Virus record (IMG/VR): IMGVR_UViG_3300011443_000001
DNA from: a virus
Length of the DNA stretch: 64,000 nucleotides
Strand: one strand, 5' to 3'
Below, piece after piece: positions 1 through 64,000 of the stretch. The notes beneath the pieces are model-generated. The model made no database searches. It was not told where the DNA came from and saw only the letters and a program-made list of their open reading frames with translations. Position 1 is the first letter of the stretch; each line of letters opens with the position of its first letter. A program made the translations under genes and the position numbers.

Positions 1-73
1 GCCGCTACCCGAAGGGGCCAGTTGCCAAGGCGGTCGCACAAACTACCAACAGTCAATTCGAGAAACAACAACC

Positions 74-841
74 ATGAAGAACCTAGTCGTGGGGTATGCC
101 AGCCGGCCGGACGTGAACAACCGCGGAACAGAATATCTGTCTCGCTTCGGAACGTTCATGCCGCTGCATCCACACTTTTTCAATATGAGCGACAACCAAA
201 GCTACTACAAACCAGGGACGGACTTGAAGTTTACTCTTCTCTCCGCCGAGGACGAAACCGCATTGTTTACCAAGGCCCGCGAAAGTGGCGACCGGGAAGC
301 GCGCGAGTTTCTAATCACCAACCATCTGCTTTTCGCGGCGACCTACGCGCGGAAAATCGTGAAGGGCAAGCTGCCGGATAACGAAGTCGTGAGCGCGGCG
401 AACTTCGGGCTGATGAAGGCGTTCGAAGCGTTTGACCACACGCGCGGCAAGCGGTTCTCGGCGTATGCCAAGCCGTATATCCGGTCCGAAATCGCCACGC
501 TCTGGCGTTCGAAGGACATCGTGGACTACCACGGCAATTTTCCGGACGCCCCGGACGACAACGTGGCGCTGCTGGATGAGGACGCCGGCGTGGTGCAGCC
601 CGATGTGGAGGGCGACAGCCGGGAGATGGTTTTGCGATGTCTGGAGTCCGCCAGAAGCGTGCTGAACGCCAAGGAAGCAAAGGTCCTCCGCATGTTCTAC
701 GAGGACAACCTGAACTTCCGGGAAATCGGGGACACGCTCGACATCACGCGCGAGCGAATTCGGCAGCTTCACAACAGCGCGTTGAATAAGTTGCGTCGCG
801 CCTTTGTGCGCGCTGGCGTGGACGCCCAGGGGGAGGTATGA
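74..841 (+). CDS. Phage-encoded sigma-70-family RNA polymerase sigma factor
   Basis: Region 2 (SAANFGLMKAFEAFDHTRGKRFSAYAKPYIR) and region 4.2 HTH (NFREIGDTLDITRERIRQL) recognisable; region 3 short. Confidence 0.9.
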   Translation: MKNLVVGYASRPDVNNRGTEYLSRFGTFMPLHPHFFNMSDNQSYYKPGTDLKFTLLSAEDETALFTKARESGDREAREFLITNHLLFAATYARKIVKGKLPDNEVVSAANFGLMKAFEAFDHTRGKRFSAYAKPYIRSEIATLWRSKDIVDYHGNFPDAPDDNVALLDEDAGVVQPDVEGDSREMVLRCLESARSVLNAKEAKVLRMFYEDNLNFREIGDTLDITRERIRQLHNSALNKLRRAFVRAGVDAQGEV

Positions 842-1047
842 ATTGCCCCGTCTGCAAGGCGCCCGACGTGGAAGAGTGCGCCAATGAGGTCGATATCGGC
901 GTGGGCGTCCAGCGCTTCGTGTGGGGTTACCTCTGCTCGAAGTGTGGCGAAATTCCCGTGTGCCCGGACTGCGGTTGCTGTGGCAACGAACCGGGTGACC
1001 ACTTCGCGTGGTGCCGGGACGTGAAATCGCTGAGGGGGAGAGAATGA
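838..1047 (+). CDS. Small Cys-rich (Zn-finger-like) hypothetical protein
   Basis: CPVC, CSKC, CPDC motifs; ATGA-type overlap with sigma gene. Confidence 0.6.
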   Translation: MNCPVCKAPDVEECANEVDIGVGVQRFVWGYLCSKCGEIPVCPDCGCCGNEPGDHFAWCRDVKSLRGRE

Positions 1048-1562
1048 ACATCCTGGCCTTGGACCTAGGCACCAAGACCGGCTGGGCTAGCCGTTGGGCT
1101 GGCAGGCTCAACGCGGGCACTTGGAACTTCGAACAAAAGAAAGGCCCCTGCTGCGCCGTGGACCCGCGGCTAATTTGCTTCCGCCACCGGCTGGAAGAAA
1201 GCGGGGACACCTTCGACTTGCTGGCATACGAGGACGTGCAGTTCATGCGCGGGCGGGCGCAGGCTTTTCTGTGGTCCGGGTTCCGAACGGTCCTCTGGCT
1301 TTTCGCGCACGACCACAAAATCCCCATTATCTGTTGCCCAGTGAAAACGCTGAAGAAGTATGCGACTGGCAACGGCAACTCGGACAAGGACGCAATGGCC
1401 CTGGCCTATTATGAAAAGGTGCAGGTCGGTGGCCTTGTAACCTCAGTCGAGAACTTCGCGAATCCGGGGTCCGCGCTGGACGACAACGCAATCGACGCGT
1501 GGCATCTCCTGCACTGGGCTGAATCACAGCCATTGACAAATCCGAAAAATTCCACACCTTAA
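1044..1562 (+). CDS. RuvC-like Holliday junction resolvase / RNase H-fold nuclease
   Basis: MNILALDLGTKTGW start, AYEDV, LKKYATGNGNSDKDAM, DDNAIDA acidic motifs. Confidence 0.8.
   Translation: MNILALDLGTKTGWASRWAGRLNAGTWNFEQKKGPCCAVDPRLICFRHRLEESGDTFDLLAYEDVQFMRGRAQAFLWSGFRTVLWLFAHDHKIPIICCPVKTLKKYATGNGNSDKDAMALAYYEKVQVGGLVTSVENFANPGSALDDNAIDAWHLLHWAESQPLTNPKNSTP
1533..1558 (+). promoter_or_regulatory. Short-spacer motif TTGACA-N14-CACACC
   Basis: Copy of genome-wide motif, 10 nt before ATG 1569. Confidence 0.55.
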
Positions 1563-1568
1563 CTTGGA

Positions 1569-2138
1569 ATGAACCAACAGTATCCTATGCTTGTTCCGAA
1601 CCGGGAGTCCGTAAACTCGGAGCAAATTTCTACTCTCCTGCACGTCATCAACGCCTTCCAAGCGTATCTGCTGGCGCCTCACCGGGAGTTTGACCCGAAT
1701 AACGCGCACCCGGAGCTGGACGGCGGGGCGCTGGCCGCGGCGACCGTGACCTTCGGCAACGCCTGCAAAAAGCTGGACGAGATACTTAACGACAACGGCC
1801 GTTGGGGGCTGGACAAGGCGAACGACCTTTATGGGTCACTCGTCAAGACCCAGGAGGCCCATCAAGCGCTGCTCGGCGCGCAGAAGAAGGTCGCGGAGGC
1901 CGCGCTTCTGCCGCACAGTCAGCTCAAGCCGACAATTTTCCAGCACGGGGGAATTTTCCTCGCCATCTACGGCGACCCGTCTATCCCCGCCGGCCACATC
2001 GTGGGTCGCGGGTTCACGCCGGAGGCGGCGCTTAACGACTTTGACCTTGCTTTCAAACGACTGGCGAACGACCAATACCAAATTGCGGTCGAGCCGGGCG
2101 ACGACACCAACCCAAAGAACAACAAGAAGACCAAATGA
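1569..2138 (+). CDS. Hypothetical protein
   Basis: 189-aa ORF in operon, preceded by promoter-like motif at 1533. Confidence 0.7.
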   Translation: MNQQYPMLVPNRESVNSEQISTLLHVINAFQAYLLAPHREFDPNNAHPELDGGALAAATVTFGNACKKLDEILNDNGRWGLDKANDLYGSLVKTQEAHQALLGAQKKVAEAALLPHSQLKPTIFQHGGIFLAIYGDPSIPAGHIVGRGFTPEAALNDFDLAFKRLANDQYQIAVEPGDDTNPKNNKKTK

Positions 2139-3211
2139 AGTGGACCCCAAAAGATATCCAGGCGTTTGCCGGGCTTGTAGCCGCTGGCTACACTGATGAA
2201 GGACTGGCAAAGAGCTTTGGAATTAGTGAGCCGGCCGTGCGGCGTGCGCGGCAGCGGTTCGTTCCGTCCAGTGTGACGCGGCGCGGCGAAGCGGCGAAAA
2301 TTGAAGTGGTGGAAGCCGCGCCCGCGAAGCCGGTGGACCCGAAGGAGGCGTTCATTTCCAAGGAACCCCTCCCGTTCGGAACCATCCCACTCGACGTGGT
2401 TGACGGCGACGACTGGACCCGGCTCGGGCTCGTGTCTGATACACACCTTTGCTGCCGGGAAGAACGGCTCGACGCGCTGCACGCGCAATACGACATCTTC
2501 GAGCGCGAGGGCATCGTAGACGTTTTCCACGGTGGCAACATCGTTGACGGATACGTTCCGAGAATCAACGGCGGCTCTGTTTACGAGTCGTCCATCGACG
2601 GACAGGCCATCTACTGCGCGAAACAATATCCCCAGCGCAAGGGAATCACTACGCACTTCATCACCGGCAACGACCATGAGGGCTGGTGGCAGAAAGAGGG
2701 CTTCAACTTCGGTGCGTATCTCGAATTCGTGGCACGCACAAGTTTTCAGCGCACCGACCTGCACTACATCGGGCACGTTGAAGCGGACATCCTGCTGCGC
2801 GCCGGCGAATTTACTCAGGTGATGAAAATCCAGCACCCCGGCGGCGGCTCGGCCTACGCTCGGTCTTACAAGGGCCAGAAAATGGTGGAGAGCTTCCAGG
2901 GCGGCGAGAAGCCGGCCATTCTGGTGCAAGGCCACTATCATGTAAGCGGCTACAGTTTTGACCGCAATGTTCACATCATCGGCATGCCCGGTTTTCAGGA
3001 CCAGACCATCTTCGGCCGCACAAAACATCTGCGCTACGAAATCGGCGGCGTCACGCTGGACTTCAAAATGTCGTCCAAGACCGGCGCCATTACTCGAATT
3101 CGCCCTGAATTCTGCATGTTTTTCGACCGCGGTTTTTATAAAAAATTCCTTGCGTCGGACAAGCTTCTGGTGCATCCTATCCGGACCGTGGTGAACACTG
3201 GTAACATTTAG
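2135..3211 (+). CDS. Calcineurin-like metallophosphoesterase with N-terminal HTH
   Basis: SDTH, GGNIVDG, GNDHE, QHP, GHYH metal-binding motifs; N-terminal HTH-like LAKSFGISEPAVRRAR. Confidence 0.8.
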   Translation: MKWTPKDIQAFAGLVAAGYTDEGLAKSFGISEPAVRRARQRFVPSSVTRRGEAAKIEVVEAAPAKPVDPKEAFISKEPLPFGTIPLDVVDGDDWTRLGLVSDTHLCCREERLDALHAQYDIFEREGIVDVFHGGNIVDGYVPRINGGSVYESSIDGQAIYCAKQYPQRKGITTHFITGNDHEGWWQKEGFNFGAYLEFVARTSFQRTDLHYIGHVEADILLRAGEFTQVMKIQHPGGGSAYARSYKGQKMVESFQGGEKPAILVQGHYHVSGYSFDRNVHIIGMPGFQDQTIFGRTKHLRYEIGGVTLDFKMSSKTGAITRIRPEFCMFFDRGFYKKFLASDKLLVHPIRTVVNTGNI

Positions 3212-3242
3212 CGCCCCGTAAGCGCCTAAACCTACAGAGACA

Positions 3243-3683
3243 ATGAACAAAATCATCCTAATGGCGCTGCTCGTGGCAGCGGTCCCGGCGTTCGCCGGAG
3301 TCAAGGAAATCGGCACCGTGAACGGCCTGAAGGTCGTCCGCATCAAGACGGCCGGCGTGTTCGCTCCGAGCACGACGACGGTTGTGGTGTTCGACCCGAA
3401 GAAGCCCGGCACCATCGAAGCCGTTCTGAACGGCACCGGCGGTCCGGGCTTCGTTCCGGCGGTCGCGACGGCCGGCGGCATCGTGGGCGGCGCGGCTGTG
3501 CTGCGTCCGGCTCGCACGAAGGTCCAACAGTCCGGCGGCAATGCCACCGGCGTGGGAGTCGGGACGGGCGGCAATGGCACCGGCGGCAATGGCACCGGCG
3601 GCAATGGCACCGGCGGGGCCGGCGGCGTTGGCGGTGGGGCCTTCGTTCCTCCTGGCCACCAGAACAACCCCAGCAACAACTAA
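3243..3683 (+). CDS. Secreted protein with Gly-rich GGNGT repeat tail
   Basis: Signal peptide MNKIILMALLVAAVPAFA; repeats at C-terminus. Confidence 0.75.
   Translation: MNKIILMALLVAAVPAFAGVKEIGTVNGLKVVRIKTAGVFAPSTTTVVVFDPKKPGTIEAVLNGTGGPGFVPAVATAGGIVGGAAVLRPARTKVQQSGGNATGVGVGTGGNGTGGNGTGGNGTGGAGGVGGGAFVPPGHQNNPSNN
3567..3611 (+). repeat. Three exact tandem 15-bp repeats (ggcggcaatggcacc), coding GGNGT
   Basis: Read directly; degenerate copy at 3534-3548. Confidence 0.9.
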
Positions 3684-3687
3684 TCAT

Positions 3688-4020
3688 ATGCCCCCTGTCT
3701 CGGAATTCCACGCAATCGAAACCCTTCAGTTTTCTCCTGCGGCGGAGGACCTGCTTCGCCGGAAGCTGAGTGAAACCACGCCCGCGGACCGGGAAGAAGT
3801 TCGCCGGCTGTTCTTGGAAGACACCCTGGCTGACGCGGCCGTCCTCGGGGAAGCCCTGGCTCGCGCCAAGGGCCACCTCAAGGCGCCCGTGTGCCTCGCG
3901 GCCTTCCCGCTGGTCGTGGACATCAGCGCGCTGGAAGCCCAGTTGCGCAAGGTCCACGAATGCGTGGCCAACGCCGCGCTCGAGATGTCCAAGCTTTCGG
4001 ACATCGTTTGCCCGGAGTAG
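3688..4020 (+). CDS. Hypothetical protein
   Basis: ATG at 3688 within ORF 3541-4020; phage-like codon usage. Confidence 0.6.
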   Translation: MPPVSEFHAIETLQFSPAAEDLLRRKLSETTPADREEVRRLFLEDTLADAAVLGEALARAKGHLKAPVCLAAFPLVVDISALEAQLRKVHECVANAALEMSKLSDIVCPE

Positions 4021-4060
4021 TAGCACCTGCCAATGGCGCCACGGACGGCGCCCGATTTGT

Positions 4061-4279
4061 ATGATGACCGCCATTGCCTTCGCCTCGTGTGGAATTTCGT
4101 GTCTCGTGATGCTGTGTTACATGCGCCAACAGGACAAGCGCATTGACAAATTGCAGTGCGACCTGTTCCACTATGCCACTCATGAATACGTCATGGGTCG
4201 GTTCACCAACGTGTGGTCCGAAATTCACCACACCCAGGACGCCGTGAGTAAACTCCAGGCGAAGCGAGGTGCCAAGTGA
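4061..4279 (+). CDS. Small membrane protein
   Basis: N-terminal hydrophobic helix followed by coiled-coil-like tail; overlaps next gene GTGA. Confidence 0.55.
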   Translation: MMTAIAFASCGISCLVMLCYMRQQDKRIDKLQCDLFHYATHEYVMGRFTNVWSEIHHTQDAVSKLQAKRGAK

Positions 4280-4473
4280 CTTTTTGCGAAAAGAGCAAAG
4301 CCACTAGAACCGACGGACACCGATACACCATCGCGCTGGCGCCCGGCATCGGTATCTTGGCGCCCTACGTGGACGAGCTGATGTCCGGGGGCTGGGTTCC
4401 GACTGGCGGCGTCGCGTTCGACGAGGACGAATACGCATATCAAGCATTGACCAAACCAACTACTACTGACTAA
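4276..4473 (+). CDS. Hypothetical protein
   Basis: Coupled ORF; GWVPTGGV...YQAL pattern reminiscent of DUF1737-like proteins. Confidence 0.55.
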   Translation: MTFCEKSKATRTDGHRYTIALAPGIGILAPYVDELMSGGWVPTGGVAFDEDEYAYQALTKPTTTD

Positions 4474-4928
4474 TGAAACGAAAACTCTTTTGCATCTGGT
4501 TCGCGTGTGTGGCTTTTGCCTACGCGGCTCTGGCCGCGCCGCTACCGTCGTTCAAAAACGTTCCGGGGTATTGCGTGCCCATGAAGTGTGACCCCTTCAG
4601 CCGCGCCGCGCTGCGCGCACTCCACGCTCACGGCATCCCCGCGCACCGCGTGGTTTATGGCTGGTCGCAGTATGGCTATGGAAGCCAGTCCCACGCCATC
4701 GTCCTTTTCCAGTGGGAGGGCAAGTTTTATCTGATGGACAACGCCCGCCAAGTCCCGCATCCCGTCGCCGCCAAGACCGACTTGGGTTGCGTCAACCGCA
4801 CGGTCCGCAACTGGAATACGCACTGCTGGATGGTGGACGAGAACGGCGACCGCATCGCGCCGCGCAAGATGGCGGACCTTTTTGCTCCGAATCCTGCTTG
4901 GCTAAAACAACTACAGGTGGGCCGATGA
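4473..4928 (+). CDS. Secreted transglutaminase-like cysteine protease (BTLCP/LapG-like)
   Basis: Signal peptide; Cys-His-Asp pattern KCDPFS...GIP...SHAIVLF...YLMDN. Confidence 0.6.
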   Translation: MKRKLFCIWFACVAFAYAALAAPLPSFKNVPGYCVPMKCDPFSRAALRALHAHGIPAHRVVYGWSQYGYGSQSHAIVLFQWEGKFYLMDNARQVPHPVAAKTDLGCVNRTVRNWNTHCWMVDENGDRIAPRKMADLFAPNPAWLKQLQVGR

Positions 4929-5113
4929 AAATCAGCGAAGTCATCGCCGAGTTGGAAAAACTAAAGACCGAGCACGGGGACATCCCGATGGTCGTTCGCT
5001 GGTATGACCAATTCTGGGAAGAAGTCGGAGACGTGACCGTGGGCTCCCACTATTTTATGCATCATGGCGACGGCGGCAACTACAAAGAAAAATCGGCGAC
5101 CCTGACGCCATGA
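4925..5113 (+). CDS. Hypothetical protein
   Basis: MKISEVIAELEKLKTEHGDIPMV, common phage small-protein pattern; coupled overlaps. Confidence 0.6.
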   Translation: MKISEVIAELEKLKTEHGDIPMVVRWYDQFWEEVGDVTVGSHYFMHHGDGGNYKEKSATLTP

Positions 5114-5316
5114 AACGCCTCGATGAAGTTCCTCGGGACCTTATGGTGCGGGCCGGTATTCGACTCTTGCGGCAACACGGAACGAGAGCGGTGAAGGGCG
5201 CCCCGGTCTGGGTGGCTGTGGTGGACCTTTGTGGCGTCGGCAGCACGTCCGCCTGCGCCATATGCAAGGAGCTGGGAATCGACCCCGGCGTCTCCATAAG
5301 AGACACTCTCGTATGA
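5110..5316 (+). CDS. Hypothetical protein
   Basis: Coupled ORF (ATGA overlaps both sides). Confidence 0.55.
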   Translation: MKRLDEVPRDLMVRAGIRLLRQHGTRAVKGAPVWVAVVDLCGVGSTSACAICKELGIDPGVSIRDTLV

Positions 5317-5516
5317 AACCCTTTTACGCCAAACTCCCGAACCCGCGCGAATACTGGTGCGAGAGTCACCGGCGCTGGGCCACGCATGTTTTTGTCCGCT
5401 TACACGCTCCGCCCGCTATCTGCTGCGCGCCCGGGCTGGGCGGAATTATGTTGCCCTGTTTTTGTAGAAAGAAACCCGATGAACCCACTTCGCTTACACC
5501 TGCTCGGATTACCTAA
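5313..5516 (+). CDS. Small Cys/His-rich hypothetical protein
   Basis: ATG at 5313, coupled to previous gene. Confidence 0.45.
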   Translation: MKPFYAKLPNPREYWCESHRRWATHVFVRLHAPPAICCAPGLGGIMLPCFCRKKPDEPTSLTPARIT

Positions 5517-6546
5517 CGCCCCCGTCAGCGAAAAATACTCGCTTGACGGATTCGCTGCCGCCGGCCACCGTTTCTCCCGGATGATGAAATCACTCGGACA
5601 CCACGTCATTTTGTATGGCGCGGAGGGCAGCGACGCCCCGTGCTCGGAATTCGTGCAGTTGATTTCCGAAAAAGAACGGACCCAATTGCTGGGCAACGCC
5701 CAATACCAACACGCAATCATGGACGAGCGGTATCCGCTCTGGCAGCTCGGGAATTCCCGCGGCGCTGCGGAGGTTTCCCGTCGGAAACAGGCGGGTGATT
5801 TCTTGCTGACCATTGGCGGCTGGTCGCAGTCCCCGATTTTCCATTTCAATCCGGAGCTGCTGGCCGTTGAGTATTCGATTGGCTATGAGGGCAGCTTCGC
5901 GGACCACCGCGTCTTCGAAAGTTACGCCTGGATGCACGAATCATATGGCCGGCAGGGCATCCGCGACGGACGATTTTTCGACACGGTGATTCCTGTCCCT
6001 TTTGACCCGTCGCATTTTCCATTTGCGGACAAGCCCGACGATTATTTTTTGTATGTGGGACGCCTCATCGAGCGAAAGGGCATCGGCATCGCGTGTCAGG
6101 CGGCTACGGCCGCGGGCGTGAAGCTGAAAATCATCGGCCACGGCGGGGACACCAAATTCATCACCGGGGGTCACGAATACCTGGGGGCTGTTGATTGGCG
6201 CCTCCGCAACGAGCTTGTGGCAAAAGCCCGCGCGGTGTTTACCCCAACGATTTATCTCGAGCCCTTCAACTGCGCGGCTGTCGAAGCCCAAATGTGCGGC
6301 ACGCCGGTCATCTCCACGGACTGGGGCGGCTTCACGGAGACTGTCGAGCAGGGGCGCACGGGCTTCCGTTGCTCGTATCTAGGTGAGTTTGTCCGAGCGA
6401 CCCGTGACGTGGAAAACCTCGACCGAAATTACATCCGCGACCGCGCGCTTGCAAAATACTCGATGCATGTGCTGCGGCACGACTACGACCGGTATTTGAA
6501 CCGGCTTACGAAGCGCTGGAAGGCCGGCTGGAACGCCCTGGACTGA
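5479..6546 (+). CDS. GT-B (family 4-like) glycosyltransferase
   Basis: FLYVGRLIERKG and EPFNCAAVEAQMCGTPVISTDWGGFTETV motifs. Confidence 0.9.
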   Translation: MNPLRLHLLGLPNAPVSEKYSLDGFAAAGHRFSRMMKSLGHHVILYGAEGSDAPCSEFVQLISEKERTQLLGNAQYQHAIMDERYPLWQLGNSRGAAEVSRRKQAGDFLLTIGGWSQSPIFHFNPELLAVEYSIGYEGSFADHRVFESYAWMHESYGRQGIRDGRFFDTVIPVPFDPSHFPFADKPDDYFLYVGRLIERKGIGIACQAATAAGVKLKIIGHGGDTKFITGGHEYLGAVDWRLRNELVAKARAVFTPTIYLEPFNCAAVEAQMCGTPVISTDWGGFTETVEQGRTGFRCSYLGEFVRATRDVENLDRNYIRDRALAKYSMHVLRHDYDRYLNRLTKRWKAGWNALD

Positions 6547-6766
6547 CAATTTTCCGCGCGTCAGTTGTAACCAACTTCATCACCTCCGGAGCGTGGTCGT
6601 CCCGGTTGGCTGACGGGCCGGTGCAAATCGGTTCGTATCGGTCATCAAAACGAAACCGGTTTTTGCACAGCGGGCACTCGTAGACAAACACACCGCGCGT
6701 GACGAGCTGGGTGCCCGGCACGACGCGTGTGTATAGCGGCGAAAAGAGAGGCTTAGACGTATTCAT
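6506..6766 (-). CDS. Small hypothetical protein (CxxC motif)
   Basis: Last ORF of the late operon; YECPLC...PICTG. Confidence 0.55.
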   Translation of the reverse strand: MNTSKPLFSPLYTRVVPGTQLVTRGVFVYECPLCKNRFRFDDRYEPICTGPSANRDDHAPEVMKLVTTDARKIVSPGRSSRPSSAS

Positions 6767-7076
6767 AGCCCCACGCCCCGAAGTTCGGTGCGTTGGTTGC
6801 GATGGAATCCGCCCTCACCTGCAAAATGCCCGCCGATGGGATGACCCACCAGCCGTTCGCTGTGAGCGGAACGCCGGGCGTGATGACTTGGTTTTCCACG
6901 AGGACCGTTCCCTCACCGCCGGCTTCTCGACTGAGAAACGCGTTGTGAGTTGTGGTCAAGACGTTGAAAACGTAGGTCCGCATGATGCCGGTGACCGCCG
7001 TTGCCGTGTAGACTGTCGCGTAGGTAGCCGTGATGGCTGTCGGTGCGCGAAGTTCTTTTGGTGTGTATACTGCCAT
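6753..7076 (-). CDS. Putative virion beta-sandwich protein
   Basis: Beta-rich, Thr-rich 107-aa ORF directly downstream of the fibre gene. Confidence 0.6.
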   Translation of the reverse strand: MAVYTPKELRAPTAITATYATVYTATAVTGIMRTYVFNVLTTTHNAFLSREAGGEGTVLVENQVITPGVPLTANGWWVIPSAGILQVRADSIATNAPNFGAWGYEYV

Positions 7077-7100
7077 AGTGTTTTGTGTTAGTTGCCGCCG

Positions 7101-9410
<2,310 letters not shown>

Positions 9411-9413
9411 GGT

Positions 9414-9875
9414 TCAGCAACAATTTGAAAAAAACCACGCCGGCGCCAAACTCATCGAGCTTGAGCCCGTCCCGGCCGGACCGGTTGGCCCCGGCTGGCC
9501 GGCATCGCCAGTATCGCCCTTTGGTCCCGGTGGACCGGTTGGTCCAGTAGGGCCAGCCGCCCCGGCTGGTCCGGTCGCGCCCGCGCCGCCGCCACCTCCG
9601 CCCCCGCTGTCACCATCCTCAAAAATCTCGAAGTTCCAGCCGCGCCATAACTCGGAACCCGAAACGGTGTCCACCGTGATGACCAGAGTTGTGCGGGAGA
9701 GCGATTCAATCGGACCTTCCAGGAACACGGCCGGATTTTCGGCCGCGGTTGCCCGCACCCGGCTGCCCGGTGCGAATGATACGTTGTCCATCGTCTGGCG
9801 AAGGGCAAAGACGGCCGAACCCAGTTGGACGGCTACCAGAGAAGGCGATGAATTGCTCCACGAGACGATGGCCAC
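9414..9875 (-). CDS. Short collagen-containing virion protein
   Basis: Beta-rich N-terminus, poly-Gly, GPT repeats, ends WFFSNCC. Confidence 0.7.
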   Translation of the reverse strand: MAIVSWSNSSPSLVAVQLGSAVFALRQTMDNVSFAPGSRVRATAAENPAVFLEGPIESLSRTTLVITVDTVSGSELWRGWNFEIFEDGDSGGGGGGGAGATGPAGAAGPTGPTGPPGPKGDTGDAGQPGPTGPAGTGSSSMSLAPAWFFSNCC

Positions 9876-9878
9876 GGG

Positions 9879-10520
9879 TTACACCACGGGCTTAGAAATC
9901 GCATTGAGCACCCGGCCACGCCCAGGTGCAGGACCCGAGGTCGGGGAACCCGGCATCAAGTTACTGACGCGCGAGCCTAGGAGCCTTTTCTGCGTGCCGG
10001 CGGACGGCGGGGGACCAGAAGACACGGGAGCGGCTGCGGCTTGTCCTGGGGCAGCCAGGGCAGCCGGCGCCCCGTCTGGCGCGGCCGTCGCGTCCGGGGT
10101 TGTTCCGCCCCGGCGGGCAGCTTCGAACGACTGCACGAGTTGCTCGAAGGGGACGCCCATTTGCTCGAGCTGCCCGGCTTTGTCCGCATCGACAACCTCT
10201 TGGGGCTTAACAATTAACCCGTTAAAAAGCACGAAATTCCCCGGTATAGATTGGGATTCAAACGCGGCGAAACCGACCTTTTTCAAGGCGTTCGCGTTTT
10301 GGCTAAGAGTCTTGACTTCAGGCAGTTCGGAATCCATCGGACCGTAGGTGACCGGCGGGGAGCCGTTCATCAAGGCCGCAACCGCGGGAATCTTGGCCAC
10401 CGCCTCCGGCAAAACCGGCTCGCGCGCGGGAGTTTGCGACTCTTCGGCGGGCATTACTTCGCCGGCTTCGGCGACCGCCGGCTCGGCAACCGGCTGGATA
10501 TCTTCAGGCATCACGGGCAT
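9879..10520 (-). CDS. Hypothetical (putative virion) protein
   Basis: 213-aa ORF in late operon. Confidence 0.65.
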   Translation of the reverse strand: MPVMPEDIQPVAEPAVAEAGEVMPAEESQTPAREPVLPEAVAKIPAVAALMNGSPPVTYGPMDSELPEVKTLSQNANALKKVGFAAFESQSIPGNFVLFNGLIVKPQEVVDADKAGQLEQMGVPFEQLVQSFEAARRGGTTPDATAAPDGAPAALAAPGQAAAAPVSSGPPPSAGTQKRLLGSRVSNLMPGSPTSGPAPGRGRVLNAISKPVV

Positions 10521-10523
10521 ATT

Positions 10524-10682
10524 CTAAGAAGTGGGGGGTTTGGCCAGCTTGTCAACCGACTTGTCGCGGTCCGGCACGATTTGGTCCTCGTGCGCCGCCG
10601 TGTGCAGCATCTCAACCAGAAATTGCATCATTTCCGGCGAAAAGTCCTTTTCGATTTCCTCGCGCTTAGGTTCGGTTTTCAT
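10524..10682 (-). CDS. Small hypothetical protein (52 aa, not in ORF track)
   Basis: Hand-translated MKTEPKREEIEKDFSPEMMQFLVEMLH...; fills the gap exactly. Confidence 0.6.
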   Translation of the reverse strand: MKTEPKREEIEKDFSPEMMQFLVEMLHTAAHEDQIVPDRDKSVDKLAKPPTS

Positions 10683-10687
10683 CAACG

Positions 10688-13600
10688 TTAATCTTCGCTC
10701 GGGACAAGTGGAATGTCAAGCTGGCCGGACTTGCGTTGTTCGGTGCGTTGCCGGGCGTCCCGCCCCTGGCGCGAGGCTTCCTTTTTCGCCGACACCGGGA
10801 TATCTAACGTCTCCGGGTGTGCCCCCGGCTCAAGCGACTGGAGCCAGTAAGCGTAGTCCGACTTGGCCGCGCCAACAAAACCGGTCCAGCCATTGTCTTC
10901 CCAGCGCTGCTTCTCCGAAAACCAAACCAGCGCTTGCAACGCGTCGGGCTTCACGCCCATTTTGTCCGCGGCCATTTGAAAAGCCTTCTGTGCGGTCGTG
11001 AAGTTTTCCGCAGAGATGCCCCAGCCGGCCGGCGGCGCCACCCGCCACTGGCCTTGCAACGACTCCGGGGACTGCCCCAGGCGCATTAGAAATCGCGTGG
11101 CCCAGATGTCGATAGTCGCATCGTGGCCCTCGCCCGTCAGGTTCGACAAAAAGTTTTTCACCTTCGGTCCGCCTACGTCCTCGAGCCACGTTCCGGCCAA
11201 AACATCGAGCACGGCGAACGAGTGCATCCCGTATTTCGCCGGTTCGCCGGTTGCGCTGGACTTGCGCTTGGGCAACAGGTCATGTTTGTCCACAAACCAT
11301 GTCAGAAAGTTGTTTCGGTTTTTCTGACCAACGACCGTCGCGTCCGGCTTGTGTGTTCCACCGGTTTCCTCAACCCATTCGCTGACCTCCGGTCCGCCGG
11401 TCTTCCATTCGGCCCGGCCCTCCTTGTATTTTTTCACAAGGCCGTCATATTCGCCGCGTCGGGCGGCGTTCCAGGCGTCGAGCGCGTAGTAAAAATTGAC
11501 CTGCACCCCGTTTTGGGGTGACGTGGCAGCAAGCAACTGGGCAAACAGTCCGGGGTCGGCCCCAAAGTATTTCTTGATGAGCTTGACCGCGTCGTCATAC
11601 CACGTCAGACCCTTGTTCATCTCCGGATTCTTGAGCGCGGTGTTCGCTTCATCCACAATTTTGTCCGACAACGCTTGGGCGATGGCCTCTTGTTTCGGAA
11701 CGCCCGGGTTATTCCGGACTGCGTCGCGCGCGAGCGGCGTCTGGTCAAGCACGGCTTCTTCGTCGGCCGGTGTCAATTTGCCGCCAGTGAGTTTCAGCTT
11801 GTCTTTGGAGTCCCGAACAAACCGCGTAGGATACGCTTCCGGGTAGGCTTTGTCCATTTCCTCGTTGTGCGACTTCGCCGCGGCTTCCGCGGTCTTCGGC
11901 GTAAGTTTTTCCTTGGCCAGATATCCTTCACGCTCGTCACCACCAAGCGCCCGAGCACGCTGAATAGCGGACGGACCGGCCTTGGGTGCGCCCGCGCGAG
12001 GATTCACCGAGTCCAGCATTTTTTCCAGCTCTATACGCGGGTCATCCGCATCAAAAAGCTTGGCGGTTGCTTGGTCCGTTACGTTGCCCTTGCTGTCCAA
12101 AAGCGTGAGCCGAACGTTGTCCACGTTCTCCGCGTTGTCATCCAGAAGTTTTTCGATGGCCCGTTTCTGGGCACCCCTGTAAAAGTCCTTGTTCACTTCG
12201 ACAACCATACGGCCTGCGTAATCGCGAGCGCGGACGAAGCCCTTATTGAGCGCGTCAACGCGGTCCATAACGGTCGCCTCCGACCCGAACGCGGTCCCGA
12301 ATTGGTCGTTCAGTCGGGACGAGTTTTCGCCCAACCACTGTTCGTGGAAATCAGTGTCCAGGCCCACAAACTCACCGTCCGGCAGAATCCAACCCGTCGG
12401 TTTTCCAGACTTAGGCTTGGCTTCCTCCGGCACGTTGTATTTCGAGTAGTCGGTTGCTGCGACCCGCGCCATGGCTTGTTCTTCCGTCTCTCGACCGGCC
12501 GCTTTGCGTTTCTTCGGCAAGTATCCGCCTCGAGTTTCTTCTGCGACTTTTTTCAGCTTGAGCGTTTCACTCAGTCCGTCGAAGGTGGGGACTCGGTCTT
12601 CAACAGTGAAGAGTCCTTTGTAACTGTCACCGACCTGTGGAAAAGATTCGTCCATGCTCGAACGCACCAGGACCGTAGCGTCCGGCTTAACCTGTGCATG
12701 AACGTTGGACAAAATCTGGCCCTTTGCTTCGGGCGTTGTGCCAGCGTCCAGCGCCACGACCACATTGTCATAGTCACCCAGGCGAGCTTCTTCTCCGGCG
12801 CCAGAAAACATTCGGCCTTTGACTCCGGCTTTGTTGAGAACTTTGTTTCCAACCGATACCGCTTCGGGTGCGATGTCCAGCCCGTCCACTCGGCGACCCA
12901 GGTTTTCCTCCAGGAGAATTTGGCTAATAGGCATCGGCCCGCTTCCGACAAATACGACCGAGCCCTTGTCCACCAACTTCGCTTCGTCCGCGAGCGTTGT
13001 CTTATACGAGTCATAGAAAGGGTAGTCGGAGATTTGCTTAGCGCCGGCGATTACCTCTTTCGCGAAGTCGGCTTCCTTGCGGAATTCAGACTCCGGCGTG
13101 AGGGGTTCTTCGGTAAGCATTCCCTTGCGCGCCTCAGCCGCAAAAGGCGCGGTCCGCTCGGGATACGCTTTGCGCCAGCCGGACGGGCCGGCAGCCGAGC
13201 CGCTGTCCGTCGCAGCTTCGATGGCTTCTCGGAAAAATTGTGCTTTGGTCGCGTTGGCGGATGCCTCGTCGAGCGCGTCAAAGTTCCCGGCCTTGACCTT
13301 GGCCATCGACTCCTGGGCCGCTTTGCTTGCGGTTTCCTGCGCGGACAACAGCGCGGCCACGTCGTCTTTGGACTTCAGACCCAGGCCCAGCTCGTATGCC
13401 GTCCGAGTCAGCGAGCCGCTAGGCCCGAAGAATTGTTGCCACTCTTCCGGGGTCGTCTTGTGAACATCCTCGATGGTTTTGGCCACGGGCTGGTCAGTCA
13501 AAAATCCGGCGCGGGCGATGTCAGTAGAACCTCCCCGTCCCGTGATGGAGGGCGCCCGGCGCGCGGTGACAATGTCGGGTGCGTTTAGTCGTTCGACGAC

Positions 13601-16600
13601 CGTGTGTAAATTCTGAACCGGCATTCCGGCCGCGCGAAAACGGTTGCGCAACGGATTGGTTTCGCGCAGCTCCACCGGACCGCGGCCCTTGGTCGCTGTC
13701 TCGGGGTAAACCGGAATTTCGGTGCCCGGAGCGATACGCTCGGACTCCAAGCCCTGGGCCGCGCGGATTTCCTGCGCCTTGATGTTGGCCGGGAGCTGGC
13801 CCTTCACCGTGCGGGCAGTCGCGGGCGGACCCACATCTTTTCCCTGGAGCAGATTGAGCCACTGTTCCTTCTCCGCGCCGAGCAAAATACCTTCGCCCCG
13901 CTCGGCGGGGATTGACGCACCTAGTTCGGCCGGCGGACGCACCAGCGGCTCGCCACCGCCGCGGAAGCCGCGGTCTTGATTGTCCCAGTAACTATTCAGG
14001 TCCGCCATCAGGTCGTTCAGACCGTCGGGGGTCAATGCCCCGTTGGCGTCTGTGGCCCACGGCACCGGCTCGCCCGTGGCTTTGGCCCACTGCACCGTCC
14101 GGTCCACGTTGGCTAAAACTTTGTCCGTGCTGCGCGCAATGAGCTGCGGCATGCCAGACTTCGTCGTCTCCCATCTTGTGGGACGCAATTCCTTGCCATG
14201 AAGTTCGCGCGCCTCGGGCGGCAGCCCGCGGCCTTCTTCAATCTCCACGGCGCGCTCGGGCTCGGTCGCGTTAAACTTCTCGGCCTTAGCGCCGGAATGC
14301 TCAACCTGAAGCCCGACATTCTCGTCCATCGCGCGATTGACTTCCTGGACCGCTGGTTGGTTGGGCTTTCCTTCGGCCCACTTCTGAGCGACTCCGGCGT
14401 TCGTCGTCTCAGCACGACGGGCCGACAAATCTTTCTGCGTGGTCCGAATGGAGCGCGCCGTCGGCTGACCTTCGACTGGCACCGGCGCGGGAGGGGTCGC
14501 AGCCGGGGCAGGTTCGGGTTGGGCCGACGGCTGCTCAAAAAGAGGTAGTTCGCCCTGCGCCGTCACAGGTTCAACGGGGACTTCCACGGGCTTGGGCGGT
14601 TCGGCCGTCACCGCCGGCTCAACCGGCAACTCCACAGCGGTCTTGGCTTGCGCCTGTCGCTGGTTGCGCTCGCTGAGTATTTCACCCGTAGCGTTTTCCA
14701 ACGCCTTGCGGAGACTGTAGGACGGCCGCAAATCCAGCCCAGGCGTTGCCCGGCCGGCGGTCATGTCAATTCCCAGCGCTTCACCAAGCTGGACCGCAGC
14801 ATCCAAAAATTTCTGCCTAAATCCCGACTTCGCCGGCGGCAAGCCCAACGTCTCGAGCGGCGTGTTGTATAACAGGTTCGCCCAGTTGTCCGCGATGAAT
14901 TCGCTACGGGCTTCATCGGGCGTGACCGCACGTCCGAGCTGTTGCTCATAGTGAGCCTGCAACGCATCGAGTTCCTCGGGCTTATACGCTTTTCGAACCG
15001 CGTCGTGCAGCGCTTCGCGAGCCTCGGGCGCCATCACGCTCTCGAGGACGTGGGAAAATTCGTGGGGCGCGTCAGCCGACGACTTGACGAGCGTAACCAT
15101 CTCGCCAACCCCCGCATCGTCGGCCATGAAAATCTTGGAGATGCCACGAGACTGAGCTTCTGCTGCCACAGCCGCGGCTTGCTCAGGCGTCAGCGCTTGA
15201 CCGCTGTTCGCGCGGACGGTGTCGTTCTCGATTGCTTTGGCAAACGTTGCGTCGTCCACCAAAAACAGCTTTTTGCCGAATGGCCGGAGCGTTTCCCGCA
15301 GGCTGTCCACCATGTTTCGGGAATTCTCGGGTGTATGAGATGCGACCTGCTCGTGGACCGTGTTAAGTTCGGTGAAGCCATCATAGGCCGGAGACTGTGT
15401 TTTCTCCCAGGTGATTTGGCCGGGGTCGAAATAGCGCTTGGCCGCGCGCTCCGCGACGGCGCCCTTGACGCCCGCGACGCCGCCATGAATTGCGCCGCCC
15501 ACCGCACCGACACCCAGCAAGCCACCTTGGGGCTCATCGGTTGACAGTGCAAGCGGGGCGGTCGCAGCGGCACCTTTTGCGGCGCCGGCCACGGGCGGTT
15601 TGACAAATGCAGCCGCGGACTTCGCGGCATCCAAAACTTTAGCTCCGGTCGTCGTCTGAAGGCCCAGCGAGAGCTGGCCCTTCGGGGCCGCGCCGGCGGC
15701 TTCGCCAACTTCTTTTGCCACACGACCGCCAACCTCGATAATTTTTCCGGCGCCCTTCACTGCCAGCCCCGTAGACACGGCTTTGATATAATGACCCGAA
15801 CCCAAGCCCGCCGCAGTAAAAGTAGGAAGATGAGCCGCCTTCTGAACGAGCTGTCCGGTTACCTCCGCCCCGCGGCCCACGAGCTGCGCGCCCTTGGCAG
15901 CCGCTTGGCCCGCTTGGCGACCCAAATAATTCAACGCAGCGGTTGCGCCGGACTGGTTGGCCGCGGTAAAAAGAACCTTGCCACCCAGGCCAACGGCCTT
16001 GAGTCCGCCGCCGGTGGCGACGAGCGTAATCGGGTCGGTCAAACTCAGTAGCTTGATGTTTTCCGGGTTGAGTTCGACGCCTTCGCTGACGAGGTCTTTG
16101 ACACCTTCGCCACTCGCGAGACCTTCGACGGTTTCGCGCCAACCGAGGTCTTTGAATAACTCGTTTTTGAGTTCATCGTCAGTAATTTTTCGCCAATCTT
16201 TTTTACCGCCCAGTTCAAAAGCGGGTCCAACCAGCTTGCGGGTGCCTTGTCGGACCATATCCTGCAACGAGCCAACCGCGGTCTGCGAGCCGGCGATGGC
16301 TTCCGCGATTGCTGCTTCCTTCCCATCCTCCGTCATGTTCTCCCACTGGTCGCGCTTCTCCGGGTCAGTGCCCTCGCCGCGGAGCTTCATGGTGACTGAA
16401 TCCACCAGAGGTGCAATAGCAATGTCGCTAATGTTCTCCAGTCGTTTCGGAACAGACTTCAAGATGTCCTTCAGAAGCGGCAAAGTGTCCTTCTTCGCGG
16501 ATTCGTAAGTCTTCTTGAGAGTGACGCCCTCAGCTTGCGCTTCACGATAAGTGTCCAGCGCTTTTTGGTAGCGACGCGGGTCGCTGAAAACATTGTCCTT

Positions 16601-16963
16601 GTTCGCGAAAATGAACTCGTGAATCTTGAAATTCGGGTCACGCGCCAAGTCCTTCGGGTCCCGCTCATCCAGAGCGTCGGCTTGACGCTCGCCCTTGAAC
16701 GCGTCCGAGACTTCCTCTTCGCCTGCAAAAGCGTCCGCCTGCTGCTCACCCGCAAACGGGTCTGCCGGCTGCGCCTTCTCTCCAGGGGCAAGCGGAGGCG
16801 CGGGGATGCCCTTCTTCGCGAGCGCTTCCCGCATCTGCTTGCGGCTCTCAGCAAGCTGCGCCTCCACTTCGGGAGTAATCGCCTGCGGCTCCGCGGGAGC
16901 GGGAACGATAGGGATGTCCGTGAACGACTCGCCCTTCCTCAAGTCTTCGATAACAGACGGCAT
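10688..16963 (-). CDS. Giant polyvalent putative internal/ejected virion protein (HExxH peptidase, NAS-like SAM enzyme, HhH-glycosylase-like C-terminus)
   Basis: 2091 aa; position after tail and ejection genes; HEFSH at about 15050; NAS motifs at 12560-13110; LAATSPQN...TIDIW...QALVW at 10900-11620. Confidence 0.8.
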   Translation of the reverse strand: MPSVIEDLRKGESFTDIPIVPAPAEPQAITPEVEAQLAESRKQMREALAKKGIPAPPLAPGEKAQPADPFAGEQQADAFAGEEEVSDAFKGERQADALDERDPKDLARDPNFKIHEFIFANKDNVFSDPRRYQKALDTYREAQAEGVTLKKTYESAKKDTLPLLKDILKSVPKRLENISDIAIAPLVDSVTMKLRGEGTDPEKRDQWENMTEDGKEAAIAEAIAGSQTAVGSLQDMVRQGTRKLVGPAFELGGKKDWRKITDDELKNELFKDLGWRETVEGLASGEGVKDLVSEGVELNPENIKLLSLTDPITLVATGGGLKAVGLGGKVLFTAANQSGATAALNYLGRQAGQAAAKGAQLVGRGAEVTGQLVQKAAHLPTFTAAGLGSGHYIKAVSTGLAVKGAGKIIEVGGRVAKEVGEAAGAAPKGQLSLGLQTTTGAKVLDAAKSAAAFVKPPVAGAAKGAAATAPLALSTDEPQGGLLGVGAVGGAIHGGVAGVKGAVAERAAKRYFDPGQITWEKTQSPAYDGFTELNTVHEQVASHTPENSRNMVDSLRETLRPFGKKLFLVDDATFAKAIENDTVRANSGQALTPEQAAAVAAEAQSRGISKIFMADDAGVGEMVTLVKSSADAPHEFSHVLESVMAPEAREALHDAVRKAYKPEELDALQAHYEQQLGRAVTPDEARSEFIADNWANLLYNTPLETLGLPPAKSGFRQKFLDAAVQLGEALGIDMTAGRATPGLDLRPSYSLRKALENATGEILSERNQRQAQAKTAVELPVEPAVTAEPPKPVEVPVEPVTAQGELPLFEQPSAQPEPAPAATPPAPVPVEGQPTARSIRTTQKDLSARRAETTNAGVAQKWAEGKPNQPAVQEVNRAMDENVGLQVEHSGAKAEKFNATEPERAVEIEEGRGLPPEARELHGKELRPTRWETTKSGMPQLIARSTDKVLANVDRTVQWAKATGEPVPWATDANGALTPDGLNDLMADLNSYWDNQDRGFRGGGEPLVRPPAELGASIPAERGEGILLGAEKEQWLNLLQGKDVGPPATARTVKGQLPANIKAQEIRAAQGLESERIAPGTEIPVYPETATKGRGPVELRETNPLRNRFRAAGMPVQNLHTVVERLNAPDIVTARRAPSITGRGGSTDIARAGFLTDQPVAKTIEDVHKTTPEEWQQFFGPSGSLTRTAYELGLGLKSKDDVAALLSAQETASKAAQESMAKVKAGNFDALDEASANATKAQFFREAIEAATDSGSAAGPSGWRKAYPERTAPFAAEARKGMLTEEPLTPESEFRKEADFAKEVIAGAKQISDYPFYDSYKTTLADEAKLVDKGSVVFVGSGPMPISQILLEENLGRRVDGLDIAPEAVSVGNKVLNKAGVKGRMFSGAGEEARLGDYDNVVVALDAGTTPEAKGQILSNVHAQVKPDATVLVRSSMDESFPQVGDSYKGLFTVEDRVPTFDGLSETLKLKKVAEETRGGYLPKKRKAAGRETEEQAMARVAATDYSKYNVPEEAKPKSGKPTGWILPDGEFVGLDTDFHEQWLGENSSRLNDQFGTAFGSEATVMDRVDALNKGFVRARDYAGRMVVEVNKDFYRGAQKRAIEKLLDDNAENVDNVRLTLLDSKGNVTDQATAKLFDADDPRIELEKMLDSVNPRAGAPKAGPSAIQRARALGGDEREGYLAKEKLTPKTAEAAAKSHNEEMDKAYPEAYPTRFVRDSKDKLKLTGGKLTPADEEAVLDQTPLARDAVRNNPGVPKQEAIAQALSDKIVDEANTALKNPEMNKGLTWYDDAVKLIKKYFGADPGLFAQLLAATSPQNGVQVNFYYALDAWNAARRGEYDGLVKKYKEGRAEWKTGGPEVSEWVEETGGTHKPDATVVGQKNRNNFLTWFVDKHDLLPKRKSSATGEPAKYGMHSFAVLDVLAGTWLEDVGGPKVKNFLSNLTGEGHDATIDIWATRFLMRLGQSPESLQGQWRVAPPAGWGISAENFTTAQKAFQMAADKMGVKPDALQALVWFSEKQRWEDNGWTGFVGAAKSDYAYWLQSLEPGAHPETLDIPVSAKKEASRQGRDARQRTEQRKSGQLDIPLVPSED

Positions 16964-16966
16964 AGA

Positions 16967-18145
16967 TTACGGCGTTGGGGGCCGGTAGTTTCGATTCACG
17001 AATTTTCGGCCGTCAGGCGACATATAAAACTGCGCGTCTGCCGGGGCCTCCGCGGGCGAATTCACTGTCGGAATGGGCTTCTGCTGAACCGGGGCAGCGC
17101 CGGCGGCAGCGGGAGCCGCGCCGGCCGCGGGAGCCGGCTGCTGTTGTTGACGCTGTGCCTGAGCCGCTTCTCGCTGCTCGAATTCTCGAATCATTTCCTG
17201 ATGCTCCGTGGGCACTACCGAACCAACGGCATGACCGCCCGTGCGCTCCTGCTCGGAGAACTGTTTGATGATTGGCGCCACGTTTGCGAGCTGCCCGTCC
17301 ACCACATCTTCGGACGCAGCCAACAGTTCAGTTCGTTGCTCTGGCGTCAAAATCGTTCCCGCCAGCACTTTGTTATATAAGCCCTTAATCTTCTCGGGCA
17401 CGCTACGCGCGTTTTCCACCGTCGCATACTCGCCCTCTCGAACGGTCGAGCCGGGGTCCAAAATTTTCATCCAGGAAAAAATGGCCGCTTGGTCGCGGAA
17501 CGGCGAGGGATTCTTGGTCGTGTTCAGCGCACGCAAAAGTTTGTTGTAACCCGAATGCACTTTGTTAAACTCATGGACCGGGGGCTGCGCGGTATATTCC
17601 TTGCGCAGCGGGTCTGTCTGGGGAGCCTCCGCGGTCACCGTGCGGACTCCGCTGACCGGCTGCCCAGTCTTCGTGACCATCTGGCCCGTCACCGTCTTCT
17701 GGCCCGTAGGGGTTACCGTGGTAGTCGTCTGCTCCGTCGCTCCAAGCGTGAGCTGACGGTCCAGGTCGCGTTTTTCCCTGGCCTGAAGCGCCGTCTGGAT
17801 ATTCTTCAACGTCTGCGCGGTGTCAACGATTCCATCGGGACCAACAGGAAGTTCCAGTCCCTCGTGCGCTGCCGTATCCGAATGCAGTTTGGACAACGCC
17901 TCAATCGAACCGCCGCGGCGCAAGTTTTCAAATTCCTGGCGGGCTTTGAGCGCATGGCCCTGTTGCAGCACGGGGGACAGCGCCTCTTTGCGAAGCAGGT
18001 CCCGCGCCTGAAGGTGATGAATCAAGTCCTCAGAATCCCACTCGTTTAGCAAGTCGGAGGTCGGCATCTTTGCGAATTTGTCTTCAAACTCTTTCCGATA
18101 CTTCGCGTAATTCGGATGCTGTCGTGAAACATTAGGTCCAGCCAT
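16967..18145 (-). CDS. Putative internal virion (ejection) protein
   Basis: Helical, charged; immediately upstream of the giant protein; ATG at 18145. Confidence 0.6.
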   Translation of the reverse strand: MAGPNVSRQHPNYAKYRKEFEDKFAKMPTSDLLNEWDSEDLIHHLQARDLLRKEALSPVLQQGHALKARQEFENLRRGGSIEALSKLHSDTAAHEGLELPVGPDGIVDTAQTLKNIQTALQAREKRDLDRQLTLGATEQTTTTVTPTGQKTVTGQMVTKTGQPVSGVRTVTAEAPQTDPLRKEYTAQPPVHEFNKVHSGYNKLLRALNTTKNPSPFRDQAAIFSWMKILDPGSTVREGEYATVENARSVPEKIKGLYNKVLAGTILTPEQRTELLAASEDVVDGQLANVAPIIKQFSEQERTGGHAVGSVVPTEHQEMIREFEQREAAQAQRQQQQPAPAAGAAPAAAGAAPVQQKPIPTVNSPAEAPADAQFYMSPDGRKFVNRNYRPPTP

Positions 18146-18147
18146 AA

Positions 18148-18723
18148 TCAAAATCCTCCCCAACCAAAAATATCATCCTCCGCGGACGTAGCCGGCGCCG
18201 CGCTGAATTCACCAGTGCTCCCCGTGAACTCTCGGACCGGAATGGCGTTACCATACTGGTCTGTGGTTCCCGTTATGCCGCTTACACCTCCACCGGGTGG
18301 CGGTCCCATCAACTCACCGCCCCCGAGCGGGGACACCCCGAACGTGGGCGCAGTTGGCTGTCCGGGCGTGACGCCCTGGGACGGCGCAGCCGCGGGTGCG
18401 GGCGGCGTGATAGTCGGGGCAGCCGGAGCGGGGGCGTTGCCCTCTTCCATCTGCAACCCGGTCTTGCGGGCGGTCCCATTCTGCTCCAAAAGTTTTCGCT
18501 TGTCAGTCTGACTGGCCGCAGCGTCTTTGCGCGCCTGCTCTTTGGCCGCAGCGTCCTCTTGCTGGGCCTTTTTCTGGGCTTCGCTCGAGGCAGCTCCGCC
18601 GCCTCCGCCGCCACCGCCCGAATTCTGAGCGAGGTGCAGATTGTTAATCGCCTGAACCAGCGCGTTCGCCGCGAAGGTCTTCGCCTCATAGTTTACTGGC
18701 ACCAGCGGAATGTCTAGGGGCAT
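18148..18723 (-). CDS. Putative internal virion protein, Gly/Pro/Ala-rich
   Basis: 191-aa ORF in ejection module. Confidence 0.55.
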   Translation of the reverse strand: MPLDIPLVPVNYEAKTFAANALVQAINNLHLAQNSGGGGGGGGAASSEAQKKAQQEDAAAKEQARKDAAASQTDKRKLLEQNGTARKTGLQMEEGNAPAPAAPTITPPAPAAAPSQGVTPGQPTAPTFGVSPLGGGELMGPPPGGGVSGITGTTDQYGNAIPVREFTGSTGEFSAAPATSAEDDIFGWGGF

Positions 18724-18724
18724 A

Positions 18725-19993
18725 TTAAGCCTTTGCCGTCTTCATCTGTTTGATTTCCTTCACGAGCGCTTTCACACTCGCCAAGGCCACTCCAATCGCA
18801 TCGACAATGGGGATGGTTTTCGCATCTCCCTTGCCGGAACCAAAAAGCACGTCCCAGTCCTGAGCCATTGGGCCAGTGTGCCGACCCTGGGGAACGTTCT
18901 CCACGTCCTTTTTGTAGTCCCAGTTCGACACCGGCAGCCGGGAAACCTTTTCCAAAATCGCAGACTCGTCCGCGGTCTCGATATTTTCCTTCGAATTCTT
19001 GTCCGACATCATTCCACCGGCCATGCCCATGATGGAACCCATGCTGCCCTGAGACGCTTGGCTACCGCCACCGCCGCCTCCTCCGCCGGCCCCGCCGTAG
19101 GCGCCAGTCGCCGTGCCGCCCCAGTTACCGGCGGACTGATTCAGCGCGGTGTCGCGGATTCGCGCAAACTCCAAGGCGCGCCACGCGCGCAGATTCTTAA
19201 TCTGCGAGTTGATGTCGCGCTGCGCCTGACGACCAGACAAGTCGAGGTTCAACATCTCGCGGCCGGTCAAACCCGTGCCCGTGCCGGCCTCCGTCGAGTT
19301 GGCCAAACCAAAAATTGCAGCCGAGCGCGCCAGACCTTCTCGCTCTGCGGACTGAATCGTCGGGAAAATAGACCCGAGAATCTTCGCGCGGGACTCCGTC
19401 ATCGATTGTGCCGTGTCCGCGAGCTTGGTCGCTTCCATCGTGCGGGCCTGCCGAAGTTTTTCGCCTTCGCTGCCGAGGACTTTGCTCACGACACCGCCCA
19501 CGGTCGCCGCCTGGGGTTTCACCCCCGCCTGGGCTGACCCGCTGACGCCAGCGCGAATCAACTCAGCTTGATATTCTGCCGGCAAGTCGCCGCCCATCGC
19601 CAGCACGTCGTTCGCTCGCGCGATGACGTTCTGCTTGAGCTTGGCCAACTCCGGGTCCTCGTCGATGTTCTCCGCGAAAAGCTTTCGGGCGGTCTTGCTG
19701 GACTCCAGCGCGGACACGGGCGTCTGCGCCTGTGCGAGAATGTCCTTGCGGGCCTGCTGGCCGGCGGCATACATCTCGGGCTCAAACTCCTTCTGAAGTT
19801 CGACTCGGCGGTCAAGGTAGCCCTTGTCGTATTGCTTGACCAAATTGGCAACGCGCTCCAGGTCGTAATCTTCTTTGAGCGCGGTGCGCTGGTCACGCAG
19901 ACCGTTGCGCATGTTTTCATACGCGTCCTTCATCGCGGCTTCGTCAGTGAAGCGCATCGCGATTGACGCGGCAGTTCCGATAATAGCACCCAT
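18725..19993 (-). CDS. Putative ejection protein with C-terminal peptidase S74 (intramolecular chaperone) domain
   Basis: MSDKNSKENI...LPVSNWDYK...HTGPMAQDW S74 signature after a Gly-rich linker. Confidence 0.75.
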   Translation of the reverse strand: MGAIIGTAASIAMRFTDEAAMKDAYENMRNGLRDQRTALKEDYDLERVANLVKQYDKGYLDRRVELQKEFEPEMYAAGQQARKDILAQAQTPVSALESSKTARKLFAENIDEDPELAKLKQNVIARANDVLAMGGDLPAEYQAELIRAGVSGSAQAGVKPQAATVGGVVSKVLGSEGEKLRQARTMEATKLADTAQSMTESRAKILGSIFPTIQSAEREGLARSAAIFGLANSTEAGTGTGLTGREMLNLDLSGRQAQRDINSQIKNLRAWRALEFARIRDTALNQSAGNWGGTATGAYGGAGGGGGGGGSQASQGSMGSIMGMAGGMMSDKNSKENIETADESAILEKVSRLPVSNWDYKKDVENVPQGRHTGPMAQDWDVLFGSGKGDAKTIPIVDAIGVALASVKALVKEIKQMKTAKA

Positions 19994-19995
19994 AA

Positions 19996-20463
19996 TTACA
20001 GTCGTTTACGAAAGCCTAGCTCGATTACTTCGTAGCCGCGCTTTTCGAACATTTCCCGTCCTCCGTCTTTTTCGACGGTAAACATATGACCATGCACAAT
20101 GTTCGTGCATCCGTGGAGCCGGGCATCCCGCTCGGCTTGGTCCAACAAAATACGTCCCAGCCCTTGTCCCCGGCATTCCGGCACCACATACAGAAAAACC
20201 ATCGTCCCGGTCATCTGACCGTTGAACGTGTCCTCCATATACGTCGTCCCGACGACGCCTCGAGGCATCTCGTCCCGATTCCAGTCCGCCGTAATGGTCG
20301 CGTGACCGTTTTTTATGAGCGGAACCCACACGCGCTCCAATGCCGCCATGTCCAGCCGGCCAGGATACTTCACATCATCGAAGTATCGCTGGAACAGCGG
20401 GCGCAGCAAGGGAACCCCGTGCGGAACCACCCGGACCAAACTTAATTCTTGGTTAAGTGCCAC
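19996..20463 (-). CDS. GNAT-family acetyltransferase
   Basis: LYVVPECRGQGLGRILL (motif A) and MFEKRGY. Confidence 0.85.
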   Translation of the reverse strand: MALNQELSLVRVVPHGVPLLRPLFQRYFDDVKYPGRLDMAALERVWVPLIKNGHATITADWNRDEMPRGVVGTTYMEDTFNGQMTGTMVFLYVVPECRGQGLGRILLDQAERDARLHGCTNIVHGHMFTVEKDGGREMFEKRGYEVIELGFRKRL

Positions 20464-21521
20464 AAAAACACAGTCGGCTGAATCGTGTTGTGCCCGGTCG
20501 CCGAGCCGGTGTAGCTGGGGGCATCTTCCATCGTGAACTGGCGACTCGTCACCAGTTGCGTGCCCGTCGAACCCAGCGAGGTGCCGCCCTGGCTACCGTT
20601 CGGGTTCGAGTGCGTCGTGCGACCCGTCTGCTGGTTAGGCGGCGTCGGAAGCGGGATACCCGCGTCCTGGATTTCCGTATCCGCGTCTTCCACGCGGAAG
20701 AAAACCAAATTCGCGTTTACGCTGCTGAGAAGAGTCGCGTGTCCGATTAAGTGCGTATGCTGCTCAACCTCCAAGGAGGTCAACACATGGGTTTCCTCGC
20801 CCGCGGTTTCTCCGGTCGCGCGCTGGGTGATGCCGCTAGGAACGGACGCCGCGTCTGCCGGAGACGCACCAAAATCCTTGGCCGCTTGACCAATCACTCG
20901 GCCCCGCTTGGATTCATCGTTCGCGTAAAGCAGCGACCATCCCGGGTTCGTTGCCAGCGCCACCGAGAGCGTGGGCGCCGTCACAGCTTTCACATCCCCG
21001 GGGGAGCCAGACACCGTGCGCCATGCGCTTCGTTCCCAATGAATCAGAACATTGATGTCCGTATCAAAATATGTCTCGAGGTCCACCGGGTTGCTCGGCC
21101 GGTTCACCGTGTTGCCGCTGTTCGGAACGCCGGGCGCTGCCTCCCATGAATTGCCGTCCCAGCCATACCAGCCCAGGGGTCGCGTGCCTACGGTGCGAAA
21201 CCAGATGAGCGGGTCGTTGTTACCGGGCTGTCCGGGGTCGTTCGGACCGATAAACGCAAACGCGCTCAACGAATCCGAGATGTCCAGCGGGATATAGTGC
21301 CCGGTATTGATATCGAACACGTAGAGCTTGGTCCCGTTTTTGAACCACGGGCCAGAGTTGCTGGCCGGCTCCACATCGCCGATGACAAAAAAGTTGGTGC
21401 CGACGGGGGACTGGATGTCCATCCGCTCGAGCATGGCCGCGAAAAATTCCTGGGGCGTGCCTTCGAAGTCGGGCGGAATCTGCGACGCGACGATTACTAG
21501 ATTGGTCTTTTGAAGTGGCAT
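20442..21521 (-). CDS. Tail fibre/collar-type protein
   Basis: GEETHVLTSLEVEQHTH and GHNTIQPTVFL, typical tail-collar/short-fibre motifs. Confidence 0.7.
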   Translation of the reverse strand: MPLQKTNLVIVASQIPPDFEGTPQEFFAAMLERMDIQSPVGTNFFVIGDVEPASNSGPWFKNGTKLYVFDINTGHYIPLDISDSLSAFAFIGPNDPGQPGNNDPLIWFRTVGTRPLGWYGWDGNSWEAAPGVPNSGNTVNRPSNPVDLETYFDTDINVLIHWERSAWRTVSGSPGDVKAVTAPTLSVALATNPGWSLLYANDESKRGRVIGQAAKDFGASPADAASVPSGITQRATGETAGEETHVLTSLEVEQHTHLIGHATLLSSVNANLVFFRVEDADTEIQDAGIPLPTPPNQQTGRTTHSNPNGSQGGTSLGSTGTQLVTSRQFTMEDAPSYTGSATGHNTIQPTVFLWHLTKN

Positions 21522-21524
21522 ACG

Positions 21525-21860
21525 TTATGGGCGGCGCTCCAGCACCTCAACTCGGGTTTCCAGCGCCTTGAGGCGCTCACTCAGCGAAAACGTAAGTGCG
21601 AGCAAGAGCTGCACCGGATTTTCAAGATACAGGGCCAGGGCATCGCCGTCCCCAGAGTCCACCAGCGCGGTGAATGTTTTTACGGCGTCCTCGGTCACGA
21701 TTACGAACGTGGACCCATCGCGCTTTCGGAAGTCGCGCGCGAATGCGTCCACCACCTTCGCCATGTTCTGATGAGCATCGCCGGGCGTCGGGCGTTTTGG
21801 GGGGTTCGCAGGACCGCCCGCGCCGCCTTGCCCGCCGCCAGGATTATTAGGATTCGCCAT
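21525..21860 (-). CDS. Hypothetical protein with C-terminal coiled coil
   Basis: 111-aa ORF in tail module. Confidence 0.6.
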   Translation of the reverse strand: MANPNNPGGGQGGAGGPANPPKRPTPGDAHQNMAKVVDAFARDFRKRDGSTFVIVTEDAVKTFTALVDSGDGDALALYLENPVQLLLALTFSLSERLKALETRVEVLERRP

Positions 21861-21865
21861 AAACT

Positions 21866-22285
21866 TTATTCGCAGAGCGGCACCACGACCGCCAAAGGTT
21901 CTGACGGATTCGACAAACCAAACTCGCCGAACGCCGACACTTGATAGTAATAGGAGGCACCCGCCACCACATCTTCCGCAAACGCGGGATTCTCTACCGA
22001 CTGCACATACAAAAATGGTCCGGCCGGATTGTCGGCCACAAGCACGTTATACCCCAGCGCGCCAGGAACCGGATTCCAGGTCAACGTCACCGTTCGCGGG
22101 CATTCACTCACTACAGCTTGCAAATTCGTCGGTCCATCCGGCGCGATAATCGGCAGGAACGCCGACACGGACGTTCCGGTCCCGCTCCCGCTCTCTGACG
22201 GCCCCAGTTGGCAAATCAACGGCGACCGGTAGTTGATTCGCAGTTCCCGGCGGGTAATTCCCCGCAGTGCATCGAACTGAATCAC
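21866..22285 (-). CDS. Fibronectin type III domain protein
   Basis: PTNLQA...VTLTWNPVPGALGYNV...YYYQVSA. Confidence 0.8.
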   Translation of the reverse strand: MIQFDALRGITRRELRINYRSPLICQLGPSESGSGTGTSVSAFLPIIAPDGPTNLQAVVSECPRTVTLTWNPVPGALGYNVLVADNPAGPFLYVQSVENPAFAEDVVAGASYYYQVSAFGEFGLSNPSEPLAVVVPLCE

Positions 22286-24249
22286 AGTCCGGTCCCGGTC
22301 GAAGCGATGAGAGGCAAGGCCAGCTCAAGCTGGCGTGCCGCTTTTCGCCGCGCAGTCGTTCGCGCGATTTTATCCGCATCGTCTTGGCTGATGACAGACT
22401 CGCCATATCCGGTGCCGACTTCAGTCAAACCCTGCTCAGTCAACGTCACCGTCTGGTTGCTCGTGAATAGCGGGATGTTTTCATTTAATTCTTCGATTGA
22501 ATCGGACGCCGCGCCGTCGAACCGAACAAAATTCTGCGCCGGTCCTTCGTCTTCTTCACACCGTCCCGACAACTCTTTATTCGGGCCGACTGCACCCGGG
22601 GTTCCAGGAGCCGGCTCCACGTATAAACGAATTCCACGAACAGCACCAGGACCAGAGCCAACAATGAGCAGTTGAAAAGATTCATCCAAAAAATCCAGAT
22701 TAAAGGATTCCACCTCACACGCGGACAAGTCCTCTTCTGAGGCCAGCTTCCAGGCATCCTGCGTTCGCAGTGGCCGCGTCTGTTTCTTGAACGCGAACAT
22801 TTTTTGGTCGCTGGTAATCGGGTGACCAACTCGAATCGAACCGCGAGGCGATTCAATTCGCTTCGTCATGATTCGTTTGTATCGTCCACGATAAGGACCC
22901 GCCCAGAATACCGCAAAATCATCCAGCCCCGCAAGCTCCGACAGATAAATGTCCGCATACCGCATGGTTTTGTCTTCCAGCGGAACGTTGAATGAGTAGG
23001 CCCGCGTCTCGACATACCACGTAATCGGGCATCCGTCGTCCAGGCGGTCCGGCGAAAAGGCTTCCCACAGTCGGTTCTGTCCGTCGAAGTCCACGCTCGC
23101 AAAAAAGATTCGGTTCGTCCCGGCGAAAAGACCCTCGAACCACTCAACAGGACGGGTTCCCGTCCACACGGAGTTCCACGCGAAGGGCGCCTGTTGATTT
23201 TTCTTCTGCCACGTAGCGCCGTCCAACACCCAGGTGTGGACGTTGTATCGGTCACAGTAAGGGACCGACACCAGCAAATAATTCTCGAAGGACCCGCACG
23301 CAACCCCGTGCAGGTCTTCTCCCAGGCGGGACTTGCTGTCCGTCATTTCGTTGTCCTCATACGGCGTCGCCGAAGACTGCCGAGTGAGCATGGCCGAATT
23401 GACATTCGTGAGGCCGCTAGACGAATACCACCACAGCAGCCCGTGCATAAGAATAACGGAACGCTGGGACACGCATCCCACTTCAGGGAACTGAACAAAC
23501 TGAAAGTTCGGGACGTTATACCACGTCGCGCGGTCCCGGATTCCCGATTGAATCAGAGTCGTGGTATCCTGGGTGAAAACAAAGAGCTGAGCCAGTTCCG
23601 CGTTTGCCGTCGGTTCCGCCAGCGCCGTAATCTCTCCCGGAAGGGTAAACGACTCGAAGGTGGCGAAGTATTGGGGTTCGAGGAAGTGCCGGGGGTCATA
23701 AATGTCCGATGCGAAAAGCTTGGCGCCCTGAGCAACCCACAGCCGGTCGCCAGACCACGCCATCGGGCCACCAAGTTTGATATTTTCGTCGTGAACCGCG
23801 TTAAAGCCGTCGAACACCGCCGGCGCGGTCAGCCCGCCATCCTGGATGATTACCAGATTGATTGGCGGAACCAGACGGAGGCTGCCGTCGTCGTTGCGCG
23901 TCACGGCCTGTTCTGCCTGGACGAAGAAAAGTTGCCGAGCGGTCGGGGAAAACTGAACCGCGAGCTGACGAAAATCTCGGAACGGGAATTCCGACAGATA
24001 CACGTTCCCGTCAACCGCAAAGACGATTGATTCCAGTCCGACTTTCGGACGGAACACAATCCCACCTTGCAGATTTCCGAGCGGCATCACAAATTTGCAG
24101 CGGTATCCGGGCCGGCACTGGACTACCCCGCCGCGGTTCACCGTGTTCATGCTGCGCGCATAAAATCCAGGGACCAACTGCGAGGGGTCGGTCATGGAAT
24201 CCATGCCCCCTAGAAAGGTCAGCTCCCCGTCCTCTGCGCGCGGCGTCAC
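22282..24249 (-). CDS. Tail tube/nozzle protein (T7 gp12 / P22 gp10-like role)
   Basis: 655 aa beta-propeller-like, size and position typical of podophage nozzle. Confidence 0.65.
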   Translation of the reverse strand: MTPRAEDGELTFLGGMDSMTDPSQLVPGFYARSMNTVNRGGVVQCRPGYRCKFVMPLGNLQGGIVFRPKVGLESIVFAVDGNVYLSEFPFRDFRQLAVQFSPTARQLFFVQAEQAVTRNDDGSLRLVPPINLVIIQDGGLTAPAVFDGFNAVHDENIKLGGPMAWSGDRLWVAQGAKLFASDIYDPRHFLEPQYFATFESFTLPGEITALAEPTANAELAQLFVFTQDTTTLIQSGIRDRATWYNVPNFQFVQFPEVGCVSQRSVILMHGLLWWYSSSGLTNVNSAMLTRQSSATPYEDNEMTDSKSRLGEDLHGVACGSFENYLLVSVPYCDRYNVHTWVLDGATWQKKNQQAPFAWNSVWTGTRPVEWFEGLFAGTNRIFFASVDFDGQNRLWEAFSPDRLDDGCPITWYVETRAYSFNVPLEDKTMRYADIYLSELAGLDDFAVFWAGPYRGRYKRIMTKRIESPRGSIRVGHPITSDQKMFAFKKQTRPLRTQDAWKLASEEDLSACEVESFNLDFLDESFQLLIVGSGPGAVRGIRLYVEPAPGTPGAVGPNKELSGRCEEDEGPAQNFVRFDGAASDSIEELNENIPLFTSNQTVTLTEQGLTEVGTGYGESVISQDDADKIARTTARRKAARQLELALPLIASTGTGL

Positions 24250-24257
24250 TTATTTGA

Positions 24258-24476
24258 TTATCCCAGTGGACCGTTGGCGGGCCAGCTCCACGGACAAATG
24301 TGTTTGTCGTGGTATTTGGCGCGCTCGGCACGGTCCTTTTCCTCCAACTTCGGGTCGGAGTAGTCGAAGATATCCTGCGGCGCGGGCACCTGGGCGTTCG
24401 TCTTCGCGTTCTCAGTCGAGCCGCTGGACGGACCCATGCCCTTGTCTTGTTTCACGTTCTTCATATCAGTTAACAT
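24258..24476 (-). CDS. Small hypothetical protein
   Basis: Fills gap between tail genes; start 24476 or 24464. Confidence 0.5.
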   Translation of the reverse strand: MLTDMKNVKQDKGMGPSSGSTENAKTNAQVPAPQDIFDYSDPKLEEKDRAERAKYHDKHICPWSWPANGPLG

Positions 24477-25413
24477 CCCAGTCATCTTTTTGCACGATGC
24501 TATTGCGGTCTTCCACCTGCATCGGCAGCGCATTCGGACTGGTCAACGCGCCTTCCTGTTCCGTCAAAATTCGCGAGGCGTGCGCCTCGAACTGCATCCC
24601 GTTTGCCACATCGGAGTCCAGATAAAACTTCACTGCCTTCATGGCCATCACGAGAGCGAACCGACTGTGCAGCAAAATCCGCGTGTTCAGGCTCGTAATC
24701 TCGAAAGACTTCTTCCGATAAACAATTCGGACCCACGGGCAGCCGCGAGAAATTTTGATGCGACGATACCGCGGATGAGTTTCATCCGGGTCGTAAATCC
24801 CGATTAGCGTTCCCGAGCTGGACGAACTATCAAAAGTCGAAAGTCTGATAATTCCGTCCGACGGCTCTTTGACGATGTCGGTGATGCGCCCAACGGTCGG
24901 GTCCGACGCCGCCGGCACCGCGTATCCATAAATCGTCGGGACGAGCAAACCCTCTTCCCACACGCCGTCAACGAGCGTCTGAAGCGGTTTGTTCTGCTTG
25001 TCGAATCCAAACACACGGAGTTTCTTCCCGCTGTCCGAGGGCTTGTCCACAAACGCAATCAACTTGCCCGGACAAATGATGTCCTTGTAGGTCACCGCGG
25101 GCAGCTCGTCGAACCAGGAATAATCACATCGACCTTTGCAGTCCCCCGGCCCATTCAGGTGCCAGGAGAAAAGTTCGTTGTGCCCCAGCGCCGGGCGACC
25201 GGCAAGATTCACGCCGAAGACCGTTTCAACTTCGCGCGGGAGCGTGACGCACTTATTTTGAACGCAGATATCGAGCGCGCCAACCAGAGGGTCAATGTCA
25301 CCCTTGTTGGCGAGCATCCGAATCGCGTCGGTCATGTATCGGAACAGCTTTTCCTCGCGGCAAATTCCGAAGATGTCCTTGGCGTCATCAAAAATGTCTT
25401 TGGCCTGAAACAT
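24466..25413 (-). CDS. Putative head-tail adaptor/tail tubular protein
   Basis: 315 aa, position upstream of nozzle-like gene. Confidence 0.55.
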   Translation of the reverse strand: MFQAKDIFDDAKDIFGICREEKLFRYMTDAIRMLANKGDIDPLVGALDICVQNKCVTLPREVETVFGVNLAGRPALGHNELFSWHLNGPGDCKGRCDYSWFDELPAVTYKDIICPGKLIAFVDKPSDSGKKLRVFGFDKQNKPLQTLVDGVWEEGLLVPTIYGYAVPAASDPTVGRITDIVKEPSDGIIRLSTFDSSSSSGTLIGIYDPDETHPRYRRIKISRGCPWVRIVYRKKSFEITSLNTRILLHSRFALVMAMKAVKFYLDSDVANGMQFEAHASRILTEQEGALTSPNALPMQVEDRNSIVQKDDWDVN

Positions 25414-25745
25414 CAATACCCCTCATCGGACTCCGACATCTTGTCCTTCATGTGGCGGTCCAAGGCGTCAGAGCCAGATTCCTCTTTTTCGTCTTCCTCG
25501 ACTTCGCTCTCTTCGACCGCCGTAATGGCCTTGATTTCCAGGTCCACCGTATACCGAGTCTTGCCGCCGGGCTGTTTGGACTTGTTCTCACCCGTCTTGC
25601 GGAAGGTAACGGTCAGCTCCCCAGACTCCGGCAAATTGTAATCCGTTGGCCACTCCAGGTGCAGGTTCGGATACATCTTTTTGTCCATTGACGCGGAGCT
25701 TGGCCCCATGTCCATTTTGTAACCCAAATCCATCGGCATTTTCAT
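25413..25745 (-). CDS. Hypothetical acidic protein
   Basis: First gene after promoter-like motif at 25755-25780. Confidence 0.65.
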   Translation of the reverse strand: MKMPMDLGYKMDMGPSSASMDKKMYPNLHLEWPTDYNLPESGELTVTFRKTGENKSKQPGGKTRYTVDLEIKAITAVEESEVEEDEKEESGSDALDRHMKDKMSESDEGY

Positions 25746-25754
25746 CGTGTAAGA

Positions 25755-25776
25755 AGTGTTGATTTACAGCCGTTTG

Positions 25777-25780
<4 letters not shown>
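25755..25780 (-). promoter_or_regulatory. Short-spacer motif TTGACA-N14-AACACT-TCTT
   Basis: Upstream of tail operon. Confidence 0.7.
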
Positions 25781-26991
<1,211 letters not shown>

Positions 26992-26994
26992 ATA

Positions 26995-28125
26995 TCAGTA
27001 AACTTTGTGAACCGCCATGCCGCAGATTTCCAGCGGATGAGCGCCATCCCAGCGGACGTTCAGAGTGTCAAAAGCTCCCGTAGACTCATCAAAGCTAATG
27101 GTGTTCGTAACCGCCCCCGACCCCGAGCCGGCCACCGTCACAATCGTGTCGTCCGAGGCCACCGCAGAGGTGTTCGCGCTATCCATAATCGTATGCAGCA
27201 ACGCACGCTTGCTCAGCGAAAACTCCGCGTTGGTTACGTTCGTCGAACGCATACCCCACTCATAATTCACGGCCGTGCCTGCCGTCGCGAAGACTGGACG
27301 CCGAACCTCCAGGAACATAATCGTGCGCAGAGCTTCCGTGGACCCAAATCTCCGACCATCCGACCCAGCTCCACCGCCCTGGTCAGTCGGGGCTCCAGCA
27401 CCTCGTTTGGTAACGAATCGTGTGCTGACGCTCTGCGCAAAAAAGTCTGTGGTCGTGCCGTTCACGAACGCCCACGAGTTCACGTTCACCGGGTCAAAAT
27501 AAATCCCGATGGCGTTGTCCGTGGTCCCGCCGAACGGATTGGTCGTGCCGCTGCACAGACCGATGAATCCGTTTCCGGTAAAAGTCGTGGCACCGTTGAC
27601 GCGAAGAAGGAGAGCGATGCGCAGCCGGTGCCAATCGCCGCCGACGTAAAGCTTCCGGGCGAATTCTCCGGCAGACAAACTAAGACGCCGCTCCGTGCGA
27701 CTGTTGGCGATATTTCGCTGCACAATTGTTCCACCGGACACCACTCCGGCAGCATCCCAACCAAACCCGCCTGCCGGCGCGACAATCGCGCCCGCGTCGT
27801 ATTCCTCAAACAAATCCACAGACAATCCGTCGGGATGAACCCACTCATCCGAGCTATTTGCGCCGGCGGGACCAGTCGGCCCGGTTGCGCCCGTCACGCC
27901 GGCCGCGCCAGCCGAACCAGTCGGGCCGGTGGGACCCGTCGCGCCATCCACACCGTTCAATCCCGGCAGTCCTTGCGGACCCGCGGGACCAGTCGCGCCG
28001 AGCTTGTCGGGCGCAATTTTCTTCGTGATGTAGGGCTTCTCAGACCCCGGCGGCTGCTGCTCAGCAATGAACAGCCACCCCTCCGGGTTAGCCTCAGCCC
28101 CGTTTACGTAATCAGAAACTTTCAT
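26995..28125 (-). CDS. Collagen-containing fibre/appendage protein, paralog A
   Basis: Short collagen then globular domain (RRLSL..GEF.RK...W.RLRI.LLLR.N). Confidence 0.8.
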
Positions 28126-28334
28126 TCTCGCAAATCATCAATGATGGTTGAGCCGGTGGCTTCATCCAAAATCGGGAAGCCGTCCTCATCCTGTAGCACG
28201 TCAATCGTCTCATTCACGATGATGCGCGGTGGAAGCGTCCGCCCAGGTAAAATTTTCGTCGCGCCCCGCGGAAAACATGGACGAGACAAATCACCTTCGT
28301 CATCACGATGAAGAGGGAACGTGCAATCTTTCAT
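28122..28334 (-). CDS. Small hypothetical virion-associated protein
   Basis: Coupled ORF; [12 protein letters not shown] motif common in phage fibre-associated proteins. Confidence 0.6.
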
Positions 28335-29494
28335 GCCAGTTGGATAAACATGATGCTCGAGCCATCCTGAAAAATGGTTTGCGGGGCCACCGCGCTATCC
28401 GAGGTCACATGAACATCGATAATCTCGTTCGGGCTGGACGTTGTGACAATCGCCCAGATATGGACGTAGTTACAATGGTCTGACCCTCCGGTATTCCACA
28501 TGATAACCTCAGGGTGCTCCCCGCCGGGAACGGGGGTCGCCGTCGTCTGGTTATTCAAATAGAAATCCCAGCTCAGGTTATTGCCGCTCCCCACATCGTT
28601 AAAACAGCGGAACCGCGCCAAAACAAAGTATGTCCCGACCGCCGGCAGCGTGACTTCCGGGTCGTCGATGCCGAAAGAAATTTTCTGGTCCACGTTCGTG
28701 ACCGCCATGTCCGTAGCACCGGTAATAGTAACCTGCCCGTTAGAATTGGTCGCCACCGAGCCCGCCGGACCCGTAGGACCCGTGGGACCGCCCGCGCCCG
28801 TCGGTCCGGTATTGCCTTGCGCGCCGGTAGGACCCTGGAGGCCCGGCGCACCCGTCGGACCGGTAATCGTAAGACCGCGGGGACCGCACGGCAGAGCAAT
28901 GGTCCCGGGAGTCGTCACCGCATTTGGCGACGGCACGGATTCGATGAGCTGCGCGAAGACAGAATTCGAAATTCGGCTCGTGACCATGTAGTAGCCCGAG
29001 CCCGGAATGAAAATCGTTTGGCCCGGCGTAATGGTGGGCGAGGGAACGATATTGAAATTAACGGTGCCGCCGGGCGACGGCTGCACGAACGCCGTCAGGA
29101 TAATAGTCCAGGCGTTCGCCCCGTTCTCGCCGGCGGCGCCGGCGGCGCCCGTCGGACCCTCCAGCCCATTGATACCGTCTCGGAACAGGCGGAGAAAATA
29201 ACACGCCAGCCCTTCCCCGTCCGCGCGCGGGTTGCCCGGCAGGCCGATGTCCAGGTTACAAGGCAGCAGCCACCGGACTTCTCCATCGATTTCCGTTTTG
29301 GTTACCGAACCAAAAAATGCGTCTACAAAGTTTTGGAGCGCGCTCGGGAGCGTCTCGCAGTCCGCCGTGTTGGGCGGGCATGCGCTGCACGGCGTGCGGC
29401 ACCCCGTCGCACAATTCGCCGGAAAAGTCTGGTTGCAATCTCCGCAATTGCCGCCCCCGCCGCAATCACAATTTCCGCAGTTATTGCAAGCCAT
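28331..29494 (-). CDS. Collagen-containing protein with Cys-rich N-terminus and BclA-like C-terminal beta domain
   Basis: 12 Cys in first 46 aa; GPT repeats; GTYFVLARF...SSIMFIQLA ending. Confidence 0.75.
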   Translation of the reverse strand: MACNNCGNCDCGGGGNCGDCNQTFPANCATGCRTPCSACPPNTADCETLPSALQNFVDAFFGSVTKTEIDGEVRWLLPCNLDIGLPGNPRADGEGLACYFLRLFRDGINGLEGPTGAAGAAGENGANAWTIILTAFVQPSPGGTVNFNIVPSPTITPGQTIFIPGSGYYMVTSRISNSVFAQLIESVPSPNAVTTPGTIALPCGPRGLTITGPTGAPGLQGPTGAQGNTGPTGAGGPTGPTGPAGSVATNSNGQVTITGATDMAVTNVDQKISFGIDDPEVTLPAVGTYFVLARFRCFNDVGSGNNLSWDFYLNNQTTATPVPGGEHPEVIMWNTGGSDHCNYVHIWAIVTTSSPNEIIDVHVTSDSAVAPQTIFQDGSSIMFIQLA

Positions 29495-29497
29495 AAT

Positions 29498-30049
29498 TTA
29501 ATGTTGCGTCCGGTCATCGATGCCGTCCTTGTTGGCGTCAACGAACCCTTGGAGTTTTCCGTGTCGGTGCGAGAACCAGTAGAGGACAATCGCCCCGACA
29601 CCCGCGCCGAGAATCAAAATCTCGTTCCCAACAATTAAACTCGGGAGCACAATCATCCCAAGACCAGCCGCCACGATGATGACACTGGTCGTCACGCTCC
29701 CGACAATCGCCCGCAGGTAGGGATGAAAGCTCGCGATGCCGAAAAGCAGCACAAAGATTCCCACCCACATCACGGGGCGGAGAGCGCCGAGCTTCGCGAC
29801 CATCTCGCGCGCCACGTCCTTCTGGGCCGCGCCGATTTTCGTGTGGACCTCTTCGACAACGATACCCGTTTTCGGGTCAACCGTGCGCTTGTAGTCCTGC
29901 ACCGTGTCCGTCTTCGGGTTTTCCGATTGGACCACGGAGACAGAGGAGCCGTCCGGCCGCACAAACGAAGACGCACCGGGCTTCAACGGCAGGATACCGC
30001 ACCCGGCCAACAGAACAAGAGCGAAAGCCACTGAAAGTAATTTCATCAT
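29498..30049 (-). CDS. Lipoprotein with C-terminal transmembrane helices (unimolecular-spanin-like topology)
   Basis: Lipobox LLAG-C; hydrophobic helices near C-terminus. Confidence 0.6.
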   Translation of the reverse strand: MMKLLSVAFALVLLAGCGILPLKPGASSFVRPDGSSVSVVQSENPKTDTVQDYKRTVDPKTGIVVEEVHTKIGAAQKDVAREMVAKLGALRPVMWVGIFVLLFGIASFHPYLRAIVGSVTTSVIIVAAGLGMIVLPSLIVGNEILILGAGVGAIVLYWFSHRHGKLQGFVDANKDGIDDRTQH

Positions 30050-30870
30050 GCGCCGATAAGCCCATGGCTGATTAAGTCGTCGAGCAACGCCTTAAGCCGT
30101 TGCGCCAACAACTCGGTCGTGACAGTCGCCGTATCGAACGACGTGCGAGTCGCGGTCCCCGTCGCCGCGGTCCACCCGGTTTTCCGAGACGAAACCACCT
30201 GCGTTCCGGACGACTTCACCGTCAGAACGTCCAAGGACGCGTAAGCACTATCGTCGCCCAGGCGGACCTGAACATCCGTCAGGGCACGCTTAAGAGCCGG
30301 GACGGTCACCAGCGCGTCTCCAAACGAAAGAAACGAGCCGGTAGCGGCCTTGTTTTGGAGTCGCAAAACCTCGGCGCCGAGCGCGGACCCGATAGGCGTA
30401 ACACGAAACTCCAGGTGCCCTCCCGCGTTGCCCCCAGACTGCGCTTGGTCCGTCTTTACAATCATGGTCACGTTGGACACGTAGGCCGCGCCATTCCAGG
30501 ATTGCCATGCGAGATTTCCGACTTCCGCACCAGACGCGACCGCCGCGTTTACATCGCCGGTCGCCCCGCGCTTGCGGAAAAATGAGGTATACGCAAAGTT
30601 AGTGGCCGAGTCAATCGTGTTCAGCAAAATGCCACCGGTGTTTGCCGTGACCATGCCGCCTACAACCAACGCGCCGGTCATCGTGTCGCCGGACTTCAAA
30701 ACATACCGAGCATCGGCCACCGCGGAAACATCGGCCTGTGTAAGCGTGATTGCACCGGTTCTCGCGTTAAAAGAAATCACGCCGGACGCAATCGCGCCGT
30801 CGAGCAGAAGACAAATCTTCTTTAACAGCGTGTTGTCCGTGTCGTTGATGCGTGGAGTCGTGTCGGGCAT
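30046..30870 (-). CDS. Putative fibre/spike protein
   Basis: SFNARTGAITLTQADV and YVLKSGDTMTGAL fibre motifs; QRLKALLDDLISHGLI end. Confidence 0.7.
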   Translation of the reverse strand: MPDTTPRINDTDNTLLKKICLLLDGAIASGVISFNARTGAITLTQADVSAVADARYVLKSGDTMTGALVVGGMVTANTGGILLNTIDSATNFAYTSFFRKRGATGDVNAAVASGAEVGNLAWQSWNGAAYVSNVTMIVKTDQAQSGGNAGGHLEFRVTPIGSALGAEVLRLQNKAATGSFLSFGDALVTVPALKRALTDVQVRLGDDSAYASLDVLTVKSSGTQVVSSRKTGWTAATGTATRTSFDTATVTTELLAQRLKALLDDLISHGLIGA

Positions 30871-30873
30871 AAA

Positions 30874-31020
30874 TCAGAACGTGTCGAGCAGTTGGGCAAT
30901 ACGAAAAAGAAGCATGTGGTCCGAGTCCCCAGGCTTTGCTTCCCCTCCAAGAATTTCCAGCCACTTTCCTAGCAGCGTGTTCTCAGAGTCTCCCCATTTA
31001 GGTGACGGGTCGGGATACAT
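30874..31020 (-). CDS. Small hypothetical protein (48 aa, not in ORF track)
   Basis: Hand-translated MYPDPSPKWGDSENTLLGKWLEILGGEAKPGDSDHMLLFRIAQLLDTF. Confidence 0.6.
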   Translation of the reverse strand: MYPDPSPKWGDSENTLLGKWLEILGGEAKPGDSDHMLLFRIAQLLDTF

Positions 31021-31224
31021 TTACGAGATGACGGGGCTGGCTTCCCGAATCAGATTCAGGATTGTCCCCAGCTCCGCGTAGTTCACGCGGCTCGCCGGCA
31101 CGCCCAGGGCGATAGCGCTCTTGCGAGCCAAATCCACATAATCATCGGCCGTGGTATAGTTAACACCAAGCGCCGCCTCGAGAATCGCCCCCGCGATATC
31201 TTTAGGGTCATTAAACGCGTTCAT
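31021..31224 (-). CDS. Small hypothetical protein
   Basis: Coupled 67-aa ORF. Confidence 0.55.
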   Translation of the reverse strand: MNAFNDPKDIAGAILEAALGVNYTTADDYVDLARKSAIALGVPASRVNYAELGTILNLIREASPVIS

Positions 31225-31487
31225 TGTTCTTTGTCCTTGTTCTTTTCGCGATGAAGTGCTTGAGCCTTACGGAAAATGTAGAGGGTCGTCACCGCTGCGA
31301 CCGCTACCTGTCCGACCAACACGAGCACGCCCAAGACGGACGTGGCCGAGTCGATAAAAACGTTTGCCAGGGGAGAGCCGAATCCGATAACTGCGGCCCC
31401 ATAAACCTTGAAGTTGTCGAACACAGCAAAAAAGGTTGAAGGGGAGGTTTGAGCCTCCCCTTCAAATTGGTTACACGGGCTCGTCAA
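31221..31487 (-). CDS. Holin-like small membrane protein
   Basis: Two hydrophobic segments and a basic C-terminal tail. Confidence 0.5.
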   Translation of the reverse strand: MTSPCNQFEGEAQTSPSTFFAVFDNFKVYGAAVIGFGSPLANVFIDSATSVLGVLVLVGQVAVAAVTTLYIFRKAQALHREKNKDKEQ

Positions 31488-31668
31488 TGTCGAGCGCGGC
31501 GACCAAGGCGTTATCCCAGTCCGAGCTGGGGGCCTTGTCGGTGATGGGCGAACCGCCCGAAATGAGAATCGACTGCAACAGACTGGACACGGACTTCCCT
31601 TCCAACCCCGTTAGGTTGAGTGAATGTCCGAGAGCCAGCAGCGCAGTTTGAGCTTCAACGTAAGTCAT
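31471..31668 (-). CDS. Small hypothetical protein
   Basis: First ORF after capsid gene. Confidence 0.55.
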   Translation of the reverse strand: MTYVEAQTALLALGHSLNLTGLEGKSVSSLLQSILISGGSPITDKAPSSDWDNALVAALDIDEPV

Positions 31669-31698
31669 GATGTGATTTGGTTAAGGTTTGAATCCAGT

Positions 31699-31728
31699 CT
31701 GGTTGGCGGGGTTTCCCCCGCCAACCAG
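31699..31728 (-). terminator. Perfect 13-bp hairpin (GAAA loop on the transcribed strand) downstream of capsid gene; terminator/attenuator or RNA stabiliser
   Basis: ctggttggcgggg-tttc-ccccgccaaccag; no U-tract, so function uncertain. Confidence 0.5.
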
Positions 31729-31742
31729 CCTACAGACCATCC

Positions 31743-33023
31743 TTAGGAGTCGCAGACTCCCAAAGAGGCAAACGCGTCGCTTCCAGAGAAGCTGGAGCTG
31801 TCCGGAACCACGCAGTCGGGCAGACCGAGGTCAGCCGTGCAGCGCCGGTAAAGGATGGGGATGACGTGCTGCGGGCGAATCGGCTGATACGCACGAGTAA
31901 TCTGATACTTGTGCCAACCGAAGTCACCGAACTGATTGCAGTCGTTGTCCACGATGTAGTGCCACTCGAGTTCGCCCATGTGCAACTGGGGCGCGAACTT
32001 GAAGGTCCCTTCGCCAACATACTTCTCAGGCACGAGCCGGTTGAAGGTGTTGTCGAACATGAGGAACCCGACTTCGTAATCCGCAGCCAACCACGCAGGG
32101 TTGATTTTGGCGAAGGCCGTGTTCTTCGTGAGGTTCGGGACATTCACGACGGGGTCAACCAGAATGAGGTTACCGTCGGCGTCAAAACCAGTCGCGCGGA
32201 GCGGACGTTGGTCCACACCGAAAGACAGACCGCGGTAAGCGGGCGCCTCTTCGAACTGATACGCACTGACGGCTTCCTTGCCGAGCATGTAGCTACCGCA
32301 AGTGAGCCCGATGAGAATTTCCTTCACGCCGATTTCATTCCGGAAACTCTCGATGATGTCGGAGCTGCCGATGAAGCGAGCGTGGGGCATGCCCTTACCA
32401 CCGCTGTCGAACATGGAGGCGAACAACGCTTCCTTGACGAAACGGGTGACGTAGTGCAGCGCCTTAAAGCTCAGCGGCCCGGTGGGCAGCAAAGGAGCGA
32501 ACTGGACGCCGAGGTCGGTTTCGGTTCCGCCGGTGAACAGAGAATCGAAATCATAGCCGGCGACAGCGTTGAACTTCGACGCACTGCGCAGATACAACTG
32601 CGCGCGAATATCCGAATTCACGTATTGCGTAATCAGCTTCCGCAGGGAATCCTCCGCAGACAGGTAGCTAGATTTGAAGGCCGCATAGCCTTTCTTCACG
32701 CACACGCGAGGACCGCGGCCACGTTTCGTTTCGAGACGAGCGGTGAAGTCAATCGCATCGGTGAGGTCCTGGATGCCGTTGGTTCCGCAAACTTCAGTGT
32801 CGCACTGAAAAGTGGGGAGGGCCAGCGAGTCGCCGGGGGCGGCTTGCATCTGGACGGGGAAACGGATTTCATCCGACACGCCGGACGGGAACACCCCGCC
32901 GCCGATTACGTTGATGAAAACCGAGTTTGCAGCCAAAGTCTTGGCTACGGTGCCCACCAATCGCGAAACGTCCTTCTGGGCAATTTCGCTTATGGTATCT
33001 GGGCTGTTACAATCTGCACTCAA
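31743..33023 (-). CDS. Major capsid protein (probable)
   Basis: 426 aa from TTG at 33023 preceded by aagga; own promoter-like motif upstream and hairpin downstream; position between scaffold and tail genes. Confidence 0.7.
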   Translation of the reverse strand: MSADCNSPDTISEIAQKDVSRLVGTVAKTLAANSVFINVIGGGVFPSGVSDEIRFPVQMQAAPGDSLALPTFQCDTEVCGTNGIQDLTDAIDFTARLETKRGRGPRVCVKKGYAAFKSSYLSAEDSLRKLITQYVNSDIRAQLYLRSASKFNAVAGYDFDSLFTGGTETDLGVQFAPLLPTGPLSFKALHYVTRFVKEALFASMFDSGGKGMPHARFIGSSDIIESFRNEIGVKEILIGLTCGSYMLGKEAVSAYQFEEAPAYRGLSFGVDQRPLRATGFDADGNLILVDPVVNVPNLTKNTAFAKINPAWLAADYEVGFLMFDNTFNRLVPEKYVGEGTFKFAPQLHMGELEWHYIVDNDCNQFGDFGWHKYQITRAYQPIRPQHVIPILYRRCTADLGLPDCVVPDSSSFSGSDAFASLGVCDS

Positions 33024-33186
33024 GGTATTTTTCCTTGGTTGTGTCTGAGGAATTTTCCCCAGACGGGTTAACGATGTCACGCAGTAGGGCGTAACTGCCT
33101 CTCGCTCCAGAGCCACCGAAGCGTCTTAGGCTCGTTCCCGTTCGACCAAGGCGGGCAGATTGCTTTTAAGGTCTGTGCAGGGAAGA

Positions 33187-33212
33187 AGTGTGTGAAAATC
33201 CTAAATTGTCAA
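33187..33212 (-). promoter_or_regulatory. Short-spacer motif TTGACA-N14-CACACT-TCTT
   Basis: Upstream of capsid gene. Confidence 0.7.
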
Positions 33213-33692
33213 GGAAGCGTTTCTATGCCGGCGGACATACGCCGCGCCCGCCTCTAGCCGGCTGGGGTCTTCTTCAAAATGCCCAATTCCCGCATTACAA
33301 CAATGACATAACAACTCGCGAACTTTTCCCGTAACATGGTTATGGTCAACGTGTAACCTACGAAATTTTATGATGGAAGAAGCCGGGTCGGGAGGATGCC
33401 CGCAAATTGCACACTTTCCGCCCTGGGCCATCACCATCTGCTCATATTGTTCCACCGTAAGGCCATAGGTCTGCTTAAGGTGGCTCTTAAAATTAAGATG
33501 TTCCGTTCGACCAGGATTATTTTCCTTCCACATTTTGCTGGAACGCGCGACCTTTTCAGGGTTTTTAACTCTGTATTGACGGGAATATTCAGCCTGACAC
33601 TTCTTGCAATTATACCGGCGTCCGTCCGGCGCGAGTCCAAACGAATACTCCGACAAGGGCTTGCATTGCCCGCACTGAGAACAAGTCTTCAC
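33201..33692 (-). CDS. Endonuclease VII-type (HNH) homing endonuclease
   Basis: CSQC/CKKC Zn motifs; YGLTVEQYEQM..AQGGKCAIC...LHVDHNH.TGKVRELLCHCCNAGIG. Confidence 0.9.
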   Translation of the reverse strand: MKTCSQCGQCKPLSEYSFGLAPDGRRYNCKKCQAEYSRQYRVKNPEKVARSSKMWKENNPGRTEHLNFKSHLKQTYGLTVEQYEQMVMAQGGKCAICGHPPDPASSIIKFRRLHVDHNHVTGKVRELLCHCCNAGIGHFEEDPSRLEAGAAYVRRHRNASLTI

Positions 33693-33701
33693 ACCCTTCC
33701 C

Positions 33702-33727
33702 AGTGTGACCTATTTCGCCAATGTCAA
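33702..33727 (-). promoter_or_regulatory. Short-spacer motif TTGACA-N14-CACACT-GGGAA
   Basis: Upstream of endonuclease VII gene. Confidence 0.7.
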
Positions 33728-34648
33728 GCGCTGAAGAAATCCGTTGTAGGTCAACCGCAACCCCCCTTCAAAACTCACCTTCGGGGTCCACCCGAGCGCA
33801 CGGATGGCCGAATTGTCCAAAATCTTGCGCGGGACGCCCGTGGGCTTGCTCGAGTCAAAGTGCAGCCACCCTTCCCAGCCCACCACCTGAGCCACCGCTT
33901 CGGCAATCTCCTTGATGGTCCACTCGTCGCTGCTCCCCGCGTTAATCACCTCGCGCCCGTCATACGCCTGCATCAAAACCAGAAGCGCGCGGGCCAAATC
34001 ATCCGCGTAGAGTAGTTCCCGCTGCGCGGTTCCGTCGCCCCAGACATCAAATTCCCGCATCCCGAGCTGCTTGGCTTGGTGCAGCCGAGTCAAAAGCCCC
34101 GGGACAACGTGCGACCGAACGGAGTCGAACCGGTCGCCCGGCCCATAAAGGTTGCATGGCATCGCCGCAATGAAGTTACAGCCCTTCTCATCCCGAAGGT
34201 ATTGGCAAAGTCGAATGCCGGCCACCTTGGCGATGCCGTATGCCTCAGTCGTGGGCTCGAACGGCCCCGTCAGCAACGACTGGGGCTTGATGGGCTGGGC
34301 CGAGTCGCGCGGGTAGATGCAGGACGACCCGAGAAACAAAAGCTTCTTCACGCCATACTCCGCCGCGTTCAAAATCACGTTGCTCTGGATGGCGAGGTTC
34401 TTCGTGATGAAGTCCACGCGTTGTGTGTCATTCGCCAGGATTCCCCCGACGTGCGCCGCGCACAGGAAAACATACTCGAAGTGGTGGACCGAAAAAAACC
34501 ACTTCACGAACGTTGGGTCCGTCAGGTCGCCTTCCTGGTGCGTAACCGTCACGATGTTGGTGTAGCCTCGCGCTCGAAGTAGCCGCAGCACCGCGTCTCC
34601 CACGAGCCCGCGATGTCCGGCCACATAAATCCTGGAATCTTTGTTCAT
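33710..34648 (-). CDS. fcl: GDP-L-fucose synthase
   Basis: IYVAGHRGLVG, LCAAHVGGILAN, LGSSCIYP, YGIAK, MPCNLYGPGD, KPTGVPRK motifs. Confidence 0.95.
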   Translation of the reverse strand: MNKDSRIYVAGHRGLVGDAVLRLLRARGYTNIVTVTHQEGDLTDPTFVKWFFSVHHFEYVFLCAAHVGGILANDTQRVDFITKNLAIQSNVILNAAEYGVKKLLFLGSSCIYPRDSAQPIKPQSLLTGPFEPTTEAYGIAKVAGIRLCQYLRDEKGCNFIAAMPCNLYGPGDRFDSVRSHVVPGLLTRLHQAKQLGMREFDVWGDGTAQRELLYADDLARALLVLMQAYDGREVINAGSSDEWTIKEIAEAVAQVVGWEGWLHFDSSKPTGVPRKILDNSAIRALGWTPKVSFEGGLRLTYNGFLQRLTLAK

Positions 34649-35361
34649 ACGTGTCTGTTCGTGTATTGCTTGCGCGCGAATTGCAACTGCCGCCGGACGG
34701 GACCGCTCTTGACCGAGTGGACAAAAATCTTGCCGTGTCGCCAGACCATGTCCGTCATAACACGAAGGCCGTGCGGACTGCGGGTGCAGCAACTCATTCC
34801 ATCCCGAAAGTTGTTGTGCGGTATGTTGCCCTTCACCGCCACCGCCATGAAGAACCAGTCGATGAATGGAGTTTGGATTCCCTCTATTTCCACCGCGGGC
34901 GCCGCCGCAATCAACTTCTCCAGGATGTTCCGAGACAGAAAATACGGCGGCTGGAACGCGAGGCGGGGCAGCGGGTATTCCACCGGCCGCTTGTGACACA
35001 GGTCGGACACCTCGTTGCTCCACAGCACGTCTTCCTTATACAGATACTCCGGCAGCTTCGGGGACAAGCAAAAACTGTCCGAATCATTGCACAGGAAATG
35101 GGTGGCATTGAAGTCCAGCAAAAGCTTCCACTGCGCGAGCTGGCGACGCAGGCTATCCGCACCGATATACTGGCGCTTGCCGGCGAACCGGCAGATATGC
35201 GGACCCGCGCTTTCGATGCGAGAGTCGTCAGGCGTAACGATGACGATGGGCAGGTTGTGATGCTCGTAACATGGCATCAGCGCTTTGATTTGATGCGCGT
35301 CTCCCGCGTATCCATGAACAGACACGATGGTCTTCATGCTTTGTTGTATCTCGTCGGGCAT
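34645..35361 (-). CDS. Putative GT-A glycosyltransferase
   Basis: NDSDS (DxD) after beta strand; FQPPY; glycan-cluster context. Confidence 0.55.
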   Translation of the reverse strand: MPDEIQQSMKTIVSVHGYAGDAHQIKALMPCYEHHNLPIVIVTPDDSRIESAGPHICRFAGKRQYIGADSLRRQLAQWKLLLDFNATHFLCNDSDSFCLSPKLPEYLYKEDVLWSNEVSDLCHKRPVEYPLPRLAFQPPYFLSRNILEKLIAAAPAVEIEGIQTPFIDWFFMAVAVKGNIPHNNFRDGMSCCTRSPHGLRVMTDMVWRHGKIFVHSVKSGPVRRQLQFARKQYTNRHV

Positions 35362-35897
35362 GTCTGCGTCCTCCGCACCAGGGGGAACTCCCGCAGTGCT
35401 TTTTGAATCTTTGCCACGTCCACGTTTTGTGTCCGGGTCACAAATTGAATCACGCTGGTGACCGTTGAGAGCGGACGCTCCATCAGGTCTTCATACCAGA
35501 CGACTAACCGGTGCGGGATTGGGGCAAGCACCCATTTCTTAACGAAGCCGGCCCAAAAATCAACTCGGTTCTCCTGGGTGTCCGTCGTCTCCCCAACTAG
35601 GCGACGGTCCAGCTTGTCCCACGACTCGATTGACTCGAGCGGATTGCGCACCTGCACGATATAATTTCGCTCCGGCAAGACAGGAGTGACCAGCCCAAAG
35701 TCGTGGTTCTTCTGCCAATTTGTGGGCGTAGTCGGGCCTATGACCAGCGGGCAATCCCGATACAGTTCACAGTAATAGAAATTGTCGCCGAAGTAAGCGC
35801 TCAACACCTGAGTGAGCGCGTGGTGCCCAGACCGAGGATAAGTAATGCACTCGGTTGGAATCAGGGTTCTCGGAATGTTTTCGCAATCGGTGCTCAT
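35334..35897 (-). CDS. Sulfotransferase-family protein
   Basis: TYPRSGH (5'-PSB loop), VRNPLESIES (3'-PB), VVWYEDL. Confidence 0.8.
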   Translation of the reverse strand: MSTDCENIPRTLIPTECITYPRSGHHALTQVLSAYFGDNFYYCELYRDCPLVIGPTTPTNWQKNHDFGLVTPVLPERNYIVQVRNPLESIESWDKLDRRLVGETTDTQENRVDFWAGFVKKWVLAPIPHRLVVWYEDLMERPLSTVTSVIQFVTRTQNVDVAKIQKALREFPLVRRTQTCPTRYNKA

Positions 35898-36643
35898 AAC
35901 CAGCGTTTCCTAACCAAATCAAACACGTCGTCGTTTTTGCAGCCGTGCAGATAAACCACTCCCTTGTCGAGAAGGGAGTTGTATTGTTGCTCTGACACCT
36001 GGGGGCATCTCCACCAGGATTCCATCTGCGGAGCATTGGCCCATCCCATCCGCTTGAAATACGGCGCCAGAATCCAATCCCACCCCGCGCGCGGGGTGCA
36101 GCCCCCAAGCTTTCGGGTAAACCAATGCAAGAAAATCTTGTCCCCGGACATCAAACAATTGCCGTTGATGTGCTGGTGACCTGCGTCCTTTATGCCCGTC
36201 GGCAATAGCGGCCCAAACACTCGCACCGGCTTAACTTTGTTCGCCGCGTCCCAGGCTCGCGACAACTCTTCTATCCAGCCCTTACGAAGAGGCGCACCAT
36301 CCGCCTCCAAAAGCGCGACAGCCTTGTAAGGGGGGATTCGCTTGGCCTCGCTGTAAGAGTAAACGTAGTCGAGCGTGCCAAACGCGATGTCGTTGCATCC
36401 AGCGGGCCACCCGACGCCGCGACGGTTTCGGTTGATGTGAGTGTGAACCTTGAATTTTCGGGAGACATACTCAATCGTAGGAATGTCATGAGTGCAATCG
36501 AACCGCGCCGAGAAAAGCACGTCGGCAGACTCCGACATATGCGGCTCGAGGTCCGCGACGAGTCGGGCGAGCTTGCACATCTGCGCCTTATCGCGCTCCC
36601 AAAACACAAAAGCCAGCAGTAGCTTACTTGGTTGGTTCGCCAT
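35894..36643 (-). CDS. Putative GT-A glycosyltransferase
   Basis: ALLEADG (ExD), HINGN, HGCK; cluster context. Confidence 0.6.
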   Translation of the reverse strand: MANQPSKLLLAFVFWERDKAQMCKLARLVADLEPHMSESADVLFSARFDCTHDIPTIEYVSRKFKVHTHINRNRRGVGWPAGCNDIAFGTLDYVYSYSEAKRIPPYKAVALLEADGAPLRKGWIEELSRAWDAANKVKPVRVFGPLLPTGIKDAGHQHINGNCLMSGDKIFLHWFTRKLGGCTPRAGWDWILAPYFKRMGWANAPQMESWWRCPQVSEQQYNSLLDKGVVYLHGCKNDDVFDLVRKRWL

Positions 36644-37427
36644 AGCAATAGCTTCCAATGTGACCGCACAGGCAGCCCATGTCCACATGCGGATGGTGCC
36701 CGGCCTGGGTCGCGCGAATGCAGAACTGAACGTCCTCACCCATGCCCATGCTCGAGTGCCGCTTCGTAACTTGAAGTGCATACTTCAGCAACTTCACAGC
36801 CTTCGCCTCATCGTGTTCTTCATCAAGTGCCCGGATTGCGGCTCCCGCCGCTAGCCGCAGGTCGTGTTCCGAGCTAGTGAACCACTGACCACCTTTTCCG
36901 TCCGACCCGCGCGCGAGGTGCGGAAATTTCTTTTCGATGTCGAGGAAAACATTTCGATGAATCAACATGCACCCGGTCCCAACCCACCGGGTAGGCTTGC
37001 AGGTGTCGTGCGGACCGCGCTTGGCAAACTTCAACTCTTGCGGGTCCGAACCCTCTCCATACATTCCCTTGCCGTTGCGCCAACGTCCGAAATACAACCC
37101 ACCAACCAGAGTTTTATTATGGGAAAGAAGGCGGTCAACAGCATTAAGTCCGGCGAAATGCTCAGACAGGTTGAAACCAGTAAACGAGTTAAAAAGCGGC
37201 GCATTGCCGAAGGGGACGACCATGTCGTCGTCGATTGTCAAACACCACTCGATTCCCGTGCGCAAAAATTCATCGGCCAGCTTGTTTCGAGAATGCACGA
37301 TAAACGCATCCCCGAAGTCCAGCATCGCCGCCGTCTTGGTCCGGTCGATTAGCGACATGACGCTGAAAGCCATCCGCGGCTCCATCGTCTTGTAAGACGG
37401 CAAACAAATGCAGACCTGTCGGGTCAC
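36624..37427 (-). CDS. GT2-like glycosyltransferase
   Basis: IVHSRNKL, LTIDDDM, VGTGCMLIHR, MGEDVQFC motifs. Confidence 0.8.
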   Translation of the reverse strand: MTRQVCICLPSYKTMEPRMAFSVMSLIDRTKTAAMLDFGDAFIVHSRNKLADEFLRTGIEWCLTIDDDMVVPFGNAPLFNSFTGFNLSEHFAGLNAVDRLLSHNKTLVGGLYFGRWRNGKGMYGEGSDPQELKFAKRGPHDTCKPTRWVGTGCMLIHRNVFLDIEKKFPHLARGSDGKGGQWFTSSEHDLRLAAGAAIRALDEEHDEAKAVKLLKYALQVTKRHSSMGMGEDVQFCIRATQAGHHPHVDMGCLCGHIGSYCYGEPTK

Positions 37428-38731
37428 GAATTCTTCGCCTCCACTTCCGAGCGAATGCGGTCGAGCGCGTCGCTGGGACGCTCGTTGACAGTTCCGGCGC
37501 CCGGCGTGCTGACTTCTGAAGTCATAGCGGGGCTTTCGCGTAGACGATTGGTCGAGCCCTTCTTCACGCGCTCCAAAAGTTTGTTCGCCGCGTCCAGTTC
37601 GGTCCTGAGCTTTTCCACTTCCGACTTGTAGGACGAAACGGCGGACGAGTAGTCCACCCGCAGCTTCATCAACTGCGCCAGACCGACGGCCAGGAACGCC
37701 CGCATCTCGGGGCTGTCATCCTCCATCGCTTCCTTGATGGCCTCCTTCGTCTCCGTCAAAAATTTGTTGTGCTCGACGATGGACGCCTTCTCCGCATCCG
37801 TTGACTTGTCCGTGGGCTTTTTCTCCGCGAACCAATCCAGCTTCGGCAACATCGTGTCCAAGGTCTTGGACGCGTTACCACGAAACTCCTTCTTGGTTGT
37901 CTCCGTAGCCGCCGCGCGGTTTTGTAAAAATTCTTCGGAGTTTTTCTTCGCCGCAGCGACCGCGGCTTGCTTCTTCTCCTTCAGGTCCTCAAGCTGCGTC
38001 AGCTTCACCTCGATGAACCGGCGTGCCTGGGACGGAATCTTCTCCAGAATTGGGTCCCACTGCACCTTGAAAATGCCGCCCATCGACTTAATTTTTTCCA
38101 CGGTGGACTCGGCCACACCAACCGAAAGCAGCTTGCCATAAATGGACTCGGCCTGCGTGGTGGACTCAACGTCGTATTTTCGAAACTCCGGGTCCGCCTC
38201 CACATCCAGCTTGCGACGAAACTCGCGAAGCTCTTTCAACTCGGCCTCCACCTTCGGGTCCAACCGGCCAGATTTCTCCGACAGCTCCTTGTATTTCTTC
38301 TCCAGCTCGTCACGTTCCGACTGTAGCGCGGTGACCTTCTCCTTCGCCAACCGCTTCACGTTATCGAACGCTTCCGCGGCCTTCGGCTTCAGATTAGTCG
38401 GAGCCTGGATTGCATCAAACGGGTCAACCGCGCCGGACGAGCCAGTTGGTCCGGGGGAACCCGTGGGACCCGTCGCCGCCTCCAGACCAGAATCATCCGG
38501 GCCTTTCTCGCCGCGGACGCCGGACGGACCAGTCGCCCCGGTCGCAGTCTCCGTCCCTGCCGACAAAAATTTTCCATCCGGTCCGCGCGGCGACGACGAC
38601 TTCGGCGGGTCATCGGGCTGCTCGGACTGTTGCTTTAGCAACTCGTCGAGCGCGCTGGATGTCTCCGCGGAAATAGACGGCAGGTTTGCACTTAGGTCTG
38701 CGCCGGTCGCGTTAGGATTTGGATTGGGCAT
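37424..38731 (-). CDS. Putative capsid scaffolding protein
   Basis: Low-complexity N-terminus (with short GPT collagen), long coiled coil; between portal and capsid. Confidence 0.65.
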   Translation of the reverse strand: MPNPNPNATGADLSANLPSISAETSSALDELLKQQSEQPDDPPKSSSPRGPDGKFLSAGTETATGATGPSGVRGEKGPDDSGLEAATGPTGSPGPTGSSGAVDPFDAIQAPTNLKPKAAEAFDNVKRLAKEKVTALQSERDELEKKYKELSEKSGRLDPKVEAELKELREFRRKLDVEADPEFRKYDVESTTQAESIYGKLLSVGVAESTVEKIKSMGGIFKVQWDPILEKIPSQARRFIEVKLTQLEDLKEKKQAAVAAAKKNSEEFLQNRAAATETTKKEFRGNASKTLDTMLPKLDWFAEKKPTDKSTDAEKASIVEHNKFLTETKEAIKEAMEDDSPEMRAFLAVGLAQLMKLRVDYSSAVSSYKSEVEKLRTELDAANKLLERVKKGSTNRLRESPAMTSEVSTPGAGTVNERPSDALDRIRSEVEAKNS

Positions 38732-38734
38732 AGA

Positions 38735-39055
38735 TTAGGTTGTAGGTTTATCCTCATCGGGAGGAAGTTGAAGCTCTTTCGGCCACTGCTGATTATTGTC
38801 CAGGTCCGGATACCGATTCTCAGGCTCCGGCTGCGGGGGTTGATGCGTCTGCAAGTCCAGAAACGCCTGGACCGCCCGCTGGTATCCCTCGCGCAAAAGT
38901 GTGGACACCATCGTCGAGTGTGGCGTCGAATCGTTGAATGGCGGGAGCGCGTAGAGCGTCGCCGCCAATGCCGCCGACCCAGTAGGGGTAGCAATGAAAT
39001 CTTTAAGCAGCTTCGCGTTGGTGCTGTCCCACGCGACGGGTTCAGTTTGGTTCAT
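38735..39055 (-). CDS. Hypothetical protein
   Basis: Small gene between portal and scaffold. Confidence 0.6.
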   Translation of the reverse strand: MNQTEPVAWDSTNAKLLKDFIATPTGSAALAATLYALPPFNDSTPHSTMVSTLLREGYQRAVQAFLDLQTHQPPQPEPENRYPDLDNNQQWPKELQLPPDEDKPTT

Positions 39056-39073
39056 GGTCTGTAGGGGACCGTT

Positions 39074-41233
39074 TTATAAGGTCGGTGCGGGTGCCGTTTC
39101 GGGCGGAGGGGCTTCTGGCGCCGGCGGCGCACCTTCAATCGGTGCTCCGGTTTCGTCAAGCGGTCCGGGGGGCGCTCCCGCGTCGAGTTCCGCCTGTCGT
39201 TGTTCGGCCTTCGCTTGCTGCTCGGCTGCTTCCGCAAGTTTCGGCAACTGCGCGGCAAGTTTAGCAATGATATCGCTGAACGGCGCCATCTCATCTTTGG
39301 ACACGCCGACCTCAAGGCCAGCCTGCTCGTGCATCTTCGCGTGCTGCAAAATTGCCATCAACGTTTGCAGCGCATTTGGGTCCTGAACCGCCTGCTGCGC
39401 GGTAGACTCCAGTGCCGGCATCAAAACATTGAGATGGATGATGTGATTATCGCGAGGCGACACCGGAACATCCGCGCTCTGCGGAATAATAATCGAAGCC
39501 AGCTCCATCATCTGGGCACGCGTCTGCTCGGCCTCTTCCGTCGGGTCGTTGTCCGGCAACAGCACCGCATCCGCGAATTCCTCGTCCACGAGCGCAGTAA
39601 GTTTGCGCCGCTCAATTTCCTTCGCGTTGTAAAGGGGGTTCCCCCGGGCTTCGGTCGCGATGATAACGATTTGCTGCCGCTTAATCTCGGTGTAATCCTT
39701 CACCGTTTCCGCCGAGGGGGTGTTGGCAAGCTGGTCCAACTCTTCCCTCGTCATAATTTTCAGGAGACGCTCCTGCATCGCCTTCGCATCATCCTCGCTA
39801 GTGTTCGGGTCACACATGCGCTTCTGCATGGTCGTCACCGCCGCCGAAAACTGCGTCAGGAATCGCGAAATGATGTTGTCCTTGGTTTCTTCCTCACGCG
39901 ACGCGAGAAAATCCACCGCAGCTTTGGTCACACGCTCACCCTCCAGGGCCTTGGGGGTTGTGGCACCCGCCATCTGGTCCAGGAGGTTCGTCAAAAACTG
40001 GTCTAGCTGCACAAAGGGCTCCACCGCGGCGTCCAGCTTTCGCTCGAGCACGTTGTAGCCTTGCGCAATAAGAATCGCATTGCCGACGACGGACATTCGG
40101 AAGCGCTTGAGCACTTTTTCGTCCGCCTGGATGATAACTTTGCCGGAAAGATTGAGTCGGTCCACCACCTCGTTGCGCGAACGGTCGATAATGCCCGCAA
40201 TAGAGTAAAGCTCGCGACCAATTCCCTTCGAACCGTGAAGCGTGCCGTTGCCTTGCTGAAAACTGAAGAACGCGACGGCGTCCGCCATCGATTCATACTG
40301 GTCTTCGCTCGTGAACAGCTCCGTGAACGTCTTTTCTTCGAAAATGTAGTGAGAAACCTTGCCGTCAATCTCGGTGGCGAGCAAATGCCACACCACGACG
40401 ACCCGCGCGCCGCTTTCGTGCGACATCCCGAGGTTAGACTCACGAATCAGGTCCTCGTAAACGCGTTCCCAGGCTGAATACTGCGAGCGTCGGTCCTGCG
40501 GCATCGATGCGTTAATCATCATGACCGTATTTGCGAGATTCCAGCCGCGAGTTTTCGCCGACTCCTTATCCGAAATCAATTCGAACAGCTCATGAAGCAG
40601 AAAAACCTCCTTGAGCGCGACCACCTGGGCTTTTCCGGGAATCGGTTTCGTGCCCGTGGGCACGGCCATGAAGTCTTGACGGAAAAATTTCGGAAACCAA
40701 CTGAATTCATCGAGCCACGCGACCGACGCGAAGCCGAAAAGTGCGTTCTCCTGCGCCAAGTCGCCGAGAAAATCCCGCCAGCCGGCGCGGTTGCGCGCGA
40801 GCGCGGTCACTTCCCGCCGGAACGCCTCCGTTTTCACCGCGGCGCCCTCGATATCCTCCGGCAACGCCGAGTTGGTGATGTATTTCACGCCCTCGACGGC
40901 CTGAACAAACCGCGGAGCGACCTTCTCCACCAACATCGCGAGGACCTTGGTCGAAAAATTCGCCTTCCAACCCAGTCCCTCGTTCTCGAGCGAGTCGGTC
41001 CGGTGCGGTTTCTCCGAATTAACCTTCGCTTGGATGCGCGCGTTCTTGATGTTCCGCTCTCGCGACGCCGCCAGCAACACCAGGACGATGTTTTTGGCCT
41101 GATTCGCGTCCTTGATGGCCCGGTTCCCTGGCTTCAGGTTCTTGGACAGGGCGGGCGGAGAGACGGCCCCTTGGAAATCTTCCTGAGGTCCGCCGACCAT
41201 GATTGGTTCAGACCGTGATGGCGTAAGTGGCAT
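39074..41233 (-). CDS. Portal protein (probable)
   Basis: 719 aa helical protein downstream of TerL with Pro/Ala/Glu-rich tail as in podophage portals. Confidence 0.7.
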   Translation of the reverse strand: MPLTPSRSEPIMVGGPQEDFQGAVSPPALSKNLKPGNRAIKDANQAKNIVLVLLAASRERNIKNARIQAKVNSEKPHRTDSLENEGLGWKANFSTKVLAMLVEKVAPRFVQAVEGVKYITNSALPEDIEGAAVKTEAFRREVTALARNRAGWRDFLGDLAQENALFGFASVAWLDEFSWFPKFFRQDFMAVPTGTKPIPGKAQVVALKEVFLLHELFELISDKESAKTRGWNLANTVMMINASMPQDRRSQYSAWERVYEDLIRESNLGMSHESGARVVVVWHLLATEIDGKVSHYIFEEKTFTELFTSEDQYESMADAVAFFSFQQGNGTLHGSKGIGRELYSIAGIIDRSRNEVVDRLNLSGKVIIQADEKVLKRFRMSVVGNAILIAQGYNVLERKLDAAVEPFVQLDQFLTNLLDQMAGATTPKALEGERVTKAAVDFLASREEETKDNIISRFLTQFSAAVTTMQKRMCDPNTSEDDAKAMQERLLKIMTREELDQLANTPSAETVKDYTEIKRQQIVIIATEARGNPLYNAKEIERRKLTALVDEEFADAVLLPDNDPTEEAEQTRAQMMELASIIIPQSADVPVSPRDNHIIHLNVLMPALESTAQQAVQDPNALQTLMAILQHAKMHEQAGLEVGVSKDEMAPFSDIIAKLAAQLPKLAEAAEQQAKAEQRQAELDAGAPPGPLDETGAPIEGAPPAPEAPPPETAPAPTL

Positions 41234-41242
41234 CGTTTATTA

Positions 41243-41268
41243 AGTGCAGATTTTCAGACGTTTGTCAA
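41243..41268 (-). promoter_or_regulatory. Short-spacer motif TTGACA-N14-TGCACT
   Basis: Upstream of portal gene. Confidence 0.7.
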
Positions 41269-41514
41269 GGGCCAGCGGTTGTCCGGGCATTTCTCCGTAG
41301 ACAACTTCGCCTTCACCGCAACAAAACACCCACACAGGGCGCACTGCCGCCGCTTCGCCACGAAATTTGGGCACCGCTCACAAATACTGACCCGCTGGGC
41401 CGTAAGTTTTTCACCAACAAACACTTTGGAGCCTTGGGCGGCGGCGACTGTCACCCGGCGGACGGCGCCGGCAGCGTTTTTCACCGCCTTCGTGATTTTT
41501 TGCATGACGAACAA
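41254..41514 (-). CDS. Small Cys-rich protein (DUF6171-like)
   Basis: RVSICERC...QCALCGCFV..KAKL..EKCP...W. Confidence 0.7.
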   Translation of the reverse strand: MFVMQKITKAVKNAAGAVRRVTVAAAQGSKVFVGEKLTAQRVSICERCPNFVAKRRQCALCGCFVAVKAKLSTEKCPDNRWPLTNV

Positions 41515-41771
41515 CCTCGGGACGGCTGCGGGATAACCCGCTTTAACCTGTTCTTGTTATAACCAGTTCGGCAGTATCCAGGAAAATTCCTGCACAACTG
41601 GTCATTCACCTCGGTGGCCGGGTCCCCAACCGGTAACCGGTTCATGACACGGTAGTTGACAACCCGGGAGATGAGTCGGGCCAAGCTCGTTGACCGGTGC
41701 TTCACGCCCTGGGCGTCCGTAAACACCCAACCGTCTGGTGGAAAGAGATTTGTATTGAATTTGGACCCCAT
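41481..41771 (-). CDS. Hypothetical protein
   Basis: ATG at 41771; PPDGWVF...GCSSC. Confidence 0.6.
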   Translation of the reverse strand: MGSKFNTNLFPPDGWVFTDAQGVKHRSTSLARLISRVVNYRVMNRLPVGDPATEVNDQLCRNFPGYCRTGYNKNRLKRVIPQPSRGCSSCKKSRRR

Positions 41772-41784
41772 AAAAACTCGCCAA

Positions 41785-43716
41785 TCACATATCGTTGTCG
41801 TCCAGCGCCGTGTCCAGGTCCTCGAATCGGTTCGTCCGGTCGCAGCCGATGTCGCGCGCCTGGGGGTCCCACTCCGACTGGTGCTCGATGGGCTCCACGT
41901 CGGTGTCGCCGGCCATGCTGGGCGTAAACCCGAACCCGCGGCGCGCGGCCTGCAAAAGCAGGGTGAACGCGTCCGCGCTGTTCGGAGACTTGCCGGCGTG
42001 CCGGGACTTGTATTCTTTTTTGGACTCGACGTGTGACTTTTTTCCAATCATTCGGAACAGCCGGTCCGTAAGCTCCGGATACAGCTCGGACGTATCCAGT
42101 CCGAATGCGCAGAACATATACTTGAACTCGAGCCACCGTCGCAGAGCGAACCACAACTCGGAATTCACCCGGTCATAAAGTTCCTTGGCCGTGTCTTCAT
42201 CTTCGATAAACACCCGCGCGTCCGTCGCGCCCTCGTAAAAGTTCACGCCGACGACCGACGGCGACCACCGAGCCCGCAGGTAATCGTAAACTCCCTGACC
42301 GTTGCCCGTCCGGTCCAGCGCGAGGTGCTCGGGTCGAATCTTCATTGCGCGGCAGAGCCGCATGACTTCGTCTCCGACGACGAACGTGTCGCCATTCGGT
42401 ATGATGAAAATTTTCTCCGCGAGCAAAATGTGTTTCGGGGACTTATGCCCGTTGCGGTCCATAAAATAAATCGTTTCGCCCTCCGGATGCGCAAGGCTCG
42501 GACCCATACGCAGCCCGGTCGCCCGACCGAACAGCCCCTTGCACATCATGCACGCGTCACCGCCCTCGAGCGCAAGGTCCGCGCCCGCACACGGCTCCGG
42601 CACGTCATACCAAATCACCTCGCACTTCAGATTAACCGTTAGCCCTTGTGGAATCACCGCGAGCGCGACACCGATGGGCGGAAAACATCCGCGCACCATC
42701 GTCCAGTATCCCGGCGAGTCGAGCCCGCCAGCGTTGGCGATGATTTGCTGCATGCCCTCGTAGGTCTGCATGCCGGGATAAATCTCCCGCTTCTCTTTGA
42801 TGTTTTCGGACTGCATCGCGTCCAGGCGGACAATCCACCATCCGCGGACGGACATCCAATCGAAGTGCAGGTCAGGGTCGAAACTTCCCCAGCCGAACTT
42901 CGGCTCGCAGCGAACGCCTACGTCGTTGTTCCGGTCGTCCGGGTTGAACGCGCCGTAAACTTTCAGCCCGCCTCGATTCGAGGCGTTGGACAGCAAGTTG
43001 TCAATATCGTGCCACAGCCCTTTTGGCAGGTTGGAAATTTCGTCCACGAACACGAACAGCCGGCTCGTCTCGCCAAATTCCGGATGCGGAGTCTTGCGCC
43101 GAAAACGCGCGACACCTTGCAGCCGGCCCGCCGCCTTTTTCCCTTGCGGGATTACGACGCCCGCGATAGAGCCGCGCCGCTTGCGCAGGTCAAGACCGAT
43201 AAACAGCTTTCCGATTTCCCCCGGCAGCGGGATAGCCGAGTTTCGGTGCAGTTCGACGAGCTGCGAAAACAGGTTGGCTTCGAGATGGTCTTCACTCGGC
43301 CCTAGGACTCGGACCGACGTGTATTCGGGGTCGCGCAGCCACTCCAGAAAGAACCGAATCGCCATGCTGAAGGACTTCGACTGCTTGCCGGCGCCCATCA
43401 GCAATCCGAAGTCGTGTTCGTCAACGGCCGACCATACGCGCTTGGTGTTGTTCGGCCGCGGGTCAAACTGGTTCGGGGTCCACAACAACTGGGCGGCTTC
43501 TTCCATCGCGCCATGGTTCATGGCCCAGTGCAGGAGAATGTTTAGAAGCTCAAACGCCTTGGCCTTGGTTTCGACCGACTGCTTGGCCATCGCCGGCGTG
43601 GTCTGTGCTGCCCAGGCGCGAACGAGCCGCGCGGCGTCGTAAATCTCGCCGGCGTGAATGAGTTTCGCAGTCTCGCGAAGGAGTCCCTTAACGGGGTGTG
43701 ACTCTGGTAAAGCCAT
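41785..43716 (-). CDS. terL: Terminase large subunit
   Basis: Walker A-like MGAGKQSKS, Walker B FVFVDE, RNase H-like GADLALEGGD, ALDRTGNG, SPNSADA. Confidence 0.85.
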   Translation of the reverse strand: MALPESHPVKGLLRETAKLIHAGEIYDAARLVRAWAAQTTPAMAKQSVETKAKAFELLNILLHWAMNHGAMEEAAQLLWTPNQFDPRPNNTKRVWSAVDEHDFGLLMGAGKQSKSFSMAIRFFLEWLRDPEYTSVRVLGPSEDHLEANLFSQLVELHRNSAIPLPGEIGKLFIGLDLRKRRGSIAGVVIPQGKKAAGRLQGVARFRRKTPHPEFGETSRLFVFVDEISNLPKGLWHDIDNLLSNASNRGGLKVYGAFNPDDRNNDVGVRCEPKFGWGSFDPDLHFDWMSVRGWWIVRLDAMQSENIKEKREIYPGMQTYEGMQQIIANAGGLDSPGYWTMVRGCFPPIGVALAVIPQGLTVNLKCEVIWYDVPEPCAGADLALEGGDACMMCKGLFGRATGLRMGPSLAHPEGETIYFMDRNGHKSPKHILLAEKIFIIPNGDTFVVGDEVMRLCRAMKIRPEHLALDRTGNGQGVYDYLRARWSPSVVGVNFYEGATDARVFIEDEDTAKELYDRVNSELWFALRRWLEFKYMFCAFGLDTSELYPELTDRLFRMIGKKSHVESKKEYKSRHAGKSPNSADAFTLLLQAARRGFGFTPSMAGDTDVEPIEHQSEWDPQARDIGCDRTNRFEDLDTALDDNDM

Positions 43717-43876
43717 TCATCGAGTGAGCAAGACGCCAGTAAGCATGCCCCAACGAGAAAAAGTAGGGCGGGCGTTGTTTACCCCGAATGGCAAGCCAGA
43801 GCAGGTCCAACGCAATGGCGGTCGGAACCGTCGATAGCAAGAACCACAGCTTCAGATTTTCCCACCAGTTTCGCAT
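43688..43876 (-). CDS. Small membrane protein
   Basis: ATG at 43876 right after U-tract; hydrophobic helix. Confidence 0.45.
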   Translation of the reverse strand: MRNWWENLKLWFLLSTVPTAIALDLLWLAIRGKQRPPYFFSLGHAYWRLAHSMNGFTRVTPR

Positions 43877-43879
43877 ACC

Positions 43880-44262
43880 AAAAAAATGCAGAGTGCCGGG
43901 CAAACCGGCATCACCGTTCTGAGTGAACGTGTCTTTGGTTTAGACGAACCCTGCACAAAGTAAGCGGCGTGTTGTATTGAGCCGTTGTCGCCGACTATAC
44001 GCGTGACGGGGTGAGCATTCCCTGCTCGCTGCCACGATTTCCCCGCCGACAGCCCGGAAGCTAAAACGCCGCTTGCCGAGGTCCACAGTGTGATTACACC
44101 TTCGGCCAAAACGTTCCGTGCTGTCGAAAATGGTAACGGGAGCGGGCGGTAGCTAACCGGATGTCCCGCGCCCCGACCGAGAGAGCTGCGCACTTCGCTC
44201 TCGGCTTTTTCCCAGGTCGCCTTTAGGGCGTAGACTGGACTATTCCCGAGCACACGGCCCGG
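43880..44262 (-). ncRNA. Candidate structured non-coding RNA(s) downstream of tRNA
   Basis: No credible ORF; many complementary stems incl. 12/13-bp helix, 9-bp long-range helix, multi-branch junction ending in U7. Confidence 0.55.
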
Positions 44263-44267
44263 AAAAT

Positions 44268-44342
44268 TGGTTGCAGGAGACGGAGTTGAACCGCCGACCT
44301 TCTGGTTATGAGCCAGACGAGCTACCACTGCTCCATCCTGCA
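44268..44342 (-). tRNA. tRNA-Met (CAT), initiator-like, CCA encoded
   Basis: TGCAGGATGGAGCAGTGGTAGCTCGTCTGGCTCATAACCAGAAGGTCGGCGGTTCAACTCCGTCTCCTGCAACCA folds into a full cloverleaf. Confidence 0.95.
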
Positions 44343-44355
44343 TTGCCATGCGCTG

Positions 44356-44631
44356 TTAGGTGACCGTGACGGTCACAGTGCCCTGCCCGGGCTCGGTCGG
44401 AAGAGTCGGACCGTGCATCACCGGACCTTCCGGACCCAAGCCGACGATATTCTCAGCCCGAACGCGCCAGTCATAGACCTGCGGAACGGGGTTAAAAATG
44501 TCGAGGGACGGAACCGCCGTATTGGCCTTGAAAACAAATGGTCCCCCATTAACGCTTTCATAGACCTTGTAGTTGTTGACCTGTTCACCCGCCGGATTTG
44601 CGGGCCACGCCAAATGGATAGTAGTTGCCAT
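44356..44631 (-). CDS. Fibronectin type III / Ig-like protein
   Basis: LAW.....YKVY...YDWRVRAENIVGLGP. Confidence 0.75.
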   Translation of the reverse strand: MATTIHLAWPANPAGEQVNNYKVYESVNGGPFVFKANTAVPSLDIFNPVPQVYDWRVRAENIVGLGPEGPVMHGPTLPTEPGQGTVTVTVT

Positions 44632-44636
44632 GCCAC

Positions 44637-45344
44637 CTAAGAAGTGTGCGAACTTTCCGATTTGTCAATGGTCGTATGATGAAGTCTGTAAACCGTTGAT
44701 GCGTGCCAGAAACGCTCGCCAGACGGGTTAAGAATTCCGCCCTCGCGCAACCCGTTGGCAACTTGCAAATATGTCCAGCCCTCGCGCCGGCGCGCGTGGA
44801 TGTAGTTCAAAACGTGCCGCTCATCCGCCTGGACCGCCGGGTCCGGATGCAGCCCGTAGGGCCGGCGCCCGCCGCACGGCCGTCCGGTCCTGGCCTTTGT
44901 GCGCCGGCGCCCGTCTTGCAGCTTCTTAACGATTACGGCCTTCTCCCATTGCGCGATGACGCCGAGCATCTGCCGCAGCATGACGCGCGACGGGTCGCCG
45001 TCGGCCACTGTTAGTTCCTGCCCGGAGTCCGCCGCGAAAACCTTGACGCCGCGCTCCGCGCACCGCACAAAGAAAATTTCCTGGGCCATCAGGTCACGCG
45101 CGACGCGGTCGGACCGTTCCACAACGATGGCTTCAACATTAAAGGCCGGAGCCAGCTCGAGCATCTCAAGCAGCATGGTCCGGTCTTCAACGTTGACGCC
45201 CCCGGACTGGTTTTCCGAGAAGGTGCGACAGATGCTCATGTCGTGTTGTTCGGCGAACTGTTTGACCGTATCGCGCTGGCGGTCGAGCCCGCACTTGTCA
45301 ACCTGTTCTCGGGTGCTGACGCGCAGATACGAAAAAACTCTCAT
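44637..45344 (-). CDS. Serine recombinase (resolvase/invertase family)
   Basis: YLRVSTREQ catalytic Ser motif, ERSDRVAR, C-terminal HTH-like region. Confidence 0.9.
   Translation of the reverse strand: MRVFSYLRVSTREQVDKCGLDRQRDTVKQFAEQHDMSICRTFSENQSGGVNVEDRTMLLEMLELAPAFNVEAIVVERSDRVARDLMAQEIFFVRCAERGVKVFAADSGQELTVADGDPSRVMLRQMLGVIAQWEKAVIVKKLQDGRRRTKARTGRPCGGRRPYGLHPDPAVQADERHVLNYIHARRREGWTYLQVANGLREGGILNPSGERFWHASTVYRLHHTTIDKSESSHTS
44643..44668 (-). promoter_or_regulatory. Short-spacer motif TTGACA-N14-CACACT-TCTT
   Basis: Upstream of FN3-tRNA-ncRNA-TerL unit. Confidence 0.7.
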
Positions 45345-45841
45345 GGCTGTATCCTTTGGCCGGTGTCCGGGTCGTAGCCGATATACGCGGAAAAGTCCCC
45401 CGCGGTCATTCTGTTCCACGCGAACCAAATGTCCTTGAGCTGTTGCCGGCTGTGACAGGCCCGTGTCAGCAGGTGCGTAGCCGGGAACGAATACAGCCGC
45501 TCAAAGTCGGTCGTCGGACGACTTCCAAAAATGTTCGCGGGCGCCCACTTGTTCGATTGCAGCTCGGCGAACGCGCAGCACCAGCCCTCGCCCCAGTTCG
45601 GAAACCGATGTATCAGCGGCGCGCGGAACGCCACCGAATGGAAAACCTCGTGCCACAGCCCGTCAATGGGCTGGTCCCATCCCAGTGTTATCCGGGCGCA
45701 CGTATTCTCTCGCCAGGGCGGATACCACAGTCCGCCCGCGCCGTTTTCCAAGCGCCAAATAATTTCGTCCAACTCGACAAACTCCCAGGACGGCCCGACC
45801 CAGGTCTTCGCTTCGGCGATGATGTGGTGAAACGGACTCAT
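45341..45841 (-). CDS. Putative zinc metallopeptidase (HExxH...E)
   Basis: WHEVFH...WGEGW. Confidence 0.55.
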   Translation of the reverse strand: MSPFHHIIAEAKTWVGPSWEFVELDEIIWRLENGAGGLWYPPWRENTCARITLGWDQPIDGLWHEVFHSVAFRAPLIHRFPNWGEGWCCAFAELQSNKWAPANIFGSRPTTDFERLYSFPATHLLTRACHSRQQLKDIWFAWNRMTAGDFSAYIGYDPDTGQRIQP

Positions 45842-46149
45842 AGCTTAGCGATGTCGTCGAGTTCCTTATGCCACGCCTCGAGGGCGGACGTTAAAAGATG
45901 GGCGGACTCTGGCGTCATCGTGTTTCGCAACGCGGGAAGCTGCGCCAGGAGATGCGCCGCAAACGCCCGGTAGCGAAACTCTCGGCGGATGTGCCCGGTC
46001 ATCTTCTCCGAGAACGCCTTGATGTGGTCGTTCAGGTCGAAAAAACCCCCATACTCAACGAGTCCATTCCACTGCATCGGGCGTGCTGGCGACGGGCACA
46101 CACAACGATACGTATAGTTTCCGCAACGCGGACATAGGTCCATGCTCAT
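45838..46149 (-). CDS. Hypothetical protein with N-terminal CxxC
   Basis: Coupled ORF. Confidence 0.55.
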   Translation of the reverse strand: MSMDLCPRCGNYTYRCVCPSPARPMQWNGLVEYGGFFDLNDHIKAFSEKMTGHIRREFRYRAFAAHLLAQLPALRNTMTPESAHLLTSALEAWHKELDDIAKL

Positions 46150-46541
46150 GGTGTCTCGTCCGACCAAGCCTCGCTGTATTTGCCCATCGGGTCCGCGTAG
46201 GTGGCGAGTATCCGGTTGTGCCGCCTGCGAAGTTCCCGCGACATCGCTTCCTCGATTTCCGAGAACTTCGCGATTTTTCGCCGGAGCAACGCGCGAGCAT
46301 TAAGCAGGTGTTCCTGCTCCATTTCGTCGATGCGGACAATGCCGTTGTCTCGCGTCCTCCAAAAATAAAGGTGCGGTGAAGCAGCCTCGGCCAGCGGATT
46401 GTTGCGACCGCTGCCCCCGCTGCCACCGGCTCCGACGCAGGTGACATGAACCGCGGACACCCCCTTCGGCTTAGTCCAGGTATTCGCCTTGCGGCGACGA
46501 CGGCCAATTATTTTTTTGGTCTTGGTCTTGGTCTTTTTCAT
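46146..46541 (-). CDS. Basic hypothetical protein containing a fibre-like TWTKP...CVGAGG motif
   Basis: ATG at 46541; Lys/Arg-rich N-terminus. Confidence 0.55.
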   Translation of the reverse strand: MKKTKTKTKKIIGRRRRKANTWTKPKGVSAVHVTCVGAGGSGGSGRNNPLAEAASPHLYFWRTRDNGIVRIDEMEQEHLLNARALLRRKIAKFSEIEEAMSRELRRRHNRILATYADPMGKYSEAWSDETP

Positions 46542-46542
46542 T

Positions 46543-46809
46543 TTAGTCCCAGGCTGGCACGCAGCCAAACTTGTGAAACGCGCGGCAGATTCGAAAATGA
46601 GTCTCGATGCAGCCGCGCGGTCCCTCGTCCTGATGAACGATGTTTCCCCGCTCCCGCTTATCCCAGTCGTATTCCCACACGATGGTTTCGTTGTAGCGCC
46701 GCGGCCCTTCCGCGGCCGACGAGTCGCGCTCAATGGTGGACACCATAAAACACTTGCCTTCGTGGGTTACATACGACTGAATGACTCGTGCATTTTCCAT
46801 ATTCATCAC
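46543..46809 (-). CDS. Hypothetical protein
   Basis: Coupled 88-aa ORF. Confidence 0.6.
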   Translation of the reverse strand: MMNMENARVIQSYVTHEGKCFMVSTIERDSSAAEGPRRYNETIVWEYDWDKRERGNIVHQDEGPRGCIETHFRICRAFHKFGCVPAWD

Positions 46810-47075
46810 GGTTCAACTTCAAAAACATGCCACACATACGGACCGGCAAAAGCAGTCCCGCGATGCTGGCCACAGTTAATACCAAGTTCCCATCCCGTGC
46901 CGAAGACGCGAAACTGTCTCGGGGTTGGCGTGAAGTCCAGCACGACTTTGGCCCAGACATACAACGTGTCGCCCGGGAAACCAAAATGCAAGAGCTGCGC
47001 GCCGGCGGGCATCATCACCGTATGCAAGTCGCCGCCGCTAATTTCCAGCGGGTATTTGTAGATTGTCGTTCTCAT
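46806..47075 (-). CDS. Conserved phage hypothetical protein
   Basis: IYKYPL...MPAGA..L...VWA...R.F..FGTG...VWHVFE pattern common in phages. Confidence 0.7.
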   Translation of the reverse strand: MRTTIYKYPLEISGGDLHTVMMPAGAQLLHFGFPGDTLYVWAKVVLDFTPTPRQFRVFGTGWELGINCGQHRGTAFAGPYVWHVFEVEP

Positions 47076-47221
47076 TGGTCGTTGTCCTGGATAAAGCGGT
47101 TGGTGGCCTCGGCGGTCTTTCGCTTGCGGTCCGCGCGCTTGGCCGCAGCACGTTCCCGGTCACGCTTGCGCTTGCGGTCCGCGCGGGCGTTCATGGCGAT
47201 GATGGTCGAGAGTGAAAACAT
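47072..47221 (-). CDS. Small basic protein (49 aa, not in ORF track)
   Basis: Hand-translated; directly after promoter-like motif 47236-47262. Confidence 0.5.
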   Translation of the reverse strand: MFSLSTIIAMNARADRKRKRDRERAAAKRADRKRKTAEATNRFIQDNDQ

Positions 47222-47235
47222 ATTCTGCCTTTACC

Positions 47236-47262
47236 AGTGCCACTACGTGGGTCATTTGTCAA
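47236..47262 (-). promoter_or_regulatory. Motif variant TTGACA-N15-GGCACT-GG
   Basis: Upstream of 47221 gene run. Confidence 0.55.
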
Positions 47263-47263
47263 C

Positions 47264-47542
47264 TCAAACTTCGCCCAGGCAGACTAAAACTTTGTTCGCG
47301 GACACACCAAAACATCCGGCGCCCAGACTCTCGTCGCCCAGGTAGGCCCGCATCTTCGCAGACCGGGGGCAGCCAGCCTTGATGCAGTTTTTTCGGGCGG
47401 CGGCGATGGACACGCCGTAGCCGTAGTAGCCGGGACCGACGACAATAAACGTGTCAGCCGCCGAAAGGTTTTCCAGGTTTTGGAACTGGATTTGGGATTG
47501 GTTGTCCTTATGGGTGATTGTCAGAGTTAGGTCTTTTCTCAT
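47264..47542 (-). CDS. Hypothetical protein
   Basis: ATG at 47542. Confidence 0.5.
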   Translation of the reverse strand: MRKDLTLTITHKDNQSQIQFQNLENLSAADTFIVVGPGYYGYGVSIAAARKNCIKAGCPRSAKMRAYLGDESLGAGCFGVSANKVLVCLGEV

Positions 47543-47723
47543 TGACCCCACTCTCGCACACCGATGCCCGAGCGTCAAGCGGCACCGCAACAAAAAAGCG
47601 CCAGCCGCACGCCTTGCATTCTGCGTCGAGGTGCGGCGTCTCGCAAAGGGCGCAAGTGTGAACGACCCGATAATACGGGTGCTTGCACCTGGGATTTGGG
47701 CACTCAGCCTTTGGCGCCGGCAT
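47508..47723 (-). CDS. Zn-ribbon-like small protein
   Basis: CPNPRC, CALC, CKAC. Confidence 0.45.
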   Translation of the reverse strand: MPAPKAECPNPRCKHPYYRVVHTCALCETPHLDAECKACGWRFFVAVPLDARASVCESGVNEKRPNSDNHP

Positions 47724-47882
47724 GGGGGAAACACCTTACTGGTCAAATGAGCATTTTGACCCACTTCTTTGGTATGTCACTACGTGGGAATTTATCACGG
47801 TCCTGGGCGTTGGACTGGTTATCGGCTTCGGACTCATGAGCGCGCTCATCTCCTACCGTCGGCGGAAATAATTTGGAGCGCG

Positions 47883-48416
47883 TCAGCCTTCATAGGTGTT
47901 TAGATATCGGACGACCCGGACCGCCAAGTCGATGTCGGAGGACTTCGGACCGAATCCGGACTCGGCCAGGAAAAAGACGTTCAGGTCCCGAACCGTGTCA
48001 CGGATGATGACGTGATGGGGTTCGTGGACCAAGGCAAAACGTGGCGGGCAGGTGCAGACATCGGCACCCCCGACCGCGTGACCCGCGACGTATTCCTGAC
48101 ACCGGGTGCATATCATAGTAACCGTCCGCATTCGGTGGCAGTTCGCACATACGAGGTCGCACTTCGCTAGTTCCTCCAGCACCCGAACCCGGCTCCTACG
48201 GTTCGCTCGACTCAGGTCGAAGGATTTCTGTTCTGGGTCCCGGTGGTCAAACTCCATCACATCGGGGTGAAACGTCTGGCCACAATCCTGGCACGGTTTG
48301 TTCTTGGCCGCGAGCACCAGCTCCCGTGTCCTGGACCTCTCTCGCCGGCGCTCCTGCACCCGGCTCACAGCGCGTTTGAAACGCGCTTCCTCCTTCAAGA
48401 ATTCATATCGAGTCAT
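47883..48416 (-). CDS. HNH endonuclease
   Basis: CQDCG...EFDHRD...CDLVCANCH. Confidence 0.8.
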   Translation of the reverse strand: MTRYEFLKEEARFKRAVSRVQERRRERSRTRELVLAAKNKPCQDCGQTFHPDVMEFDHRDPEQKSFDLSRANRRSRVRVLEELAKCDLVCANCHRMRTVTMICTRCQEYVAGHAVGGADVCTCPPRFALVHEPHHVIIRDTVRDLNVFFLAESGFGPKSSDIDLAVRVVRYLNTYEG

Positions 48417-48419
48417 TTT

Positions 48420-48760
48420 GTCTCATCCTAATTTCTCGCGCGGGGCCGATTTTTCAAATCGCGCGGGGTTGACTGAGCGACTCTCCCCGCCAGCCGATTC
48501 CCCCGTGGGGGGTGGCACGATTCCTGCTTCACCACTGCTGCACCACGGACCTTGGTGCAACGCAACGAGTTACGGGGAATTCCAGAATGTGGACAGTGGA
48601 CCGAGTGACTAGGCAAGAGTTGCCTAGTGTGTCTCGTTGCGAGACAGGACACTTTCGCACCGGGCAACCTGTTGCTACGCGATGGGGTGCGAGGGTGGGG
48701 TGCGAGGGCACCTGTTGTGGATTGGGTGAATACACCCAATTGGGTAAATATACCCAGGAC
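48420..48760. other. Non-coding region with tandem palindromes and hairpins (candidate packaging/regulatory site)
   Basis: Palindromes 48722-48756, hairpins 48608-48628 and 48630-48646, direct repeat ggggtgcgaggg x2. Confidence 0.45.
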
Positions 48761-48762
48761 CA

Positions 48763-49419
48763 TCACGCCGGAGAATCGGGGCCGCGCTCGCGCTGGGTTC
48801 GCTCAGTAACATGAGTGATTTGGTCATGATTCAACTCCGCTTGTGCCTGCGCCTCAATGGCCAGTTCGCGAACGATGGCATCGGCCGGCTTGGTCGAGTT
48901 GCCGGGCGAATTCAGTGACGCAATCACAGCCGCGTGCAGCGCGCTTGCGTTCATCTCGTCCGGTTCGGTGTCGCGCTGCGCGCGGTCGGTCGCGGTGTCG
49001 CCAAGCGCAGCGTAGGTCATGCTGTGCGCCTTCTCGGCTGCCGCGGCAAGGTCAGTGAAAAATCGGGCAGAGACATGCTTGACGCCGTTCTTGCCGTAAG
49101 CGGTGACCTCAGCGCAAATCTCTTCGTCAGTCATTCCACTGAAACGGGTTATGACTCGGTCAATGAGCGAGCGCACGCGGTGGCCCTGGACGAAGCAAAG
49201 CGCGCGGTTCTGGGCACGCTCAAAGTCGCCCGGTCGCCCAGACTTGGCCATCAACGTAATGCGCTGAATCTTAACGCTCCAGCCCTCCGCGTCCGCAAGC
49301 TTCTGGACTATCTCGGGGTCAAGCTCAAGCGCGGCTGCTGTCTTCTCAACATCGCCAACCAGAGCAACATACGTGAGCAGGATTTGGCTCACGTCAAGCT
49401 TGTTCTTGTTCAGGTGCAT
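48763..49419 (-). CDS. HTH protein, possible terminase small subunit
   Basis: VEKTAAALELDPEIVQKLADAEGW HTH-like then helical region; TGATG coupling with upstream ORF. Confidence 0.45.
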   Translation of the reverse strand: MHLNKNKLDVSQILLTYVALVGDVEKTAAALELDPEIVQKLADAEGWSVKIQRITLMAKSGRPGDFERAQNRALCFVQGHRVRSLIDRVITRFSGMTDEEICAEVTAYGKNGVKHVSARFFTDLAAAAEKAHSMTYAALGDTATDRAQRDTEPDEMNASALHAAVIASLNSPGNSTKPADAIVRELAIEAQAQAELNHDQITHVTERTQRERGPDSPA

Positions 49420-49595
49420 CAAAGACCCTTGCGCTTCAAATCCTTGTTCTCGGTCCACCAAGCTTCACGCTTCTGCTTGCGCAACAGTTTCTTCGCCGCG
49501 GTGTTAAGCTTCTGCGCAGCATGAGGCGCAGCCTTGAACAATTCCTTTTCGATGTCTTTCGGTTCCACGTCTAAGAGGTGCGCAGCAAAAGCCAT
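49419..49595 (-). CDS. Small basic protein (58 aa, not in ORF track)
   Basis: Hand-translated MAFAAHLLDVEPKDIEKELF...; coupled to next gene. Confidence 0.55.
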   Translation of the reverse strand: MAFAAHLLDVEPKDIEKELFKAAPHAAQKLNTAAKKLLRKQKREAWWTENKDLKRKGL

Positions 49596-49711
49596 ATGTC
49601 AACCTGGGGACCCCGAAAAAGATAGCATAGGGGTGGGCGATGACCTCGGACCAAGTCACGGGGACCTAGACATGGTGTATACTATAAAGAGGTTCTGGGC
49701 TTTCCAAGTCC

Positions 49712-49747
49712 TTATCTATTATATATTTATAAATAAATTCAATATAA
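49712..49747. other. AT-rich patch at the strand switch
   Basis: 34 of 36 bases A/T in a GC-rich genome. Confidence 0.5.
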
Positions 49748-49822
49748 GGTTTTGATAGGTGAAGTGTCAGAAAAACACGTGGCCCAGAAGCTCTTGGTAG
49801 TCTACACCAAGTCCAGACCGGC

Positions 49823-49848
49823 TTGACAAACTCGAAAAACCCCACACT
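49823..49848 (+). promoter_or_regulatory. Short-spacer motif TTGACA-N14-CACACT-GGGAA
   Basis: Upstream of 49860. Confidence 0.7.
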
Positions 49849-49859
49849 GGGAAGGGTGC

Positions 49860-50147
49860 ATGAATTATTCGAAAACCCAGTGGGCGCCACGTCCAGCTAC
49901 CACAGCGGCCCGCGCGCGGCGCGTCACCGTGGTGGGACCGGACAACGTGCGACACACCGACACCTACACCAAGGTGGTTGGGAGCCTTTGCTACGCCTAT
50001 CGCATAGCCGAATCGGACACCATCGCAACCCAAGACTGGAAGCGACCGGGCAACGTGTATCTTTGGAGCGCCTCGCCGGGTCAGCCCATGCGGCTGCTCT
50101 GTATGCTCGCGCCACCTGAAAACAAACACCACAACTTCATGCCGTGA
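49860..50147 (+). CDS. Hypothetical protein
   Basis: First gene after promoter-like motif 49823-49848. Confidence 0.6.
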   Translation: MNYSKTQWAPRPATTAARARRVTVVGPDNVRHTDTYTKVVGSLCYAYRIAESDTIATQDWKRPGNVYLWSASPGQPMRLLCMLAPPENKHHNFMP

Positions 50148-50980
50148 GCCGTCGCAATCGGGACAGGAGTCGGGAACGCCGGCGTGGTATAAATCGGACC
50201 ATCCTGAATGGTCAGATACGGCGTCTACATTACAAATGGCGACAGTGGGATATGTGCGTCCGAACCGGCGGACCGGTGGAGACGGAGTTTGAATTGTTCA
50301 ACGAGCTGAAGTCCACGCTCATTTCTCAGGTTGCAGACTTCAAGGACCGGGACGCGTGGCTCGCGAAAATCGACTCGGCATGTGGACCTGCGCCGGAGCG
50401 CAAGCCACGAGCACCTCGGGCCGTTGTCGCGCGGACCGATGTCATTAGTCACGAGGCACGCATTCCGTTGTGGTCCGGTCCGAATGGTGATGCACCGCTG
50501 AAGCGCGTGGTTGGTGTGGCGTGGTGCCCCAAGGTAGGACGTTGGGCTATTCGCATTCGCACGCGCTTGGGTGAGTATATCGACACGCACACCGACGGCA
50601 TCTCGTTGTTCGACTTGGCGTATCTGACCGACCATTTCAAGTGCATCATGATGGTGGGAGCGTATGACCCGCTTAGCCTGGAGATAGATAAATCTGTGGG
50701 CGGCGGCTTTTTGTCTCCGCGTCCCGGCATGCGTAAATCTGCCTGGAACGACTACGAAAACGCCCAAGAGAAACTCGAATGCGGGGGCCTTAGTATCGAA
50801 CACGACCATGAAATGTTTGGGCACCTGCATACCAATCTGGCCGACTGGTTTTCCCGAGTAATTCGGAATGAGGGCTATAAGAGCCGCGGCTTTATCACCA
50901 CGGTTCATGCAATGCCGCGTCACTCGTCCATCGTCAAGCAAGTGGACAAAATGATGGGGCCTTCACTTAAGCCCTCTTGA
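50144..50980 (+). CDS. Hypothetical protein
   Basis: 278-aa coupled ORF. Confidence 0.65.
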   Translation: MSRRNRDRSRERRRGINRTILNGQIRRLHYKWRQWDMCVRTGGPVETEFELFNELKSTLISQVADFKDRDAWLAKIDSACGPAPERKPRAPRAVVARTDVISHEARIPLWSGPNGDAPLKRVVGVAWCPKVGRWAIRIRTRLGEYIDTHTDGISLFDLAYLTDHFKCIMMVGAYDPLSLEIDKSVGGGFLSPRPGMRKSAWNDYENAQEKLECGGLSIEHDHEMFGHLHTNLADWFSRVIRNEGYKSRGFITTVHAMPRHSSIVKQVDKMMGPSLKPS

Positions 50981-51002
50981 CATTTGGACAAAATCCTACA
51001 CT
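50977..51002 (+). promoter_or_regulatory. Short-spacer motif TTGACA-N14-TACACT-GGGAA
   Basis: Upstream of 51016. Confidence 0.7.
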
Positions 51003-51015
51003 GGGAAGAGTGGAC

Positions 51016-51210
51016 ATGAATGAAATCGCTACCATCCTATTTTTCCTCTTGGGCCTAATCGCTGGTGGTCTGCTGTGTCGCCGTGGGCCGAAAGGCGAAC
51101 CCGGTGACTGTGGAATTCCTGGACCTCAGGGGCCGCGCGGTTATGACGGTGGCGAGTGGCCGGCTGGACCGACTGGACCGCGTGGTCTGACCAACGCTGA
51201 TGACCGATGA
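51016..51210 (+). CDS. Small membrane-anchored collagen-like peptide
   Basis: TM helix then GPKGEPGDCGIPGPQGPRG. Confidence 0.6.
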   Translation: MNEIATILFFLLGLIAGGLLCRRGPKGEPGDCGIPGPQGPRGYDGGEWPAGPTGPRGLTNADDR

Positions 51211-51213
51211 CGT

Positions 51214-51978
51214 ATGAGCGACGAACTAAAAGGGCCACCGCCTCCGGGGCCAATAGCCCCAATCTTCAACGACTCGATGAGCCAAGTCGAGCGACACCGC
51301 CGAGCGCTGAGAGCGAAGGCGGATGCAATCACGAGTCCGGAAGCGCGGGAAAACGTGACGAGCGCTGCGGCAGCGTTCGGCCAGCAATACGGAAAAGTTC
51401 CCGGCAAGCGGCTCCCGCCAGTCGCATCATCGCCTACCAAAAGCGTGGCGACGAGGCCGACGCCGACTGGCGTCCAATTTACGACACCAATAACCAAACA
51501 GACCAACAAACCAATGGCTAAGCCACAAACCAATCTAATCGTGCCCGTCAACGCTATGGGACGGCCCGTCGAGGACACGCGTCCACAACCCGAGCCGGCT
51601 AAACTTTCCTTTTCGCCGGCGCCGGATGGCACGTTCGTCAAAATCGCGGACCGGCCGCGTCCGAAAAATCATCCGGCCAATCAGCCGTGGACCCAGAAAT
51701 TTTTGGCCACGCACAACAACGAGCCCTTCGCCATCGCCAAGGACCAGCCCGTTGCGGAGCTGCTGGCCAACGCTATCAACGTGTATTTTCATGCGCTGAT
51801 GCAGCGCCAAGCGGAGGCGAAAGCCCGCGCCGCTGCGGAGCAGGCCGCGGAGAGTGATGCAACGGTGTTCGATACGATACCTGATGGTGATACGACGCTG
51901 GACCCGCAGGAAGTCGATGCCATTGTTGGCGTGCCGGCGTCTGCGGTTGGTGTTGACCCGGACGTGGAGCGTTTATGA
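51214..51978 (+). CDS. Hypothetical Pro/Ala-rich protein
   Basis: 254-aa ORF. Confidence 0.65.
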   Translation: MSDELKGPPPPGPIAPIFNDSMSQVERHRRALRAKADAITSPEARENVTSAAAAFGQQYGKVPGKRLPPVASSPTKSVATRPTPTGVQFTTPITKQTNKPMAKPQTNLIVPVNAMGRPVEDTRPQPEPAKLSFSPAPDGTFVKIADRPRPKNHPANQPWTQKFLATHNNEPFAIAKDQPVAELLANAINVYFHALMQRQAEAKARAAAEQAAESDATVFDTIPDGDTTLDPQEVDAIVGVPASAVGVDPDVERL

Positions 51979-52346
51979 ATATCCCTGGATACGGAACTGT
52001 TAGCCCCGCCTATTTCCGCATGGAAGTATTGCGTGATGTTATCAACGAGCGTCATCGCCAAGAGGACCTGAAGGCCGCAGGCAAGTTTCCTGCAACCTGC
52101 GCAGACAACACAATCAGCGACGAGACTAAGTGCGCCGTTCTGACGGAGGAGAACGGTGAGGTGGCGCGCGTGTTGTGCGAACGTGCGTGCGGCAAGCCCG
52201 GCGGCAGCGACGACAACCTTTATGAAGAGTTGGTTCAGGTCGCGGCGGTGGCTATTGCATGGTGTGAAGCGCTGCAATACAAGCGTCGTAGCGTGGCCTG
52301 CCCAGTCCACGGGCTACCGCCCGGTCACGCGTCAGGAGGTTGGTAA
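51975..52346 (+). CDS. MazG-like nucleotide pyrophosphohydrolase
   Basis: LTEENGEVAR...LYEELVQVAAVAIAW. Confidence 0.75.
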   Translation: MNIPGYGTVSPAYFRMEVLRDVINERHRQEDLKAAGKFPATCADNTISDETKCAVLTEENGEVARVLCERACGKPGGSDDNLYEELVQVAAVAIAWCEALQYKRRSVACPVHGLPPGHASGGW

Positions 52347-52347
52347 T

Positions 52348-52593
52348 ATGTCCGACTCAAAAATCGTAGTGCGTCCCGGGGTCAGCCTCTCCGGGCTTTT
52401 GTTCCTCGCGTTTTTGGTGCTGAAGCTGACGGGCGTCATCAACTGGTCGTGGTGGTTTGTCACGGCTCCCTTGTGGTTCGGTTGGGCGTGCGTCATTCTC
52501 ATTCCGTTGCTTGTCCTCGCGTTCGGCGCGGTGCTCACCGGGTTTGTGTTCCTCGGGGCATTCATTTTCCATCTGTTTAAGCGTCGCCAATGA
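52348..52593 (+). CDS. Conserved phage membrane protein
   Basis: LFLAFLVLKLTGVINWSWWFVTAPLW motif. Confidence 0.8.
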   Translation: MSDSKIVVRPGVSLSGLLFLAFLVLKLTGVINWSWWFVTAPLWFGWACVILIPLLVLAFGAVLTGFVFLGAFIFHLFKRRQ

Positions 52594-52805
52594 GAACCAC
52601 GCAGCAAATCATGGACGCCATCGGTTACGACCGCGGCGTGTGTTGTGGTCATGGCGACTACCAAGACCTGCCTGCGCGCGTGACACCGGAAATCGTTTCT
52701 GAAATCCGGCGGGAGGCATTGCTGTGGGCCGTGGAGCAAATTGTTCCGGGCGGCAACACCCTTCTGGCACGGGAACGAATTATCCGGCGAGCGCAATCAG
52801 TATGA
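52590..52805 (+). CDS. Hypothetical protein
   Basis: Coupled ORF. Confidence 0.55.
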   Translation: MRTTQQIMDAIGYDRGVCCGHGDYQDLPARVTPEIVSEIRREALLWAVEQIVPGGNTLLARERIIRRAQSV

Positions 52806-53032
52806 ACCGCACAATCAAATCCGGCCAGCGCGGCAGCAACCGCAGCTTCGGACTCGAAGGCGCCGGAAAAGGCGACGGCGACAGAACAACGGACACGACC
52901 GCGTATAACGCGCGGCTCGCGGAGATAAATTTTTCGCGGCGTCATCCGCGCGACGACGGTTGGACCAAAACAAAACGTGGCTGGGTCAAATCTTATGGAC
53001 TACAAAGTAGCGCCGCGCCTGTGCCGGTTTAA
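52802..53032 (+). CDS. Hypothetical protein
   Basis: ATG 52802; GKGDGDR motif. Confidence 0.55.
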   Translation: MNRTIKSGQRGSNRSFGLEGAGKGDGDRTTDTTAYNARLAEINFSRRHPRDDGWTKTKRGWVKSYGLQSSAAPVPV

Positions 53033-53174
53033 GCTGGGCCGGCACAACGTCCAAGTGTATTGGACCGCGGGCTGGGTGTGGTGCCGTCGCGATGGTCCGC
53101 ATGACATCGCCGGCGTGACGGCTCGCGCGTGGTTTGTTGGGCGGTTCTGCATCGCCTGCTTATCGATGCCGTGA
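52995..53174 (+). CDS. Hypothetical protein
   Basis: ATG 52995. Confidence 0.4.
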   Translation: MDYKVAPRLCRFKLGRHNVQVYWTAGWVWCRRDGPHDIAGVTARAWFVGRFCIACLSMP

Positions 53175-53533
53175 CCATGGAATGCGCCGACCCCCTATCA
53201 ATCAAACCGCTGCCCATCCCGAGCGCGCAGCGCGTTGACGTGTTCGTGGCCACGCCTGACGAATACCTCGAGGCCACCTGGACGCGCTACGGCGGCACGT
53301 CTCGCTTTCATTATCCGGGCGGCGGCATGAACACCGACTTCGCAGCCTTCTGCGGTGTCGCGCTGTTCGAGTTGTTTAGCCCGCCCAACATCTCGGCCGA
53401 ACACTTTGCGCTGGTGCAACCCTTTTTTACGCGTGCGGGCGGCGAAGCAAATGTTTTCGAATTTGATGTGGTCCGGCGCATTTTTGTGCGACGCGATGAA
53501 GCGTGGTTTGACGGGAGAGTGGTTTCATCATGA
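53171..53533 (+). CDS. Hypothetical protein
   Basis: GTG 53171, coupled. Confidence 0.55.
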   Translation: MTMECADPLSIKPLPIPSAQRVDVFVATPDEYLEATWTRYGGTSRFHYPGGGMNTDFAAFCGVALFELFSPPNISAEHFALVQPFFTRAGGEANVFEFDVVRRIFVRRDEAWFDGRVVSS

Positions 53534-53778
53534 ACGCGCAATTTCTTGGCAAGTGGTTCCGAACGTTTCGTTGCAACTCATGTCTTTCCTCGCTGAGTCG
53601 TCGAGAAGTTTTTTGCACCCACGGCGTCTGCCCGCACTGCGGCGCGGTTTCGGACGGCACAATCACGGGCCATTTAGTTGAGGCAGTGGCGACGATATTC
53701 GCGCGGGACCTGAATTGGTTCGAGCGGCTCACCGGGCTGGACTTGCGGAAGGCCAACGGTCTTCACCGCAAGCATTAA
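53530..53778 (+). CDS. Zn-ribbon-like hypothetical protein
   Basis: CNSC...CPHCG. Confidence 0.6.
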   Translation: MNAQFLGKWFRTFRCNSCLSSLSRREVFCTHGVCPHCGAVSDGTITGHLVEAVATIFARDLNWFERLTGLDLRKANGLHRKH

Positions 53779-53814
53779 GTAATTCCCCTAGACTTTGTCC
53801 CGTAGCAATTGGGC

Positions 53815-53843
53815 TTGCGCGCGGTGTCCGCCGGGTATATGTT
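53815..53843 (+). promoter_or_regulatory. Sigma70-like promoter TTGCGC-N17-TATGTT
   Basis: Intergenic, upstream of 53886 gene cluster. Confidence 0.5.
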
Positions 53844-53885
53844 GTGGCGTCGGTAAGATAACAACAAACTGATTAGCAACAACTT

Positions 53886-54098
53886 ATGAGCCGCAAACAC
53901 TTCGAAGCCCTCGCCGAAAACCTCCGTGCCGCGAAAATCGCCGCGGTCAACGCCGACCGCCGGGTGTTCAGCGACGGCAGCCCCGGAACCCACGTCGCGC
54001 TGGTTGACGCGCTCATTCAGGACATGGCCGAGATGTGCGACCGGTTCAACGAAAACTTCGACTCGGGTCGGTTTGTGTCAGCCTGCAACAAAATCTAA
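53886..54098 (+). CDS. Conserved phage early small protein
   Basis: MSRKHFEALA...FNENFDSGRFVSAC pattern. Confidence 0.75.
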   Translation: MSRKHFEALAENLRAAKIAAVNADRRVFSDGSPGTHVALVDALIQDMAEMCDRFNENFDSGRFVSACNKI

Positions 54099-54150
54099 TC
54101 TCTCCACACCTCACCCACCTCCTGGGGCCACGGACGGCCCCACCTCTTAA

Positions 54151-54393
54151 ATGAAAAATTCATTCAGCAAAAAAGATATCGGGGCGGCGGTTGTGTTCGC
54201 GGGCTTCGACGGCGGCAGCTACAGCGCCACCATCGTCAACGCGGAGCCGCAGTATGTGACTATCAAGTATTTTCCTGTCGGCTCGCAGCCCGTGTTCACC
54301 ATGGTCGTGCGCGCGGACTGGCACCGGTTGACCCGTTTTGGAAACTCGCTTTTTCTCGAAGTCGAAGCGCCTACCCATGAGGTGAGCCTGTGA
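54151..54393 (+). CDS. Hypothetical protein
   Basis: 80-aa ORF in early cluster. Confidence 0.55.
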   Translation: MKNSFSKKDIGAAVVFAGFDGGSYSATIVNAEPQYVTIKYFPVGSQPVFTMVVRADWHRLTRFGNSLFLEVEAPTHEVSL

Positions 54394-54668
54394 ACGTCCA
54401 CACCGTCACCCTTTTCTTCACCGACGCCGCAGATGCCGAGTGGTTCGCCAAGTGCGCCGCGGCCAGCGTCAAGACCCACGCACGCCTGGACGCCTGCCGC
54501 GCGGGCATCATGCAGGACAGCTTATCAAAAGCCTATCAGGTCGTTAGCGACAGTTTTACAGCCGGACATCAGCACGTCCGCGTGGAGGCGGAAACGCCAA
54601 TCGAATACGCGGCCTGGGAAACCGACGGCGGCACGACGGCCGAACAAAACGAAGCGAGGTTTGCGTGA
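54390..54668 (+). CDS. Hypothetical protein
   Basis: Coupled ORF. Confidence 0.55.
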   Translation: MNVHTVTLFFTDAADAEWFAKCAAASVKTHARLDACRAGIMQDSLSKAYQVVSDSFTAGHQHVRVEAETPIEYAAWETDGGTTAEQNEARFA

Positions 54669-54841
54669 TGAAACAACGACAATTCGACACGCCACACACT
54701 GACGAATCGGGACCGAGTCGCGAGGTGGTCATTGCTATGTGCTTGGCCGGGCCGGACAGCGGAAAGACGGTGATGCACTTAACTCCGCGCGAGGAACGCG
54801 AATACAACGACGGCATGGCACGCCTTGCCGAGATGGGATAA
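54668..54841 (+). CDS. Small hypothetical protein (57 aa, not in ORF track)
   Basis: Hand-translated; TGATG coupling. Confidence 0.5.
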   Translation: MKQRQFDTPHTDESGPSREVVIAMCLAGPDSGKTVMHLTPREEREYNDGMARLAEMG

Positions 54842-54844
54842 ACC

Positions 54845-55003
54845 ATGAACCACATCAACGCCTTCACCGCGTCGGTCTGCGCCGTCATCAGCGTCGCCTG
54901 CCTGATAGTTACCGCCTCGCAAGGCAATGTAATCTTCGCTGCGCTGTTCTTGATGATACTGCTGCAATCGGCGCGCGACCTGTGTAACGAATACGACCCA
55001 TGA
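54845..55003 (+). CDS. Small membrane protein (52 aa, not in ORF track)
   Basis: Two hydrophobic segments. Confidence 0.5.
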   Translation: MNHINAFTASVCAVISVACLIVTASQGNVIFAALFLMILLQSARDLCNEYDP

Positions 55004-55209
55004 AAACAAACGAATCACTACCTACCAAACGCGGAAAAATTAACGGCTACAGCCACGCCAAGGCTGACGCCAAGGCGGACCGTAAGCGGCTCGATGCCCA
55101 GGCGCGCGACCAAGCGCATGCGGACCTGACGCCGGCGCAAAAGCTGGCCAAGTGTCGTGCGCGCCGCGGCTGCTCCGACCGTGAGGTGAAGCGCTTAACT
55201 GGGGCTTGA
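55000..55209 (+). CDS. Small basic protein
   Basis: Coupled ORF. Confidence 0.6.
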   Translation: MKTNESLPTKRGKINGYSHAKADAKADRKRLDAQARDQAHADLTPAQKLAKCRARRGCSDREVKRLTGA

Positions 55210-55242
55210 CAGCATGCCCGACCGGTGCGATATTACGCCATG
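55206..55242 (+). promoter_or_regulatory. Leaderless-type promoter TTGACA-N17-GATATT-acgcc-ATG
   Basis: One of three near-identical copies. Confidence 0.7.
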
Positions 55243-55362
55243 AAGAAACTGCTTCGTGAGTTGAAAATGTCGCCCGGTTGGTCGGTCGCCTTCGCCTTCC
55301 TCGGCCTGGGCATCGTGCTGAAGTTCGTGGTGTTGGTGATGGTCATCCTGGGAGTAAACTGA
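55240..55362 (+). CDS. Small membrane protein (40 aa, not in ORF track)
   Basis: ATG is part of repeated promoter motif; one TM helix. Confidence 0.55.
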   Translation: MKKLLRELKMSPGWSVAFAFLGLGIVLKFVVLVMVILGVN

Positions 55363-55363
55363 T

Positions 55364-55600
55364 ATGAACTATTCGATTGTTTGGAAAATACGGGAGGGTG
55401 GATTTGTCACCTTCCGCCGGGAGCTGGAGGACATGAAATCCCTCGAACACGCGCTGGAGGTTTTTCGGCGTGAGGAACCCGACGCGTATGTTGTTCGTGC
55501 GTATGTCCACGAACCCATTGACCCGGCTCTGCTCGCCGGGCTGTGGCAGCGCCTCGACCAGAAGGCTGTTGCGGATGGCTGGCGTTCCACCGGAGACTAG
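55364..55600 (+). CDS. Hypothetical protein
   Basis: 78-aa ORF. Confidence 0.55.
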   Translation: MNYSIVWKIREGGFVTFRRELEDMKSLEHALEVFRREEPDAYVVRAYVHEPIDPALLAGLWQRLDQKAVADGWRSTGD

Positions 55601-55604
55601 CACC

Positions 55605-55952
55605 ATGAACAAGTTCACCCACAAAATCGAGTTTACTTTTGGCATCGGCCTTGACAAAGACTTCCGGCGCATCCCGCGCGAGGTTGCCGTGGTGCAGTTG
55701 GAGTGCATCCGCACGGCAGCGCTGGACCTGTTTGGCGGATGCACCCAAATTACAGGCACCGGCGCGTGGCGCGATGACGAATTCATGGCTAACGGCCGAA
55801 CCTGGGTGGAGGACAATTGCACGCTGGTCGTCCTGACGGACCTCGAGTGGAACCGCTCCGCGGTGGCCATACTCGCGGAGCGCATCAAGGTTTTGCTTGA
55901 CCAAGCGGCTGTGCTGGTCACCTACCCGCATATCACGGGGGAAATGCTGTGA
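55605..55952 (+). CDS. DUF3574 / SAM-lyase-like small ferredoxin-fold protein
   Basis: G.T...TGAW......VE.N.TLVV...A..IK..LDQAAVLV pattern. Confidence 0.45.
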   Translation: MNKFTHKIEFTFGIGLDKDFRRIPREVAVVQLECIRTAALDLFGGCTQITGTGAWRDDEFMANGRTWVEDNCTLVVLTDLEWNRSAVAILAERIKVLLDQAAVLVTYPHITGEML

Positions 55953-56311
55953 GGCTGGACTTTCACCGGGACATCTACCTGCCGGCGGAGCTGGTCGCCC
56001 ATGTCCGCGCCGTGAATTATTCGCGGCTGGTTTACACCCGCCACGCTCTGGGCGCCGCCCTGGAGGACGGCCTGCGGCATACGGACCTGCCGCTGTCGCT
56101 GTGTTTGGACGACTGGACGCTGGTCCACGTCGAGACGTGGCACGGCCGGCCTACGGGAATCCTGGTGCGCCGCCCAGTGAATTCCAACCCGCGCCTTCAC
56201 TTGGTCCTAGCAATAAGCGTGCCAGATTGCCGCGTTAAGACCGTTTGGATTAACCGCGCGGACGACAATCACCGCACGCTGGACCGGGCGAAATATGTGT
56301 CCGCCCCTTGA
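55949..56311 (+). CDS. Conserved phage protein, possible BECR-fold ribonuclease
   Basis: YTRHA...LVLAI...VKTVWIN..DNH.TLD..KY. Confidence 0.5.
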   Translation: MRLDFHRDIYLPAELVAHVRAVNYSRLVYTRHALGAALEDGLRHTDLPLSLCLDDWTLVHVETWHGRPTGILVRRPVNSNPRLHLVLAISVPDCRVKTVWINRADDNHRTLDRAKYVSAP

Positions 56312-56344
56312 CGCGGGCCGCGACCTGCGCCATATTACGCCATG
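56308..56344 (+). promoter_or_regulatory. Leaderless-type promoter TTGACG-N17-CATATT-acgcc-ATG
   Basis: Second copy. Confidence 0.7.
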
Positions 56345-56491
56345 AATAACATACCTGATTTTGTTTTGATAGCTGCGTGGTTTCTCGGTCTCGGTGTATG
56401 CGCCGCGGCCAAGCTTTTTTTCTGGTATTGGGTTATCAAGCTTTGTATTAACGACGTTGCGGATGGGGTGGCGGACCGCTTGAAAAAGTAA
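56342..56491 (+). CDS. Small membrane protein (49 aa, not in ORF track)
   Basis: ATG within promoter motif; hydrophobic helix. Confidence 0.55.
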   Translation: MNNIPDFVLIAAWFLGLGVCAAAKLFFWYWVIKLCINDVADGVADRLKK

Positions 56492-56495
56492 TGAC

Positions 56496-56532
56496 TTGAC
56501 ATCGGCCACGACCTGCACCACATTACGCCATG
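56496..56532 (+). promoter_or_regulatory. Leaderless-type promoter TTGACA-N17-CACATT-acgcc-ATG
   Basis: Third copy, ATG is helicase start. Confidence 0.7.
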
Positions 56533-58542
56533 AGCAACGAGACAACGACGGAGATTAAGATTGAAACCCTGCTGCCCTGGGGTGCGCCGAAGCGCGTGCG
56601 CCTGCAAGACGGCACCGAGCGCATCCTTCGGACCTGCTTTTCCACGCCGTCATCCTTCTGGGACGCCTGGAAGCAAAATAAGCCCGCGCTCCAGCAAGCG
56701 GGCATCTCGCCGAAGCGCCAGCCGGACGGCGCCTGGATAGTGAATTGGTGGGCCGCGGTTGACCCGGTCGCCGCCAAGGCGGAGCAGGCCAAGCGTGCCG
56801 TTGTCGCCGAGGCCAGCCGCGCGACCGATGCGGCCATCGACCTGCCCCGCCCGGCCGGGCTGAACTACCTGCCGTATCAGAAAGCCGGCGTGGCCTACGG
56901 GCTGGACTGCTGGGCGCACAAGCGCGGGGTTCTCATTGGCGACGAAATGGGTTTAGGAAAAACAATTCAGGCCATCGGGCTCATCAATTGCACGCCGTCA
57001 ATCAAGTCTGTCATCATCGTTTGCCCGAACACGCTCAAGCTGAACTGGGCACGCGAGCTGAAGAAATGGCTCGTCCGGCCGATGTCGGTTGAGGTTCAGT
57101 ATTCGAACAAACCCTTTTCCCGCGCGGACATCGTCATCGTGAATTATGACGTGGTCCACAAGTTTCTGACGGACCTTTCGAACCGTGACTGGGACCTGCG
57201 CATTTGTGATGAGAGCCAATACATCAAGAACCCCAAGGCACGCCGCACGAAGTCCACGCTGGCCATCCGCGCTGCCCGCAAGGCTGCGCTGACGGGAACG
57301 CCCATCGAGAACCGGCCCATCGAGTTGTGGCCCGTCCTGAACGACCTGGACCCCAGCGCGTGGCCCAAGGGCGGGTTTTTCCAGTATGCTCGCCGCTATT
57401 GCGCCGCCAAGCAAAACGGTTTCGGCTGGGACTTTTCCGGTCACAGCAACGAGGCGGAGTTGCAGCATCGGCTGCGGTCGTCCATCATGATACGCCGCTT
57501 GAAAAAGGACGTGTTGAAGGAACTGCCTGCGAAGCAACGCCAAGTCATCGAGTTGGACACCGCCGGTTGCAAAGAGCTGCTCGAGCTGGAGGAGTCGATG
57601 GTGTCCGAACGCGAGGCCGCGCTTGTTGAGTTGCGCGCACGCGTCGAGCTGGCCCGCGCTGGTGAGTCGCGCGAAGACTACGCGGAGGCAGTCCACGCGC
57701 TGCGCAGCGGGCAAGGCGCCGCGTTTGAGGACATGGCTGAGTTGCGGCACAAGGTCGCCGAGGCCAAGCTTCCGCAATGCCTCGCGTTCATCGAGGACGC
57801 GATGGAATCCGGCAAGGTGATAGTGTTCGCGCATCACCTGGACATTGTCGCGGGCGTCGTCGCGAAGTTTCCCCAGGCGGCGGTCATCACGGGCAACACG
57901 CCCGCGCCGAAGCGCATGGAACAGGTTGACCGCTTCCAGAATGACCCCGAGTGCAACATTTTCGTGGGCAACCTTGCCGCGGCTGAAGGGCTGACCCTGA
58001 CCGCCGGCTCGCACGTTATTTTCGTCGAGATGCAATGGGTGCCCGGCAAGCATGCGCAGATGGAAGACCGCGCGCACCGCATTGGGCAGAAGGACAGCGT
58101 GCTGTGCAGCTACCTCGTGCTCGAGGGCTCGCTTGACGCGCATATGTCGCGCACCATCGTGGAAAAGCTGAATGTCATTGACGCGTGCCTGGACAAAATC
58201 ACGGACTGGACCGAAGCCGACGTGGAGGAAGTCGAGCCGGTGACCAAGGTCCGCCTGACCTTCGAGCGCGTCGCTGCCGAAGCGAAGCTGGTGTCTGACC
58301 GCTGCGTGGAGCTGGTCCACTTCGGGATGAAGATGCTTGCCGGCGTGTGTGACGGAGCGTGCAAGCTGGATGACGTGGGCTTTTCCGCGGTCGATGTTCA
58401 AATCGGGCACGCGCTCGCGCACCGCGCGACCATTACCCAGAAACAGGCCGCGCTGGGCTGGCGAATACTTTGTAAATATCACCGCCAGCTCGGCTCCGAA
58501 TTCATCGCAGAGCTGAAGGCAGCGGCAGCAATAAAACAATGA
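56530..58542 (+). CDS. SNF2-family (HARP/SMARCAL1-like) helicase/ATPase
   Basis: DEMGLGKT, CDESQYIK, LTGTPIENRP, QMEDRAHRIGQ. Confidence 0.95.
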   Translation: MSNETTTEIKIETLLPWGAPKRVRLQDGTERILRTCFSTPSSFWDAWKQNKPALQQAGISPKRQPDGAWIVNWWAAVDPVAAKAEQAKRAVVAEASRATDAAIDLPRPAGLNYLPYQKAGVAYGLDCWAHKRGVLIGDEMGLGKTIQAIGLINCTPSIKSVIIVCPNTLKLNWARELKKWLVRPMSVEVQYSNKPFSRADIVIVNYDVVHKFLTDLSNRDWDLRICDESQYIKNPKARRTKSTLAIRAARKAALTGTPIENRPIELWPVLNDLDPSAWPKGGFFQYARRYCAAKQNGFGWDFSGHSNEAELQHRLRSSIMIRRLKKDVLKELPAKQRQVIELDTAGCKELLELEESMVSEREAALVELRARVELARAGESREDYAEAVHALRSGQGAAFEDMAELRHKVAEAKLPQCLAFIEDAMESGKVIVFAHHLDIVAGVVAKFPQAAVITGNTPAPKRMEQVDRFQNDPECNIFVGNLAAAEGLTLTAGSHVIFVEMQWVPGKHAQMEDRAHRIGQKDSVLCSYLVLEGSLDAHMSRTIVEKLNVIDACLDKITDWTEADVEEVEPVTKVRLTFERVAAEAKLVSDRCVELVHFGMKMLAGVCDGACKLDDVGFSAVDVQIGHALAHRATITQKQAALGWRILCKYHRQLGSEFIAELKAAAAIKQ

Positions 58543-58742
58543 AAACAGAATTGGAAAAACAAATCGATGCCCGGTTTGCCGAAATGGGCTTTCCGGACCC
58601 TGACAACAAAGCCATCACGCCGGACTTGCGCGCGGAGATAGCGCGGCAGCTTGGGCTGTTCTACAACGGGCACACGCTCGTGGTTGACCGCCGGCAGCCG
58701 GGGCATTTGAAAATCTACGCGGTAACCCTTCAGGCCGAATGA
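58539..58742 (+). CDS. Hypothetical protein
   Basis: Coupled ORF. Confidence 0.55.
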   Translation: MKTELEKQIDARFAEMGFPDPDNKAITPDLRAEIARQLGLFYNGHTLVVDRRQPGHLKIYAVTLQAE

Positions 58743-58894
58743 AGACACTATCCTATTTGCTATTTCTGGTTTGTTTTATGTGCCTGGGCATTTCCTTTTG
58801 GCCTGCGGTGGCGCTGGTCTGGTTCCTCCGGCTCGAGGCAAAAACAGGGGTTGACAATTTGCCAAAACGCCACACTGGGAATAGTGATGAATAA
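58739..58894 (+). CDS. Small membrane protein (51 aa, not in ORF track)
   Basis: Hand-translated; ATGA overlap. Confidence 0.4.
   Translation: MKTLSYLLFLVCFMCLGISFWPAVALVWFLRLEAKTGVDNLPKRHTGNSDE
58851..58876 (+). promoter_or_regulatory. Short-spacer motif TTGACA-N14-CACACT-GGGAA
   Basis: Upstream of 58887. Confidence 0.7.
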
Positions 58895-59378
58895 CAACGT
58901 GATGGTTGGGCAGTTTTTGGTCGATGGTGCGCCGGTCACCGTCGAGGTTCCTTGCAACGGCGTAGGTGCCGAGGCGAAGGACGTATATAAGGCCCTGCTG
59001 GTTGAGGTGCGGAAGCTGTGCCCGGACGCGCAGACGGTCCGGCGCATCGGCAGCAAAATCGAGAAGCGCGACAAGGGCATTATCCGGTTGACCGAAGGCC
59101 AGACGGTGCGACAGCTTTTCCCGCAGAACGGCGACGAGAAATCGCTTTTCTTGAACGTGGGCCAAGTGTTTTTCCACGGGTCGGCTTGTGAAATTGTCCT
59201 GCGGTTCAGCCGCGGTCAGGACCGGGTTCACATCACGCTGCGTGACCGCCTGCGGGGCACGCCCGTGAACTTGACGGGTGGCTACATCCTGGGCGGCGCG
59301 CTCGCCGCCAACCTGGAACAGTCAATCACGAGCCTGCTGGGTTCCACGGCGCGGGACTTGAAGTTGCGCATCGAATGA
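58887..59378 (+). CDS. Hypothetical protein
   Basis: ATG 58887 after promoter-like motif 58851-58876. Confidence 0.65.
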   Translation: MNNNVMVGQFLVDGAPVTVEVPCNGVGAEAKDVYKALLVEVRKLCPDAQTVRRIGSKIEKRDKGIIRLTEGQTVRQLFPQNGDEKSLFLNVGQVFFHGSACEIVLRFSRGQDRVHITLRDRLRGTPVNLTGGYILGGALAANLEQSITSLLGSTARDLKLRIE

Positions 59379-59626
59379 AGTTTTGTTGCAACAAAATCTG
59401 TCGCTTTCACCTTGAATGCACAGATGACGCTAACCGATTACGGTATGTGGACGCTGTTCGTGAATTTGAGGGGATGGACGCTACAATTGAGGTTCGGCGT
59501 TTTAAGATTGTGGATAACAACGCGGGGCATTCGTATTGGTTTTGTGAAATCTGTGCGAATGCCGTTGCGATGGTAAACGAACCAAAACATGAGAACCGAA
59601 AAGAAGAAAAATCTAGTGGAGGTTGA
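59375..59626 (+). CDS. Cys-rich hypothetical protein
   Basis: CCNKIC...FCEIC. Confidence 0.55.
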   Translation: MKFCCNKICRFHLECTDDANRLRYVDAVREFEGMDATIEVRRFKIVDNNAGHSYWFCEICANAVAMVNEPKHENRKEEKSSGG

Positions 59627-59801
59627 ACCCCTCGGAAAAGTCCAGGTGGAGACGGGCCGATGCACTATCGTAACGATGGAAGACGGGCACCTGTCCGGCT
59701 GCGGCCGTAGTTTTGAAGAGGCGGTTGCGGCTCTGCGCCGCAACGTTGCCGTGGGCGCGGTAAACGCCCAGCGCGGCGCGAAGGGAGCGCAACCCAAGTG
59801 A
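59589..59801 (+). CDS. Hypothetical protein
   Basis: 70-aa ORF. Confidence 0.5.
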   Translation: MRTEKKKNLVEVEPLGKVQVETGRCTIVTMEDGHLSGCGRSFEEAVAALRRNVAVGAVNAQRGAKGAQPK

Positions 59802-60220
59802 ACACCGCCCACAACGACGAGCGCGCCTTGTCGCGCGTGCTGCATCTGACGCGCCAACAGCGCCGCGCGCTCGAGCGCAAGTCCGCCAAGCGCACGCCGT
59901 CCAAAATTTTTCCGACGCACTTTTCGGAGTCGTCATTTTTTGCGCGCCTTGAGAAACGCAGCATTGCGTATCTTGGTCGGCAACAATTGCGCCTCAAGCG
60001 GCTCCTGGCAAACTGTGACCGTCTCGTTTCTGAACACGGCGGACCGGATAGCGTGGTTGCCCGGCTGGTCATCCAGGACCGCGCCGTCTGGGAGCGGCAA
60101 CTCACTCTGGTTCATGGGGTTATAGTGAAACGCACCAAAATGCCCGCGAGACGAGATGCCCGGCCGCTGAAGGTTCAGCGGCAAAAAGTCAAAGCGGAAA
60201 TGGAAAAAAAGTGGAGCTGA
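59798..60220 (+). CDS. Basic hypothetical protein
   Basis: Coupled 140-aa ORF. Confidence 0.55.
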   Translation: MNTAHNDERALSRVLHLTRQQRRALERKSAKRTPSKIFPTHFSESSFFARLEKRSIAYLGRQQLRLKRLLANCDRLVSEHGGPDSVVARLVIQDRAVWERQLTLVHGVIVKRTKMPARRDARPLKVQRQKVKAEMEKKWS

Positions 60221-60231
60221 AAAATCAATCT

Positions 60232-60414
60232 ATGAACCCAGTTTTCTACCGAGAGTTGCGAGAAATTATTTTGTCGGCGAGACGCCGCGAGCAGACCTTG
60301 GAAGTCGCGCGCCGTTTTACCTGGACCGGCCGGCACATGGTTACGACCAGTGACGACCGCCCCCGTATACCCCAACCAAATTCCGATAATGAAATCGTCG
60401 GACCAACCTGTTAA
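60232..60414 (+). CDS. Hypothetical protein
   Basis: TAATG coupling to next gene. Confidence 0.45.
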   Translation: MNPVFYRELREIILSARRREQTLEVARRFTWTGRHMVTTSDDRPRIPQPNSDNEIVGPTC

Positions 60415-61409
60415 TGGCCATGAACAACTTTCAGGACCTACACAACCTAATCAAAACAATGAAAGAGACCGACCCACGCAACCGAATCAAAGAGATGAAA
60501 GACGCCGCGAGGGCACCCGCATGTCAGACCCCAACAGATATCCCGCCTGCCTTCACATCAACCCCGCCGGCGTTTGGCGCCGTGCTGCCTGGGCACCCTG
60601 GCAAGACTCAGAGTGGTTTGCCGAGTGGAAGCGGCTCGCTGGAATTACCTCCGCAAGTGAGCCCCTTGCGTATCTACATCCTCGGCCCGATGCGGGGACA
60701 TGACCAATACAATTTTCCCGCTTTCTATGCGATGGCGGAAAAGCTTTTGGCCGCGGGCTTTGACCCGGTGAACCCGGCGGACCTGGACCGCCAGGACGGT
60801 TTCCGAATTGAGTCATTGGACAGGGGCCACGACTTCACGAAGTATCCCGCGGGCATGGACGCGGAGCAAGTGGTGCGGCGTGACTTGGCCGCCATCATGG
60901 GCTGCGCCGGCTACGTCGCGCTTGCTGGCTACGAGAAGTCCAAAGGTGCGACCGCCGAGAAGTCGGTATTTGACTGGCGCTGCGCGAAGCGTCTGGTGTT
61001 GAATCCTGGCGGTCAGTTTGTGCAGGTGGCTAACGACCTCGCGCCTGAGAAGCCGACCAACCCCAAGGACATCGCCGGCTCCAAGAAACCCCCGCTGCGT
61101 TTGCTGCCCACGGTCGCGCTTCTGTATCTCTCGCGCGTGATGGCCTTAGGCGCCAAGAAGTATGGCGAGTGGAACTGGCGCGCTTCGAAGGTCCGCGCCA
61201 CCATCTACGACGAGGCCGCGTTGCGTCACATCTTCGCGCTACTCGACGGGCAGGACACGGACGAAGAGTCCGGGCTGCCGCACGAGGCGCACATTATGGC
61301 GTGCATGGCCATCAAGCTGGACGCGCAAGCGTGTGGCCAGCTTATCGACGACCGCAACAAGAGCGGCAACGTTCCCAATCTCATCAAACAACTCACCGAA
61401 AAATCGTAA
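60414..61409 (+). CDS. DUF4406 (NDT-like) domain fused to dATP/dGTP diphosphohydrolase domain
   Basis: RIYILGPMRG..YNFPAF...NPA...DL..I..C......W/YEKSKGA.AE; KKPPL.L...GAKKYGEWNWR......AALRH...D.ESGLPHEAH. Confidence 0.85.
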   Translation: MAMNNFQDLHNLIKTMKETDPRNRIKEMKDAARAPACQTPTDIPPAFTSTPPAFGAVLPGHPGKTQSGLPSGSGSLELPPQVSPLRIYILGPMRGHDQYNFPAFYAMAEKLLAAGFDPVNPADLDRQDGFRIESLDRGHDFTKYPAGMDAEQVVRRDLAAIMGCAGYVALAGYEKSKGATAEKSVFDWRCAKRLVLNPGGQFVQVANDLAPEKPTNPKDIAGSKKPPLRLLPTVALLYLSRVMALGAKKYGEWNWRASKVRATIYDEAALRHIFALLDGQDTDEESGLPHEAHIMACMAIKLDAQACGQLIDDRNKSGNVPNLIKQLTEKS

Positions 61410-62446
61410 TGAACAAGCTGGAAACCTCCCCAATCAATCACATCGCATTCGTTCTCGACGAGAGCGGGTCGATGGAAGACTTAGCCGACACTGTTGTGCG
61501 CGTGTTCGACGACCAAATCAAAACGCTGGCCAAGCGGTCCGTCGAACTGAACCAAGAGACACGCGTCTCGCTCTACACTTTCTCTGGCAGTGAAGTCCGG
61601 TGCGTGGTGTATGACAAGGACGTGCTGCGCTTGCCTTCACTTAAGGGCCATTATAGGCCCGGACACAACACACCGCTCATCACGGCGACCGTCAAAGCGC
61701 TGGAAGACCTGTTGCTTCAGCCGGAACTTTACGCGGACCATGCGTTCCTCGTTTACGTCATCACGGACGGCATCGAAAACGCGTCGGACGTTCCATCATT
61801 CGGCAAGCTGCCTTTGCTTTTTAATCGCACCAGGGCGAAGAAAAACTGGACGGTAGGCGCGTTGGTTCCCGACCGGCATGGCTTGCAGCGCTGTGTTGGC
61901 TTTGGTTTCGACCACGGCAATGTCATGGTGTGGGATGCCACGACCCGCAAGGGCTTGGAGGATGTCGGCGTGGCGATGACTGCCGCGACGGAAAGTTACA
62001 TGACACTGCGCTCGCAGGGCGTGCGTTCGACTACGTCGCTGTTCACCGCCCAGGTGACCGCGAAGCGGCAGGACGTGACCAAGGTTCTGAAGCCGGTCAC
62101 CAACCCGTATACGGTCTACACGCTGCCGACCACGGCGACGCGCGAGGCCATCAAGGACTTCGTCGAACGCCGCTCGCGCAAGGACTACGTGGTGGGCTCC
62201 GCTTTTTACCAACTGGTGAAAACGGAAACCATCCAGGCGAACAAGCGCATCTGTCTGCGCACGGTGCCCGACGGTCGTCTTTTCTCGGGCAACCTGGACG
62301 AAGTGCGCGGCGTGCTCGGCCTGCCGGCCGGCGGGGACATCAAAGTCGCGCCCGGTGAAATCAAGGACTTCGTGGTTTTCATCGAGTCCACGTCCGTCAA
62401 CCGCAACATTATCCCTGGCCAGGAAGTTCTGGTCATGAAACTGTAA
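61409..62446 (+). CDS. von Willebrand factor A domain protein
   Basis: MIDAS DESGS, NTPL, ITDGIEN. Confidence 0.85.
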   Translation: MNKLETSPINHIAFVLDESGSMEDLADTVVRVFDDQIKTLAKRSVELNQETRVSLYTFSGSEVRCVVYDKDVLRLPSLKGHYRPGHNTPLITATVKALEDLLLQPELYADHAFLVYVITDGIENASDVPSFGKLPLLFNRTRAKKNWTVGALVPDRHGLQRCVGFGFDHGNVMVWDATTRKGLEDVGVAMTAATESYMTLRSQGVRSTTSLFTAQVTAKRQDVTKVLKPVTNPYTVYTLPTTATREAIKDFVERRSRKDYVVGSAFYQLVKTETIQANKRICLRTVPDGRLFSGNLDEVRGVLGLPAGGDIKVAPGEIKDFVVFIESTSVNRNIIPGQEVLVMKL

Positions 62447-62724
62447 TGCCCTACATTCCACAAGACAATCGGACCGTTTACGACCTGGACATCGAGCGGC
62501 TGCTGGACACCATCGCTCGGCAGACTTTGGTGTCGCCGGGCGAGCTGAACTATATCATCAGTCGCCTCGTCTGGTCGCGCTTTAATGAGCGACCCAGCTA
62601 TACGCGGGCCAACGAACTGGTGGGCGTCCTCGAATGCGTGAAGGCCGAATTTATTCGGCGCAAGCTGAACGGATACGAAGACGGAAAAATTGCCGAGAAC
62701 GGCGACCTGAAGGAAGTTTTATGA
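62446..62724 (+). CDS. Conserved phage protein (DUF6899-like)
   Basis: MPYIPQ..R...PGELNY.I...G.LEC.K.E..RR....YED.KI.ENGD. Confidence 0.75.
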   Translation: MPYIPQDNRTVYDLDIERLLDTIARQTLVSPGELNYIISRLVWSRFNERPSYTRANELVGVLECVKAEFIRRKLNGYEDGKIAENGDLKEVL

Positions 62725-62930
62725 AGAAGCCTGAGGTTAAATTCACTCAAATCAAGCAACTTCCTGGGGTTGCGGATACGTATTCGTATCAGGTCCAGCT
62801 ACGAGTCGCCAATCAAACTTTCAACGTGGGCGGTGAACACAGCACGCGCCGCGAAGCCATGTGGTTCCGTCGGCAGCTCGTGACGGCGTTGCACAGTCTT
62901 GTTCAGAGTTTTGCTGTGGAGGACTACTGA
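62721..62930 (+). CDS. Hypothetical protein
   Basis: ATG 62721, coupled. Confidence 0.55.
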   Translation: MKKPEVKFTQIKQLPGVADTYSYQVQLRVANQTFNVGGEHSTRREAMWFRRQLVTALHSLVQSFAVEDY

Positions 62931-62933
62931 CGT

Positions 62934-63344
62934 ATGTTTAAGCGAATCAAAATCTGGCTCAGTAACAAGTTCAAATCCCGCGCGCAGCGTGACCGGGAGC
63001 GCGGGTATTATGACCGCCTGCCGTCCGTAAACGGGCTGGACCTGGATGAAATCAACGCGCGGATGGCCGGGCACAAGGCGTTTAAGGTCGTCACTTCGCG
63101 GCCCACGTCCGTCTGGGAGCGCTTCAGAACGTTTCGCCGGCGCTATGGCAAGTGGCCGAATCCGAAGGAACTGCTCGCTATTTTGGTTCCGTCGGAGTGG
63201 CTCGCGGAAAAGTTGTGGCCCAAGTGGGACCCTACAATGCCCAACGCGCTGGTGGCGCCCCGGGCCGGATACTACGACTGCGACACGGGACGCGTTTACG
63301 ACTGCAACCACAAGCTTATTCGCACCCGGCATCCCGGTGTTTAA
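62934..63344 (+). CDS. Hypothetical protein
   Basis: 136-aa ORF. Confidence 0.55.
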   Translation: MFKRIKIWLSNKFKSRAQRDRERGYYDRLPSVNGLDLDEINARMAGHKAFKVVTSRPTSVWERFRTFRRRYGKWPNPKELLAILVPSEWLAEKLWPKWDPTMPNALVAPRAGYYDCDTGRVYDCNHKLIRTRHPGV

Positions 63345-63687
63345 CCCCCATCGCAACGACCGTGAGCTGTGGTCATACCTCGTGGCCACCGCTTTTCATG
63401 TCCCGCCCTCGCCCCATCGCAATATCATTTTGACGGACCTGCGGGGGCTGCCGAAGACGGCCGCGCACTTTGGCGACTGTAGCGAGAACGGCCTAATCCG
63501 GCTCCGGTTGCGTCGGGCCAGCGGCCGGCGGCTCGAGCCTTATAACATCCTGGACACGCTGGCACACGAGCTGGCGCACCTGTCCTTCTGGGAACACACC
63601 GACCACTGGTTCCGGGAGCACCTGCGCATCCAGAGCCACTTCTTAAATCGTGGCATTTACGCGGATGTGTGTGGTTTGTGCCGTTGA
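63337..63687 (+). CDS. WLM/SprT-like zinc metallopeptidase
   Basis: G.C..NG.I.LRLR...ILDTLAHELAHL....H...F. Confidence 0.7.
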   Translation: MFNPHRNDRELWSYLVATAFHVPPSPHRNIILTDLRGLPKTAAHFGDCSENGLIRLRLRRASGRRLEPYNILDTLAHELAHLSFWEHTDHWFREHLRIQSHFLNRGIYADVCGLCR

Positions 63688-63709
63688 CAATTCGGACTTT
63701 TCCGCCACT
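63684..63709 (+). promoter_or_regulatory. Short-spacer motif TTGACA-N14-GCCACT-TCTT
   Basis: Upstream of 63724. Confidence 0.65.
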
Positions 63710-63723
63710 TCTTATGCAAGAAC

Positions 63724-64000
63724 GTGAAAACAATTCTAGCCCTCCTTCTGGCGGCAACGACCCTGTTTGCCGGCGACCCGACATCAATTCCGCTCCCGCC
63801 CCCGCCAGCCCAGACAGTGCTGACTTGGGACGAAGCGCTGACGGCGATAAGCCGCCGGCTTCACTACTGCCCGCCGGACCAGTTATTGCTCGGCCCGGAG
63901 GACGCCTACTACACGTCGCCGTCGCAGGAGCAAATCAACGACCTGATGGTCTTCTTCAAGGCGCGTCGGGAGATGGTGCCGTGGCTGGAGGAAGTTTTCG
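63724..64000 (+). CDS. Secreted protein, truncated by window end
   Basis: GTG start, signal peptide MKTILALLLAATTLFA, open to the end. Confidence 0.6.
   Translation, partial: MKTILALLLAATTLFAGDPTSIPLPPPPAQTVLTWDEALTAISRRLHYCPPDQLLLGPEDAYYTSPSQEQINDLMVFFKARREMVPWLEEVF

What the first reader, a model, noticed from the sequence alone, without database searches (positions are those of the whole stretch)
43880..44130. Candidate new structured ncRNA with a long-range 9-bp pseudoknot-like helix and a terminal multibranch junction
Seen (minus strand): 12 of 13 pairs between 44114-44126 and 44047-44059; nested gccg-aggt/acct-cggc helix (44098-44106 with 44075-44082); a perfect 9-bp complement AAGCGGCGT (44066-44074, inside that loop) with ACGCCGCTT (43962-43970) about 100 nt downstream, which would be a pseudoknot; hairpin gagca/tgctc inside cgggg/ccccg; then a junction closed by 43948-43955 with 43887-43894 carrying three hairpins (gtct/agac, cgttc/gaacg, tgccgg/ccggca), followed by U7. 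No credible ORF. Knowledge: large ornate phage ncRNAs (e.g. GOLLD, ROOL) often sit beside tRNA genes. Inference: a co-transcribed, RNase-processed structured RNA or ribozyme upstream of TerL; I cannot match it to a family I recognise.
Basis: partly seen in the sequence, partly recalled or inferred. Interest (0 to 1): 0.8.

Follow-up and report, generated by a model that had tools for sequence, protein, structure and literature searches.

The report
Double-pseudoknot RNA in phage tRNA array
A roughly 170-base RNA with two pseudoknots, kept intact by compensating mutations across a family of uncultured soil and sediment phages, sits between tRNA and tRNA-like genes just upstream of the DNA-packaging genes; it matches no catalogued RNA family and its job is unknown.

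Summary
Most belong to a real, conserved RNA at window 43957-44130 (minus strand, 174 nt). I found 33 members in phages whose large terminase is 47-100% identical to the window's. The fold has five parts:
- a two-part stem H1;
- a variable hairpin H2;
- a second pseudoknot, P3a/P3b, with a 0-1 nt linker;
- a small hairpin, P5, seen only in the close relatives.

On 27 sequences, 94% of cells pair and 28 of 35 pairs show compensatory change; 0 of 500 shuffles reach this. The pseudoknot was not in the search model and still pairs in 98.7% of cells. No reading frame is conserved, and Rfam 15 gives no match.

The RNA lies in an array: tRNA-Met, a CCA-ending module, this RNA, then a tRNA or tRNA-like unit, separated by A/U-rich spacers. 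The array sits upstream of a gene confirmed by fold as the large terminase.

My best reading is a stand-alone small RNA released by tRNA-processing nucleases; its function is unknown. Expression, processing and catalysis are not shown. Earlier notes of this scan describe other pseudoknotted RNAs in phage tRNA arrays on other DNA, but not this family.

The parts
43957..44130 (-). Core conserved RNA (174 nt): UUUU lead, H1, H2, PK 5' strand, P3a/P3b pseudoknot with inner hairpin P4, P5 hairpin, A/C-rich linker, PK 3' strand, ACUUU tail
   Evidence: Covariance-model hits at 150-183 bits in close relatives and 17-103 bits in distant ones. Covariation. No conserved reading frame.
44114..44126 (-). 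H1 5' strand. cgacag (44126-44121) pairs with ctgtcg (44052-44047); cggaa (44118-44114) pairs with ttccg (44059-44055); between them is a 2x2 internal loop, with A opposite G at one of its two positions in all nine close relatives
   Evidence: All 11 pairs show compensatory change; 95.5% of cells pair on 27 sequences.
44047..44059 (-). H1 3' strand
   Evidence: helix 1.
44075..44106 (-). H2 hairpin: base GCCG/CGGC with a tip of variable length
   Evidence: 100% paired. The base changes to GCUG/CAGC, GCCC/GGGC, CCCC/GGGG and GCGG/CCGC in other members.
44066..44074 (-). Long-range pseudoknot (PK), 5' strand AAGCGGCGU
   Evidence: Pairs with 43962-43970. The PK was not in the search model, yet 98.7% of cells pair and 6 of 9 pairs are compensatory. 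11 distinct variants in 33 members, all 8-10 Watson-Crick pairs.
43962..43970 (-). Long-range pseudoknot (PK), 3' strand ACGCCGCUU, preceded by an A/C-rich linker and followed by ACUUU
44002..44045 (-). Second pseudoknot. P3a is cgggg (44045-44041) with ccccg (44011-44007). P3b is cgtgg (44036-44032) with tcacg (44006-44002). L1 is AAAU. The inner variable hairpin P4 is 44027-44013. The linker between the two 3' strands is 0 nt.
   Evidence: helices 4 and 5. All 23 hand-curated members keep both helices with a 0-1 nt linker, in 9 and 18 distinct variants. One member, L205, has a plain hairpin instead.
43980..43996 (-). P5 hairpin AGUCG-GCGACAA-CGGCU
   Evidence: 95.6% paired among the 9 close relatives. 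Only 78.9% paired on all 27 sequences. The loop motif GCGAnAn is kept, but the stem is not clear in distant clades.
43887..43954 (-). Acceptor GCAGGGU/ACUCUGC plus A73 with no CCA; D arm GUCU/AGAC; anticodon arm CGUUC-ACUCAGA-GAACG; T arm GCCGG-UUUGC-CCGGC.
   Evidence: The MFE structure is a cloverleaf at -28.5 kcal/mol. Neither ARAGORN nor the Rfam tRNA model calls it. Its 5' part UCGUCUAA...GACAC recurs after the RNA in L221, L237 and L245. True tRNA-type versions stand in L204 (directly after the RNA) and in L025 (about 85 nt further on).
43880..43886 (-). U7 run after the cloverleaf, just before the AUG (43876) of a 62-aa ORF
   Evidence: Sequence. The terminator scan finds no terminator-like site on this strand here.
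44131..44267 (-). Upstream module 2, ending in ACCA and followed by UUUU. It is the subject of a separate finding of this scan.
   Evidence: Its 18-nt hairpin loop ACAUCCGGUUAGCUACCG is also present in L021.
44268..44342 (-). tRNA-Met (CAU)
   Evidence: ARAGORN and Rfam, 67.3 bits. A tRNA-Met lies upstream of the RNA in 10 of 12 distant loci.
41785..43716 (-). Large terminase gene, downstream on the same strand
   Evidence: AlphaFold2 model with mean pLDDT 83.7. Foldseek finds Sf6 gp2, T4 gp17, D6E TerL and HK97 TerL at E 3e-13 to 4e-6.

Best explanation
Window 43957-44130 (minus strand) is the gene for a compact, doubly pseudoknotted small RNA of a previously uncatalogued family. The family is carried by roughly 72-kb uncultured soil, sediment and groundwater phages.

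The gene is one unit of a same-strand array: tRNA-Met, a CCA-ending module, this RNA, then a tRNA or tRNA-like unit. The array stands upstream of the packaging genes.

Shown: the fold is under selection, the strand, the non-coding nature, and the array context.

Inferred:
- The array is transcribed as one precursor.
- The RNA is cut out by the host's tRNA-maturation nucleases. RNase P would cut at the 5' end of the downstream tRNA-like unit, and an RNase E or Z type enzyme would cut in the A/U-rich spacers AUUUU and ACUUU.
- The released RNA acts in trans through its three-dimensional fold, as a binding partner of a protein or another RNA of the translation or RNA-processing machinery. It would not act by antisense pairing, because what is conserved is helices with changing sequence plus a few short loops.
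- Where the RNA abuts a start codon, the same 3' cut would leave a nearly leaderless mRNA for the first packaging gene.
For: Structure:
- 99.4% of cells pair and 16 of 39 pairs are compensatory on 9 sequences.
- 94.4% of cells pair and 28 of 35 pairs are compensatory on 27 sequences; 0 of 500 shuffles reach this, and slid controls give 31-48%.
- The PK was not part of the model and is 98.7% paired.
- 33 members carry 11 PK variants.
- The P3a/P3b arrangement holds in all 23 curated members.

Strand: G-U pairs are frequent in the helices. On the other strand they would be A-C mismatches.

Non-coding: no frame is open across members, and lengths run from 138 to 186 nt.

Context:
- Every hit is on the terminase strand and upstream of the terminase.
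- tRNA-Met lies upstream in 10 of 12 distant loci.
- In several relatives the preceding unit ends in CCACCA and is followed by AUUU.
- Following units are a cloverleaf, tRNA-like, or a true tRNA.
- There is one copy per genome.

Adjacency to a start codon is not conserved. It is 5-7 nt in L008-L016 and L021, about 85 nt in the window, and 2-3 kb from the terminase in distant clades. That argues against a dedicated cis-regulator.

Weak expression hint: a 204-nt metatranscriptome contig spans 44008-44211.
Against: - There is no direct evidence of a discrete RNA, its ends, or processing. The RNA-library contigs are low depth, may be DNA carry-over, and do not end at the predicted boundaries.
- In two sub-lineages the RNA sits 5-7 nt before a start codon with no Shine-Dalgarno sequence. 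That also fits a cis-acting leader.
- No partner protein was identified. The window genes I scanned with Pfam show no recognisable RNA-binding or RNA-processing enzyme.
- The 0-1 nt linker of the P3 pseudoknot is sterically awkward for a classical coaxial pseudoknot formed within one molecule (my geometric reasoning, not tested).
- Many terminase-family loci with 4 kb of upstream sequence gave no hit. The RNA is therefore not universal in the phage group, or is too diverged, or lies further away.
Confidence: 0.55

Rival explanations
1. It is a cis-acting 5' leader of the packaging and late operon. The fold would stay attached to the mRNA and control it, by stabilising a processed 5' end, by setting up translation of a start codon that lacks a Shine-Dalgarno sequence, or by modifying RNA polymerase as the HK022 put RNAs do.
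For: - It is always on the strand of the terminase and upstream of it.
- In the L021/L145/L168 type the terminase AUG lies 6 nt after the RNA. In L008-L016 the AUG of the small membrane ORF lies 5-7 nt after it, and no Shine-Dalgarno sequence is present.
- The phage encodes its own sigma factor, so late transcription is phage-controlled.
Against: - Adjacency is not conserved. In the window a cloverleaf and U7 are inserted. In L017 a 115-nt tRNA-like unit intervenes. In most distant members a tRNA or tRNA-like unit follows within a few bases or some tens of bases (L205 and L214 show none), and the terminase is 2-3 kb away.
- The gene that follows differs between lineages.
Confidence: 0.2
2. It is a self-cleaving ribozyme of a new class that cuts the array transcript at its own boundary, as HDV-like theta ribozymes do next to phage tRNAs.
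For: - Double pseudoknots are typical of small ribozymes (established knowledge).
- It sits directly after a CCA-ending unit.
- Theta ribozymes occupy this context in gut phages (PMC10879173 abstract).
- A few unpaired motifs are conserved: L1 ..AAU, the loop GCGAnAn, and an A opposite G in the H1 internal loop of the close relatives.
Against: - The strand order is H1 5', H2 hairpin, PK 5', H1 3', P3, PK 3'. This does not fit the HDV order P1, P2, P3, P3', P1', P4, P2'.
- No Rfam ribozyme model matches, even at E up to 10.
- No unpaired nucleotide is strictly invariant across all clades.
- Cleavage could not be tested here.
Confidence: 0.1
3. It is a self-assembling RNA. P3b or P3a, and possibly the PK, pair between molecules and give dimers or rings, in the way of phi29 pRNA or the ROOL and GOLLD cages.
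For: - The 0-1 nt linker between the 3' strands of P3a and P3b, together with a 2-5 nt L1, holds in all 23 curated members. It fits coaxial stacking in a domain-swapped assembly better than a classical pseudoknot within one molecule (my geometric reasoning).
- Covariation cannot tell pairing within a molecule from pairing between molecules.
- ROOL and GOLLD, phage RNAs near tRNA islands, form homo-oligomers (PMC12286853).
Against: - The argument is purely geometric. A bent pseudoknot within one molecule is not excluded, because the other loop is 2-30 nt.
- One member lacks the P3 pseudoknot (L205).
- The Rfam scans, which cover every family in the library, found nothing here.
Confidence: 0.08
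4. It is a DNA-level site (pac/cos, attP, or an invertase site) or a chance set of inverted repeats, not an RNA.
For: - It lies between a serine recombinase gene (44637-45428) and the terminase, where pac/cos or att sites are often found.
- The single-sequence folding z-score is only about -2.
Against: - Compensatory changes keep pairing in five helices while the sequence changes.
- G-U pairs mark one strand.
- Two crossing helices are maintained. DNA protein-binding sites do not behave this way.
Confidence: 0.02

Closest known systems
Small stable RNAs of unknown function in phage tRNA clusters: T4 rnaC and rnaD (species 1 and 2), and T5 RNAI, RNAIII, RNA1, RNA2H and others
   Same: - They are non-tRNA RNA genes set head to tail among phage tRNA genes on the same strand, some ending in CCA, with function unknown (annotations).
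- In T4 the order is tRNA, a CCA-ending RNA (rnaD), then a second RNA. This resembles tRNA-Met, the CCA-ending module, then this RNA.
   Different: - There is no sequence or structure match. Model R2 scores at most 6.7 bits anywhere in the T4 tRNA region with filters off.
- T4 rnaC carries a T arm and an acceptor-like end.
- T5 RNA2H is closed by a long terminal stem.
- This RNA has neither feature, and has two pseudoknots.
GOLLD and ROOL RNAs (Rfam; cryo-EM in PMC12286853)
   Same: - They are phage and prophage structured RNAs, often near tRNA islands. GOLLD env-38 lies downstream of a Met-tRNA.
- They have multiple pseudoknots, no known protein partner and no known function.
   Different: - They are 500-800 nt or more and form cages. 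This RNA is 138-186 nt.
- The Rfam scan finds neither family here.
HDV-like theta ribozymes next to phage tRNAs (Kienbeck et al. 2024, PMC10879173)
   Same: A pseudoknotted small RNA placed directly beside tRNA genes in uncultured phages, proposed to help tRNA 3' end maturation.
   Different: - The order of strands does not fit the nested double pseudoknot of HDV.
- This RNA is about twice the size.
- No cleavage evidence and no Rfam HDV hit.
Bacterial RNase P RNA core (P2-P3-P4 pseudoknot)
   Same: - The local topology is similar: stem 5' strand, hairpin, pseudoknot 5' strand, then a pseudoknot 3' strand preceded by an A-rich linker.
- In some clades the PK reads AAGCGGGG/CCCCGCUUA. From memory, E. 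coli P4 reads AAG(U)CCGGG/CCCGGCUUA.
- The tRNA context would make sense for such an RNA.
   Different: - Here H1 closes immediately after the PK 5' strand and the large domain lies between H1 and the PK 3' strand. In RNase P it is the reverse.
- The PK sequence is not conserved (GAGACAACG, GAGCGGGAGU and GAGCGGAAU in other clades).
- There is no bulged U and no CR-I or CR-V motif.
- No RNase P model matches.
phi29 pRNA (packaging RNA)
   Same: A phage RNA of about 170 nt whose pseudoknot-type pairing is essential. In the close clade this RNA lies next to the packaging ATPase gene.
   Different: - pRNA pairs between molecules through two loops and has a long 5'/3' terminal helix. This RNA has no terminal helix.
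- The Rfam scan found nothing here.
- In distant clades the RNA is 2-3 kb from the terminase, inside a tRNA array.

Membership tests
Any Rfam 15 family | Covariance-model score at or above the family's gathering score | tested here: not met
   Only the tRNA model matches in the window. At E up to 10 on 43600-44500 the only matches are the tRNA-Met and one sub-threshold match on its antisense strand. Five relatives' loci gave nothing on the RNA at E up to 1.
HDV-like / theta ribozyme | Strand order P1, P2, P3, P3', P1', P4, P2' (nested double pseudoknot) with the cleavage site at the 5' end of P1 | tested here: not met
   The observed order is H1 5', H2 hairpin, PK 5', H1 3', P3a 5', P3b 5', P3a 3', P3b 3', PK 3'. 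Only 5-7 nt lie between the PK 5' strand and the H1 3' strand, which leaves no room for a P3/L3.
HDV-like / theta ribozyme | Self-scission in vitro | not testable with these tools
   Needs a bench assay.
RNase P RNA | P4 with the conserved CR-I and CR-V sequences and a bulged U; P2 3' strand placed just before the P4 3' strand, after the P5-P15-P18 domains | tested here: not met
   The PK sequence varies between clades and has no bulge. H1 closes straight after the PK 5' strand. No RNase P model hit.
tmRNA (one-piece or two-piece) | tRNA-like domain with a CCA end plus a tag reading frame that ends in a stop codon; detection by ARAGORN or Rfam | tested here: not met
   The RNA ends in ACUUU, not CCA. 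No frame is conserved. ARAGORN and Rfam report no tmRNA.
T4 rnaC / rnaD and T5 stable RNAs | Sequence and structure similarity to the annotated RNAs | tested here: not met
   Model R2 with filters off on the T4 tRNA region gives a best score of 6.7 bits, and only 3.8 bits over rnaC. T5 RNA2H has a different architecture. T5 was not searched with the model.
GOLLD / ROOL | Match to the Rfam models; length of 500 nt or more | tested here: not met
   No hit. Members are 138-186 nt long.
tRNA (for the 3' 'junction' at 43887-43954 only) | Cloverleaf with a 7-bp acceptor stem, D, anticodon and T arms | tested here: met
   The MFE structure is a cloverleaf. The arm boundaries were read.
tRNA (for the 3' 'junction' at 43887-43954 only) | Canonical 7-nt T loop, G18 G19 in the D loop, U33, and recognition by tRNA finders | tested here: not met
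   The T loop is 5 nt (UUUGC), the D loop AAACCAA has no GG, and position 33 is C. Neither ARAGORN nor RF00005 calls it, even at E up to 10.

The most novel reading that the evidence does not exclude
The RNA is not a passive passenger of the tRNA array but a new functional class. One possibility is that it self-assembles: the P3 helices with a 0-1 nt linker would form between molecules and give dimers or rings, as in phi29 pRNA or the ROOL and GOLLD cages, acting on the neighbouring tRNA-like RNAs or the packaging motor. The other is a new self-cleaving ribozyme that punctuates the array and creates the leaderless terminase mRNA.
Probability: 0.15. Interest if true: 0.85.

Novelty: new variant of a known kind. 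Interest (0 to 1): 0.6.

Why it matters
Phage tRNA clusters have been known for fifty years to hold stable RNAs with no assigned function, such as T4 species 1 and 2 and the T5 RNAs. GOLLD and ROOL, which also lie near tRNAs, were recently found to form RNA-only cages.

This family adds a small, well-defined case from soil and sediment phages. It has a strongly supported fold with two pseudoknots, clear boundaries, swappable arms (the H2 tip and P4), and a fixed place between tRNA-type units next to the packaging genes. At 140-185 nt it is small enough for chemical probing, crystallography or cryo-EM, and cleavage or assembly assays.

Such work could show what non-tRNA members of phage tRNA arrays do. 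Candidate roles are RNA processing, decoys for host factors, translation takeover, or assembly. If function stays unknown, it remains one more orphan motif.

Tried and rejected
- Phage GenBank records: blastn of the gap found no match.
- The window's own assembly is not held. The nearest record is a 15-kb fragment with the same sequence.
- A 14-mer motif scan of viral contigs gave mostly chance hits.
- L174 scored 20.7 bits but lacks H1, so I rejected it.
All of them lack the U-rich flanks and look like chance, so no host or prophage was found.
- My own helix-descriptor scan separated strands well in the terminase loci (47 hits on the plus strand against 4 on the minus strand at score 33 or more). 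It still gives false positives in coding DNA and only noise in the AT-rich T4 and T5 regions.
- RNase P and two-piece tmRNA readings were considered because of CCACCA ends, GGUAACG and GGAAAG motifs in the preceding module, and AAG...CUUA in the PK. I rejected them on topology, on PK variability and on the lack of model hits.
- T4 rnaC shares a 10-mer (ACGGAACGUU) with the window RNA, but it has a tRNA-like build and no model match.
- A possible switch between P3a and a downstream CCCG is not conserved (checked by eye on the sequences).
- Metatranscriptome contigs cover only 44008-44211 and 44235-44627. Nothing can be concluded from the uncovered parts or from the contig ends.
- The paper listing about 10,000 viral candidate RNAs (PMC10690425) has no supplements held, so I could not check whether pieces of this RNA are in it.
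- Profile search of the terminase alignment against PDB sequences gave nothing. The fold search was needed instead.
- No binding prediction was run.

Full report
**What is there.** The finding lies in a 393-nt gap on the minus strand. The gap runs from a tRNA-Met (44268-44342; ARAGORN and Rfam) to a small ORF (AUG at 43876) that overlaps the start of a 643-aa ORF (41785-43716).

On its own the sequence is only mildly unusual. The MFE z-score is -2.2 for the gap and -2.03 for the core, against -1.54 for the opposite strand. Rfam 15 finds only the tRNA, even at E up to 10.

**Relatives.** The window is an uncultured phage of the roughly 72-kb class. Three IMG/VR contigs are 97-100% identical to it, and between them the gap differs at only two places.

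The 643-aa protein has hundreds of homologues at 47-86% identity. It has no Pfam, PHROG, NCBIfam or PDB-sequence match. Its AlphaFold2 model (mean pLDDT 83.7) matches large terminases: Sf6 gp2, T4 gp17, D6E, HK97 and E217 (E 3e-13 to 4e-6). The 'upstream of TerL' part of the reading is therefore right.

Upstream of these terminase genes, all contigs with 75-90% terminase identity that have enough flank carry a 160-174-nt homologue of window 43957-44130.

**Structure in close relatives.** An alignment of nine close relatives (A3) supports six helices:
- H1 in two parts, separated by a 2x2 internal loop in which an A faces a G in all nine;
- H2 with a variable tip;
- P3a (cgggg/ccccg);
- P5.

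In this alignment 99.4% of cells pair and 16 of 39 pairs carry compensatory change. None of 500 shuffles reach this, and sliding the partner columns gives 33-44% paired.

**Structure in distant clades.** Covariance models built from these sequences (R1, R2) found more distant members in metagenome loci whose terminase is 50-58% identical. All lie on the terminase strand, 2-3 kb upstream.

On 27 sequences (A7), 94.4% of cells pair and 28 of 35 pairs are compensatory. The covariation score is 0.537 against 0.170 for shuffles, with 0 of 500 shuffles reaching it. The PK was not part of the model, so its alignment is not biased toward pairing. It is 98.7% paired, with 6 of 9 pairs compensatory.

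A helix-descriptor scan and reading by eye added five more diverged members: L025, L204, L205, L245 and L189. Their PK sequences are quite different (GAGACAACG/CGUUGUCUC, GAGCGGAAU/AUUCCGCUC).

Across 33 members there are 11 PK variants, each with 8-10 Watson-Crick pairs. The P3a/P3b arrangement, with a 0-1 nt linker between the two 3' strands, holds in all 23 curated members, in 9 and 18 sequence variants. One member, L205, has a plain hairpin there instead.

No reading frame is open across members, and lengths vary from 138 to 186 nt. Frequent G-U pairs fix the transcribed strand as the window's minus strand.

The segment 43887-43954 folds as a cloverleaf. It has a 7-bp acceptor stem, a D arm, an anticodon arm and a T arm. 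Its loops are not canonical and it has no CCA; U7 follows it. tRNA finders do not call it.

It is not part of the conserved RNA.
- In L008-L016 the RNA is followed within 5-7 nt by the AUG of the small ORF.
- In the L021 type it is followed within 6 nt by the terminase AUG.
- In L017 a different 115-nt unit follows, ending in CCACCA.

The 5' part of the cloverleaf (UCGUCUAA...GACAC) recurs after the RNA in L221, L237 and L245, where the unit ends in GCCA. In L204 a regular tRNA stands directly after the RNA, and L025 has a similar tRNA about 85 nt further on.

**Context.** The RNA is one unit of an array. A tRNA-Met lies upstream in 10 of 12 distant loci scanned. In several relatives the unit just before the RNA ends in CCACCA followed by AUUU; in the window it ends in ACCA followed by UUUU. 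The RNA itself ends in A(C/A/U)UUU. There is one copy per genome.

A serine recombinase gene and a small ORF that I read, without a test, as fibronectin-type-III-like lie upstream of the array.

One sediment metatranscriptome holds a 204-nt contig spanning 44008-44211 and a 393-nt contig spanning 44235-44627, at low depth. This is compatible with transcription across the junction between module 2 and the RNA. It proves neither transcription nor ends.

**How it probably works.** The selected fold, the strand, the non-coding nature and the array setting are shown.

The following steps are inferred. The array is made as one precursor. tRNA-maturation nucleases cut at the tRNA-type units and in the A/U-rich spacers. 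That releases this RNA as a discrete species of about 150-180 nt. It then acts through its fold.

The pattern of conservation points to recognition of shape by a protein or RNA partner, or to catalysis, rather than antisense pairing. Helix geometry is kept while sequence changes, two arms (the H2 tip and P4) are freely variable, and only a few short unpaired motifs persist: L1 ..AAU, the loop GCGAnAn, the A/C-rich linker before the PK 3' strand, and the A opposite G in the H1 internal loop of the close relatives. In lineages where a start codon follows within 5-7 nt and no Shine-Dalgarno sequence is present, the same 3' cut would leave a nearly leaderless packaging mRNA.

I put 0.55 on this stand-alone reading. 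The rivals are a cis-acting leader (0.2), a new ribozyme (0.1), a self-assembling RNA (0.08) and a DNA site or chance (0.02).

The self-assembly idea rests on geometry. With 0-1 nt between the 3' strands and 2-5 nt in L1, the two P3 helices cannot stack coaxially within one molecule. They could do so between molecules.

**Comparison with known RNAs.** There is no membership in any Rfam family.
- HDV-like and theta ribozymes fail on strand order.
- RNase P RNA fails on topology, on PK variability and on the absence of the conserved motifs.
- tmRNA fails on the missing CCA end and tag frame.
- The T4 tRNA region, which holds rnaC and rnaD, gives no model match; T5 RNA2H has a different architecture by eye, and T5 was not searched with the model.
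- GOLLD and ROOL are much larger and do not match.

In kind, the RNA belongs with the orphan structured RNAs of phage tRNA clusters. Earlier notes of this scan report other pseudoknotted RNAs in phage tRNA arrays on other DNA. A k-mer look-up found no look-alike of this one outside its own window.

**Distribution.** Members come from soil, rhizosphere, freshwater-sediment and groundwater metagenomes and viral contigs. The host remains unknown.

Noticed in passing
window 43887-43954 (-): An uncalled tRNA-like cloverleaf with UCA at anticodon positions 34-36 but C at position 33, a 5-nt T loop and no CCA, followed by U7. Homologous units in relatives end in GCCA, and in L204 and L025 the unit is a regular-looking tRNA.
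   Followed up: partly
L224:900-1158; also L219, L201, L236, L237, L221 and L208 (sequences printed): A recurrent module of about 70 nt, GUCGAGACGGGGUUUCGCG[variable hairpin]CCCGAAAGGACGCAUGGCCCCGCACCAGCUCGAC, lies between tRNA-Met and the RNA in seven distant relatives. The Rfam scan of two of them (L221, L214) found nothing there. It looks like another conserved structured RNA.
   Followed up: no
L012:2545-2664, L221:1399-1653, L250, L214: The unit directly before the RNA ends in ...AGCCAAAGAAAnnCUCCACCA and contains CUCGGUAACGGG. Its 3' end resembles that of T4 rnaD (CAGCAGAAACGGCGCACCA), so it may be an rnaD-type RNA.
   Followed up: no
window 44131-44267 (-) and L021:2560-2640: Module 2 carries a hairpin whose 18-nt loop ACAUCCGGUUAGCUACCG is identical in the window and in L021, while the stem differs (GCGGG/CCCGC against GGGAGG/CCUCCC). 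The window copy ends in ACCA.
   Followed up: no
L025:1546-1622: A tRNA-shaped gene with CCA that ARAGORN does not call. Its anticodon loop appears to be 8 nt (UCGCUAUA), whereas the L204 homologue has a normal Cys (GCA) loop.
   Followed up: no
window 43688-43876 (-) and L008-L016: A conserved ORF of about 62 aa overlaps the terminase start; I take it to be hydrophobic from reading the translated sequence, without a test. In relatives its AUG lies 5-7 nt after the RNA and no Shine-Dalgarno sequence is present. It may be a small terminase substitute or a membrane protein.
   Followed up: no
window 74-841 (+), 56530-58542 (+), 60414-61409 (+): The phage encodes a sigma-70 family factor (regions 2 and 4), an SNF2 helicase, and a DUF4406 plus dATP/dGTP diphosphohydrolase N-terminal domain protein. 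The last suggests modified DNA bases.
   Followed up: no
window 44356-44631 (-) and L235:577-1193: A small ORF that looks fibronectin-type-III-like to me (no domain match was obtained) is conserved next to the array. In L235 it lies between tRNA-Met and the RNA.
   Followed up: no
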